A stretch of DNA of 62,798 bases, counting the filler, from Rhabdomonas costata (taxonomy: Eukaryota): assembly GCA_019059605.1 (NCBI GenBank). It is 51 parts of 51 records of this genome, joined end to end, with 100 filler letters (N's around TTAATTAATTAA, not from the genome) between each part and the next. Parts side by side here need not be neighbours in the genome. Positions count along the whole stretch, not along the records: positions 43,175 to 44,309 come from JAHMHO010026950.1; positions 44,410 to 45,542 come from JAHMHO010026951.1; 49 more parts are not named here. One strand, 5' to 3'. Position 1 is the stretch's first letter. Every line of letters begins with the position of its first letter. Made by a program: the position numbers and the translations under genes. This document shows, piece after piece, positions 1 to 62,798 of the stretch. The notes under the pieces are model-generated. The model did not search any database. It had not been told where the DNA came from and saw only the letters and a program-made list of their open reading frames with translations.

Positions 1-322
1 GGGGTTTGGTTGTCTGTTGGAGTAAGCATTGTTATTGTGGGGTTTGAAAGTGAAAAGTTAGGAATTAGCGGTGTGTAATGGTTCGCTCTGTCAGTCTGCA
101 ATGCGACACTTTTTTTTGTGCGTATGTTGACCGACGCGGCCGACGCTGCCGAGCACTAGATGCTAGAGAAGTCCGATTTGGGGTCACACTCTTCAAAATG
201 TCAGACCCAGTCAGATCAGATGCTGGGACCAAAGGGACGTAATTGCCTTGGCCGAAGTTTGGTTAGGCTTCCTAAGTTTTTAAGTACTTTTCTGATAGTA
301 AATCTTGTTCCTGCACGTTCAG

Positions 323-700
323 GTCTGCCGTGCTCCGGCAACGGCGTTTGCTCCGCCAAAGATGGCTCTTGCACCTGCTTCCAGGTGCGGCGTGCAATTT
401 TTATCAGCTCTTGTTTTTCCATCTCACTCATCACTCATGTTGCACCCAAAAAATGCATTCTTCCTTCCTCGCCTCCTCATCTGGAGCCTCTCGGGCTATC
501 TCTTTTGTGGTGACTTTGTGGTGACTTGAGTTTCCATTTCAGTCAGGCTAAGCCTGTTTTCATTCTCCCATGTCTTGCAAAGGACGCCGCACTGGGCTTC
601 TGGACTGGGGAGGCGTGCGCCACCTGCACCATCCTCTTCTATGGTGCCCGCTGCACGCTGCAGTGCCCATCGCAGGACGGGCTGGCATGCTCTGGCCACG
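323..700 (+). CDS. EGF-like/laminin-EGF repeat protein, internal exons 323-384 and 583-700
   Basis: GT-AG intron 385-582 joins in frame: LPCSGNGVCSAKDGSCTCFQ|DAALGFWTGEACATCTILFYGARCTLQCPSQDGLACSGH(G). Cys spacing and CSGxG starts are typical of EGF repeats. Confidence 0.85.
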
Positions 701-1234
701 GTGTGCACGCTGGAGTTCGGCTTCGAATAATCACCCCTAGTTTCGAGCACATCACAGACGCTCGTCCTTCCCGCCAGATTGCCATTGGCTGCCTTCTTGC
801 CTCCCCCATTGAGCGGCTCCTTAGGGACTCTGTGTGGAAGTTTAGGGAAGGTGCTTCGCCCTCCACAAAGCATGCAAGCCGAACTGGGAAGGGGCTGAGT
901 ACGAAACCACAAACTACGGGATACGGTATGGCCTCGAGGATACCGCCGCTGTTCATCCCTGGCTGTGTGCACAAGATCGATATCTATGCGAGCATATGAT
1001 CTGCTTTCTTGTCGATCATTAGGAGTTCATGTTCTTCTCCGATTCCATTGGGTACACCCATGCATTTCCCGCCCATTTTCGGCGCAGGGCGGTGCTCGGA
1101 GAGCTTTGGGGGATGCATGGGTGTACCCAAAAACNNNNNNNNNNNNNNNNNNNNNNNNNNNNNNNNNNNNNNNNNNNNTTAATTAATTAANNNNNNNNNN
1201 NNNNNNNNNNNNNNNNNNNNNNNNNNNNNNNNNN

Positions 1235-2251
1235 TGTGGTGGGTGTGGTTGGGGGTGTGGGCGGTGAGCCTGTGGGTGCAGTGCGGCGCTGAAGGGACAG
1301 AGGCGGTAGAGGCGCTGCTGGGATGGGTGCCGGCGGACTTTCCTCTGGTCCGGCTGCGGGTGTCGCGGGGACAGGACCCGCCCTCGCCGGACTTGCTGCT
1401 CTGCCTTGCTGACCTCAGCCGGCTCTCTGCCCTGCGAGAGGTCGAGGGGGAGTGGGGGTGAGGTGTTAAGTGGGATGGCAGTGTGTGGGAGGGAAGGAAC
1501 TTGTTCCGCGACTGGTGAAGAAAACAGTTCAGCGATGGATACATTTCGGCGGGATACAGAAGAAACGCTAAACGTACCAGGAGTTGGACGACATGCCTCC
1601 CTGGCTGCCTCCGGTTAGTGGTAGGTTGGGATGGATCAAAGAAAGAGTTCAAACAGTTCAAACAAGTGACCTTAGGGTCAAGGCCCCCTTTGAATCCTTG
1701 CAACACGTTCTCACCCGCACCCCGAGTGGGTCACACACGGGGATATGCCCACTGAAAGGTCTTTTCCATTCCCAACGTGGCCCAGGCATTCTTCTTCCAA
1801 GGTCACGGTCTACGATCCCCCGTTGTCTTTGTTATTTTCAGCTCGACAGTTCTTGATATGTCCCTGGACTAGGCGAGGGGTTTGCATCCCTGCCTTTCCT
1901 GTTGGACCTGTGGGTTGCACGAGGCTCCGGGATCGTCGGTACTATCCATGCACTCACTCTCAGCTCTCGCTGGAGTTCCGCAACCACGTCCTGGCGGACT
2001 GCCAGGAGGAGATCCAGGCCATCCAGGCGGCCAACGCCCCCTACCTCTCCGCCGTCCGCCTGCAGCTGTGCAGCTGTGAATCTGCCACCCCAGTTTGCTC
2101 CGCGGTGTGTGGGGTGGTGCCCCGGCTGGCCTCCCTGCACCTGGACTTCTCGTACGCAAAGCTGGGGGACCAGGCCCTCGCCGAGCTACTCGAGGGCTGC
2201 GCCGCGGCCCCTGGACTACGGTGCCTGTGCCTTCGCCTGGAAGGAGCTCAG
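1235..2251 (+). CDS. Leucine-rich repeat (RNI-like) protein, partial (clear exon 1964-2251; probable upstream exon from contig start to ~1450)
   Basis: Exon bounded by CAG and GTGCTT encodes ...PRLASLHLDFSYAKLGDQALAELLEGCAAAPGLRCLCLRLEGAQ, with LxxLxL repeats. Confidence 0.6.
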
Positions 2252-2284
2252 GTGCTTGCCTTGTCTTTTTACAGCATTACCCCC

Positions 2285-2363
2285 CCCCCCGTGGCACGCC
2301 CCTGGCTCGTCCGGCGGCTCCGGCCGCGCTGCGGTCTCCTCCCCTAAAATAATACTGTCCCAA
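2285..2363 (+). repeat. Dispersed repeat family A, copy 1 (intronic)
   Basis: Aligns over ~80 nt with 39237-39320, sharing CCCCCCGTGGCACGCCCC ... TAAT..TGTCCCAA. Confidence 0.8.
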
Positions 2364-2936
2364 AAAAACNNNNNNNNNNNNNNNNNNNNNNNNNNNNNNN
2401 NNNNNNNNNNNNNTTAATTAATTAANNNNNNNNNNNNNNNNNNNNNNNNNNNNNNNNNNNNNNNNNNNNGTGTTGGGTGTGGTTGGTGTTGTGGGCAGCT
2501 CTGGGAAGAGAGTGTACTCCGCACTGATGGACATGCTGAGGGTGGAGAGGGGCGCTCTGGTCTGCGCCACAGCTCCTGACAACCTGCTTGGGGTATGCGC
2601 CCGGGCTCAAGGGCAGGCTCCTTCTGTTTAGTATCGGCAGACATTTTTGATCTGGTGGGGTCTACTGCTGGGTTTCCACACGAGAACTGGCCCTGAATCC
2701 GGGCGTTTTCGGTCCCTTTGTTCACACGCAAATAAAAATAATCGCCTGACACTCCTGACACCTTATGACCCAACCACTCCAATCTGTTCGACGTCTGGTG
2801 TGGCCGACGTGGAGATTGGGTTGCGCATCAGCACCCGTTTTTGCATGGATTATGGGTGATGGCGCGGGTGAATCGGATGAGCGGATGAGCACTTGCACGT
2901 CCCGTTACTTGTCCTCTTCGTGACTGGGCCTCGCAG

Positions 2937-3337
2937 CGAATTGTTCTGTTGGATGCGGAGTCCACCCAGAAGGACTTCACGCGCCTCTACATTGTACTGA
3001 TGATGCTGTCCGCGGTTCTGATGGAATGTGGTGTGATGTTACACTCTCTCCACCCGCCGTTCTCTTGTTTTTTTCTTGCCTTGTGCTGAAAACAGAGCGC
3101 AAAGAGTCGCCTGTTCGCTGGTTCGCCGTTCTTTTTGGCATGCCATCGTTGTTTCTGCAATCGTCGTTAAGCTTTGCTGGTGACCGTTGGTTTCTTTGGC
3201 GCAGCGGAGTACGTGGACATGATCACTCATGTCCCTATGCTGCTGCACCTCGCTGTGCTTTTTCTCAACCCCGGGCCCACCGGAGAGGCAGCCTTTGCCA
3301 GGCCACTTCTTGCGATCCTGATGCAACTTATCGTGAA
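2937..3337 (+). CDS. Alpha-helical protein, possibly Furry/MOR2-PAG1-like; exons 2937-3030 and 3205-3337
   Basis: Phase-1 GT-AG intron gives RIVLLDAESTQKDFTRLYIVLMMLSAVLMECAEYVDMITHVPMLLHLAVLFLNP... The HVPMLLH segment recalls Furry HLPLLLH; family call is tentative. Confidence 0.5.
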
Positions 3338-4259
3338 GTTTGTTCTCGCCGCTCCCTCCTCCCTCCGTCGCATCCAAAAATATATCTGACCCATTCTTTT
3401 TTGCTTATTTTGAAATAATCGTTGGCTGTTTCGCTTCTTTACGCTTTCGATTTTGAAGAGAATGATGGGGTGGCTGGTGGAGTGTAAATTTTGGGGTCGG
3501 AGTATACCCGCACCTGGGATGGGCCTTGCGTGTTCGCGGTTTGCTGGCCGGTGACGTGTTAGTAGCACGGCTGGAGGCAGGGTCCTCTTTGGTTGGTTGC
3601 CNNNNNNNNNNNNNNNNNNNNNNNNNNNNNNNNNNNNNNNNNNNNTTAATTAATTAANNNNNNNNNNNNNNNNNNNNNNNNNNNNNNNNNNNNNNNNNNN
3701 NAACGCAAGGTTTTCTTCTTTCGCATTTTTGTTCCCCGCAGAGATCGAGGTTGCGAAGGGGGTGAATAAATCAGCACAAAACAAGGGTACACACAGCACA
3801 TCCTCAACAGGTCGACAACCTTTTCATGTATAGGGGACTTCGGTTTCAGCCCTGACAATAAGGTGAAGGAAGGAGAAGAGAAGACGCGGTATGATGTGAC
3901 GGCACCCGAACGGCCGCTTGACCCATTTTTCCACTCCCTTCTGTTCCACTCAAGCTGACAGCGAAACAGAGCAGTGGGGCTTTGGCTCTAAGAGCCCATG
4001 GAATCTGCTTGCAGGTGCAAGGAGCTCAGTCATGCAGCACAGGAGCGCTGCGTTTTCTGAAGATGGTCTTCTTGTTTGCTTGCGTTTCGTTATGAACGTG
4101 ATGAGAAAAAGTGGGGTTTTTGCTCCATTGCTAGAAAGTGTCTTTCGCTCCACCGAAGCCAAATAAACTCAACAGCAACGATAGCAGCCCATACCATCCA
4201 CCTGGAAAAGCCCGAAAAGCCTGAGGCACTGGTCATTACCCTCAAAATCTTGCACGTAC

Positions 4260-4469
4260 CTGCCTGCCCAGGGCCCCGGCCTCCCCCGTTTCCTCCGACT
4301 GCCGCAGGGCGTGGGCGTACCGAACCAGTGGGGCAGGGTCCACCACACCACGAGCAGCCTCCGCAAGCCCTGCCGTGCCATGTGCACAGACGATGCCCCC
4401 AAACTGAGCGAAGAGCGCCTCCAGCAGCGGGCCCTCGCCGCTCAGGTTCTCGGAGGAAGGCCTGGAGAT
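4260..4469 (-). CDS. Hypothetical protein, internal exon
   Basis: 210-nt GC-rich open exon between CAG and GTACGT: ISRPSSENLSGEGPLLEALFAQFGG...ALGRQ. Confidence 0.5.
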
Positions 4470-4648
4470 CTGAGGCCCCAACCCCAAAAAGGTGAGCGAA
4501 GCTCTGCAGGCACACGCCAAAGAACCGGAGAACAAAAGCAGCACAACCGCATCTCCATCGGAACAATTGTGTGCAGAGCTCTGTTCAACCGAGCGGGCAG
4601 GAGCACGGAAAGAAGGAAGGGGAGGCTGCAGGAAGAGAAGCGTCTGAA

Positions 4649-4824
4649 GGCTAAGCCGAAGCAGGCCTGGGGTCTTTTGTATATACAACAGGCCTGCCGA
4701 AACGCTCGTGGCCGGTCTTTGGGGTCAGAATACTCTGACCTTTCACCCTCGGCCGGTTGTGGTGCCCTTGGGCGGCTCTCTGGTATACCATTTGTGCCGC
4801 TTCTTGCCCCACGCAGCGGAGGGT
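4649..4824 (+). repeat. Dispersed repeat family B, copy 1
   Basis: Colinear with 62608-62744, including the exact 27-nt CGCTTCTTGCCCCACGCAGCGGAGGGT. Confidence 0.85.
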
Positions 4825-4935
4825 GTACAACACACNNNNNNNNNNNNNNNNNNNNNNNNNNNNNNNNNNNNNNNNNNNNTTAATTAATTAANNNNNNNNN
4901 NNNNNNNNNNNNNNNNNNNNNNNNNNNNNNNNNNN

Positions 4936-5405
4936 TGTTGGTGGGCCTTGTCTTGGGAGTCCGGCAGCCAGACTTTAATGGAGAAGCTACCGTGTTGCTT
5001 CCGGAACACCGTTGCCCCGTGGATGATGCCAGGGATGTGCCCCTCCGTGAGAGCCTGAATAACGCACAGCCAAACCAGCTCAACGTTGTGCTCCGCGCTG
5101 TGGCTGAGCTTGAAGTGCCCTCCAACACGATTCACCTCGTCCTCATAGATCGGGCGAATCCCCTCGCGGAACACGTGCAGGCTGCTGTATTGCCCCAGCA
5201 GCCCTGGGCGGTGCCGCTGCAGGGCTCCCACAAGCCCTTCTCCCCTGGGGTGGGCCTCCAGGATCCGCAGCTGAGCCTGCTCCGCGTGCCCCCGGACGGC
5301 TTTCCAGGTGTCGGTCCAGAAGTACCACACCCCTGAATGTAGGCCCTCGGAATGGAAGGCATCACTGGTCGTCGCGGAGTCCAACTCCGACTGAGCGGAC
5401 TGCAT
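4936..5405 (-). CDS. Divergent eIF4E-family cap-binding protein (3' truncated; start may lie further upstream)
   Basis: WYFW, LHVFREGIRPIYEDEVNRVGGHF, ELVWL, HGATVFRK and IKVW follow the eIF4E motif order. Confidence 0.85.
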
Positions 5406-6674
5406 TGGGAGTGAAACGATCCCGGACGAGGTATATTCCGACGCGCCCACACCCAGAGCAGAAGAAAGGCCTTCCGCTTCAACTTCGACTTGGTAAGGGG
5501 TTAGGGTTACAGGAGCTGTGACCGGCAAAATGCCCGAGTTCTGCTGCAGTGTACCCGGCAGATCGCGGGCTGTGGCATGGTATTCTCGGAAAGGATGCAT
5601 ATTTACAAAGAAAAGAAATGACTTGAGAAAAGCGCACCGCAATTCAAACAGAGATCAGAGCCTTTCAGGTCCAGTGGGGGTTGAGCCCAACTGTTCATCA
5701 TGGAGGGCGCGTCCCTCGGTCTGCCGAAATAATCGAGGGCCTTTTCGACTCCCCTTATATTTCTTTAGAACAGTCCACATGTCGCTTCGCGACAGTTTTG
5801 TTTTAAACATATTGTTCTAAAAGGCGAACAGCAAAATGGCTATCTGAGACGTCTGGCTTGAATGGCAACAGAAGGGCAATCTACTCACCGCACAGGTTTC
5901 GCGTCTCGCGCAAAAAAAAACATCAAGGCGACTGCAAATCTCTTCTGAAAGCTAAAATGCACCTCAGGGGTCGGATGCATTTTTTGTGTGTGGGTGTTAA
6001 ACGGTTTAAAGACGTTAAACGATAAGGTTCAAAACTATGCTCGCTGGTAGGCTCAGCCACCACAAACAANNNNNNNNNNNNNNNNNNNNNNNNNNNNNNN
6101 NNNNNNNNNNNNNTTAATTAATTAANNNNNNNNNNNNNNNNNNNNNNNNNNNNNNNNNNNNNNNNNNNNTTGTGGGGGGGTCCGGGTCCGCTAAGTATTG
6201 TTATGCCGGGCCCATAAAGGCGCTTGTTAACAGCCCACGTACGAGGAGAGGGGCCATAATTGCACTTGCGCCAGCATTCTTGATCTGTGCCTGGGGTGTG
6301 TGCGTCGGACTTTTGACAGTGGACAATGTGGCGTTCTCTGCTTGGCTTCTTAATATTGTTATACTTGCGTCCTCGTCGAGTTGTGCAGCGGAAAAATATT
6401 GGAAGAATATTCTTGACCATGAATTACCAGTATTGATGGGGTTCGCCTCTGCTGGGTTTGTATTTTAGTGCGTTTTCACCGGCGTGTGTCATCCATGTCA
6501 GTCCCATGTAGTGAATGCTTCTGTACAGGAGGTCACAACATGGGGTCGTTGTCCTGGTTCATGGAGGGTGCGAGTTTGCAAGCGCATATAGGACGTTGCC
6601 TTGCGCTGAGTTAACTACATGCATGTTTGTATGGGGAGCTGCGTTCAGATTTGCCTTGGGCCATTGCCCAACAG

Positions 6675-7186
6675 GATTTCATTGAGCAGCAGAAGGCCCA
6701 GCTCACGGAGCTGCTCCTGGCCCGCCAAGCCTCCGCTGCGTCAGCAAAGGCTGCAGCTGCGGCTGTGGCCTCAACCTCTGGGGACTTGCCCCCCCGGCCG
6801 GACGCCCCCTCGCAGAGAGGTTCTCTCGGAATGTTTTGGCTGACATATATTCCTGCTAAGAAGTGCATTCACCCGATGTTTTTTTATGTCCTGCTTCGAT
6901 GCAGGACATAAATTGCACCTTTGGCGCAAAGCAATCTTGCACGCACACATTCTGCTGTAAGAGACTTTCTGGACGGTTTTCAAGACCCCTAGTCTCTATT
7001 GAGATTTATTGTATCGCCGTTTTTCTGCGATTGGTCCTGTTGGGTTTCTCATATTGCTGATGTGTGCAATGGTGCAGAGGCTGCCCTTGCTGCCGACAAG
7101 GCAGAACTGGAGCGTGAGCTGCGGGACCTGCAAACACAGTTCCAGGAGCTTTTGAAGGAGTACGGCTCCTTGAAAAAGGAGCTGAA
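6675..7186 (+). CDS. Coiled-coil protein, exons 6675-6819 and 7078-7186
   Basis: Phase-1 GT-AG join: DFIEQQKAQLTELLLARQ...PSQRE AALAADKAELERELRDLQTQFQELLKEYGSLKKEL. Confidence 0.7.
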
Positions 7187-8642
7187 GTATGTCTGTGAGT
7201 AATTTGTTCCCAATTGCTTTTTGCCGATGAGAGATCCTATAAAAGGGAGATAGTCATTGCCGCGGGGGCTGACCTGCGGATCGCCATTTATCACCCCACA
7301 ACCNNNNNNNNNNNNNNNNNNNNNNNNNNNNNNNNNNNNNNNNNNNNTTAATTAATTAANNNNNNNNNNNNNNNNNNNNNNNNNNNNNNNNNNNNNNNNN
7401 NNNGTGGTGGGTGTGTACCTGTGTGCGTGTGCGCGCGCACGCACAAGCACACACTCACACGCACGCACGCACGCACAGGTGGCTCTCCTGCGATTCCATG
7501 TGGACGGATGCTAAGCCAGCATCAGACTGTTCAAGGGCGGGCGCGGATGCTGCCAATACCCACTCAGCTATCGTCTGTTGGAGCGCTGAGCAAGTGGGTT
7601 TTGTGCGAAACGGAGGTGTGCTGCAAGCTGATGACTTTTTATCCAGCTAATTTTTCTTCCATGAGGACATATGTGTTGCCATATGCGCTTGTAATTTCCT
7701 GAATAGAGCTCTTCTTCCGGCCTTTTTTTTCCCATTTGCCCACGCCTGCTTTTTCTTCCTGTTTCGTGTCTTTCTCGCATTTTTTCTGCTAAGCTCTGTG
7801 GCGTTTTGAAAACAACCTGGATTCTTTGTCTTTCGATGTCTTGCATTCCTTGGGGAAGGAACATTGTAGGCATCACTCGTTTTTCAGCTTCCCTTTTTCA
7901 TTTTTTTGCACAGGAGGCTTCTTCTTGAAGGCTCTGGCGGGTCTAATACTTTGGTGGTGGCTTGCTCCTCCTGGGCGGGTGAGGTGCGCGTCTGTGTGAA
8001 GCGACCCGCACTGATCTATCTGAGATTTTGGCAGGTTCCTGTGCTCGTGCCTGTGAAGAGTTCCCACCCCCTTTCCCCCTGCCGCCATTTTTTTGTTCCT
8101 CGGTTCTGAGACACTGATGGAAAAGAAGGAGATTGCTGGGCCTGTGCTGGGGAGCCCTGTCGCGTGCCAACAGGATGGAGGCATTGTCTTGCACATCTTC
8201 GCCCAGTCCAGCAGAAGAGCAAGTTCCCGGTTTTTCGGCCACCCAAGGTTCGTTTGCGATTGCGTCTGCGGCTGGGAGGATGTGTGCCCTGTCCATTGCA
8301 CCTGGCGATGCGCTGCTCAGCCGCACGGAATCGCTCAGAATGTTGGAACTGCTGCGCCACTGCGCAGACATTAAGCAATAAAAAGCAATCAAAGCAATCA
8401 CTTGTGGGCCTCACATCACAGACGAGAGTGTGATGGGCGGCAACGTCCACAAAAAACACACCTCAACCAAAACGTGAAGAGAAAAACAAAAACAGAATAG
8501 CCGGAGAGCAATCATTGGTGCAATGAAAACCAACCCNNNNNNNNNNNNNNNNNNNNNNNNNNNNNNNNNNNNNNNNNNNNTTAATTAATTAANNNNNNNN
8601 NNNNNNNNNNNNNNNNNNNNNNNNNNNNNNNNNNNNGTGTGG

Positions 8643-8669
8643 TGTGTGTGTGTGTGTGTGCGTGTGTGC
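8643..8669. repeat. (GT)n microsatellite
   Basis: Directly visible dinucleotide run. Confidence 0.9.
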
Positions 8670-9209
8670 GCGCGCGCCCTTCTTCAGCAAACACATTTTC
8701 CATGCGACTGAAATGAAATGTGTCGTGTTTACAGCGACCTTTGGAAGCGAGAAACTATGATGACTGATGTTCGCGTACTTGATGTCCTTGACTACCACAG
8801 AAACGATTCGCTATACTGGAGATCAAAGCAGAAAAGCACAGCAGAGAGCGCATAGCCCTACATAACCCCACATAAAAGCAATTCTCAGATACTATTACGG
8901 TGGACTTCGGGGATCGAATGTACAGAAAAATGAAATGGATTCCATCGGTTTCCAGCATAAACTGAATGCTCTGTCTTCATTCCACTTCCTTCAAGTCTTG
9001 ATGTTCTTTCTCTCGGACCCATTTCCACTTCTCTGTCACTCTATGTATTCTATCCTGATCAAAGCTGCAGTTGCTTACTGCCACTGCCATCTGCTGCACT
9101 CAGCTATCATCCTAATAGCGGTTTTCAACAATTCCTTCCCAAGCAGGGTGAAAAGTTCCAAAGGAAAGGTCGTGGAGTTCAGCCTTTCCCGGATGGGGGG
9201 AGGTGCTGC

Positions 9210-9376
9210 CTTCAACTCATCAAAGGGCTTGTACACCACCAGGGTGTCCATGGCCTCACCATGGGCCTGGGCCAGCTCGGGATCCGTCACCAGCGCGAAG
9301 TCAAAATTGTCGCGCTGGACCTTCGCGACGGCCCTCAGCAGCTCAGCAAGGTCAGAGCTCTCCGTGGTGTACGCCA
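9210..9376 (-). CDS. PDI: Protein disulfide isomerase, b (thioredoxin-like) domain exon
   Basis: AYTTESSDLAELLRAVAKVQRDNFDFALVTDPELAQAHGEAMDTLVVYKPFDELK; RDxFDF and VxYKPFDE are PDI-b hallmarks. TAG acceptor, apparent GC donor. Confidence 0.8.
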
Positions 9377-11307
9377 CTACGCCGCGACCCAACGGAGAAA
9401 ACACTAAAACCCTGCCCCTTCAAGCCTCCGAATTGCCCAGGTGAAATTCACTCTCACTGGCTTTTCCACGGCCTAGCAAGTGATAGCGATTCACGGCAGT
9501 GCGGGACGGCGGGAGAGCCGCAAAAGCCCATCTCTCTAAAGAAACGTGTGCAACCCTTCACGTCATGCCCCGTGCAAATCCAGAGCATTCGGAAAGACCT
9601 CCCACAAAGAACTGCGCGATGGGTAAAGTAATACAAACCACCTTCCAACGGAAAAACAAGGAAGACAACCATCTCTGCCGTCCAAATGTCTGAGGAAAAG
9701 GCCATTGCTCAGGACCGTGTAGAATGCTCATCTCCAGCACAGGATCATCGACGAGGAGTGAGTCGCATCANNNNNNNNNNNNNNNNNNNNNNNNNNNNNN
9801 NNNNNNNNNNNNNNTTAATTAATTAANNNNNNNNNNNNNNNNNNNNNNNNNNNNNNNNNNNNNNNNNNNNTGTGTGTTTTTTTATGGCCTCGAGCACAAG
9901 GCATGGTATCGTGTTTAAGTACATCACTACTTCTCTCCAACTCTGTGCTTTTGCAAGAGGATGGGAGGGGGGCATTTTGTAGGACTTTTGTGCTTTTTCT
10001 TAGCAAAACAACGACATGCTGAAACTTCCGCAGCGAGAAGTCGAGGAGTTCGAGCTTTCTTCGGTCTCCAGCGGAGGGGACGTTTAGGCAGCAGCTAAAC
10101 AACCCACCCGTTCCACTGGTAGGGATGCCTCAGCATCCCTTTATGTCCATGTGCTTGACTGTGCTCTTCTGAGTGTTCCCTTAACCACGCGAACGTTGCT
10201 AGTTGATTTCTTTATGTGGCCCGCATTTTTTACCTGCGCCTTCAGTGTAGAGGGAGGAAAATGATCATTCGATTTTTTTTCTTTACTGTGATTGCCCATC
10301 CTGCATGTCTCTGCTGTTTTTTTGGTTGTACTTGTGCGCACGTACCGTTTTTATATACGTGATGTGCGAGTCATGTATGTGGAAGTACAAGAACACTGTA
10401 TTGCCAGCGGCCGGGATCCCATCCCTGTGAGTCCGATCGGCATTGGGACAGGCGAGGATTTTATCATGAGATCGAAAAATCTGAGCGGTGTTGCTTGGTT
10501 GGGGGGAGGGGCGAGGAGGGAATGTGACGCCTCAGTCCTTCCCCATTGTATATACTTCCAGGACATCGCGGTGTGGGCTGGGGAGCCCGCAGTTGTATGT
10601 TTGTACTGCAAGGGGACCCTTCTTCCGCTCTTGCGGAGCAGAGAGCGGGGTTTCACTGCGCTGCTTATTTTCTATTTCTAGCTTTCCCTGGAACGTCCTG
10701 TGACTGGGGTGGAAACCCAACCCCTGGTTGAGGGCCGATCCCTTGGGGATCTGCTGTGCTTTAGTGTGTGTTCGTCTTGGTGTGGGTGGCAATCTCAATC
10801 TCAGGTGTTCAGCAGAAAGAAGCAAAAAAAACAACGCGACCAAGAAAACGATTCAGCGATGTCACACATGTCACACATGAACGAGACAAAAAATTGGGGG
10901 GTGGGTTAAACGTTTTGCACTGCTAACTGCTAAACAAATTTCCTAACCCCCCCCCCAAAAAAAAAATTAGAATGTGTCTGTCTTGCGGCAGTATACCCCC
11001 CCACNNNNNNNNNNNNNNNNNNNNNNNNNNNNNNNNNNNNNNNNNNNNTTAATTAATTAANNNNNNNNNNNNNNNNNNNNNNNNNNNNNNNNNNNNNNNN
11101 NNNNGTTGTTTCTCGCTATCAGCGTATGAGGCGAGCAAGCGACGATACGGTGCGCGTGTTTGGGGAGTGGTCCTCAGCATAGCTGGGCCTTAGGCCTTGA
11201 GGGCTGCGCAACCGTGACCTTCACCTCAATGAGGACGGATGCCTCCGTCAAGACTCTTAGGTCCTTTGGAGGAGGAACGGGCACGACATGGCAAGGCGAA
11301 AACTAAC

Positions 11308-12155
11308 CTGCTCCTTCCCAAAGGCGGACAGCGCGCTGATGCCGCGGGCTCGAGTGCGCCCGCCCCGCAGGGCATTCACCATGAACAGTGTCCCATTGGC
11401 GGCCTTGCCGGCCTTGCCCTCCAGGAACTCCTTCGCCACTTTGGCGTCCAAAGTGGTGCTGCTGAACGCCGGCCACACCAGGAAGCGCCCCTCCTGATAC
11501 TGGTCCTGCGGCGCACGGCGGTCGAGAAGGTGGAGGGGAATTGGAGAGGAATTGGCGGGAGAAATTTCGGCGCCCGCCATCGTTCGTTACAGTCTCTCTC
11601 TCTTTTGCATCTGCAATCGTTTTTTATGGAGGAGGAGGAGGGGATCAAATTTTCCAAGGTTTATACATCATAGAGAAGAGTAGTCGCACTCACGCACAAA
11701 GATTCAGAACAATACACCGCTGCGAGGTGTCGGCTCAATTATTATGAAATCAGCAACACTTCTGCTTGTCATGAAATTGCCAGCGAAGACACGGACCAGC
11801 ACCGCACATCGACACACTGAGGTCGATGAGTGCGTGTGCGGTACAGATGCACTTCCCCTGAAGGTTGCATCACGCCCACAGCTCCGCAGATGCACTGCTT
11901 GTATCGGCAAGAGCTCTGGTAACCGGGAATCATCTTGGCATCCTGTCCAGGGGCAGCAGCCTAGCAATAGGTACGGAGGGAGGGAGGGAGGAATATGGCC
12001 GGTACCAGGTCGACTTTGGCGTCGATCCCACGGTACAAGGGGAGCCCCCCAGTCTCCACTGGGGGCAGCTCCTGCAGACCCGCGTCCAGTTGCAGTGCAA
12101 GGTCCTGCCACTTCTGCAGCGCGGCCTTGTCCTTTCCTCGCAGTGCGGCGTTCAT
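11308..12155 (-). CDS. ARTC-type (R-S-E) mono-ADP-ribosyltransferase domain, exons 12155-12006 and 11505-11308
   Basis: Phase-0 GT-AG join: MNAALRG...LQELPP...LYRGIDAKVDL|DQYQEGRFLVWPAFSSTTLDAKVAKEF...GTLFMVN...ARGISALSAFGKEQ. Confidence 0.88.
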
Positions 12156-13279
12156 CTGAGAAAGACAGCCACCACCCACCTCCCAGTGAATTCAACGAGA
12201 GACAGGCGGGCGGTGCACTGCGAGCCTTCCACAAAACANNNNNNNNNNNNNNNNNNNNNNNNNNNNNNNNNNNNNNNNNNNNTTAATTAATTAANNNNNN
12301 NNNNNNNNNNNNNNNNNNNNNNNNNNNNNNNNNNNNNNTGTTTTTTGTCCCCGGAAGGGCTTTGTGAAAGAAGGGATCAAAGACAACCAAAACGGGTAAC
12401 CACCAAAAGGGTGCACAGCGTACCACAAAGCACGAAGCCAATCAACGGCAAGCCAAGGATCAAAAAGGAGCAGCTTTGGCATTGAAATTCCCGTGCCGGT
12501 CCCACCATACCCCGGTGGGCCGGAATCCTTTGCCCCAAGTGCATTCCATACCTAGGGCACTTTGTGCCTGACTGGCTTGTTGCATCCCTTTTTCCTGCTT
12601 GCATTGTGCTCCTTGGCGGCCGCCTGGAATGAAGAGCGGCTTCATCCCTTTGGCGACGCTATGGGGGATTTTTTTCCGACACTCTGTCGAGGATTGGACC
12701 TATCAGCGGTCCGAATCCCTCGGTCTTGGTTTCCGGACTTCCGGGCGGAGCAGCCATCCCAGTAGCCGGTTACCAAGCCGGTTCGGGAAACAAGGTCTGG
12801 CACAGATCTGGAACACCACCGCCGACGTGAAAACGGAGCCAAACGCATGCCGCATGCCTCTTCACACACCTTGGGTTTTCCGACGCGCACAAACACATCA
12901 GTGACCGAAAACGGAAATTGCATAGGTACTGCTAGAACCCAACTTGCCGTATTTTGGCTTCATGGGTTCGTGTTTTTGCGGTCTGTGGCCGTTTCCGCTC
13001 CTACATTTTGATCCCGTCGCGGCCATTTATCCTTAGACTAAGATGGGATGTTACATGCGTGGAGTTGAGGCGGCGCATCAAACAAACCAGAACCAGTATA
13101 GTAGTGCGCTTTACTGCCACTTGTGTTCGCTGGTTTTACTGGCAATATAGCCTTGACATTCGGATTTAATTATATAGTCTTCCGCTGAATACTTTGGGCC
13201 AGCTTTTGTAAGTGACTTTGCAAGGCGTTTCGTTTGTGTTGTTCGACGCTATAACGTGAGAAGCAAAACTTCGGCAGGA

Positions 13280-13315
13280 TGCCGGAGATCCGGTGTGCCG
13301 GAGATCCGGTGTGCC
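13280..13315. repeat. 16-nt tandem duplication (TGCCGGAGATCCGGTG x2.25)
   Basis: Exact tandem copies, each with an internal CCGGA/TCCGG inverted pair. Confidence 0.9.
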
Positions 13316-13616
13316 AGAATCACAAAATCACAGCTGAAAACTCCTGTTCATAATGCCGATTCGATATTTGCTTCCCGCCCAAGTCAAAAGCATCACAAAA
13401 ACAAAAAGCCAATTCACATGACCTTGGTTGCAAGCGTTTTAGCCCAAAGCACTATTGACAAAAACCACACCCNNNNNNNNNNNNNNNNNNNNNNNNNNNN
13501 NNNNNNNNNNNNNNNNTTAATTAATTAANNNNNNNNNNNNNNNNNNNNNNNNNNNNNNNNNNNNNNNNNNNNTGTGTGGGGTTAATGGGGCGCCTGCCCG
13601 GAGCTGCCGGACGTAC

Positions 13617-14706
13617 GTATTGAAGAGCTGAGAGAGGGTCTCCAGCGGGGCAGCCGGAGCACAAGCTGCGGTGCCGGAGCTTGAGCAAGCCGGGGTATGG
13701 CTGGGGCTGCGCTCGCTGTGGAGGGCACTGGTCTGCCGCCCAGCGAGGCTGTACATCCACTCCTAAGCAAAGGTAGGTCCCGCTTTGGGTTTGTGGGGAA
13801 TGTGGAATGGGGTTGTAGACAAGTAATGGAGACTTTGCTGGAGAGGGTGTAAGTGTGGATAGCTTCTCCTCTTCAGTGCAAACCCATGGGCATAGTCATA
13901 GTATGCGGGTTGTAACCGTGATGGGGGGGGAGGCAAGACGGAGGCAACTTGAGGGGTGCAAAAGAATTGAACATAAATCCACTGAAGACACTGAGAGGGA
14001 GACGGCACCTGGTCTTTCATGGTACTGGGGAACTCTCGAGTGGGGCGGTACACCGGCAGCACCCCGGTCGACGCGTAACGCAGCACAGCAGCGGGGAGGC
14101 ACTGAATCTGACAGTCGACCTATCATACAAAAGCGAAAAATAGGGAGACTCAAACAACCGGAGGAAAAGGGTGAGGGGGGAGGGCTTTCCATGGGCAGGA
14201 AACGCGCAAATGGCGAGTATTCACACCTGCTTCGCGACGGCCTCGGTGATCAGCAGTGGTACCCCAAGTGCCTTGCACGCCACCTTCTGCACAGCAACCG
14301 CCTGACCCACGGCCTCCCCCACCACCACAAACCTCCTCACCACATCGCTGCCCAGGTTGCCAAAGCTCACCGGGGAGCTCGCGATGCCCACCCGAAGTCC
14401 CAGCACCGCAGAGACCTCGGCGTCGGCTGAAACGCTCTCCACGGTCGAGGGAGAGGTGGTGGGAGGGGTTGTAACGGCATAGAGAAGCACACGCTGCGAA
14501 ATTTCCTCCCGACAAGGCAAGGACTGCGCCGTACAGGGCGGATTGAATGGGGAAGGCGGTGGCGAGGCCCACTGCGCGAGCACCTCAAGCGCACACTTCA
14601 CCGCACGGTACTCTGCTCGCGTACACCGCCGAGGGACGTTGAAGAGGGCCAGCACGCGGTCTCCAAGGACTTTGTCCACGAGTCCGCGGTGAGCGGTGAC
14701 CTGCTC
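13617..14706 (-). CDS. Class III adenylate/guanylate cyclase domain, exons 14706-14227, 14119-14009, 13762-~13617
   Basis: GLVDKVLGDRVLALFN, AVKCAL, LRVGIASSPVSFGNLGS, FVVVGEAV, LLITEAV, then in-frame spliced VDCQIQCLP...KDQ|EWMYSL. Confidence 0.85.
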
Positions 14707-15132
14707 NNNNNNNNNNNNNNNNNNNNNNNNNNNNNNNNNNNNNNNNNNNNTTAATTAATTAANNNNNNNNNNNNNNNNNNNNNNNNNNNNNNNNNNNNNN
14801 NNNNNNCCCCTATCCCCCCGAAAAGTCAGTGTTGAGATAAAGATGCAGAATTTTTTTTGCCATTTTTAAAAAACCTAATATGTATTCTTTCATGTACTGT
14901 CCTGTAAATTCCTATCATATTGCAACAAAAACAGTCTCATCCTTCTCTTGATAGACAGTTGGGTGAGATGACACCCCGGACGAGGGTCACCATCTCTCTT
15001 GCACATTTCTGTGACCTACGGATGACGCTCAACGCTCTGGCGCCTGGGGACAAGGTTTGGTTTTCCCAAATCTCCTCTTTTGCCAACCCTTAAGTGTTCA
15101 TTTTTTAGCAGCCTCCTCGTTGGGGGCCAAAC

Positions 15133-15783
15133 CTCGTAGGCGCCATACTCCCCAGAGGGGAGGATCCAGCAGTTGGTCTGCCCAAACATCGTCTCGGGCC
15201 GCAGCGTGGCGGCCAGCAGGACAACCTTGCGCCCACCCAGCACCCCGGAGTGCGGGGCGAAGCACGGCTGCTCCAAAGGCCGCTGTACGGCCAGCTTAAT
15301 CAGGGTGTACTCCTGAAAGGCAAGGAAGTGTCGCAAAAAGTTGACCTGCTAGCCCCCCCCCCCCGAAAAACCTCTACTAAGGCCCGTCATTCGTCGCCCG
15401 GCGCCTTTCCCCAAAAAGAGTATCCAGGTCTGTTGAACTGCATTTTCATAATTTCATATTAGCAGGACCCTAAGATCCCCAAGTCAAAGAAGAATACAGC
15501 AGGTGTACATGGGTATAAAGGCGCTGTGCATCTGCAAGGGTGTAAGTGGGCGGCAGGCCTGGGGCTGCACGCCCTCTCCGCTGGAGCGGTCGTGGTCCTG
15601 GCAGGGCTGCCCGTCAGCCGGGCTGTAGATGGTGAAGCGCTTGCCAAACTCCAGCAGGTCCGCCGCACGGAGCTTCCGGAACTGCCAACGAATGAAGCTG
15701 TCGTAGAATGGGTTGACCTCCGTGGTCACGAAGGACCGCCGGTAGTCCACCCTGGCGCCAAAGATTCTCAGGCCTTGGAGGAC
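15133..15783 (-). CDS. LARS1: Cytosolic leucyl-tRNA synthetase, exons 15783-15559 and 15312-15133
   Basis: [24 protein letters not shown]...[30 protein letters not shown]...[16 protein letters not shown]. Confidence 0.97.
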
Positions 15784-16139
15784 CTGAGAATCAAAGGCAA
15801 AAGATTTCCCAACCAATAAAACAAAGCAGAGAAGATCTCTACTGTTCAGTGTGTGCAGTAGAAATAATCCGTGCGTCCAACGCTGGTGTTGCAAACTTGA
15901 AATGCGGGGAAAATTGCCCATTGCCTCTACACCCCCCCACNNNNNNNNNNNNNNNNNNNNNNNNNNNNNNNNNNNNNNNNNNNNTTAATTAATTAANNNN
16001 NNNNNNNNNNNNNNNNNNNNNNNNNNNNNNNNNNNNNNNNCTAAGTCATCTTTGTACGCTGCAACGGTGTATGAGCGTCTGGCCCAAGCGCTGTAGCGGG
16101 AGGGGGTAACAAGCGATTGCAGTCCCCTTGAGGGATTAC

Positions 16140-17173
16140 CTCTCATGCAGCAGTCAGTTTCTGTGCAGGGACCCGACAGGCACAGCTTGCTGACATTGCG
16201 GTACAGGAGGGGCTCAGGGCACCCCTCGAAGAAGAAGGCACACGACTGGGCTAACAGAAATGAAGCGGTAAAAGAAACCAGGAAACGAAAAACAGCTCTT
16301 CAAAGCCAATGTCCAGAAGTCTAAAAAGGAACGGTAAATAGTGCTCAAGGCGTGCAAGGCTCAAGGACAGCCCTGCACGCCTGCCAAATAGATTACTCTT
16401 GCGACGTCTTTCTGCCTTTTCGCTGCTGTGCTCATCCTCCCTCCCTCTCCTCTCTCCCCCCTCCCGCTCCACTCTCATTCTCTGCTCTTCTAGAACTGTT
16501 TTTGTCTTTTGCGTGACCTTTCTTGTGTTGCTTCATGCAAAAGGGGTTGCACTGGCTGATACCCAATGCCCTATGCCGCTGCGTTTTCTATCGCAGCGCC
16601 ATTCTCCATAAAACACATAAAATGTGAGAATACACAGCACAGTGCCCCTTGGCGGTAGGCAAAACGGCAGGCAAAAAGAGCATGGGCATGACTCGAGAAT
16701 TTATGCAAAAGATGAAACCGCCGAACTAATGCCGAAGCCTACCGAACCAGCGGACACACACTCCCTGCCTTGAAGTCCTTCACAGCTTTGTAGCAGCCGA
16801 TGTAAGGGTTTGTAGCGGGAGTAAGAAGTGGTAGTCAACACTATTGTAATAAAGTTCGAAAGGAGATCTAGGCCAAGTCTGAATGCCAATGCAAAAGGGA
16901 AGGGCGTTCCGCCAAACGTAACCGCAGCAACCACGTACGCACCTGAACATATCATCCGCACTGCAGGGTCAGCTGTAAGCTCCGAGTTCTGCCGCACCAT
17001 CCAAGGCCCGGTGAGCTGCTCAGGTGTGTCCACATCCTGGGCATTGTTGGCGTCGACGAGGTCGGTGGAGTTTCGGCTTTGGCTAATGGCCCACCCCAGA
17101 ATGGGATCGTACCATAGCTCGCGGGTGTAACTCCGGCCCGCAAGACTGGTGTAGTAGGGCCGGCCCACAAAAA
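16140..17173 (-). CDS. Extracellular Cys-rich repeat protein, exons 17173-16943 and 16250-16140
   Basis: GRPYY...LWYDPILGWAI...GPWMV...ADPAVRMICS joined in phase 1 to AQSCAFFFEGCPEPLLYRNVSKLCLSGPCTETDCCMR. Confidence 0.7.
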
Positions 17174-19009
17174 NNNNNNNNNNNNNNNNNNNNNNNNNNN
17201 NNNNNNNNNNNNNNNNNTTAATTAATTAANNNNNNNNNNNNNNNNNNNNNNNNNNNNNNNNNNNNNNNNNNNNTTGTTTTCTGCGAGCTGTACAATTGAG
17301 GACAACGCAATGGCTGTCCCCGCGGCAGGAGCCAAGGCTGCAAGGGAGACCGGAACAGCCACAGCAGAATCCAACCACAGAAACGGCTTCCCATTCTTCG
17401 TGCAGAAACCGCAATAAACCAAAGCAGTCACCACTCAACTTTCAATCACACAACATGAGGAAAGGCAGGCGCGGGTTCGGAACGCCCCCCGCATTTGCTG
17501 GTTCAATCTATCCCACACTGCCCCACAGCCAACAGGCAAACCGAATCACAGTGAATTATTTTAATTTTCTGCAGCTTGAGTTTGAGACGCCAGTTCGCTG
17601 ATCGGTTGTCGGTGGATCAACATAGGAGGGTGTTGATGCCAACCTGTGGAGTGTCCCGGGGAAAGAAAGTGCCGTGCACCCGCGCTGCGCGAGCGTAGTC
17701 TTTTCATGACGGGGGGCGATCGAGAACCCTCTAGGCCGGGCCCTCCCGACAGCAGCAACCCTGCCATTGGGGAGCATCTCCGCGGGGACGTCAGAGCATC
17801 CGGAAAACGCCTTGAGATTGAGACTAGGCCGAAGATTTCAAACCAATGCAGCTAACCGATTTCTCTCGGGTAAACCCCATGGCCTATTGGACTGAAGAGC
17901 ACACGCGAAAGACTGAACGTCTATCAATGTACTCCAAGTTGGTGGCTCTTTTTTTTTTGGCTCATTTATTAAGAAAGGGCAGCAAAAGGCGCAGAAGGCG
18001 TAGCAAGGAACCGGAGGTGTTGTTGAAATTTCTTGGGTAAATGGCTGAAATTCGGCATGAATGGCACTTGCGGAAACCCTACCATATACCTCTTCCCCGA
18101 AAATCCTACCACAGGTATGAAATAATATTCCAGTAACCTCCGAAACCCGCGGCGGGGTCCCAAGCCCAGGAAAGACAGCGGCTGGTCCCCCGAACCCCCC
18201 GCACACTCCCTCATCCCCTCCTGCGGAGGAGTTCTCTGCTCTTGCTCCTGTTGGTGCTGCACATGCTCCTGTGGTGGAAGCTGTTGGCGCGGGGAGAGAG
18301 CTCCTTGCGAGGTGGTGGTAGTGGTGCCCGAGTCAGGCTCAGGCTCACCTGCCATAGAGGCGCGGACGGGCGAGGTAGACAGCGAGAACACCGGGGGCGG
18401 GGAGGACNNNNNNNNNNNNNNNNNNNNNNNNNNNNNNNNNNNNNNNNNNNNTTAATTAATTAANNNNNNNNNNNNNNNNNNNNNNNNNNNNNNNNNNNNN
18501 NNNNNNNGTTTTGGAGTCCTGCCAAATATTTTCATACCGCCACCCACCAACCCACGAGTACCAGTTTAGGCCGATCTTGGATTCTTCAGACGAAATGACA
18601 TGCAGACAGTGCCGATTTGAAAACGAGGACAAAACATGAGAAATAGCATCCCAATAAATTTCAAAAATTACCGCCAAACTGGCGAAGATGCCGAAACAGT
18701 CACTCATCGGCAATGGGACGTATTCAGTGATACAAAACGGGAAGTGCTTCACGTGTCCGACCCCAAAAGGAAAGGCTCAGGAAGTCTCATGAAGGCTTCC
18801 AAGACGAATAGAGCGAACGCGAGCCCCGTTGCAAAGGGGCAGCACAATACAGACTGTTATCCACAGTGAAGTTGACATGTGGGAAACGGAAAGAAGAGTG
18901 GACGGGAGAGGAAGGGAGAGAACAACGGGTGATCGGACCCACCCCACTCGTGCCCTTAATGCTGACGAGCATACAGGGCCGCAGTGAGACTCAACTGCCA
19001 CCGCCTAAC

Positions 19010-19325
19010 CTTTCAAACAAAGAGGACTGAGCGCGCAAACTATCGACAAGGAGGAGAGGATTTTCCTCTCCGAGGGCAGCGAAAGGGGCACGTAAATTAC
19101 AAGTGCAGCCGAAAAGACGGAAGCAAGGGTGGTCCACCTGAAAGGGGTTCGGAAAAGTAATAAAAATGTCCATACGTGACGAAAAACCACCAGGGGAGAC
19201 ACCAGGGGTTCCAAATCCATAAATTAACGGCTGAGACAGGCCTCCGCGGTGGGGGGTTGGGAGGTCCTCACCGTGCCCACGGCCCGCGCCAGGGCCTCCA
19301 TTGTCACTCGCACCCCGGACGGCAC
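19010..19325 (-). CDS. Hypothetical protein, exons 19325-19272 and 19137-19010
   Basis: CAG/GTGAGG and CAG/GTTAGG bounded exons join in frame: VPSGVRVTMEALARAVGT|VDHPCFRLFGCTCNLR... Confidence 0.45.
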
Positions 19326-19420
19326 CTGCGTCGGTACGTATTTTGGGGAAATCGCATGTGGGTAGAATTTTGTTTGTACAGCAGCCAAAAAAGAAAGTAG
19401 CTATTCCAAAATCGGAACCC

Positions 19421-19460
19421 CAATTCCAATTCCAATTCCAATTCCAATTCCAATTTCAAT
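19421..19460. repeat. (CAATTC)n hexamer microsatellite
   Basis: About 6.5 tandem copies. Confidence 0.9.
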
Positions 19461-20340
19461 CGAGACGGAAGGGGCGCAGCTTGAACACTGAGAAACGAAG
19501 AGTAGTGCGGAGAAGTCGGAATTCACTGCGCAATCAGAGCAATTTTGTGTGGGAGGAATGTGCGTGCATATGTGCGTGAGAAGGCCATGGAAATCAAATT
19601 TGGACAGAACTCTTTCGAGGGAACACATCACTGTCACTGCGNNNNNNNNNNNNNNNNNNNNNNNNNNNNNNNNNNNNNNNNNNNNTTAATTAATTAANNN
19701 NNNNNNNNNNNNNNNNNNNNNNNNNNNNNNNNNNNNNNNNNGGGGTGGGGTGAACTCGGCAAAATGCGGCAAAGTGTTGTTTGATTGTGCAGGGGTGGAG
19801 GGTGGGACTTGGATTATGTTAAATAAAAGATGGACCGGGCACAGAGCGAGTTTGTCGTTCCTGTGTTTTGTTTTTGCGGCCTTTCATTGGCCGCGTAGAT
19901 TTATATGCACTGAGCCGTTACTGCTGTTATTGCCGAAGTTCAAGCAAGGATTCAAAGATTTTACGTTTTGCAAACGCCGTCACAGTGCTCGCTTAAAGGG
20001 CAACTTGGTTCATGTCTTATTTTTTCATCCCTATTTCTGTCATTTGGAAGTGATGCTAGTGCATCCCTTTTGACCACCCTCCTAGAAAGTTCATTGGGGT
20101 CGCATTCTATTTTTCTATTTTTTTTTTTGGAGTTGTTAAATGTGTTGGCAAGCTGGCGCACTTACTCCGCAGGCGCGCTTACCTGCTCCCGCACGTAAGC
20201 ATGCCAGCAATTCCTTGTCTTTTTGCCATGCGAAAAGTACGCTGAAAGATGCTGAAAGGGAGAAGATGGGAGAATTGTTGAATCAGCCTTTGACCTTTTA
20301 TTCTTTTTGTTGGGCATGCGCGGTCCGGGGGGGGGGTCAG

Positions 20341-20518
20341 CGTACTCGCTTCCTGCGATTGCCGAAGAGGGCCGCACGGCGTCCTCCCAGAGCGGGCTGC
20401 AGGTGGCCTTCATTGGCATCACCCTGGCGATCGGCCTGATCGGGGGACTCTTGACCGGCAGGCTGGTCAAGGGCAGGGGGCTGGGGCTGGAGACGATGTT
20501 CGTGGACAGCGAGGGCTG
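20341..20518 (+). CDS. Rh-type (Rh50) ammonium transporter, last transmembrane exon
   Basis: GRTASSQSGLQVAFIGITLAIGLIGGLLTG...MFVDSEGW fits the Rh C-terminal pattern R-x-A-x2-Q-x3-Q...TL...G-x3-G...F-x-D-x3-W. CAG/GT borders. Confidence 0.8.
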
Positions 20519-21235
20519 GTACTGCCAAAAAAAAACACCTACCCCTACGCTTCTTCCCGCGCCCGCCCGCACGTATTCCCACACATGCATAACCAGTGGT
20601 AGGAGCACCAGGGAGCTTCACGTTAACTTTGCAGTGGGGATCCGGGAAACGTTGCAATGTGCCACTGTTGTGACCATTCTTAATGTCGCCAAAAATGTGC
20701 TCTGGTTCCCGGAGGTTTTTAGTTGAGTTCTTTGGTTGTTGTTTCGCACATCATGCCGCGGTCGGGTTCGTCTATCCGGGTGTCCCATAATTGGCCACCA
20801 CCCCTTTTGCCTGGCTGTTTTTGTGCCCCGTCCTTTGCGAGCTGAGCACGCGGACCCCCCCCCCCCCCCCCCCCCNNNNNNNNNNNNNNNNNNNNNNNNN
20901 NNNNNNNNNNNNNNNNNNNTTAATTAATTAANNNNNNNNNNNNNNNNNNNNNNNNNNNNNNNNNNNNNNNNNNNNGTTGTGTGTGCCATCTCTTCGCCTC
21001 TTTTCCCCAGGGCATGCGCTGAATCGGAATGGGCAAAACGTCCATGCCCGCTACACCGCGGGTAGGCACACGGATGGTCTGTCCTGACCGGTTCAGCTCC
21101 GTCGTTATCTGGATGGAGATTTTAAACTCGTCGTGGAGGGTTCAAAATGATAAGTTAGAGTCGACCATTTCCTTCCGTGAGCTTCCCGCGAATTGGCTCC
21201 TTCCCTTTTCTGGGTGGGTGGGTTCCGGTTCTCAG

Positions 21236-21403
21236 GTTCATGTTGCCTCGGAGCCAGACCTGTTTGCGCACATTGACGTCTACCAGGACCTGAGAGGGGA
21301 GCTCGCCGTGTACGCGGTGCAGAAGGGACGCTCGCTCTCCGAGCCGATCCACTTCGGAGAACCTGAGCCAAAGCAGACGATTCAGACTCAGGCGGAGAAC
21401 TAA
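21236..21403 (+). CDS. Hypothetical protein, terminal exon
   Basis: CAG acceptor, GC-rich codons VHVASEPDLFAHIDVYQDLRGELAVYAVQKG... ending in TAA. Confidence 0.5.
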   Translation, partial: VHVASEPDLFAHIDVYQDLRGELAVYAVQKGRSLSEPIHFGEPEPKQTIQTQAEN

Positions 21404-22625
21404 ATGAGGGGGAAAGTTACCCCAAAACCACCTTTACCTTGGGCAGTCCCAACAGTTTCTTCCTCTTCTTTCTTCTCTGTTTTTTTACTCTCCGCTGCCT
21501 TCACTTGCTCCCTTAAACTTTCAGCCAACCCTCCTCTGTCCTGAGGATTCAGGTCTGAAATGGGGGTGCATGTGTGCTCCCAAACTCCTGGGAAGTGCAA
21601 AACACACCTTCTCTGATTATATGTCGGGAAAAGGGGTGCAGCAAAGGGAGGGGAGTGAGGTTAGGTGTGTGTGTGGGGGTGGTGGGGGGTGCGTATTGCA
21701 GAGGCGTACCGACCATCATTGCTGTGCTTGGAATGTGAGCTCAAGGTTCAAGGTTTTTAGAACAAGGGCCGTCAGAATGATACGGTCACCGATAAATGGA
21801 AATGCAGCAAAGGGTGATTTGCACGTGGCATTTGTGTCCCAGTGCATTCTCTGTTCCTCGGTAATCATTGCTTAATTTTTTTAGCCCTGAATGACGCGGA
21901 AGTATCGACAGTATTGGTTTCTTGCGGTGAGGGGTAAAGTATCGTATTGCTTTCGTGTAGTGGGGTTCTAGCTAACAAACCCAGTATTCCGAGTTCGGCA
22001 TCTGGGGTTTTAAAGGGCAACGGGTCCCATTCAGGCGGTTGGTCAGTTGCTACTCACTGGAGCCAACTCACTAGGAGCTTAAGACCCAACTCACTGCGAA
22101 TTTCGACAAANNNNNNNNNNNNNNNNNNNNNNNNNNNNNNNNNNNNNNNNNNNNTTAATTAATTAANNNNNNNNNNNNNNNNNNNNNNNNNNNNNNNNNN
22201 NNNNNNNNNNGTGTGTGGTGGTGTGCATGGAGTTGGTGTTGGTGTTGGAGGGTGCGTGGATGTTGGAGCTATGGTGGTGGAGAATGGTTGTGGAGATGGT
22301 GCAATGGGTGGAGTGGGGTGGATGGTGGTGCTGTTGGTCGTGACTTTGGCATGGTTCTGGTGTGTATGTCAACTTTTCCTCTAATGGTGGACATGAAACC
22401 ACACGATGTGGTAGTGGGTAGGTGATCCAAGGTTGATTTGTAACTGGGCCGCCAACCCACCACTCAACCCACACAGATGAAAGTTGGTGAGGTGATGTGG
22501 TAATCAGTAGTGCTGGTGCATTGCCCACCCTACTCAAGCAAGCTACATAGCCCGAGTCATGCTTTCACTGTATGTGGTTGAGGTGTCATAGTGACCGGTA
22601 GTGGAAGCTGTGCATTCATGGTTGA

Positions 22626-23344
22626 ATGGACACAGTAGGAACGGAGGCAGAACCAGCATCAGCAACAGGGACCGTAGAAACAGAGACCGTAACAGCAAGC
22701 ACCAGGAACATCCACACCGCTAGCCCCAACATCACACCCTACGCACCAACCTACCAACACTACAGAAGGAACAGAGACAGGAACAGAGACAGAGTGAGCA
22801 TGGTTACAGTGAGCATGGTTACGAAGCATGAGAGCATGGTAGCAGTGAGCATGGTAGCAGAGAGCATGGTAGAGACAGAGAGCGAAGGACACACAGAAGC
22901 ACCAACAGGAAGCACGACAGAAGCAGAGACACCAACACCAGCCAACCACCCAACGCTAGAACCAACGCAAGCACCAACATTCAACGCACCAGCAGCACCA
23001 ACATCCAACGTACCAACATCCAACGCACCAGCTCCAACCACACCACAAACCCCTACAGCATCAGCACCAACGACTCCACGACACGCTACGACAACAGCCC
23101 CTAACCCTACAGCACCAACAACACCTACCCTACAGACTACGCTACACACAACGCCACAGACTACACCTACTACACCTACACCTACCATAATAAGAGGAAG
23201 AACACACGCACACGTAAGGAATCCAGCCGCCAATACCCACACCATGCAGAAGCTCACCACTCACCCTACGACACCAACGCACACCGTAACACAAACCAGT
23301 ACCCAACACGTAGTCAATCCCACACCCAACACCGCAAGAAGCAC
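22626..23344 (+). CDS. Possible Thr/Pro-rich mucin-like ORF (may be non-coding low-complexity DNA)
   Basis: ~240 open codons with APT/PTTP motifs and ~15-nt GAGCATGGT repeats. The A/C skew alone suppresses stops, so support is weak. Confidence 0.3.
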
Positions 23345-24981
23345 NNNNNNNNNNNNNNNNNNNNNNNNNNNNNNNNNNNNNNNNNNNNTTAATTAATTAA
23401 NNNNNNNNNNNNNNNNNNNNNNNNNNNNNNNNNNNNNNNNNNNNTAGGCTGTCTGCAACCCACCACCCCACCTCATCTCGCTTCAGAGAGTGTAACTGAG
23501 GGCGAAAGGGGTCAGCGGAGCACCTGACTGATCTCACGCGTTATTGAAGTGACTGGCACCCTGTCACAGGAAGAGTATTAACCCTAACGCAGTGAGTGAC
23601 GACAAGCAAATAACTCTCGGGGGCCCCACGCCCACCCATCACTACCATCACATCCACGCATCAAGAGGTATCAACGCATCATCATGCGTGGGGCCCTTCC
23701 ACCACCTTAGTCACGTAGCATGGCCGTAGGTCATGCGTAGTAGGAGTAGAGGGTGACGACTGAATCGGCACTGTCCCTGCGGAGCCTTTACGCTTTACGT
23801 CTCAACATCAACACTCTCACAGTACGTAGCGATGTCACGAAGGGGCATCGCAGAGTAGGACATGCACCTGCGGTAGAAATGCACCCTCTGTCAACATGCA
23901 TCTTACATTCAGCTTGTCATCGCGCATCTGTCTCTGCGAGGCCCTTACGCTCTCACTCTTACATCAGGTTAGCGTGACATCAGCGTAGGGTATGCACTCA
24001 CTCTCTCAGTCCCCCTTCGGCATGCGTCTCTGGGGGTCAGGGTGGTGATGTCAGTGGTGGAGGTGGCATTCCTCACCCTCGGCATCAACCATGCCCTATT
24101 GCTCCTCCTGGCACCGCATGACAACAAGGTGGGTAGCGACCATGACACCCTCCTTCCTTCTACGTGATGGATTGACGTGGTTGTTACGCCACTACCACCA
24201 TGTAGGGGTTGGGAGTACCATGGCTGGTACAGACCCTGCCTCATGACATCACCGTGGGTTGGAGTGGTGGTTCAGGTGGTAGGAGTGGTATCCCGTAGGC
24301 CATGTCCACAACAACCACTAGGTACCTACATCTAGGGTAACTGAGCCCCTAGGTTGGGCATACACACATAGCAACTATGGTGTGTGTCAACTGGAACGTA
24401 GGGCCATGTGACGTGTGTCCAACCTGTGGGGTACGTCAACGGCTCACCCTACGCCATGGCAGCCGCAGCTCAGCACGTACAGTTGACCAACCTGTGGCGT
24501 TCCTGCACAACCTTGCCTTGACTGTTACTAGCATACTCCATCGTTGCCAACGTCATCACGTGGGGGGGCATCTGGATTNNNNNNNNNNNNNNNNNNNNNN
24601 NNNNNNNNNNNNNNNNNNNNNNTTAATTAATTAANNNNNNNNNNNNNNNNNNNNNNNNNNNNNNNNNNNNNNNNNNNNTGAGAGTTGGAGGACGAGCATC
24701 CTGCAGTTTTCAGCGAGACTATTCGTCACATCAGCGAGAACTTCCAGGACACACAAACAAAGGACGGTCGCTGGGGCACAGAGACAGGTGAACTTGCGGC
24801 TGTTAGTCCGGCGTTCTCAGAAGGGATGCAGCCAGTCACCGCACACGTCATGGCAGTCAGTGGAAGGTGGGTGCATGTTGCATGACGTATTTATTCATGA
24901 GTATTCATATTCATTTGAGTGTGAAAATGTAGCTCCCGTTTGTAGAGTAGTCGCAACCAGGGCAACAACTCAAACCTGTAG

Positions 24982-25293
24982 ACCTGATCACCAGCGGGGG
25001 ATACTGCTTCAACGCCTCTGCGGACCCCCCGCGGCGCTTCTCCAACCTCTTCGGGACCCTCGCCGAGAGCGACGACTACTTCCAGCTCGCCGTCCGCACG
25101 GCCCAGCTGAAGCAGACCAAGGGGGTAGGGGTGGTGTACGAGCCTGACAACCTGTTTGCCTCGGCGTGCATGAACGGTGTTTTGGAGCTGTGCACGGAGC
25201 TGGGCGTGCCCTTAAAGGGCAACCCGGTGGCCTACGACGGCAGCGACAGTACTGTCCTAAAGAACATCGACAGTGGGGTGGACACCCTGATCG
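24982..25293 (+). CDS. Periplasmic-binding-protein type I / ANF-receptor-like ligand-binding domain exon
   Basis: RRFSNLFGTLAESDDYFQLAVRTAQLKQTKGVGVVYEPDNLFASACMNGVLELCTELGV...VDTLI(G). TAG/GTATGC borders, phase 1-1. Confidence 0.7.
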
Positions 25294-25605
25294 GTATGCG
25301 CTTTTCTTTTTGTACCGACATCAACAGGAGGAGGAACGAAGTGACGACGACCCCATCATACATACAAGGAGCGAAGGCGTAGCCGTAGCGACCCATACAT
25401 CTGGGAGGAGTGACACGAACGTAGTGAGTGTCACGACGACCATCATCAACTAGGGGCCCATCCCACCAGCAGCATCACCCATCAAAGCATGATCCCCTCC
25501 ATCACCCTTACATCCAGAACCCCTCAACTCACTACTCAGTTGACACGAAGGTATGTCTGAGCGGGGCGAGGACATGCCGTAGTAGGAACTCACCATCACG
25601 GCTCG

Positions 25606-25691
25606 CTCCACCACCATAAGGTGGTTTCGCTCACACCCATCAGCATCACGTGCCACTTCAGTCACTCCACCACCATGAGGTGGTTACGTTC
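25606..25691 (+). repeat. Two ~27-nt direct repeats (period 59) with an internal ACCACC-N4-GGTGGT palindrome
   Basis: CTCCACCACCATAAGGTGGTTTCGCTC and CTCCACCACCATGAGGTGGTTACGTTC; a third, reversed copy at 32196-32217. Confidence 0.8.
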
Positions 25692-27334
25692 CTTTGCGTA
25701 GCCACAGAGGAACCCCTGAGTTGAGGTTGAGCCACATCAGGGTATTGGCCGTACTCCACCTTACACACCACCGCCAGGAATGCCATGATCCCTTACGTCA
25801 CCGCCCCACTCNNNNNNNNNNNNNNNNNNNNNNNNNNNNNNNNNNNNNNNNNNNNTTAATTAATTAANNNNNNNNNNNNNNNNNNNNNNNNNNNNNNNNN
25901 NNNNNNNNNNNATCGCAACAGGTCCGTTTGAGTGTGCATGTGCGTGTGTCTCATATCTGTAGAGTGTGTGCAGAGATTACCAGCTCTCCTGCAGGGGTGA
26001 TCGTGCAGCGTCTGCGGTGGGTGTCGTATGTTGTGAGGGTTGGCGAATGGGTAGTTGAATGGGGTGAGGGTAGAAAGGGTTCTGGGGTAGGGGATGCTTA
26101 GCATCGGGAGGAGCAAGCGGAACCAGCCAGGGGGCGGGCTCTCTTCTCTGGGAGGGGCTTTTTCCAGTGCTGAGGCCATCATCAGGAGTGAGAACATTGA
26201 CCAGCAAGGGAAAGCAGAACGGTGTTTGCGCGAGGGTATTCCAAAATGGAGTGACCACGAGGAAGGACATTGACACAACCCACCAGCCAGGGCCTTTCAG
26301 CGCAGCCGAAAAGGGAGGGAGGAGGGAGGGCAAAGCCAAGCAAAAGCAAGTATTCCACCCCCGGCGTCAGTCCGGGGCGAGACTTGGAGAACAAACAGGA
26401 GTACTGGCAGTGGCAGTGGCTAGAAAGTCATCAAAGGCACGAAAAAAAAAGGTTCCCCTCACGCCTCCATCAGCCTATACCCCTCCTGAAGGAAAACGAG
26501 AAAGACTAAAATGACAAAAGCAACAAGGTCGAGGGCAACCGACGATGCGTGGGTCGCGTGGGAGGGTCGGATGGGTTGCATGAAAAGAATGGCAAAGGGA
26601 AAACATGAGGCAAGCCCAAAGCACACAAAAGCAGAGAACGGTGCCTGCAGCCCGTGACAGAGCGGGACGGATTTCACGATGAAGGAAATGATCGGTACTG
26701 GGAATGTGTGTCGCCGCAGCATCGAAGCAACAAGGCAGGAATGATAAACCCGAGGGGTGCACAAGCAATGCCCAGCGGGATAGAAGTACTGGTCATGTCA
26801 ACATGACACCCCTCCCCCTCCTTCCCTCCTTTCAAGATCCGAATGGTGGGATAACGGCACGCTTTGACCCAAATACTCACCAGAACCTCCTCTGGGGGCC
26901 CCACATAATTAAGCGGTCATGCCTCGAGAACGAAAAAAGCGTGAGCGCGCGGGCGACGCAGGCGACGCAGCTGAGGAAAACCATGGTGCCGATGGGAGGG
27001 AGGAAGATCCACCAGAGACAAGGCGGGAGCGATCAAGCCGCGCNNNNNNNNNNNNNNNNNNNNNNNNNNNNNNNNNNNNNNNNNNNNTTAATTAATTAAN
27101 NNNNNNNNNNNNNNNNNNNNNNNNNNNNNNNNNNNNNNNNNNNTGGTGGGACACCCGGTGCTATGGTTCCAGGCGAATAGCGGGTTCAGTGCCCCGGATG
27201 TAGCCCTCGCACACAGAATACTGAAAAAAGAAGCAACGTGCCGGCTGCGCGCGGCACATCTGCACCAATACGTAAAGCTGTTCTCATCGGATAAAAAGCA
27301 AGTGCGAGTGTAGGGGGCCTTAGACGGTGGACAC

Positions 27335-27983
27335 CTCAGCGATATTGCTCAGGCCAGCCTCCGTGAGGGAAACGGTGACCCCGAAAATGGTGACGTACGA
27401 GAGGTCGCTCGTCTACAAGAAGCGAGAAAACGTGAGGGTCCACTCCCAAACGAACCGTGCACTGGAGGATAAGATTTGCCAGCACACAAGCCCAGACACA
27501 TACCGAAACCCTCAAGCTGGAAATCAGCCCAAGAGCTTTCAGCTCGCTGTACAGGCCCTTGGCATACTTGGTATTCATGAGGTAGGACAGAAGCTCACCA
27601 ACCTGAGCCCTGTGAAACATACCGGGTGGTGCAGCAGGAATGCACCTGACCATCCGGGAAACCAGAGTTATACCTGTACGTACTGAGAGCAGAGATGCCA
27701 CTAATCATGTCGTCAACTCAAGGTCAGTGAAATGGAGTGCCTTTGGAATGCCAGGCGTATGAACCTCCAGCTGGAAGCCCAAACCGATACGTAATTCCCA
27801 GAGGGATCAAAAAACGCTTCCCGTACCACCGAAGACCTTCAAAGGCAAACCAGGCCTAATCTTTCAAATCCTAACCACTCGCAGTCAAAGCACAAGACTA
27901 CATCCCGCCAAGCCAAGTGACGACGGGGAGCAGGGTTACCCAAGGGAAGATACTTGCGGTCCACCGGATCCACTTCCCGCTTC
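27335..27983 (-). CDS. Insulinase-like (M16A) peptidase, five short exons (27983-27940, 27836-27741, 27673-27646, 27602-27504, 27412-27335)
   Basis: Spliced: ...AFFDPSGNYVSVWASSWRFIRLAFQRYNSGFPDGQVGELLSYLMNTKYAKGLYSELKALGLISSLRVSTSDLSYVTIFGVTVSLTEAGLSNIAE, matching IDE domain 2 (SYL...GSL.S.LK..G...F...V.LT..GL). The first exon is the least certain. Confidence 0.78.
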
Positions 27984-28376
27984 CTGAACCTTCTGTCACC
28001 CTTCTGTTACGTCTAACCCTTGGACAGCGTCGTCTGGAGGGGACTGGCATAGCATACGTAACCCCGCTGCAAACATCATCAATAACCGTACAGCACGATT
28101 CACTATCCTTGGAAGAAAAAAATAGCTTAACAATGGAGAGATATTGGACCGTTTACGGCTGCAAAAACGCAGCAGCGATACCGTGTCCAAAGCACACCCC
28201 CACAGTCCTCGATGCCCCATGTCTCCGGAACAAATGCTAAGTGCATATGTGGACCGATTATTTGCCACACCACCCCNNNNNNNNNNNNNNNNNNNNNNNN
28301 NNNNNNNNNNNNNNNNNNNNTTAATTAATTAANNNNNNNNNNNNNNNNNNNNNNNNNNNNNNNNNNNNNNNNNNNN

Positions 28377-29509
28377 CCACTACAGAAGCGCTAGAGATAC
28401 AAAGAGACACCAAGTAATAGCACACAGTAACACTCTCTGACACATCAAGAACTAACACAGCGTAACCCAACAAGCACAACACAAGCAAAGACACGAACAC
28501 CTCAACGTCACACACCCTCAAGCCATGAACCAACTGACACCATCATGCACCACAACAAAACTAACACCAACGCCACTCAGACAACCATCACCCCAACAGC
28601 CAACATCACCAGCAACAACAAGCACTACGACAACACTACAGACAGAGAGCGTGACACAAGCACTGACACCACACTACAACCACCAGACCATCAACGCACC
28701 TTAACTCCTAAGGCCGTAAAATACACACACAGACCCTCCGTAACAGCATGAACCTCTCACATCCACAAACACTGACACAGCGCTAGAGACACAAAGAGAA
28801 AGGAAACACAACATACGCACTAACAAACAAACCCTCTAACCGCAACAGACAACATACACACCTTACGCTTAACCACCATGCACTAACAGCATGATACACA
28901 CACCTACGCTAGAATCAGAGACTACGACACCATGAACCCATCAACGACCACAGACCCTTAGACACAACCACTAACAGACACCGTACCACTACAGAAGCAA
29001 TGACAGCATCAACCATTACGCACCAACCATGACCCACCACACTCCAAAATCAACCACTACACCACAACCATACGCACCAACAACCACTAACCATCACCAC
29101 AAGGCCCAACATCCTCACACGTTAACACTACCATAGCATAATAAACAGGAACACACAAAGAACAACTAATGCACTTACAAACACACCCTCTAACTCCACA
29201 GAACCAACCACCAACATCCATAGAAACAGAAGCGCTAAAGACGATTACACCAAGCACTACAGCCACACTACAACCCACCAGACCACCACACCATAACCAC
29301 CAACCGCAACAATCAACAGCCCAACAACAACACCACATACTAAGCGAAACAATACACTAGAGACAGAAACAGCATGACAGAAATAATCACACAACAAGCC
29401 ATACCACAAACACAAACACCAAAACCAACCACCAACAACCAACGACCACACCACAGCATACGCTAACATTAACACACCATAGATACATGTACACACAGTA
29501 TGATCAAGA
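28377..29509. repeat. Strongly A/C-skewed degenerate low-complexity or satellite-like DNA
   Basis: The whole contig is poor in G and T on the + strand, with recurrent words such as GCGCTAGAGAYACAAAGAGA (28388, 28780). Confidence 0.75.
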
Positions 29510-29757
29510 NNNNNNNNNNNNNNNNNNNNNNNNNNNNNNNNNNNNNNNNNNNNTTAATTAATTAANNNNNNNNNNNNNNNNNNNNNNNNNNNNNNNNNNN
29601 NNNNNNNNNGGACAGCTAAAGCAACAATATACCAGCAGAAATGAATTCAAAATTGCAATTTAACAATTTAACATTCCAACCGAGTTTTTCTGTTACAGGT
29701 GTCAAAAAACTTGGCAAGTATCGCATCGTATGGGCATATATATGCATAGGTGCACAC

Positions 29758-30504
29758 CTCGCTTGGCCTTAAAGTCGCTGAGCCAGTTCTGCATATACTC
29801 CACGACGTCTTGCGGCTGCTCACTGCACATGCCCTCCATCATTAGCGTCAAGATCTGCGGCACATGGTGCTCCTCCAGGTACCTGGGGCAGGGCAGGACA
29901 GGGCAGTACCCAATCCCCGGATGCGTGTCACCCAGCAGGTAGATTCCGGAAGAGCATTCCGTGTAGTGCAACCACAACAGTAAATCAGTAAATCTTGCCT
30001 CCTTCCACCTCCTCCCCGAGGCACTGTTGACCACTTAAGATTTGCACATGGTTGCATCCCACCATTCCACGTCCATTTTTCACACCAGAATGCGCATCTT
30101 GGGTGCAGGCCGAGTTATGTTCGATGGAGGATAACGACCCGCCAAAAGTATCAAGAATGACGTTGTTGCCCAAGCAGACATTCGAGCGAAGCGAACACGG
30201 TGGCTTTTGCGAAGTCAGTTGACTGCAGTCCCCGGTGCAAACGCGGTGCTGTGCCGTGTTAATGAGTGAGTGATAAAACCAACGTCCTGAACTCTGATGC
30301 GGAGAGACAGATGATTTTTCCCAAGCGCTGCGTGGCCCTCGGTGAATGAAATTCCTCGTGCGTTGAATTTCATTGCCTGTGGCATCGAGGCAACGTGTCC
30401 ACTGTGTTCTATGCGGACAGCCTTGTCTGTGGTCAAACACTGACTGCGGTACCGAACAGAAGGAGAGGAGCGTACTTTGTCACCGCAGAGCTCCGCTGCT
30501 TCAT
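29758..30504 (-). CDS. N-terminal RIIa/Dpy-30 dimerization-docking domain protein, exons 30504-30476 and 29882-29758
   Basis: Phase-2 join: MKQRSSAVTKYLEEHHVPQILTLMMEGMCSEQPQDVVEYMQNWLSDFKAKR (YL..H.V..IL...QP.D...Y). Confidence 0.8.
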
Positions 30505-30886
30505 TGTGGAGCACCTCCTCCCCGAGCAGACTTACCGCCTGCTCAATACAGCGGCAGGGTTTCCAGGAAAGGGGAAAGGGTGAAGTGAGTGTGTGTGACA
30601 GGGTGGGTCCACGCCCCCTCTGGGGCAAAACCACAGGAAGGGGGCGAAGAAACGGGAGAGTGAAAGGGCGGAAGCAGAAAACGTCAGGGATGAGATTCAG
30701 CAATGCCAAGTTTAGTCTTTTTATCGACACCGACGTGGTGCTNNNNNNNNNNNNNNNNNNNNNNNNNNNNNNNNNNNNNNNNNNNNTTAATTAATTAANN
30801 NNNNNNNNNNNNNNNNNNNNNNNNNNNNNNNNNNNNNNNNNNCGGCATTCGCGTGGTGTCAGATGTACAGCCGGGATGGAGGAAGC

Positions 30887-30918
30887 GGAAAGGAAAGGAA
30901 AGGAAAGGAAAAGGAAAG
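30887..30918. repeat. (GGAAA)n pentamer repeat
   Basis: About six tandem copies. Confidence 0.85.
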
Positions 30919-31027
30919 GACAGAGCAGGACCGCTTCATAACCTTTTTGCATTCAAGACGATTACGATTATTAAGGTGCAAAATGAATCAACAAAACCAA
31001 GGAGGATTGAGGGAGAATGCGCCTGAC

Positions 31028-31153
31028 CTTCGGGGAATGCAGCAGCCAGTCAAAGAGGACCTCCTGCAATTTCGCATTCTCCTCCTTCTCCAGCCAACTG
31101 TCCTCGAAGATGTGGCAGGACCCCAACACCAGCACGCGGCCCTTTCCCTTTTC
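31028..31153 (-). CDS. IFT52: Intraflagellar transport protein 52, internal exon
   Basis: EKGKGRVLVLGSCHIFEDSWLEKEENAKLQEVLFDWLLHSPK matches the end of the IFT52 GIFT domain (GS..xF.D.xxxKEEN). Confidence 0.85.
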
Positions 31154-34100
31154 CTTCGAGGGGGAGAGCGTGGGCGTGAGGTGTGAGTGGTGGAGAGTGT
31201 GACAAGGCCGCAGCTGACGCAAAAATATGTAAAGAAAACACATTGCGCAGCTGTGAGCGAGTGGCGAGTGGCATCTTACATTTTTTTTTTCGGTATTCTT
31301 GTCTGCTGCTCTTCTCTTTGGCTCACTGTTTCTTGGGCTCGAGCTGCTCCTCGAGGCTTCTATTGTGCGCTGGCGTCCCGTTCTTCCCCTCACAACCCTC
31401 CCAGCTTGTCACGGGTAACCGGTTGGGCGGGTCGATGCCTCTCATATCTTTTTTCCTGCAGCTTCCTCTGCTCCCGGGAACGCTATGATACCATATTATA
31501 CGCCCCCTTCCCCAGTGTCATTTCACCCACATCCTGACGTGCGCACCATGGTGCGTGCTCCTCTTTGCTATTAGCGGGTAATGCTCTCAATCCGAGAAGT
31601 CGGATGGGAAGGCCTCCTTCCGGAGGAGGTGAAATTAGCCCCCCATATATCAAAACCTACCTGTGGGGAGGGGAGCATTTGTTGAACCGATTTGAGTCTC
31701 TCACGGTTCCGAGCACGCCAGGCGGAGCCCGCGCTTCCTTGGGAGAAGTCTCTGCATGGTTGCACAGGTCACGCACGTTGTTTGCTGGCCTGCAAAGGGT
31801 TCGCCCTTCCAGTTCACGCCTTTTCTTTCTTTCTTTCTTTCTTTTGCAACATTCGGAACGCCAAAGTCGCTCATGAACAAAACAGAAAGAGCACTGTCCC
31901 GAGAGCAGCTCTGGTAGAGTCTCTGGAAAAAGCGAGTTGGCGCCTCAGCCTCCGACTGGGCTCGAAGGAGCTCGGNNNNNNNNNNNNNNNNNNNNNNNNN
32001 NNNNNNNNNNNNNNNNNNNTTAATTAATTAANNNNNNNNNNNNNNNNNNNNNNNNNNNNNNNNNNNNNNNNNNNNTTCATGTGATACTACTACGGCATCC
32101 CGTTACGACCATGCCTTCGTGATGTCTTGATGCTAAAGTGAACCCGTAGTGAGGTCTTTCACTGTGGCTACGCCCGGTCGGAACATGCACGTACGCACCT
32201 TATGGTGGTGGAGTGACGCAGCAGAAGATGCAAAGGGTATAACCGATGACTCTTCATGTTCTACTCGCTACGCTAACAGATCATTTGAGTAGTGCAGATC
32301 CAGTGATACCTTTACATGGATTCATCGCATACCATTGTCGGATTTGGCCATCACAACGTTTCACCGAGAGCAAGCGAGCGAGCAATCGAAGAGAAAGGTA
32401 TTGGAGTGGAAGAATTACTCCGAGAACTGAATTTTAAATTTGAATGTCCAAATTCCTGATTTAAGGGTCAAATTACAAAATAAAAATGGAAATGCCTCGT
32501 AATGCAAATATAGAACCGGCTAAATATAGTACTGTTTTTTTAGTGGAAAATAAAACAAATAGGAAAACATTCCTGAACGTTTATCATCGAACTATGATGA
32601 CCTCAGCATTAGGAATTTGTTAATACCGTCTGTCTTGGTTTTCTGTATATTTGGCCACCAGTGTGGCAGGTGCGCTTCTCTGGTGAGGGTCCCTGTGAAT
32701 ACTCATGTTTTTTTTTTAAGATTTGGCGTGTGCTGATTCTTAAACAGGTGAGAAATGCATTCGCCTGCGTCACCTGCCCCTTTGACCCCCCCGCCCCCGT
32801 GTGGGAGGGGAGAAAGGTCTACTTGGTGAGTTTAACATCATCAGACGTTGGGAAAGAGGGCGGGGTGAGGAGGAGGGTCATGTTGAGGTTGTATTAGCAT
32901 TATGACAATTGCCCGATCAAATTGCCCAGGGCAATTTTCCTTTCCCGCTTGGATAACGTGAATTCGCGGCCTCTTTTGGCTTTCTTATTTGCCTTCTAAA
33001 AGAAATGTCAAAGTCACCAAGGCTAGGAACTAATTGCACTTTGTAGATGCAGATGCACAACCGCAGTCAAACTACTCTTCGACATCAGGCACTGCCGGTC
33101 CTACTGGACTTTCGGGCAACCCAAATAGCAGTTTGGCCCCATGTCACCAGTAACCTGTGTTCAAACTCGACTTTCCCTTCCCCCCCCAACACCAAACACA
33201 CCCACCACNNNNNNNNNNNNNNNNNNNNNNNNNNNNNNNNNNNNNNNNNNNNTTAATTAATTAANNNNNNNNNNNNNNNNNNNNNNNNNNNNNNNNNNNN
33301 NNNNNNNNAAAATGCATGCTTTTTACACCAGGTAAAACTAGTTTGTATTGGCTAAAAGGGCGGGTGTTTTCGAGAAACTTTGATGAGCCCATACCCAATC
33401 AATCACCCCCGATTTTGGCATTTTTTCCACGCTGGCAGGTGCGAACCCGAAGCGGAAGAACGTAAACCCCTGGCGTGATTTAAATGGATGGTTGGGGTGG
33501 GAATCGTGGTTTTTGGGCGACGGCGGCGCTCCGCCCGGCACCGCTTTACTCGTTTAATGTGTCGGTTATCACTCCGCGGCGGGCACTTTACCCATAGCCG
33601 AATGGTAGGAAACGCGGTCGCGGGAGCATGCTTGCGACGAAGGAGCGGAAGACCAAGAGACCCGACATGTATAGCGCGCCGTCGGAACGATACCTCCGGC
33701 GCCACGCTCGTATTGGGCGGTTCCGCTTTGCGTTTTTCTCCGGTGAGAGCGGAAAAGATCTCTTTAAAAGCAGGTGGTGAACCAGAACCTTGATTGCTTT
33801 TCAGTGCCTTCATCCTCTCCCGCCGGGTCTTACGGACCGAGACCCTGTACGCACCCGACCCACCCTTCATCCTGGACCGCGGGGGTCGAATCTCGGCGCT
33901 TCGGCGCACTTCGGGCATAGCATCGTTAGCCTTTGACGGGTCTGTGGTGGGCTGTGGTTTGGAGCTTGGTGGGGTTGGTTTCGAACCTCGGTCACCGGGT
34001 TGGTGCCTTCCACCTCCTGCTTCTCTATCCCCTTTGTCGTCAAAAGAAATAAAATCATGGGAACAACAAAACAAGAACAAAACTGGGATCTTCGGGGTAA

Positions 34101-35197
34101 GTTTCTTTTTTTGGAACATTTCGAAAAGGAAGGAAGACAATCAAAAAGACCCAACGGGAAGGCTCTCAATCACCCGGTGTCGAAAAGTTGAAGCGAGGAC
34201 ATCGATTGAATCCCGGATTTTTCCTATCTTTCCAGGCCCGAATCCCAACTCTATTCCGATTCTTTCCCGATTCCATTCTCGAATCTGAAGTGAGACTTTT
34301 CCGTCCCATAATGGTAAAACCCGTTTCTAAAAGGAAGCTTTTCGGTTTAAGGCTGGCGTTTAAAGTGGCTGCAGGCGAGAGCCGCGATTTGGAGAGAAGA
34401 GACCTGGGTACGATAGTGACTTTTCATAGAGCCGATCCGCCNNNNNNNNNNNNNNNNNNNNNNNNNNNNNNNNNNNNNNNNNNNNTTAATTAATTAANNN
34501 NNNNNNNNNNNNNNNNNNNNNNNNNNNNNNNNNNNNNNNNNATTGACCTTTTTACATCAATTGCGCACTGAACAACATAAAACATTGGAACTATATGGTT
34601 GAGCATATCTAAATTCATTTGATTCCAAAACGCAATGGATGTGTGGAGAGTCTGAAACTGTTGATGTGGCGCATTAGTTGCTGCGTATCTCGACACAAAT
34701 GAGGTGAAGTTGTGTAAAACCATGATATTATCCAAGCATGTGGGTTACATCTTACTGCGATGATTACCGATTACTGTGGTGATCATTATAATAAAAAGAT
34801 TAACACTGAAAAGGCGTGAATGTGGGCATGAGTCGGGTATGCGTGACATGCGTAGTAGATGCACGTATGGTGCATTTCTTCTGCACCTCTCATCACTTTA
34901 GCATTTTTTCACTCAAAAGCGTTTTTTTAATTTTTTACCTTTAATCATCAATAAAGTGCCTGTCACACTCGGTATTCCTTTGCCAATCATTCAATTAAAG
35001 ACATAGCACGACTCAATTGGAACACATAGAAGGTGCAGGTAGGTAATGTGTTTAAGACCATCAACCTGCACCTGGAAATAATCGTCAGGCTGGGGTTTCT
35101 GCCCTGTGGAGACACGAAGGATGCAGTCGCGTAGGGGTGCATCCGGAGTAAAGTGAACGGCAACGCAGGTATGGTATGCATTCTCTCCTTGAATACT

Positions 35198-35408
35198 GAG
35201 TTGGGGGTTGTTGTTTTGTGTTCTGTTGGATTTTGGTGTTCTGTATTTGTGTTTTTGGGTTCTGAGTTTTTCATTTGTAGTTAGGGGTTCTGCATTCGGT
35301 ATTTTGGTTCTTTCTTTGGAGTTCTGAGTTCGGTAATTGGGTTCTTGCATTCGGGGTTTGAGTTCTGAGTTCTGGGTTCGGGTTCTGAGTTGGGTGTTGG
35401 GTATTCGT
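35198..35408. repeat. Degenerate (GRGTTCT)n-like heptamer array
   Basis: Repeated GGGTTCT/GAGTTCT/GTGTTCT words, strongly G/T-skewed. Confidence 0.75.
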
Positions 35409-36511
35409 TCTTTCGATCACAAGTGAGATGGAGTTCTGTGTTGTGGTTCGGTCTTTGCATTCGTAGTTCCTCTTCTTATGTTGGTTTCGATTTCGGGTTC
35501 AATGATGTTATTCGGAATATCCAAGATGAAAGCAATGAACTCCGTGAGCAATGACATATGATGATGAACAACGACCTCGACGTGAATTGAATTGGCAGGC
35601 TGGAATCCAGACACCCCCACATGAGGATCAACATGAAGGCCAGAATGACCACCGGATCCACTTCGACACAAACAACNNNNNNNNNNNNNNNNNNNNNNNN
35701 NNNNNNNNNNNNNNNNNNNNTTAATTAATTAANNNNNNNNNNNNNNNNNNNNNNNNNNNNNNNNNNNNNNNNNNNNGTTTGTGGGGTCTCGGCGGTCCTT
35801 GCACATGCGATATCTAACTTCTGTGCTTCTTATTTTTCTAAGAGGTGGACGCTCTCTTGCCTGCTGTATCTTGAATAATCTGAGGATTTCCGAGACTTAT
35901 GGGAGGAATAATGAGAGTGAATGTGGAACGGCCACGATATGAGTGCACTTCCAGCTTCCTGCTGATTTTTTGAGACGCATTTTCCACAATAAAACACCGC
36001 TGTTCAGATTCCAAAGTCCGGAAAGGCAATGCATAGCAGTGGAAATTGGAAGAATGACCTTAAGTAGCAGGAATGATGAGACTATGCGCACAGTGAAATG
36101 CAGATAATATGCAAATATTGGAAGTACACTGTCAAAGATTGAAGAAAGACAAAGGAACAGAGAGCAGAGATGCAGAAGCAAACTGGGGGACCAGAACACT
36201 AGATGGAATGTAGGGGGATACAGCGGAGGTCGCGTGGAGAAATAAGAAGCACCAATGAGGAACACTGAAAGGTAGCCGACTATGGGACTGGAGCCAAAGA
36301 AAATAAAATAAAATGGTGGTAAGGCACGTACAACATCGGATGCATGATGGCGGAAGGGGTGTAACAGACGAGTGTAATTGCCGTCGTACATGAATCGGGT
36401 TCGACGGAACAGACATGAGACACCATCATCTACAACAGCAAAGACGTCTATAAAAAATCCAGAACACAACGCAGACCCACCCCACGTCGCAGTACAACAT
36501 GCGGTGTGAGC

Positions 36512-36909
36512 TCAACACAATCTACCCTCCACCCTCACGGAGCCATCAGGATCCGTGAAACCACTGTACAGGTTCTGGTGGGCCAGAAGGATCATGAAGG
36601 CCGACCATTGCATCACAGCCACCGTCATCCTCCGCCAACAGACGTGAAGCCTCCTCCGCCACTGAGGTGCCGCAGCGCATGGACTTGCGTCTGTCCTACC
36701 CACTAACTGCAGCACGCGCAGAGATTCCACAACACAACCTGGTCTCCGCACAGACGGCAAGCGTCTCCTCTGGACGCATATTTGGTCTGCTACGACCGCT
36801 CGGCGAGTTATCCATTGGTAGCCTCAGCTAGTGGTGAGGACAGCTGCAGATGGTGGCCCGCGGAGACATCCGTGGCATTTGGAATCCATTCAGCTGCAAC
36901 GGTCAGTAA
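36512..36909 (-). mobile_element. Decayed 3' end of an RLE-type non-LTR retrotransposon ORF
   Basis: LLTVAAEWIPNATDVSAGHHLQLSSPLAEATNG*LAERS*QTKY, a frameshift, then ...SLRVLQLV...CWRRMTVAVMQWSAFMIL. Fits the D-V-x-V-x-H-P / K-x2-K-Y / W-x2-R-L-S-x-A-L-Q-x2-N-A-x2-I layout. Confidence 0.55.
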
Positions 36910-37750
36910 NNNNNNNNNNNNNNNNNNNNNNNNNNNNNNNNNNNNNNNNNNNNTTAATTAATTAANNNNNNNNNNNNNNNNNNNNNNNNNNNNNNNNNNN
37001 NNNNNNNNNTGTTGTTTGTTTTTCAGATTGCGCTGACATTGGTGACCCCAGGAAGGAGAATTTCTGGGATGCAATGGAAGTTGGATGGGGGGAGGTAACA
37101 GTTACCACTGCTAACCTTCACCGGTGGTAACGGTGGTAACGGTTGTCAGTGACTGTGGGGTTGACCACTACTTCGTCACGTAAAACTCACCAGCTCCCTC
37201 GAAATGATTTTATTTTTGTGTAAGTGGGTTAGGTAAGCGTTTCCAGTGGAAGAAGAACCTTAGAGATACTATCCTCCCGCCCGTTGCTGGAGCGGGTGGC
37301 TGTGAGCCCGCTTGCTGGGGCACGAAGTGAAACTTTTGCTGCGCCTTGCGTGCCCTGTGCGTTGCCTGCCAACTTCATGGTTCACTTGTTAACTGTACGC
37401 AAACACAACTCCTAGCTGCTGGCGGGGCGTGATCGACCGCCTTTCGGGAGGAGGATAGGTTGTCTTTGCAGCTGAACACTACTGCTGGCTAAGGACTCGC
37501 CTATGGCTGGGATGTGGCCCGACGGGCAGGACAGCATTAGTTCAGGAGCGAAGGCCAGTGCGCCGCGCGGTGGCCGGAGCGGGCGCGTGACATGGGGACT
37601 TTTAAAATATGCTCTCAACGAAAGAAATGCAACCTGTAGTAACCGTTACACAGTCCAGAGCACTTTCGTGGCATCACGTTGCGCGCTCGGGGTTCGGGTT
37701 GCGTGGTTCCGGGTTGCAGGATACAGCGTGCCCCCACCCCCCGCAATCAG

Positions 37751-38113
37751 GTGGGCACGAAAATCACGTTTAAGTACACCAAGTTCCTCGGAGTGACAAA
37801 CCTGGAGGCCTCGACGGAGCTGTCGTTCAATTACACCCACACCAGCACCAAGACCTTCACCGACTCCACCTCCACCGCGGTCACCAGCAACTTCACCGCA
37901 GCGGTGCCCCCGAACTCCGAGATGTCGGCCAGCGTGATCGTGTACCACCAGGCCTGTGCCGACGTGCCCTTTACCGCGAAGAAGTACCAAGTCATGCGCC
38001 GCGCGGATGGCACCGCGGCGCGACTCCTCCTGGGTACTGTCAGCGGCGTGTTCAGCGGGGTGGACTCCTACCGCGCCACGGCGGAGTGGAAGAAGCCCGT
38101 CCCTCTCAGCTAA
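37751..38113 (+). CDS. Aerolysin/ETX-MTX2/natterin-like beta-pore-forming toxin domain, terminal exon
   Basis: VGTKITFKYTKFLGVTNLEASTELSFNYTHTSTKTFTDSTSTAVTSNFTAAVPPNSEMSASVIVYHQACADVPFTAK...GTVSGVFSGVDSY...*: amphipathic hairpin, S/T-rich strand, VPP, DVPFTA, G-x-F-x-GV. Confidence 0.88.
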   Translation: MGTKITFKYTKFLGVTNLEASTELSFNYTHTSTKTFTDSTSTAVTSNFTAAVPPNSEMSASVIVYHQACADVPFTAKKYQVMRRADGTAARLLLGTVSGVFSGVDSYRATAEWKKPVPLS

Positions 38114-39236
38114 ACTTCCCCCCTGCCTCCCTCTTCACAAACNNNNNNNNNNNNNNNNNNNNNNNNNNNNNNNNNNNNNNNNNNNNTTAATTAATTAANN
38201 NNNNNNNNNNNNNNNNNNNNNNNNNNNNNNNNNNNNNNNNNNTGTTGGTGGTGATGCCAGTGTGGCCTCGCAGGGGCGTATACTCGTCACTCAAAACTCT
38301 ACCTTCCTTAAGAAAGCAGCCCCTCCGAAGACCCACCCAGCGATAACGACCAAGAACTGCCGCTCCCAACAAAAACCGGTCCCGTGGGACAAGGGCTATG
38401 ACGGGCACAAGAATACTCCGTTCTGCTCATGACTGAGCTGCTGTCTGCGGGAAGGGGGAGAGGAGGGGCCACGTAATTCCCACGGGAGACAGCGGAGATT
38501 TCGCTGCCTTCGCAGCGTCGGGGTTTTCAGGGGAATTGCTAGGAGGCCCGGAGGGAAGCCGAGGCAGGGCAACGCCCACCCCGTACCGAGCAAAGCTCCG
38601 GGACGCGGGGCAGCCCAGCAGCACGTGAATCTGTGGGCACATGCACAGAACGTGAGTAAGGGGCCATTAAGAATGGGTTTATATTCAGTAAAACGACAAT
38701 TTGATGAGCGAGTTCACTATTGACACGGCAACTCCAATGCCGGAAATCCAAGAGACTCCCTATGCACACACACGCACTCTCTCTCTCTCTCTTTGACTTG
38801 GGACAGATATAAGTTGAGAGGATGGATGGAACCGGCTGGGTCGGAACAACTCCGGCTTGAAATCTAAGCGGAGCCAACCACATATGTCACGTTTTTAGGA
38901 ACTGGGGCATTTTTTTCCGTTAAACGGTAAACTGTCGAATTCTTAACCTTAAACAGTAAACCTAAACCCCCCTTTTGGAATAACATCATCTTTTGAGTGC
39001 AGACAGGCTTTAACTTCCCCAGCTCGGAAAATAACTTCCTTGGTTTCTTTGGTTAACGTTTTTTTTGTAACGGAGGGCACAGTGTCACCAACGAGCTCAG
39101 ACTGCAGGAAAGCACACTACTGGAGGTGGTAAGGGTGAGGCTGTGAGGAGTGAATGAGAGGGGGACTATAGCAAAAACTGGTGTGTTAAACGTTTAACAC
39201 CGTCAAACACCTAAAAGTCAAATTGTGAATGACCTT

Positions 39237-39320
39237 CCCCCCGTGGCACGCCCCCGCCTCATCCGTCCGCTCCAGCCGCGCCGCGGGCTGGCTTCCGCCC
39301 CGAAGGTAATGTTGTCCCAA
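39237..39320 (+). repeat. Dispersed repeat family A, copy 2
   Basis: Aligns with 2285-2363. Confidence 0.8.
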
Positions 39321-40114
39321 TCGATCCGCAAAGGGCAAAACTTTTAACGCCACCTCCCCCCTTTCCCGAATGCAANNNNNNNNNNNNNNNNNNNNNNNNN
39401 NNNNNNNNNNNNNNNNNNNTTAATTAATTAANNNNNNNNNNNNNNNNNNNNNNNNNNNNNNNNNNNNNNNNNNNNCCCCGCCTGAGGGTCGTCCCGAATC
39501 ACCCACGCCATTGGGGCCCCAGCGAAGAAGTGCCCGCAGTACCTTTGGTGGTGTGCACTTCGCGGTCTGGGCCCCTGCGACAGTCCTTCTGTTACTGAGA
39601 CCAGGTTTTTTGTTTTCGCATTCTGAGTGCTCATATGATTGTAATGTGTTTTCATATTGGACGCTTGTCGACTGGGCCGCTCATAACCTTCTGCACCAAA
39701 ATCTTCACAGGGCTGGTTTCCAACTATTTTTTTCAACAGTTCTCAAGCAAACAGAACAGGAACGCACCTCCACCCCGCCCGGGTGAGGGGCCGGCCGTAG
39801 TGCAGGGTGCGGCTGCCCCCCAGGCCCTTGCTGGTTGCCCACCACACATTGGGCGCCGGGGCTACCTTCAGTCCTTTGGAATTCAGCGAGGGAGTGAGGA
39901 GTGAGGAGTGAGGGAGAGAACAAACCGATGAGGAGCAGGAGGAGCGCTGCGCCTGCCGTGTCGATCCACATATTGTCACCAGTGCAAGGCTTCTCCTACT
40001 GAGACAGGCTATTCTACGTCAAGGCCAGCGTCCGGTCAATCAAACGAAACAACTGGCTTCCGAGGGCACGGGTGGCCGCAAGTCCTAAATCTGGCAGTGA
40101 GGGGTTGTTAGCCA

Positions 40115-40604
40115 GGGTTTCGAGTGGATGTGGTTGTTATTCTGAAATAAGGTGAGCCTGCTCCCGGTGCGGGAAAATCTTTTCCAAGCGATGCAGGGCA
40201 TACCGGCAGCATTGACGTGAGGGGAAGCCAGCAACATTTTCTTCGGTCTGCTTTCGTGCAGCAGAAGAAAAAGAGCATCTCCACCTCCCCCTACTTTCCC
40301 AAAGAAAGAGAATCGAGAGAATCCTGCGAAGCAAAAAAGACTTTTCAGAATAACAGGGAGAATAACTTCCCTCCTGTCAGCGTCCGCCCTTTTGTTCGCT
40401 CGCTTCATGTCTTGTGGGCAGATCTATTCCAATTCAGTTTCACTCAGTCTCATACATCCCTATGGGACTTTCCGGTTGGAACATCAGCCTGCACCCCAAC
40501 CAGAGGAGCCACGGCGCCCACTCAGAAGATCTCAAAAGCACCCGACTTTCCTAGGGAACAGGCTCACCTTATTTCAGAATAACAACCACATCCACTCGAA
40601 ACCC
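40115..40604. mobile_element. 490-nt MITE-like element with perfect 46-nt terminal inverted repeats
   Basis: 40115-40160 is the exact reverse complement of 40559-40604 (51 nt with one mismatch). Interior is non-coding; target-site duplication cannot be assessed at the contig end. Confidence 0.7.
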
Positions 40605-41121
40605 ACCCNNNNNNNNNNNNNNNNNNNNNNNNNNNNNNNNNNNNNNNNNNNNTTAATTAATTAANNNNNNNNNNNNNNNNNNNNNNNNNNNNNNNNNNNN
40701 NNNNNNNNTGTGGGGTGTCTTAATTCGCCGTCAAAGATTTCTAGATGGTGCTAGATGGCTTTTCGACAGCCGCCCCAGTTCCCTCAGACGTAGTGTGGGT
40801 CCCAGATTGCGCTAAATGACGTGATGACTAGCCGCCCATGATTTTTTTGTGGAGATACCAGCCTGCGTGAAACGTGTGCTCAGCCCTCAAACTTAGCGAA
40901 TGAGCTTCATCGTCACAGTCATACACGAAGCACATACATACGCACGCAAGCAAGCAAATCAAGGCTTCACTGCCTCAACACTGTCATACGCGCACATGGC
41001 TGTCACTGCTGTATTCTCTGAGCAAGCTATCCGTTTCCTTGTTTCTGATTACGTACCTTGCGTCATTTTTCGGTTTTTTAGCCTCAAAGTGGAAAGAGTT
41101 GGTTAGTTTATTTTTGGGCAG

Positions 41122-41238
41122 GTGGACGAGGCGAGAACAATCATGGACACCCTGCACTGCCTGAACGTTAGCCCTGCCCTGCCCACGGCCTGCGCCCTTT
41201 CGGAGGAAGAGCGCCAGGAGTGCAGCCGCCTAGCGCAG
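41122..41238 (+). CDS. Hypothetical protein, internal exon
   Basis: 117-nt exon with CAG/GT borders: VDEARTIMDTLHCLNVSPALPTACALSEEERQECSRLAQ. Confidence 0.55.
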
Positions 41239-41646
41239 GTCGGCTACTATTTGCCCGCCCCTCTCCCCCATTACAAACGAAGAGAATTTTATGACTGCTG
41301 GATCACCATGCCGCTCTATTCCAAGCACCCAGCAAATTCGCATTTATTCCCGAAGTTGATTTATTTTCGTCCCTATAACAGGGAGTTAACAAGGTGAAGA
41401 GGCATCCTGGACCTTCAGAACAGTCCTTAAGTGCAGGAACTTACTCCCTGCTTCTACAGCCGCTCTCGGAAACTATGAGACCAGCACTCGGAAATTAGGA
41501 GACTTTTCTAGGCATGAGAATGGAAGTATGTTGAGGTGAAACGAAGTTTAAGGCCATCCAGAATCCTCCATGTGAGTGGAGTTGCACCATCGTCTAGTCC
41601 CGAGGACAGAGAGTAGGGGTGGCGGGTGTATGCCCGTCAATGAGTT

Positions 41647-41671
41647 TCTCTCTCTCTCTCTCTCTCTCTCT
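41647..41671. repeat. (CT)n microsatellite
   Basis: Directly visible. Confidence 0.9.
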
Positions 41672-43300
41672 CGAAGTTCTGTATTTTCTAGGTAGTGTTT
41701 TAGCCAGGGAACTCTGAATCCTTTCCCTTTCTCTCTCTCTCCCTCTCATTCTGTTCTCGGGCCCCTTTGCTCCGCAGTCCCCTTCTCCCGCACCCCTCGA
41801 TAGATTTGATGTACTTCTCTCCTACGTCACCCCAACCACAANNNNNNNNNNNNNNNNNNNNNNNNNNNNNNNNNNNNNNNNNNNNTTAATTAATTAANNN
41901 NNNNNNNNNNNNNNNNNNNNNNNNNNNNNNNNNNNNNNNNNCAGGACACTACGGGGAGTCCCCCGGGCGGCTCCAGCTCGTAAATGAGCTCCCCGGTTTG
42001 CGTCTTTGGGGCACTAACAGGGTACGAAAAGCACTGGTTTTTTTGCATGGTGTGTGGTGTGGTATGACCTGTAGCATTTTCCGTGGATGTAATTTGGTTT
42101 TAACTGGGGCGGGGGGAAAGAAGAACAAAAAGTGGGAGGTGACCAATGTCCCCTCGCTCGCAGTTGTTACAGTTGTTGCAGTCGTGACTTCTGCTTGCAG
42201 CGGTGCTTCTGCTCCGTGGACGACCCGGGCTGGCGAATGAGCACAAAAAGAAAGTGCAAGGGAGCACTTTCCATGCTGCTTGTGAGTATTTCCGCGATAC
42301 AGGATGTTTAGGGGCTTTTTTCTCATTGTTTTCCAGCATATTATCCCCCATTTCTATGCCTCATCGTGCTCTGCCGTTCAACATCCGTGATCCGCTTTGT
42401 CCTGTCTTGTCTCGTGTTGTGCTGTGCTCGTGTGCAGGTGTGTAGTAGTGTGGGACGTACCGGGGACGTTGTGCTACAGTATTGCCAGTGCTACTTGTTC
42501 TTGCCTTGGTGCTCACCATTCAGCGTGCTTTCTTTGGAACCGTGTTGCTTAGCAGGAGAGGGAGTACAGGGGGTAACCGCACTACCAACCGTGGATTCCC
42601 AAGTAAATGAAAGAGCAAAGGAGAAGTCTGGTCATTTCATGGTCGTTTGCCCGTGGTCTGCACCGGGCTTTTGGCGCCTGCTTCCGTCAAGACAACAACC
42701 GTCCACAAATGTTCCAGCAGGCCAAAAGCACTAGACAGAAGAAAAGGGCATGCGAAGAAATTGAAATCTGTGCCAACAGGTAGCGTTCCGGGAACATGGC
42801 GCCGGGTTTTCCCAAACAGTTCTCGGAAATGCAATGCCCAAATACCCCTGTCAGGACCAGGGGTACCGCCTTGAAAACTTTTCAGGTTCACAGGTTGGAG
42901 CCGCCAAAAAGGCAACGGGGCGGAAAAGCAAATTGATGAGAAAAGGCGGTGAAAAAAGGGTGGAAAGGTTGCCAACGTTAAAAAAGTTTGTTATGAAGCG
43001 GGCCATGGCATTAGTACGACAGAGGGAATGCGGGAAGCCGAGCCGAATGCCCGAGGATCGCAGCCCCACCCCCCNNNNNNNNNNNNNNNNNNNNNNNNNN
43101 NNNNNNNNNNNNNNNNNNTTAATTAATTAANNNNNNNNNNNNNNNNNNNNNNNNNNNNNNNNNNNNNNNNNNNNGTGGGTTGGTTTACTCCTAATACCTC
43201 GTAGCTGCTTCACGCAACTTGCTGGTGGGACGCCTTACATGTCTTTTCCGAAGGTCTGACTGAGGAGGGAGGTTTGTAGCGCTCACTTTCCCTGCGTTAG

Positions 43301-43476
43301 GGATGACTAATACTCACTCCGTGATGACTGTGGTGGCAACGGAGCGCGCGGTGTTCTACCGCGAGCGCGCTGCGGGGATGTATTCCTCGCTGGTCTACGG
43401 TCTGGTGGTGAGGCTGGCAGAGATGCCGTACCAGATTGTCGTCAGCTTCATCTTTGTCGCGATTTTCTACTGGATG
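43301..43476 (+). CDS. ABCG/PDR transporter transmembrane-domain exon
   Basis: VVATERAVFYRERAAGMYSSLVYGLVVRLAEMPYQIVVSFIFVAIFYWM; the donor merges into a (GT)n run at 43477-43501. Confidence 0.95.
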
Positions 43477-43783
43477 GTGTGTGTGTGTGTGTGTGTGTGT
43501 GAGTATCGGGAGCGGAAAAGTCGCAGCGACGAAGAGAGGAGCGCAGCAGTAACGGGTGGCAGCGGGTGCAGCAGAGGTGGAAACCAAGCGACCCCAAGCG
43601 GTGAGCAGGACCTGAGAAGGATGGGATGGGAAGCGACGACCCGAAATGGGCAGTGGACACCAGGGAGGGGAGCGACCAGACCAAGCAGGTGGGAAGGGAG
43701 TGAAGGGAAGCACACACAGACAGGAGTGCGGGCAATAGCAGGACCCAGGCTTACGCGAAGGCGTAAGGGGGACCTGCAGGCCA

Positions 43784-43876
43784 ACCGGGGTGTACGAGCG
43801 CGGAGGGTTGGGCACCCATGAAGAGTACTCCAAACGCGCCAGTCGGGGTTCCCAAGGCCCCGCGTACCCCCACGGT
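43784..43876 (+). ncRNA. Candidate twister-like ribozyme fold (P5-type permutation), atypical
   Basis: P5 GTACG/CGTAC (43792-96/43863-67), P2 CGCG/CGCG (43799-802/43835-38), GA+GGG (43803-07) pairing with loop CCC (43851-53), AAA before P2, P4 CGGG/CCCG around GTTCCCAAGGC, CC/GG second pseudoknot. Confidence 0.5.
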
Positions 43877-45642
43877 CGTACGTCCCGAGGGGACAAGAAC
43901 CCTGCGAGGCAGGGGAAAGGTACGGGGGGGAAACGCGAGTCTTCCCCAGAAAAAATAATTTTGGCCAAGTGCCCTAAGTGTGTGATCTGCAACTGGTCAG
44001 AATGTGCTTGCAAACCCGCTAACCCGTTAACCCGCTCGCCGTACGTTAACTTGCGGCTCAGCCATTTGATGGTGAGCCTAACCTGGTTTCCTGCTGTTAT
44101 GGAATCCAAATTACCTGGAGGCGACTTTCTTACCCAAACTCTGGCCACTCAGCCCGAACCCTAAACTTGGTAAAGGTGTGCGCATAAGGGTGCGGTATCG
44201 GTGTTATTAGGTGGCATGTATCAGTCGATTCAACAGTCGACCACCTTTGTACGTTACACCGTGAACTCAGAACCATGGCAGCCTGTGTTTTTTTTGTGGG
44301 CGTTATGCCNNNNNNNNNNNNNNNNNNNNNNNNNNNNNNNNNNNNNNNNNNNNTTAATTAATTAANNNNNNNNNNNNNNNNNNNNNNNNNNNNNNNNNNN
44401 NNNNNNNNNGTTCGAGCCCTTACGGTACCTTAACCCGGAGGTGTACAGCGCGATGGCGGCGGTTGTGTGGGACCACCGCCCGGGGAACTCCCCCCGCGCT
44501 CTTTCCCCGAAGTGCGTGGTGAACTGTATCCAGACCACGTGTGGAAACCGATACCGCGCATTCCTTTTTCTCGCGGGGAAGTCGCCTTCGCTTGTAGATC
44601 TACTATAGTTTTCTTTCAACGCTGCTTCAGCGCAGTATGTTGATTTTCCTGCACTGCTTGATGGCAAAGTTGCCTGCTGCTGTGAGGACAAGGATGAGCA
44701 AAGCCATAAAACTTAATTTTGACAACCACACCACCACCACCACCACTGTGGGTTGGGAGCCTGAGCCCAGCCCATCCAGTATAGAGGGCGATATAAGTGT
44801 TCCGTTTTTTCGTACATTGGTGGACTTCGCAAGAGGTTAGAGGTCAATGCACATGACTTCTGGGACTCCATAGGAGATTTTGCAGGGATGAGAGGACAGT
44901 GCAGCGTCTCCCCTGAAGTTCCGTTAACACTTTGCCGGGCGTTAGATGGTGAAGTACTCACTCCAGTTTTGCAGCAGGTTGGCTTTATTCGGGATGTGTT
45001 GGGCGGCAGAGCGCAGCGGAGCGGATCCTGGGTACAATCAAAGGCGGGGGATTCATCAGTAGTACCTTTGTCATTTTTTCTGCGGATGGCCTCCGTCTAA
45101 TTTTTTCTTCTTTCCCACCTGCACCTGAATGGAGTCGAAGAGCATTCAAATTCTGCCACTCAATATCGTTTTTGCTTAAGAAAAGACAGAGGTTCTGCCC
45201 GGTTTAAGGTCCCAAATGTTCCCGTATACCACCCTTGATCCGTGCAAGTAATTGGGAATCCGCCCATGTATCAATCTACCTATGATGGAACATGGGCCCA
45301 CCCCTGAGTACATGTTTCCGACATTGCCCCACTCCACGTACTCTGGAAAAACTTGAATTTCTCTCAGCCCAATCCCCATGCCACTGAACTGGCAGCTGCT
45401 TGTTGGCTTCCTCGCTGCGGTGTGGTTCACGGTGGCTCTATTGGTGACGCTCCCGCTGCCCTCCTCCTCGATCCGCGAGATGGGATCACCCCAGTCAACG
45501 ATTTGCCGCACCTCGGAATGCTTCATGGATCTTGCCGAGACGNNNNNNNNNNNNNNNNNNNNNNNNNNNNNNNNNNNNNNNNNNNNTTAATTAATTAANN
45601 NNNNNNNNNNNNNNNNNNNNNNNNNNNNNNNNNNNNNNNNNN

Positions 45643-46484
45643 AGCAATTCCATATCCATGTCCACACCAAAGACTCCTGTGATGTTAGCGCCAGCCATGG
45701 TAGCCACCGAACGCGCGTATAGAAGGGCAGGAGGCTTGACAATTCCATCCAAAACCTCAGCATAAACACTCGAAACCCAAAACAAGGGTATGCGTTGTAT
45801 GAGAGTTAACTCCTCTAACGGGTATGCGTTGTATGAGAGATCAGCATCTTTCCAAAGTAAATAATGTTGGCTCCCCTTGGGACTTTTCTCCCAATACACG
45901 TAACGCTGGTCATTGCCCATTGCATAAAACGTGTAATTGGAGGAGCTGCCCCACCCGCACTCCGTCCATTGCCCTGACATCACAGGATTGGGCTCATCAT
46001 AGTAGATGTACTTGAACGGTAGCGAGCGGAAGCTTTGAATTTGTTCCAGAAATTGCACGAGGAACTCATCCAGTGTAAGTTCAGGGGAGTCCAGGTTGCA
46101 GGACTTGAGGAAGCCCATTTTCCATGCCTTAAGAAGGGCTTCCGTGGCTCCCTCCGCGGCATCCAGACGACGGTTTATGGTTTCGCCCACGAGTTCCATA
46201 GCTCTAAAATGGAGTCTGAACACAGCGCCATCTATTCGGGTGTGGACTTCCCACGTCATTTGCAGCGCCTGCTCGGCAGTATTATCCGAATGATTGGAGA
46301 CATCTGCGGCCAAGTTGATGCGAGACTGGGAGGCATGGGTGACCATTTGAGCCACGGCTGCCGCGTTGCTGGCGCAGTCGAGGGCTTCAAAGGCGTAGAC
46401 CGAAAGTAGCACTCCAAATATGCCACCGGAAACAAAAACAAAGGTAACCACTCCAATTGCGAGGACAAGAAGACGCAACTTCAT
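45643..46484 (-). CDS. Membrane receptor N-terminus: transmembrane helix plus extracellular Cache-like domain (3' truncated)
   Basis: 280 open codons with no intron: MKLRLLVLAIGVVTFVFVSGGIFGVLLSVYAF...WVSSVY...ALLYARSV...ITGVFGVDMDM (Cache GVxGxD end). Confidence 0.75.
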
Positions 46485-46700
46485 CTGACAATCTAACAAT
46501 CAGTTACATTCTTCCCATTATGTACAGAGGCAGAGTGGAGCCAAAAAGCTGACCCTGCAAAGAAAGAGAGGGTCCACGATTTCCATTTCAAAAGCCAGGA
46601 AGCAGCACAGGAAAGTCAAACCAAAGAAGAAAGACGGAAATCTACGTATTCAGAAACCTACAAGCTTGGGCCGTCTGTTGCTTAACATAACATCAGCAAT

Positions 46701-46775
46701 CAACATCAACATCAACATCAACATCAACATCAACATCAACATCAACATCAACATCAACATCAACATCAACATCAA
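46701..46775. repeat. (CAACAT)n hexamer microsatellite running off the contig end
   Basis: At least 12 perfect copies. Confidence 0.95.
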
Positions 46776-46875
46776 NNNNNNNNNNNNNNNNNNNNNNNNN
46801 NNNNNNNNNNNNNNNNNNNTTAATTAATTAANNNNNNNNNNNNNNNNNNNNNNNNNNNNNNNNNNNNNNNNNNNN

Positions 46876-47989
46876 GGGGTTTGGTGACCAGCTCCACCGC
46901 AATGGTGACCCGCTTGGTCTGCTCCACGGAAAGCCCGCTGCCCTTTTCTCCGATCAGCTGGTACTGGATCGGTCGAAGCCCCAAGAGGTCCATGACCTTC
47001 TGCACCTGCTCCTCCTTTTGCTCCTTCGACATTGACCTATCACCCAACATCCACCTATCACCAGAAGCCTTATGAGAAATAAAATTGGGGCATGAACACT
47101 CGTGGCTGGGTGTAAACGCCCTTCCATAAGCAGGCTGCGATTCGCGTCACAAGCGAAGGTGCTGCGCATTTTGAATTGAATGAACGAATATAAACAGGGG
47201 GGGGGGTAAAATGGACTAGACAGAAAAAAACCATAGTCGGAAACCCTACACGGCGCCTGATTTCATGGGAAGTTTAAAAGCCTGTGAGGGGGATTGGATG
47301 AGCAGAGAAGAAGGGGTCACGCGGCACCTAGGCAGGCGGAGGTACCCCGAGAACCGCATTGCCTCCAGCACCGTCGCAAGGGGGCTGTGAATATCGCTCT
47401 GCTCTACGTACCTGCGAGGTGTTCGACATGGTGAGGAAAGGGGGCGAAGGTTTGGTCACTGACGAAGGTTATCCTTTTGTTGTGATTTTCCGTCGTCTTC
47501 CCGCGGGAAGGACAAGACCAGAATGTATCTGCGTGCGTTCTGCCGATGTGCACATGGAACACTTGCATGAGAACAGTGAGCAGTGCGTATCAAAAGACAA
47601 GGCAAAAATGAAGGACTTTGGCCCAATTGACGTTGGGGGGGGGCAGAAAATTATAAATAGTTTGTTCGTGCTTTCACCTGAAATGACTTTTTTAGAGAAG
47701 GAGAAGAGGGTTGCACCAAAAGAATTCTCTAACCACATGACACATGGTTTTTCGGGGAGGCCTAGCTAAGGAGTGAATTCCCCAAATTAATCCTCGGCAT
47801 CATTGGGAAAACATCCAAGCGAGCGCAGCCTTAACCTTTAGATGACAGCTGGAAGAAAAAAAAGGGGGGGGGGTTCTACCCGCTGATCCGCCCGAACTCC
47901 CTTTTGGACATGGGCTTTCCGTTCAGCAGGATATCACCCTCGATCTTCCCCGTGGTCTTGCGCCCAGCCAGGACGTCCATCAAGGTGGT
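46876..47989 (-). CDS. PDR-type ABCG transporter NBD2, exons 47989-47880, 47411-47328, 47036-46876
   Basis: [24 protein letters not shown]...[32 protein letters not shown]...[20 protein letters not shown]; all phases are consistent. Confidence 0.96.
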
Positions 47990-48108
47990 CTTGAACCCCC
48001 CCCCCCAANNNNNNNNNNNNNNNNNNNNNNNNNNNNNNNNNNNNNNNNNNNNTTAATTAATTAANNNNNNNNNNNNNNNNNNNNNNNNNNNNNNNNNNNN
48101 NNNNNNNN

Positions 48109-48428
48109 TACAGTGGGCCCTGTCCCTTGCCCTACCCGTGAGGACTGCGAGATGATGGCAGTCCGGGTGGAGGTCCGGGACACGGGGATCGGGCTCAGCG
48201 CGGAGCAGCAGGGGCGGCTTTTCCAGGCCTTCGGGCAGGCCACCGCGGAGACCTGGGCACAGTACGGGGGCAGCGGGCTTGGGCTGGTGATCGCAGCGAA
48301 GCTGGTGCAGCTGATGGGAGGTCGGCTTTTCGTGGACCCGGAGGGGACTGCGGTGGGTCGAGGGGCGACGTTTGTAGTGGAGGTGACGCTGCCCACTGCG
48401 GAAATTTCCCCCGACCTGATCCCCAGAG
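48109..48428 (+). CDS. Histidine kinase HATPase_c domain exon
   Basis: VEVRDTGIGLS (G1), RLFQAFGQ (F), YGGSGLGLVIAAKLVQLMGG (G2), GRGATFVVEVTLP (G3); GT donor at 48429. Confidence 0.95.
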
Positions 48429-49434
48429 GTCTGCCGTCTTTTCCTTGTATGCCATGCCTATGCATCACGGGTTACGCCTGCACCTTTGCCATCCAATCTC
48501 ACACGTGCTACGCTCCGCGGGTCCGAGGCGCGCCCGTTTCCTTTTCCTGTTATTCTATGTTTCTGGGACTTTTTCTTTGCATGCGTGTTCTTTCTTTTTG
48601 CACTCATTCTCCGCTTTTCATTTTCGTTCGTTTTCTTTTGCCCGCTCATCTGGTGCTCTATTGCTGTTGCTTGACTCCTTCGAGCCCATGAAAAATATTC
48701 GCAAATTTTCGTTTCCACGAAAACCCATTTTTCTCTGTCTTCGAAGGTGCTTCAGAGCTGGCGTTGCAACCGGTGAGCTCGTTCATCACGGCGGGAATCC
48801 ATGATTACAGTATGCTCAGGCCCACCCGTCATCTATCAGCCAGACCGCTCCCCCTTTCGCCATTTGTTGCGCGCACTCGCACTTGTGCTGTCGCTGTCAC
48901 AAGCAAACAAACAAAAAAGTGCTGCGCACCACCACCTGCCTGTGCTGTTATCTTGGCCTGCTCCTTCTATCCCGGGACCGAACCTTTCGCAGAACAACCG
49001 ACACCGTCACCAAGGCAACCGACACCGTCACGAAGGCTTTTAGATCAATTTGTCTTCCTTCCGTTGGTCGTTTTGGTCGCACCCCCACTTCTGCCTTAGA
49101 ACTACCGTCTCCTTCTGACGTTACTATTGAAATATCCTCCCTGCTCTCTTTCCCCTTCTCAGCCCCCAAAAGCAGCGGCGCTTCCCTTCGGCCCTTGAGC
49201 TCCCTCGTGGTCACTGCGCCACCCTCTACCACCCCCCCCACNNNNNNNNNNNNNNNNNNNNNNNNNNNNNNNNNNNNNNNNNNNNTTAATTAATTAANNN
49301 NNNNNNNNNNNNNNNNNNNNNNNNNNNNNNNNNNNNNNNNNGTTTTTTGTTTAGACGCCAAACAGCCCTTCTGCCCAGGATCCTTACAGCGTCTAAACAA
49401 GAGGTCTAAACAAGAGGCAGGTGGAAGTTCACAC

Positions 49435-50170
49435 CAGTGCCACCAGCCAGCATGCCGATTTTCCGCACCCTTCGACCCTTATAGGCGACGTGTGTGGGAA
49501 GTTTGTCCAGGTCAAGCCCGTCCATTGCAGTGAACTCCATGATGTCTCCCGGCCGAAGTGCGTTGAGAACGTCCTTCATCGCACCCATGTCGGTCCGAGC
49601 CTGCCCAAAGCAGGCAAGCACAAGCAAACATCTGACAGAGGGCGAAGTCGAGGCAGGCCTGGGAGCTTTAAAAATACAACAGGCCACCCCGACAATCAGT
49701 AGGGCCGGTCCTTCCACTTTCGGCCGGTATGTATGTCCCTTAGCGGCTCTATTCACCACTTTGCCCCTGCCTCCACTGCCCTACCGCTTCTTGTGTATAT
49801 CGACGGAGGCTTCAACAGCCCACGAAACTCACTATGGAAGCCCCCCCCCAAAAAAAGCCAACAGCAGCCAATACAGAATCGAAAAAGATAGCAGGCTTGC
49901 GATCAACACGGTACGCCTTGGTTAGAAACTTAAGACATTAAAGAACCTATGACTGAAATTACCGTCAGCACTACACTGACGCTTCTTTTCTGCGCACACC
50001 AAGATTCCGATGACTCCGAGGTCGTCGGGCCGAGTGACAGGGGAGTAGTACCCACCCCGCACATCGCCCTCGTAGACACAGCGGCAGGCGATGTACTGGC
50101 CCATCTTCAGCCCCGAGACTTGCAGCGCGCCCGGGAGGTTGAACCGGAAAACTTTCGTGTTGACCCCGAA
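49435..50170 (-). CDS. Cytochrome-b5-reductase-like C-terminal domain of kinetoplastid-type NADH-dependent fumarate reductase, exons 50170-50000 and 49600-49435
   Basis: FRFNLPGALQVSGLKMGQYIACR...GYYSPVTRPDDLGVIGIL|ARTDMG...ALRPGD...IGMLAGGT(G) closely follows trypanosomatid FRD (FNLPGALQRSGL, GYYSPITLPDDLG, ARSDKG; recalled, not searched). Confidence 0.85.
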
Positions 50171-50747
50171 CTGCAAGAAAGTTTGGCATAAGTTCATTTC
50201 ATGCCTTCCCGTTGAGCCTGAAAAGTTCCAATTGTGTAAAGGAAGTAGAGAAGGAAGAAGAAAACAGCGCTTTTGGGTTTCCACACTTTGTGCAACATAC
50301 TTGCTCTTTCCAACTGACTTTTTGAACATTGTGCAGGTGTGCAACGAGTCACTTACTCGAAGTATGTACCACCGCTACGTCTCTTTGGCGTTCCAGTGTT
50401 GGGAAGCGCAGAAAATACAGTTCCTGCACACCCACTGTGTCGGCGTTGAGGATTGGCATGACCAACAAACCNNNNNNNNNNNNNNNNNNNNNNNNNNNNN
50501 NNNNNNNNNNNNNNNTTAATTAATTAANNNNNNNNNNNNNNNNNNNNNNNNNNNNNNNNNNNNNNNNNNNNGGTTTTTTTGCCGTGGTGCTGAACTTTTA
50601 GTGTGGAAGAAAACGTATTGCCCAGCCCATCGGTCTGGCATCTTGAATGTGCTGTGGTATATACTGGCTCTTCATGACGGCCTCCTGCCCATAGTGCAGT
50701 TGTGATTTTGGCTGTGTGCGTGCGTGCGTGTGCGTGTGTGTGTGCAG

Positions 50748-51629
<882 letters not shown>

Positions 51630-51648
51630 TGAACAGGTCCAGAATTCC

Positions 51649-51702
51649 TTGGGGATGACTGCAGCAATTCCACAGCTGTGGAATTGCTGCAGTCATCCCC
51701 AA
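51649..51702. repeat. Perfect 54-nt palindrome (27-nt arms, no loop) at contig end
   Basis: TTGGGGATGACTGCAGCAATTCCACAG|CTGTGGAATTGCTGCAGTCATCCCCAA. Confidence 0.9.
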
Positions 51703-52127
51703 AAAANNNNNNNNNNNNNNNNNNNNNNNNNNNNNNNNNNNNNNNNNNNNTTAATTAATTAANNNNNNNNNNNNNNNNNNNNNNNNNNNNNNNNNNNNNN
51801 NNNNNNAAATATTAAAACAGCGCCAGAAGTTTTTAGCAGATTTCCACTCTTTACCTGAGCTGAATCCGTAATATGCCCTTCCACCGTCACATCTTGCGGG
51901 CTGCTCTCTCTGCACGGAATTTAGATGATAAATGACCGCTTTGAAGGTTCGAAGATCGGCTGCTATGTTATTGTACCAGTAGTGTTGCAAAGTGTGCTTC
52001 AATGTTATACATCCAAAAAAAATGAAGGAAGATACAATGCGGGGAGAGAGATGTGTGCCACGAGATCATCTATCCGATGCGACGGTCATCACACAAGGGC
52101 GGGGGGAGACGGGGAAGCGCGACTCAC

Positions 52128-52503
52128 CGGTGGTCCATAGAACAACAAGTGCGGCATCTTGTTCTGCTGGATCAGGGTTTTAACTGACAAAGGCAACAGG
52201 AAGTCGCGGATTCGATTGCGCGGCCAACGCGCAAATGATACAAACAGCACATGCCGTCCAGTACGCATCACTCGCAGCATCATAGAAAAACGTTCTCTTT
52301 ATAACGATCAGCCCTGGCACCTTGGCGCGGTGAACCGCCCCCTCCCCACCCTTGCATGCCGAGAAAACACTGGTCTGGATGATCTCCTCCTGTGCGAGGA
52401 TGTCGGATAGGGCAGTGGGGCGGTACTTCTCGACCCAGGGCAGGTCCTCTGCACCGCGAGGATGGCTTGGGGAGGACCGCTCCCGGGCGGCCGGCGGCTC
52501 CAT
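52128..52503 (-). CDS. RFC5: Replication factor C small subunit (human RFC5/yeast Rfc3 type), exons 52503-52371 and 52183-52128
   Basis: M...LPWVEKYRPTALSDILAQEEIIQTIKTLIQQNKMPHLLFYGPP. Confidence 0.9.
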
Positions 52504-53056
52504 CGCCGATGGAAGGGAAGCTCAAGGGAACAGATGCAAACAGCCACAAGGGCACACGAACGCTTTCCTTCGGGGAACTTTCACACGCAAACCCTCCGAG
52601 GGAGGGGAGCTACATGTTCTTCCACGAAAACAAGAAGAACAGCAGCGGGCCAGAAACTGGTGCGGGCAGAGACATAGACATGTACAAAGTTCATGAGATG
52701 TGCTTTGGGGTGTTTTTATCGATGTGAAGTGAACACAATCCCGCAACCCTCGCATAATCAGTGACTTGCTGAATCTTACAGATGCTCCTGCTTCCATATC
52801 GGATATCAGTTGCTGATGGAAAACCGCATGACGCCGTGATATGGTTTAACTCCCCAGAGCACACCAGAAGTACAGATTTGGTTGCGTCCAAAGATAGTAA
52901 TCCGAACGCATTTATAATATAAACGCTTCCAAACAAACANNNNNNNNNNNNNNNNNNNNNNNNNNNNNNNNNNNNNNNNNNNNTTAATTAATTAANNNNN
53001 NNNNNNNNNNNNNNNNNNNNNNNNNNNNNNNNNNNNNNNGGGGTTTGGTACTTGTT

Positions 53057-54172
53057 ATGTTGCTTCCCTGGCTTGCGGTTCTGCTCTTCTGGATGTCTCT
53101 GCTTCCCGTGGGTGCGGCCACCGCTGTTCATGGCCCTCGGTCTCCGCCTAGACTCCCGGACCGGTTGCTGGTGGGGTACTGTAGCTGGAACCAATGCGAC
53201 AGCTCAGTAGTGCAGGCTGTGAGGGATGGCGTGAACGTGCTGATCTGGTTTGCCATCAATCTGGCAGTGGACCCAGCGGGGGTAGCTGCTGACGTGCTCC
53301 TTGGTGGTGTGGGGGTGGGATTTGGAGGCGATGAAAACATGATCGACAGTTCCACGGCTCAGCACTAATGGGGACGGGTAATCACAGGAACCAGTGGTCT
53401 TTGCTGATGCCAGTGGGTGTCTGAGACGTAGGTGTCACATGGCGATGGAGGTATTCATAAGGGGAATGTGGATCTCGGAGAGGAGAAGGCTTTTACTCTT
53501 TTTGCCTGGTCTTTATGCTCACATTGATGAACCACAGCTTATTGGCCAAAGCAACCAAACCGGTGAACAAATGGAGGAAAGTTAAGGTGCCTGATGTCGT
53601 TGATATAAACGGAAGGGTTAACTATAAAAAAACTCTGAGCTCTGAATCCATTGTCCAGGAATTTTTCCATCATGGTCTGAATTTACCGTCGGCGATGTCA
53701 GGGAGGGAAGTGTGTGCCATGTTCTACCTTTTAATACGTATAGGTAAGGTATAAATACGTCTTGTCATGGATTTGGATTTGCGAGTGGAAGACCGTTCTC
53801 CCCTCCTCCCCTCCCCGTCGTCTTGAAGCACGCCGGCGGCCCAGGCAGAGACAGGTCTTCCCACCGTCACCAGTGGCCCGGACTGGGACTGCGTCGCGGA
53901 CAAGATTCGCGAGATCCGCGAGCTCGGGCTGCACACCGTACATCTCATCTCAATAGGGGGCTGGAACGCCCCACATCCGGACACCACCCACAGCCCTTCC
54001 GAAGTCTTCACCGCATGGGACCGGTGGAACCGGGAGGTCGTGGCCCGCCCGCTGCAGGGCTTCCACGGGTTCGACGGCTTTGATTGGGACATCGAGGGGA
54101 ATGACGATCCGGCCTCGCCCTTCAACCACTTCACTGTAGATACTTTAGATGTTATGGGGAAAGTCTCTCAGC
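53057..54172 (+). CDS. Secreted GH18 (chitinase-like) hydrolase, exons 53057-53281 and 53845-54172
   Basis: Signal peptide, LLVGYCSW, NVLIWFAI, HLISIGGWN and catalytic FDGFDWDIE (DxxDxDxE). Confidence 0.92.
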
Positions 54173-54526
54173 NNNNNNNNNNNNNNNNNNNNNNNNNNNN
54201 NNNNNNNNNNNNNNNNTTAATTAATTAANNNNNNNNNNNNNNNNNNNNNNNNNNNNNNNNNNNNNNNNNNNNGCTCGCATTGCGTGGGAGGTTTTTCGAC
54301 TGCGTGCGTTCATGTGCTTTTGCTTGCTCGTGTTTGTGATCGTGGGGTGATAGGTCGATGGAAAGCACGTCGTTGCAACAGAAGGGGCTTCTTCTTTTCT
54401 TTCTCTGTTGCTGCAGAAACAGCTGTTGAGGGCTTCAAGAGTGCTCATTTTAGGCCCATTGTATTCTTCGATTTCTCTGCGCTGTCGCTCACTCTACCCC
54501 GCTTCTGCTACTGCGTATCTCTGGCA

Positions 54527-55235
54527 ATGCTTCTTCATGCCTCCCGTCGTCTGCAGCCGCTGTGGCGGGTGGTTGGCCGTCCGGGCAGGGGGCTCAGGAT
54601 GATCGCCTTGCAGGTGCTGCCCTCGCCCAGCCCACAGTGCATGCAATTCCAGGCCTCCTCTGGGGCCTTCTTGGAGCCCATGGCTGCAGTCAATTACCAC
54701 GCCGCAAAGTTCGCTGACAACTCCCCGCTGGTCCGCCCGCTGTTCCAAATCACCGGAGTAAAGGTACCCCCACACACTTCCAAACTACACACAGGCACAC
54801 ACAGCACCCTATCCCTTAAAGTCTCCGAGCCATTTCATGAGCAATCCTTGAAGTGCTCCAGTTTTTGAAAATGTACAGGATAGAGATATGTTGTTGAGTA
54901 CTCCATTTGTGGTTGGGACGTCGACTTCGCAGCTCTCTAAGCTTGCGCTGTTTATTTTTTGCGCGTTTCTCTCTCCACGTGGGCACGTTTGACTATTATT
55001 GAAAACACACCACTGTGTTTTGACTTCGATTTGAAATTGATGCTCTCCACCCCATTCGCTTCAGGCTGTTCTTCTCGCCGATGACCACCTGGCGGTAACT
55101 AAGGAGCCCTCGGCGACCTGGGAGGAGCTCACCCCGAAGATTGAGGCCTCAATCCAGAAGTGGGCCTCGTCGGGGGCCTCTGCTGTGGATAACTCTATCA
55201 ATGACACTCAGGCCGAGCAATCCACCCGTCCCAGC
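54527..55235 (+). CDS. NFU1: NFU1-like Fe-S scaffold protein N-terminal domain with mitochondrial-type presequence, exons 54527-54763 and 55065-55235
   Basis: MLLHASRRLQPLWRVVGRPGRGLR...PSPSPQCMQF...SPLVRPLFQITGVK|AVLLADDHLAVTKEPSATWEELTPKI. Confidence 0.85.
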
Positions 55236-55280
55236 GTATGCGGATGCATACGCTGCACTTTTCCCGTGGATATGATGCTG

Positions 55281-55400
55281 GGGGTGGGGGTGTTGATAAG
55301 TAACCAGTGCCCAACTCTCCCTCCGTTCGTTCACACGTCCAGTATGGTGGCCGAACGGAGGGAGAGTTGGGCACTGGTTACTTATCAACACCCCCACCCC
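55281..55400. repeat. Fold-back hairpin with perfect 49-nt arms and a 22-nt loop, in the NFU1 intron
   Basis: 55281-55329 is the exact reverse complement of 55352-55400. Confidence 0.9.
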
Positions 55401-56004
55401 ANNNNNNNNNNNNNNNNNNNNNNNNNNNNNNNNNNNNNNNNNNNNTTAATTAATTAANNNNNNNNNNNNNNNNNNNNNNNNNNNNNNNNNNNNNNNNNNN
55501 NTTTTTGTTTCGCTGATGAAGTCCCCCTATGTTGTATTGTCTTCGCACGCGCTTGCGCATCTGGAAACTCGAAAACAATCATACATCCAAGAATGACTAG
55601 ATAGTTGATGGGCGGCAAACACGTGGGAAGACAAAAGAATCCTAACACCCAGGAGGGTTAAAATCAAATGAAAAGCCACAAATGGGGCCAACGTTGTGTT
55701 TCAGAGAACATAATTATCTCCATTTTTCTCTGTGAAAGGGAATGAAAAAAGAGTTGGTTAACCATGTGACTGAAAGAATGAGGTGGATTAAATAGTGAGA
55801 GCGTATGAGTAGATCGGGAAATGAGTGAAGTAAAGGGTACACGGGAAGAACCGACCTAATTTTATAAGAATGGGGGCAATGCTCCATCAAAAAGCGCTGC
55901 TACCTTTTTTGGGGGGAAGAAAAAGGAAGGGATATGCTTTTCGATCACACCTGCCGCATTCGAAGAGAAGAGGCGCGGAGTCCCCATGAAAGGAATGCAC
56001 TCAC

Positions 56005-56612
56005 GGTGAGGCGAATGCAAGGGCAGGGTCTCCACCTCGTTCGCCAGCTCCTGCAGGAAAGAACACGACCGGACATAGCAAAGATATGTCCCTTTCAGTC
56101 CGGAAACTGAATCCATGCGTGCACATTCCGCCAATCCCAACCTGCGTATCAACTCGGCAGCCAACGCTCTCTCTTGCCCAGACTCGATGTGAGCCTCGCT
56201 ATATTCTACTGCTGAGAATGCTGTAGAAGGCAGAGTGGCAACCCAGCTCTAGATCCAACTTGTTGCCACAAACACCACGATTTAATCAATAAACTAAATT
56301 CCAATGCATTGACGACCGAGTAGCATAGGCAGTGTAAAAGAAGAGCTCTGGCTGAAAGGGACAAAGGCAGCAGCGAAGGAGCAGAGCAGAAGCACCGCAA
56401 TTGGGACGCTCGTGGGGTCGAAGTGAAACCGCGGGCGGGCAGCAATGCACCGCTCCACCTCAGCCTGGAGGTCCATGGCCCTTCGCGCGGCAGAAAAGCT
56501 AACCGCGGAGGACCCTCTGTCCAGCTGAAGCTGGGCCTGGGCCAAGGCCACGCCTTCCCGCAAACGGCGAAGGGTGTGGCACCACGCCCGAAACTGACCG
56601 CGATACTCCGCC
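56005..56612 (-). CDS. Hypothetical helical protein, exons 56612-56408 and 56050-56005
   Basis: AEYRGQFRAWCHTLRRLREGVALAQAQL...HFDPTS|ELANEVETLPLHSPH with AG/GT borders. Confidence 0.5.
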
Positions 56613-58161
56613 CTTTGTTTTGCAACACAAACCCNNNNNNNNNNNNNNNNNNNNNNNNNNNNNNNNNNNNNNNNNNNNTTAATTAATTAANNNNNNNNNN
56701 NNNNNNNNNNNNNNNNNNNNNNNNNNNNNNNNNNGTTGTGGTGGTGCCGAGTAGGCCCCTCACAGCGAAAACAGAAAGCGCCCTGTGCGATTTTTTGAGG
56801 GACAGGTCGTTGTGTGCGTGAGTGGGTGCGGAGGTGTCCCGTCATGTCAGGGGTACATTCCCGCACTGCGACTGTGCCTTGTGGGGGGCGTCCATACTGC
56901 AGAGGCAAGATAACCCTGCGCCTAACCTTCCAAACCATTCCGAGTCTGAAGATGAGCTCTTGATCAATTGACGGCTAGCTTCTCTGGAACTCCCAAGCAC
57001 GCCTGCTCCACTACGTTTCTTGCGGGATGCGTTAAAACATTCCCCACAGTGCAAAACTTGTGTGCTTGGTAAGCCACGGACAGGAAAATCACGTTAAGGT
57101 CTTCTAGTGGGTGCTGTTGGGGGGGGGGGTCACTTAGTAGACCGCTTAGAGAGATGAAGTCAGCCTCCTTCGCCCTGCTCCGCACGCAGAGGCAGCCCTC
57201 GCTATGTTTATTTCATTCTCACCAATGGGTCTATGGCGCACCCTTGTACTTTTCTTCTCTTTTGATACAAGCGCTGACCGCTGGCTCCCTGTGCTTGTGT
57301 GGCCTTGCTCACCCTGTCACGAACTGCAGCGGGACTTTTGTATCTTGCCAGCGGGTTTTTTGGAGTGACTGGTCCCGAATCTTGTGGTTGTGTTACGTTG
57401 CAGACGGTAGGATGCAAGGAGGATTAGCGTTTTTATGTCGGTCGCCAGTCGATCGCAGCCTTTCTTCGTCCTTGATCATCGTCCATGAATCACGGTGAAA
57501 CAGCTGAAGGAGGAATAGACCTGAAATTCACAGAGAGATAGAGACAGAGACAGAGACAGAGAGAGAGCACGCATCTTTGCAGGCCCCCGACTGATTCAAG
57601 GAAGTGATTGAAGTGATGAACATCTCTATGTTAAAGGGTCCTCCACCCTAGCTTTTGGGTTTGCAACTAAGGCGATCCTCAACCTCGGTGCTCCCCCCGC
57701 CCACGTTCTTTGTGAAGGCGACAGTGTCCTGCTCCATTTTCCCTCTTTGTGGGTTGTGTGTATGTGGAAAAAACCGCAGAGTTCCCTCCTCTCCAGCGCC
57801 GCTGCCTCGCGAAAGCCAACGATGGCATAACCACGTTTCCCACACCCCCCCAACCACACCCACCACANNNNNNNNNNNNNNNNNNNNNNNNNNNNNNNNN
57901 NNNNNNNNNNNTTAATTAATTAANNNNNNNNNNNNNNNNNNNNNNNNNNNNNNNNNNNNNNNNNNNNCGTCCTGCTCGGTGTTGGGCCGTTGCTCACTTC
58001 GGGACTTCAGTTTGGCCTGAAGAAAAACAACCGCAACCCATGGAAACAAAAGGAAAATAAGAAACGCAATCAACTGCCCCCCCCCCCGATACGCTGCTGT
58101 GAACACCGGATTCACCTCACCATTATTTGAAAAAAGCGAGTAAGCCAGCAATGAAATTGAC

Positions 58162-58803
58162 CTGGGTCCGCGCGATGTGATACTTCATGGGCGCGCAGGG
58201 GTGCTTCAGCGTCAGATTCAACAGCTTCAGAAATAGCTGTACCAGAAGCTCCACCAGCCGAGTGGCCTTGCACTGATGATAATGGAAAGTGAGAACGGTT
58301 GATATGAATGGGTACTGACTGCAGTCAAGCGTGCAATACGAACATGCACAGCACCAAAGTCACGACGAAGGCGCGCTGAGGGTAGCTTTCATTCTCCAAA
58401 TGCACAACAATATCTTCTAAATAATTCCGTATACAGACGATTTCAGATCAATCAGCCAATGGTTACATCAAAATCAGCCACCACAAGGCGATAACCGCCC
58501 ACCTTCGAACTCCAATCACTGTATTGACAATAAGAATCCCACACAGGCAAATACGTGGCTCGCCGCGCTGAACAGCTCTGCCAGCACCCTGGCCGACAGC
58601 AGCTGCAGGTTGGGATCCTCAAAGCGGGCCTCGGGAAGTGCGGGCAGGCTGAAGGCAATCGCCGCCAAAGGGCGCACCGCGGAGACCGGCGGAGGCACCG
58701 GGGTGGGCCCTCCGCACAGCGCCACGGAGACGCAGTTGAAGAGCCGCAGGCTGGCAAGGGTCAGCAGGTCGGGGCTAGCTAGGCATCGCGCCAGCTGCAA
58801 AGC
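58162..58803 (-). CDS. Hypothetical ARM/HEAT-like protein, exons 58803-58555 and 58272-58162
   Basis: Phase-0 GT-AG join of Leu-rich helices: ...LLSARVLAELFSAASH|CKATRLVELLVQLFLKLLNLTLKHP... Confidence 0.6.
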
Positions 58804-59203
58804 CTGCAACACATGAACAGCACCCAAAACACAGACAAAGAGGAACCCAAAAAGTCACCGTCGAGAGAGAAGAGAGTTGACCACTGCGATCAATATGCAA
58901 TTAGTTGATCCCCATCACAAGGTCATGCACTCCTAAAAACAGAGTTGCTGTCTCCCATATTCCCATTCATCTATTGCGGTAATGAATGAGGGAAGCCACT
59001 CCTTGGAGCGAAGGCGGTCGCTGGATTGTATCGTATCACAAGAAACTTATCCCGCAGTCTTGATAGACGCACCACTTATTGCAAAAGTGCACCCACCCCC
59101 NNNNNNNNNNNNNNNNNNNNNNNNNNNNNNNNNNNNNNNNNNNNTTAATTAATTAANNNNNNNNNNNNNNNNNNNNNNNNNNNNNNNNNNNNNNNNNNNN
59201 GTG

Positions 59204-59385
59204 TTGTGTGGAACGGAAAGGGAACACTTTTTCACCTGTGCCCCAGGAGCAAGACGACGCCTGCAGAAGGGCTGCTGGGACAGCTGTGGTGCCAAGCAGC
59301 AGCACCAGAACAAAAAGCTGCATGTTGCAGCACCCAGAGCCACCAGAGCACTGCTGAAAAAGTGTTCCCTTTCCGTTCCACACAA
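59204..59385. mobile_element. 182-nt MITE-like fold-back with perfect 31-nt inverted repeats
   Basis: TTGTGTGGAACGGAAAGGGAACACTTTTTCA (59204-59234) and its reverse complement (59355-59385). Confidence 0.65.
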
Positions 59386-60729
59386 AAACAACTCGAAAAG
59401 CAACAATAAAAGCGCCTATTGAAGGGAACAGTTTCAAACATTGCAGATTGCAAAGGTCGTAATCATTCCACTATTGATCACACATCATCCTTGATCATTC
59501 GGTCATTTTATCTGTTGTACATAGCACCTTGAACAAGGCTCCTCTCGCGGCACTCTCAAACCCTGCATCGTGGCCAAGGGTTTTTCTGGTGAGCTTCTCA
59601 ACGAAACACGGCCACCCAGCGTTGCGGGAGACCTGCTGTAAAAACAAAAGACCTCCAGGCCTGCTTCCGCTTGGCTAACCTGTCACCCTCGACCCCTTCG
59701 CTGTAAATTGAATCCTTCAAGAAGAGAAATCGAAAGACCAAATGACTGCCAAACACACCAATACCATCGACACAGTAGGGCATTTTTCTGCCAACTTGCA
59801 GCTGTCGAGAGCAACCCAGGACAGCAACCCAACAACCTAGAAAGCAAACCAAGCCAACCAATGCACAGGGTTTGTTACAGAAGCCGCCCCCATACAACAG
59901 AAGGTCTGTGATATTCACAACCACTCCACTGTATTTTTTCCACTTCACTGTAAACGCCCAAGAATGCAAGGAACGGCTCCAAACGCGGAAGCCGCAGCCC
60001 CGAGCCTAGCCGGCAGCCCACGCCTCGAAGTCTGTCGCCCCGTTCTGAGAAAAAAAGTGTTGAGTGGTGCCAAAGAGAAGCTGGCGGTTGGACCTGTCAA
60101 CAAAACTTGAGCTGCAGTAACGTCCATTCCCAATAACCAACAACCCAATAACCGGAGACCAAAGCCATGCAAAAAAACGAAGGAAAAATGAAGAGCCTGA
60201 TTAGCCCTGGATTAACTCATCAGCGCGCTGTGCGTCGTTTTTGCACCCCAGCAACCACAGGAAAAGCGATATCATTATTCACACCAACCCAATATATAAG
60301 CGAATTTTATTCATCCCAATATACCCAAAAACCNNNNNNNNNNNNNNNNNNNNNNNNNNNNNNNNNNNNNNNNNNNNTTAATTAATTAANNNNNNNNNNN
60401 NNNNNNNNNNNNNNNNNNNNNNNNNNNNNNNNNTTGTGGTGGGATGGAGAACGCTTTTCCGCTCCAAGCTATCGAGGATAAGCCTCTATCCTTTGTTCTG
60501 TTGTTGTGTTGATGCTTTAAATAAGTTAGATGCGTTAGGGTCACACGCGTTAGCAAGTGCACGTTGGTCACCGTCACCGTTGTGCCGTGTTGTGCCGTGT
60601 GGCTGGTTGCCAGCGGGTTGATCCGAGGGTAGGGCCTGGGTTCAGGACGCGTTTGCGGGTGTAGTACAGGTTTCGAGTTTGTGCCAGTGTGACTGCAACC
60701 CATGCCTGATACCCATTTTCCCATGAAAG

Positions 60730-61565
60730 GCCGTGGCGATGATCAACGGATCGCTTCTGCTGCACCACCATACCGCGACTGACTTCATGCGGCGGGCAGA
60801 GGAGCACGAGGTGACCAGACAGAAGGCCTACGAGGCTCGGTATAACACTCGCCCTCGGATGCACGTCATTGTTCATTGTACCAGAAGATTTTGCTATTTT
60901 CTTTTTTATAATGATTCTGCAACCGCTGTCTCATTCCTAATCAGTTGCACACGCATGCACACGAACACCCCACCGCGTCGACCGTCATGACGCTTATGTT
61001 TGATGTATTTAACAGGCTGCTTGTCACGTTTTGCCTCGCGGTTCCCCCACAGTTTATGTCCAGACCTTTATCGAGATGATAGTGTCTCCCTTTATACCCC
61101 TTCTCTCTCTCCCCTCGTTCTTTTAATGCTCTTTCGCTGACTTTACCACGACCGTAAGCCGCGCAAAGCTCGGTGTGCGTTCGGTTCCGCTCGGTTATCA
61201 CACCCTCAGGGGTCGAGAGGGAACCACCTCCCCGGCCCGTCGCATAAAAAAGCCGCGCTGCCCGCACACATAACAGCTGGCTCAGGTCTGGTCACGCCTC
61301 TCTCTCGCAGGCACACGTATTTTCTCTCTGTGTGGCCCTTTGCTCAGGTTTGCCGAACTGTATGTCTGCCTCCTGGAGGCGATGGCAGGCACCGTGATGG
61401 GGGACTGCCGCTCCCGCTTCCTGCAGGGCAAGTACGCCGCCCCGCCGCACCGCGAGGGGGTGCTGGCGGAGCTCCGGTTTGAGTACCAGGCCCTCCGCGG
61501 CTCGCTCCGCGCTCAGCTCTCGGGGATGGCCGGGCTGGCGAAGACCCTCTCCCTGACCCCCCACC
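60730..61565 (+). CDS. Hypothetical protein, exons 60730-60839 and 61348-61565
   Basis: Phase-2 GT-AG join: ...EVTRQKAYEARFAELYVCLLEAMAG...LAELRFEYQALRGSLRAQL. Confidence 0.6.
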
Positions 61566-62226
61566 NNNNNNNNNNNNNNNNNNNNNNNNNNNNNNNNNNN
61601 NNNNNNNNNTTAATTAATTAANNNNNNNNNNNNNNNNNNNNNNNNNNNNNNNNNNNNNNNNNNNNTTTTGTGTGGTATATAAAGGAGTTCCAGTGGAGAG
61701 CAAACTTGGATGGCAAGGACCCCTTTCTTTGGTTGATGGAGCACATTCGCGATGGAAATTTCCAGTGAATCTTTTGATATTTGATCTCGCAGGGGATTAG
61801 AAAGCGATGCACGTGTCCCCTAGAAAAAGGTTCACTGCTGAACGAATGCCAAATAAATTTAGTGTTTTTGTAGAGAGTGGGGCAGCTGGGGCATTTTTTA
61901 TGGCAGGAATTTGGGTGGTTCTCTGCTTTCTGCTTGAGTCGGTGTTGCTCATCCTATGCCTTAGTGTGCGGACTTGGGGAGCTGGGCGTTGGAATCTAAT
62001 TATGCCAGTCGGAAAGTCGAATCGTGGAAGTTGACCTTTTTGTGAGTTTTGTGTGTGTTTTATCGCCGCGACCTGAAAGAAGTTTTGCATCATTTCACAG
62101 AACTCAGCCTCCACGTGTCACGCACGAGGCATCAAACTTCGACAGGAGACGTACATGCCTTTCGTACAGTGATGACCAATGCTGGCTCTGGCTGAGCAGC
62201 CGTTTGCGATCATCCAGCTGGCTCAC

Positions 62227-62387
62227 CGAAAGATGTTGCTCGTAGCTGCCGTACACAAACAGGCAGGTCGCCGTCTTCGCGAGCTTCGTCCCGCACCACG
62301 CCAAGAAGTCGTGCAAGCTGACATCCTCCAGAGCAATGGTCATGGCGTCCATCTCCCTGCGACTGAAATCCGCGTCCGAATTCCATC
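62227..62387 (-). CDS. Possible insulinase (M16) middle-domain exon
   Basis: DFSRREMDAMTIALEDVSLHDFLAWCGTKLAKTATCLFVYGSYEQHLS resembles AL..V....x..x...L.V.GN; CAG/GTGAGC borders. Confidence 0.5.
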
Positions 62388-62607
62388 CTGAGAGCAGAGC
62401 AGGAACCTAGGAGCCTGCAAACTCAAGCTTGTCAAGTTGCGGGGGAGGATGGGGGTCTGAAATTATACACAATGATGATTTGTGTTGCATTAAAAACAAC
62501 ACAAATCATCATCACATATTCGCTCAGCCAGCTTCCTGGAAACCAATGGAGTGTGCGAGCACAGACCCAAAAAGCAATTCGGCTCTTCGAATCCTAATGG
62601 TGCAGAG

Positions 62608-62744
62608 GGCTGAGCCGAACCTTTTTGTTTGTACAGCAGGCGTCCCGAAACGCAGCGTGGCAGCGTCGTTGGGGTTTTCACCTTTCAGCTTCGGCCGGTG
62701 GTGGTGCCCTTTTGCGTCGCTTCTTGCCCCACGCAGCGGAGGGT
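62608..62744 (+). repeat. Dispersed repeat family B, copy 2
   Basis: Colinear with 4649-4824. Confidence 0.85.
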
Positions 62745-62798
62745 TTAATGACCCGCGACGTAAGTACAACAAAACGAACATCCAACCCCCCCCCACAC

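Follow-up and report, generated by a model that had tools for sequence, protein, structure and literature searches.

A candidate divergent type-P5 twister ribozyme in a probable ABC-transporter intron of the euglenid Rhabdomonas costata

Roth et al. (2014, as cited in PMC5408937) defined the twister class of self-cleaving ribozymes, for which the latter source lists stems P1, P2 and P4, two pseudoknots, about ten conserved nucleotides in L1 and L4 and a scissile N-A step. According to the CHiTA survey (PMC11662667), the strand of the T2 pseudoknot follows the rule 'NC', insertions are tolerated after T1 and at loop position 1, and imperfections of P1 are reported to be tolerated, as is any of the four bases at N-1; approximately 94% of tested twisters were active, yet 2 of 3 candidates picked with a relaxed descriptor were without cleavage. 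In the same survey, a change of the general-base G to A reduced mean cleavage only from 0.76 to 0.54. Twisters are widespread, and the sole role shown for them is given in PMC8501958 as 5' processing of Perere-3 retrotransposons. No euglenid appeared among the organism groups named in the parts of the CHiTA survey available to us (PMC11662667), a literature search on twisters and euglenids found no paper linking them, and the word 'ribozyme' occurred 0 times in the R. costata genome paper (PMC8219788).

A candidate type-P5 twister of 93 bases was located on the + strand at positions 43784-43876 of the window, i.e., the 62,798-nt stretch of R. costata DNA (assembly GCA_019059605.1) that was analysed. 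The window comprised 51 separate pieces of ~1133 nt with spacers of the form N44-TTAATTAATTAA-N44 between them, and because these pieces are unrelated, the true genomic context of the motif is limited to positions 43175-44309 while orientation and distance across pieces are meaningless. Proteins encoded in the window matched EukProt 'RCo' entries at 96% and 44% identity, RCo being the R. costata identifier prefix in PMC8219788, in agreement with the euglenid host named earlier. An exon fragment of an ABCG/PDR-type transporter, from the second membrane domain, was identified on the + strand of the same piece at 43264-43476 (PF01061 ABC2_membrane, E 4.3e-11) and corresponded by tblastn to residues ~1228-1300 of 1450-residue PDR proteins. 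The transporter homology broke off mid-domain at 43476, with GT directly after and a (TG)n microsatellite (43477-43503, + strand) opening the presumed intron, and the twister motif lay 307 nt 3' of this exon on the same strand. No splice acceptor or next exon was seen before the contig end at 44309, the contig extending only 433 nt beyond the motif. The preliminary description had placed the motif in sense orientation in an ABC-transporter intron; the upstream same-strand exon ending at GT agrees with this placement and the acceptor side is unseen in the contig, so that the motif, as judged from one exon boundary only, most likely lies inside an intron of an ABCG/PDR gene. A cut in this position would break either the transcript before splicing or the intron once excised. 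A search of the window for a downstream + strand ABC exon found only the - strand NBD pieces at 46877-48004, and the reading of these as a convergent gene fragment was rejected since they belong to other, unrelated pieces. Long open reading frames over the motif (43739-44164, + strand, and 43297-44148, - strand) had no Pfam match and were taken as composition artefacts.

Direct inspection of the sequence located every element named in the preliminary description, all on the + strand. The P5 closing helix was composed of a 5' strand, ACCG GGG u GTACG (43784-43796), and a 3' strand, CGTAC CCC ca CGGT (43863-43876), which together gave 12 pairs with an energy of -20.3 kcal/mol. Four G-C/C-G pairs joined the P2 3' strand (CGCG, 43799-43802) to the P2 5' strand (CGCG, 43835-43838) in a constrained fold. 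The L1 3' strand, GAGGG (43803-43807), equalled positions 5-9 of the RF02684 consensus and followed published rules, from which the predicted roles are general base for G43803, A.A partner for A43804 and T1 (PK2) strand for GGG43805-07. A UU insertion (43808-43809) between T1 and P1 preceded the P1 hairpin (43810-43830), for which the constrained fold indicated eight stacked positions and a 5-nt loop. This 21-nt region contained six standard pairs and two C.A mismatches; thus, the hairpin described initially was present, although weaker than had been implied. The single base C43831 separated P1 from AAA (43832-43834), where published rules and position relative to P2 and P1 indicated a predicted cleavage step formed by A43832 (N-1), A43833 (general acid) and A43834 (A2). 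The T2 (PK1) 5' strand, CC (43839-43840), was complementary to loop bases G43856 and G43857 and was followed by the L2 linker AGU (43841-43843), as in an Rfam-verified twister (L005). P4 with its loop L4, UUCCCAAGG, occupied 43844-43862; its strands, CGGGG (43844-43848) and CCCCG (43858-43862), formed five pairs, i.e., one more than the CGGG/CCCG helix noted earlier. The CCC of L4 would act as T1 strand and the GG as T2 strand, while the AA is conserved.

The order of these elements, read earlier as that of a type-P5 twister, equalled the order of the RF02684 consensus. The essential stems P1, P2 (4 pairs) and P4 (5 pairs) followed one another as expected, the termini were in P5, and P1 and P4 were both capped by loops. 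Conserved bases of L1 and L4 occupied their expected places (G43803, A43804, GGG, A43833, A43834 and U-CCC-AA-G), and agreed with RF02684 at its upper-case consensus positions except for N-1 and the first T2 pair. A scissile N-A step adjoining P1 was present as A43832/A43833 in the window and as C/A in the two metagenomic homologues described below, and the bases whose mutation is reported to be harmful, i.e., A1, A2, the G predicted as general base, the A of the loop and the complementary strands of the two predicted pseudoknots, were all intact. The catalytic roles assigned earlier to G43803 and A43833 are supported by their match to published rules. The features that had been listed as deviations are to be read differently. 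The CC/GG pseudoknot fits the published 'NC' rule (PMC11662667) and is no deviation, and the extra loop base and the UU after GGG, which are at insertion-tolerant positions and recur in both homologues, are therefore family traits.

If the motif acts as other twisters do, the domain would be closed by the 12-pair P5, P2 (CGCG/CGCG) and P4 (CGGGG/CCCCG) would form, and the P4 loop would fold back with its CCC paired to GGG43805-07 (T1) and its GG paired to CC43839-40 (T2). This double pseudoknot would place G43803 and A43833 at the phosphate between A43832 and A43833, where attack by the 2'-OH of A43832, assisted by G43803 (general base) and by N3 of A43833 (general acid), would leave 2',3'-cyclic phosphate and 5'-OH ends.

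A pattern scan of metagenomes gave 33 loci, 15 of which were submitted to Rfam. Two of the loci, L011 and L027, matched window positions 43787-43870 with 86.4% identity over 81 nt (E 2.5e-22), and nothing in the rest of these ~600-nt loci aligned to the window. The two were identical to each other at 78/78 core positions and only 46-54% identical in their flanks (MAFFT alignment). The window copy and the two metagenomic copies, with unrelated flanks and only the ribozyme domain conserved, constitute a small family of putative ribozymes. A pattern specific for this family gave 0 matches in viral_contigs and 0 in genome_contigs. A weakly conserved downstream block, GAGTCTTCCCCAGAAAAAAT...AGTGTGTG (43937-43984, + strand), was matched at similar distance in L027 (score 26, 6/300 shuffles) and was absent from L011.

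Differences between the window copy and its homologues were largely of a kind that preserved pairing. Thus, P4 differed from that of L011 and L027 (GGAGG/CCTCC) by two fully compensatory pairs, the inner 7 pairs of P5 were common to the copies, and its outer pairs differed in sequence and still paired, apart from a T.C mismatch in the window copy where the homologues pair. P1 sequences across the copies were GGGCRCCC and GAGUACUC, with 100% of the six standard P1 pairs kept and one A-U/G.U change among them. The base at N-1 was A in the window copy and C in L011 and L027, and the UU insertion was noted in 3/3 copies. T1 (GGG/CCC) and T2 (CC/GG) complementarity was also present in 3/3 copies, and the only T2/T1 pair free of the search pattern (columns 60/78, C-G) was conserved; the pseudoknot columns were mostly fixed by the pattern and none varied, so that these pairings are predicted ones.

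Only the 57 columns left unfixed by the scan pattern were counted in the substitution test; 46 were identical and 11 differed. Four of these 11 differences made up the two compensatory P4 pairs, one was a change from G.U to A-U in P1 and one pair was lost, and only 0.5% of randomly drawn sets of 11 substitutions (1022/200000) kept pairing equally well. A first substitution test (P 0.014; 158/200000) was discarded as biased because 23 columns were pattern-fixed. Pairing overall was 96.6% of 87 cells with 3 double changes, and alignment shuffle controls were modest (9/500 and 25/500), values that represent effectively one independent comparison since two of the three sequences are identical in the core. 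Invariance of P2, GAGGG, AA and CCCAAG was imposed by the search pattern, so that T1, P2 and the catalytic bases stand outside the covariation support. These findings, i.e., homologues with compensatory changes, support the original reading of the motif as a twister.

At gathering thresholds, Rfam gave 0 twister matches over the whole window, and the check with its twister covariance models that had been proposed at the outset, performed on 701, 111 and 41 nt around the motif, gave no match even at E ≤ 10. Similarly, L011 and L027 did not match the Rfam twister models. As a positive control in the same Rfam run, 12 of the 15 metagenomic loci submitted scored 41.3-59.3 bits (RF02684 threshold, 37.6). 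A model of the present family (R1) gave the 12 verified twisters 12-22 bits, scores that are no evidence of relationship since the pattern by which these loci were pre-selected has 23 bases in common with the candidate; scoring the candidate with a covariance model built from the 12 would likewise be circular. The occurrence of an apparently selected twister that is missed by Rfam models bears on the completeness of current ribozyme censuses.

The lack of an Rfam match would also be expected of a look-alike arising by chance in non-coding DNA rich in GC and hairpins, and the fixed bases by themselves, if spacing is left flexible, should by our own arithmetic turn up about once per window, in agreement with the stage counts. 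The full descriptor, which was set in advance from published rules, demanded a 4-bp P2, GAGGG, NAA, NC paired to the loop, a P4 with no fewer than 4 bp and the loop sequence CCCAAG. It had 1 match on the + strand of the whole window and 0 on the - strand, and Markov sequence generated under two composition models was free of matches over 160 million strand-positions per model; when 300 same-composition permutations of the motif were run on the real window, the true motif was the sole match and the 299 decoys gave none. The energy of the closing helix was also rare, being equalled in 130/5000 shuffled flank pairs and in 50/15012 pairs of equal geometry taken from the real window. These results, together with an 81-nt homology bounded by the motif and divergence from the homologues that is compensatory, leave chance resemblance exceedingly improbable. 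A repeat acting at the level of DNA, e.g., the hairpin end or palindrome of a transposon or satellite with an accidental likeness to twister, is also very unlikely, though less so. Such a repeat would be in keeping with dispersed copies that have different flanks, with microsatellites close to all three copies, with helices preserved equally on both strands and with the more stable folding of the - strand (z -2.18) as compared with the unremarkable minimum energy of the + strand (z -0.43). However, a palindrome does not account for unpaired GA, AA and CCCAAG at the exact twister positions of one strand, and the zero matches of the 299 decoy permutations would be left unexplained.

The domain might instead be derived from a twister and now be dead or repurposed, its fold serving e.g. 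to bind protein or as a structural part of a dispersed element or of the intron, or the window copy might misfold and go uncut. The lowest-energy fold of the window copy is not that of a twister; this alternative fold (-40.2 kcal/mol), in which UUGGG43808-12 pairs with the loop CCCAA, is ~10-12 kcal/mol more stable than the nested fold that is compatible with a twister (-27.7 to -29.9 kcal/mol). The same reading is favoured by conservation of P1 beyond the needs of a dispensable stem, by the T.C mismatch in the window P5, by the absence of any score from Rfam models and by the inactivity of 2 of the 3 descriptor candidates picked in PMC11662667. Against it, all mutation-sensitive bases are intact and deviations occur at tolerated places. 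In addition, the nested-fold comparison leaves out pseudoknot and tertiary energy, and P2 and P4, which are local and GC-only, would be expected to form while the 3' partners that compete for them are still to be transcribed. For L011 and L027, the minimum-energy fold itself included P5, P2 and P4, and in a 191-nt context the central domain of the window copy folded as its own module with the exact boundaries of the motif (z -2.39, 3/200). Loss or change of function is considered unlikely, and we regard 43784-43876 (+ strand) as probably a real, selected, divergent type-P5 twister that would cut between A43832 and A43833.

The three hairpins reported earlier to flank the twister were found at 43750-67, 43882-94 and 43900-14. 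The first, CTTACGC/GCGTAAG, is part of an upstream stem-loop module (43738-43777, + strand; -25 kcal/mol, z -4.16, 0/200 shuffles), and the others, GTCCC/GGGAC and CCCTGC/GCAGGG, belong to a downstream module closed by CGTAC/GTACG (43877-43924, + strand; -22.1 kcal/mol, z -4.12, 0/200 shuffles). Both modules stayed separate from the central domain in the 191-nt fold. GUACG/CGUAC strings repeat at 43792, 43863, 43877 and 43919, and under the tentative proposal of a dispersed element given below, these repeats could let the flanking modules switch P5 on or off.

The earlier suggestion of a retroelement or retrozyme was not upheld, since no reverse transcriptase (RT) or transposase Pfam match was found in open reading frames on or near the piece, which ends 433 nt downstream of the motif, and no second copy of the motif was found in its own contig or in the other 50 pieces. 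All three copies of the family keep the ribozyme half upstream of the predicted cut, and homology between copies extends 5' of the predicted cut site. In the two metagenomic copies, the putative element would be at least ~360 nt in length with conserved blocks ~190 nt upstream and ~90 nt downstream. We suggest, as a tentative and somewhat doubtful proposal, that the twister may be the core, retained by selection, of a euglenid element present in dispersed copies, with self-cleavage serving the life cycle of the element and cutting host RNA where copies lie in introns. Processing or circularisation of its RNA is an example of the use envisaged for such an element. Were the proposal true, sense intronic copies would be built-in cutters of host pre-mRNA or excised intron RNA, and the family would be the first of self-cleaving ribozymes described in nuclear genomes of Euglenozoa, as far as the literature searched shows.

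RF02684 (clan CL00120) is among the closest known systems. Its consensus and the candidate have an identical order of elements: the P2 strand, GAGGG, an 8-position P1 hairpin, NAA, the second P2 strand, a 2-nt pseudoknot strand, a short linker and finally P4, whose loop reads (U)CCCAAGN. The two also agree in the conserved bases G, A, AA and CCCAA, and the AGU linker is that of a verified member (L005). The candidate differs from RF02684 in that it was unmatched at E ≤ 10 as opposed to a threshold of 37.6 bits, its first T2 pair is C-G rather than G-C, and the base at N-1 is A or C in place of U. It also has two U after GGG, one base before N-1, a 9-nt loop, two C.A mismatches in P1 and a long P5 (9-12 pairs) that is absent from the Rfam model. 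In addition, its host is a eukaryote whereas the Rfam-verified loci noted here are from metagenomic contigs.

Comparison with the rice-type (type-P1) twisters, as presented in the CHiTA survey (PMC11662667), indicated similar P4 hairpins, i.e., CCGG-TCCCAAGC-CCGG for the former twisters and CGGGG-TTCCCAAGG-CCCCG for the candidate, and the same catalytic A and G. Imperfections of the candidate are of kinds noted in that survey to be compatible with activity, and the candidate is circularly permuted, being open at P5 instead of P1. The likeness to Perere-3 is that of a variant twister tied to a dispersed eukaryotic sequence family and missed by standard models. The Perere-3 ribozyme, in contrast, is at the 5' end of the element, with target-site duplications located by the cut and the retrotransposon body downstream, whereas the predicted cut of the candidate is mid-unit with the upstream half kept, and no RT open reading frame was present in the 433 nt downstream.

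Animals also carry intronic self-cleaving ribozymes, as exemplified by the HDV-like ribozyme of CPEB3 and by intronic hammerheads. The candidate resembles these in its sense-strand location within a probable intron of a protein-coding gene, where cleavage would compete with splicing, and differs from them in ribozyme class, in lineage and in an intron status judged from one boundary. A conserved sense-strand type-P5 twister in a probable intron would provide a tractable case for the roles of ribozymes in eukaryotic genes.

The elements of the candidate twister-like ribozyme (window 43784-43876, + strand) were all found exactly where the preliminary description had placed them. P5 pairs ACCG-GGG-(U)-GUACG (43784-96) with CGUAC-CCC-(CA)-CGGU (43863-76), and P2 pairs CGCG (43799-802) with CGCG (43835-38). 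P2 encloses, in order, G43803 and A43804, GGG (43805-07) followed by UU, the 21-nt P1 hairpin region (43810-30) and, as the last bases before the second P2 strand, C43831 and AAA (43832-34), with the predicted cut between A43832 and A43833. Directly 3' of P2, CC (43839-40) is followed by AGU and by the five pairs of P4 (CGGGG at 43844-48, CCCCG at 43858-62, loop UUCCCAAGG). The twister class is defined in section 8 of PMC5408937, in the part drawn on here, and by a feature-by-feature test the motif is, as predicted from its sequence, a type-P5 twister, although it did not score as one in Rfam.

A descriptor was written from published rules (PMC11662667, sections 9 and 32) before the controls were examined. 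As given in those sections, the rules comprise a general-base G, a general-acid A, a conserved A2, a complementary long pseudoknot, P2 and P4, with P1 dispensable, L2 variable and a short pseudoknot strand of the form 'NC'; under this last rule the CC/GG pseudoknot, previously counted as a deviation, is regular. The descriptor matched one site in the window, the candidate, and none on the opposite strand. Two sets of first-order Markov sequence, one modelled on the window and one on its GC-rich local piece, each of 160 million strand-positions, contained no match. Of all 300 same-composition permutations of the two fixed motifs, applied to the real window, only the true twister motifs gave a match. 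The stability of the closing helix (-20.3 kcal/mol) was matched or exceeded in 130 of 5000 shuffled flank pairs and in 50 of 15012 real pairs with identical geometry.

Searches with Rfam 15 gave no gathering-level match in the whole window, and the Rfam twister covariance models, named in the preliminary description as a check, left the candidate unmatched even at E<=10 when stretches of 701, 111 and 41 nt about the motif were searched; there, the sole matches were an IRE (13.9 bits) and a flavivirus stem-loop (11.4 bits). Metagenome contigs were scanned with a pattern in which the P2 of the candidate and the core twister bases were held constant and P1, L2, P4 and all flanks were unconstrained, yielding 33 loci, 15 of which were chosen by eye as twister-like and submitted. 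The Rfam tool was judged sensitive because 12 of these 15 scored as Twister-P5 (RF02684; 41.3-59.3 bits, threshold 37.6). One locus, L028, has a strong match at 301-355 (58.5 bits) and a second, weaker one directly upstream at 243-295 (22.4 bits, E 0.34), which may be a tandem twister pair on a 40-kb metagenomic contig. Another, L002, looks twister-like at 301-350, with a 3-pair P1, and had no RF02684 match at E<=10. The RF02684 consensus has the candidate's element order but lacks its P5 helix. Relative to this consensus, N-1 (the base before the cut) is A instead of U, the first short-pseudoknot pair is C-G instead of G-C, two extra U follow GGG, one extra base precedes N-1, the loop is 9 nt long, and P1 has two C.A mismatches. 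Each of these six deviations is a tolerated kind of imperfection in the portion of the CHiTA survey data (PMC11662667) drawn on here. Combined, they evidently lower the Rfam model score below detection; since they lie within known tolerance, the earlier term 'variant' twister was overstated.

Among the 33 loci, two were clear relatives of the candidate and strengthened the twister reading: L011 (reverse strand) and L027, which come from a single metagenome but from separate contigs. By blastn, the candidate aligned with them over 81 nt (86.4% identity, E 2.5e-22) at window 43787-43870 and nowhere else. All 78 core columns were identical between L011 and L027, whereas their flanks were 46-54% identical in a MAFFT alignment. 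Outside the core, these two shared only a 29-nt block approximately 190 nt upstream and a diverged downstream block (0/300 shuffles each), the window and L027 had one weak downstream block in common (6/300 shuffles), and no shared flanking block was found between the window and L011. Homology is thus confined largely to the motif, and conservation is centred on the ribozyme domain. In all three copies, each P1 strand (43810-17 and 43823-30 in the window) is near-palindromic (GGGCRCCC and GAGUACUC), and the second is the first after four transitions, which accounts for the two G.U and two C.A positions in P1. A further locus, L018 (294-385, 160-kb contig), scored 27.5 bits with the family covariance model R1, and its P1 and P4 look plausible.

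Divergence between the window copy and both homologues preserved structure. Of the 11 differing columns, four make up two P4 pairs in which the change is fully compensatory (C-G to G-C, G-C to A-U) and one changes a P1 G.U to A-U. The P1 loop accounts for two more, the spacer and N-1 together for another two, and the first loop base for one; the last leaves P5 of the window copy with a U.C mismatch. Each copy has its own outer P5 sequence, and pairing is kept in all of them (window, GGG/CCC and ACCG/CGGU; L011, GA/UC; L027, CCU/AGG after a bulge). By formal count, 96.6% of 87 cells were paired, with double changes in three pairs, values equalled by shuffle controls in 9/500 and 25/500 runs. 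As 23 columns had been fixed by the scan pattern, P2, GAGGG, AA and CCCAAG are invariant by construction. When only the 57 free columns were considered, 46 of them identical, random draws of 11 substitutions broke at most one pair in 1022/200000 trials, or in 1346/200000 given six substitutions in paired columns. This evidence is real but thin, and comes down to one independent comparison.

The fold of the 191-nt region comprised three separate modules, the central one (z -2.39, 3/200 shuffles) coinciding exactly with the proposed ribozyme in its boundaries. The three flanking hairpins noted previously were confirmed as parts of two strongly folded modules, at 43738-77 (z -4.16) and 43877-924 (z -4.12), each reached by 0/200 shuffles; these modules might shield the ribozyme from its surroundings or interfere with its folding. 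Of the homologues, L027 carries a hairpin of 12 pairs, unrelated in sequence, at the corresponding downstream position (z -4.88), and L011 has nothing significant there. GUACG/CGUAC(G) strings occur four times (43792-96, 43863-67, 43877-82 and 43919-24), so that P5 could swap partners with the downstream module, a possible conformational switch. Minimum-energy folds of L011 and L027 retained P5, P2 and P4, whereas that of the window copy was an alternative at -40.2 kcal/mol in which UUGGG (43808-12) pairs with the loop CCCAA; its best twister-compatible nested fold was -27.7 to -29.9 kcal/mol, energies that exclude the pseudoknot and tertiary contributions. This copy may therefore cleave more slowly or misfold in part. 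The local GC helices P2 and P4 could form ahead of transcription of the competing 3' partners. Efficient cleavage by this copy is judged more likely than not, with somewhat lower confidence than its membership of the twister class.

The window consists of 51 pieces of 1129-1135 nt from separate short contigs, joined by 50 identical N44-TTAATTAATTAA-N44 spacers, so gene order, distance and strand between pieces are meaningless and the physical context of the motif is limited to 43175-44309. On this contig, an ABCG/PDR membrane-domain exon fragment (43264-43476, +; PF01061, E 4.3e-11; residues ~1228-1300 of 1450-residue homologues) ends mid-domain at GT, after which comes (TG)n. On the same strand, 307 nt separate the exon fragment from the motif, and the contig continues for 433 nt past the motif. 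The proposed sense position in an ABC-transporter intron is thus plausible, and the natural reading, as to exon, strand and GT; no acceptor or next exon is visible on the contig. ABC nucleotide-binding exons at 46877-48004 (-), being on another contig, were discarded as evidence of orientation. The suggestion of a retroelement was not borne out, in that ORFs on the motif's and neighbouring pieces contained no reverse-transcriptase or transposase domain. No second copy was detected in the other 50 pieces by blastn, the descriptor or the family covariance model, whose next-best match (55221-55261, -; 15.1 bits, E 0.058) is probably noise. Other pieces carry a histidine-kinase ATPase domain (48110-48691, +; PF02518, E 9.5e-15), an eIF4E-like exon or ORF (4936-5654, -; 96% identity to EukProt RCo034283) and a 284-aa ORF (45647-46499, -) that has no Pfam family and is conserved among euglenid data, at 44% identity to RCo051740. 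RCo is the prefix given to Rhabdomonas costata proteins in the part of PMC8219788 drawn on here, which places the origin of the window in that euglenid or a close relative.

The candidate is probably a genuine, selected twister-class RNA. No published link between twisters and euglenids was found, although the supplementary lists of PMC11662667 could contain one; section 35 of that paper, the CHiTA organism survey, names no protist group. The only demonstrated twister function, as described in the part of PMC8501958 drawn on here, is that of the T-variant in Schistosoma Perere-3, where the ribozyme stands at the 5' end of its element. In the candidate family the predicted cut is mid-unit and the upstream half is kept in all copies, so that the Perere-3 mechanism as such does not apply. 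The nearest functional analogy is with the intronic ribozymes of animals, namely CPEB3 and intronic hammerheads.
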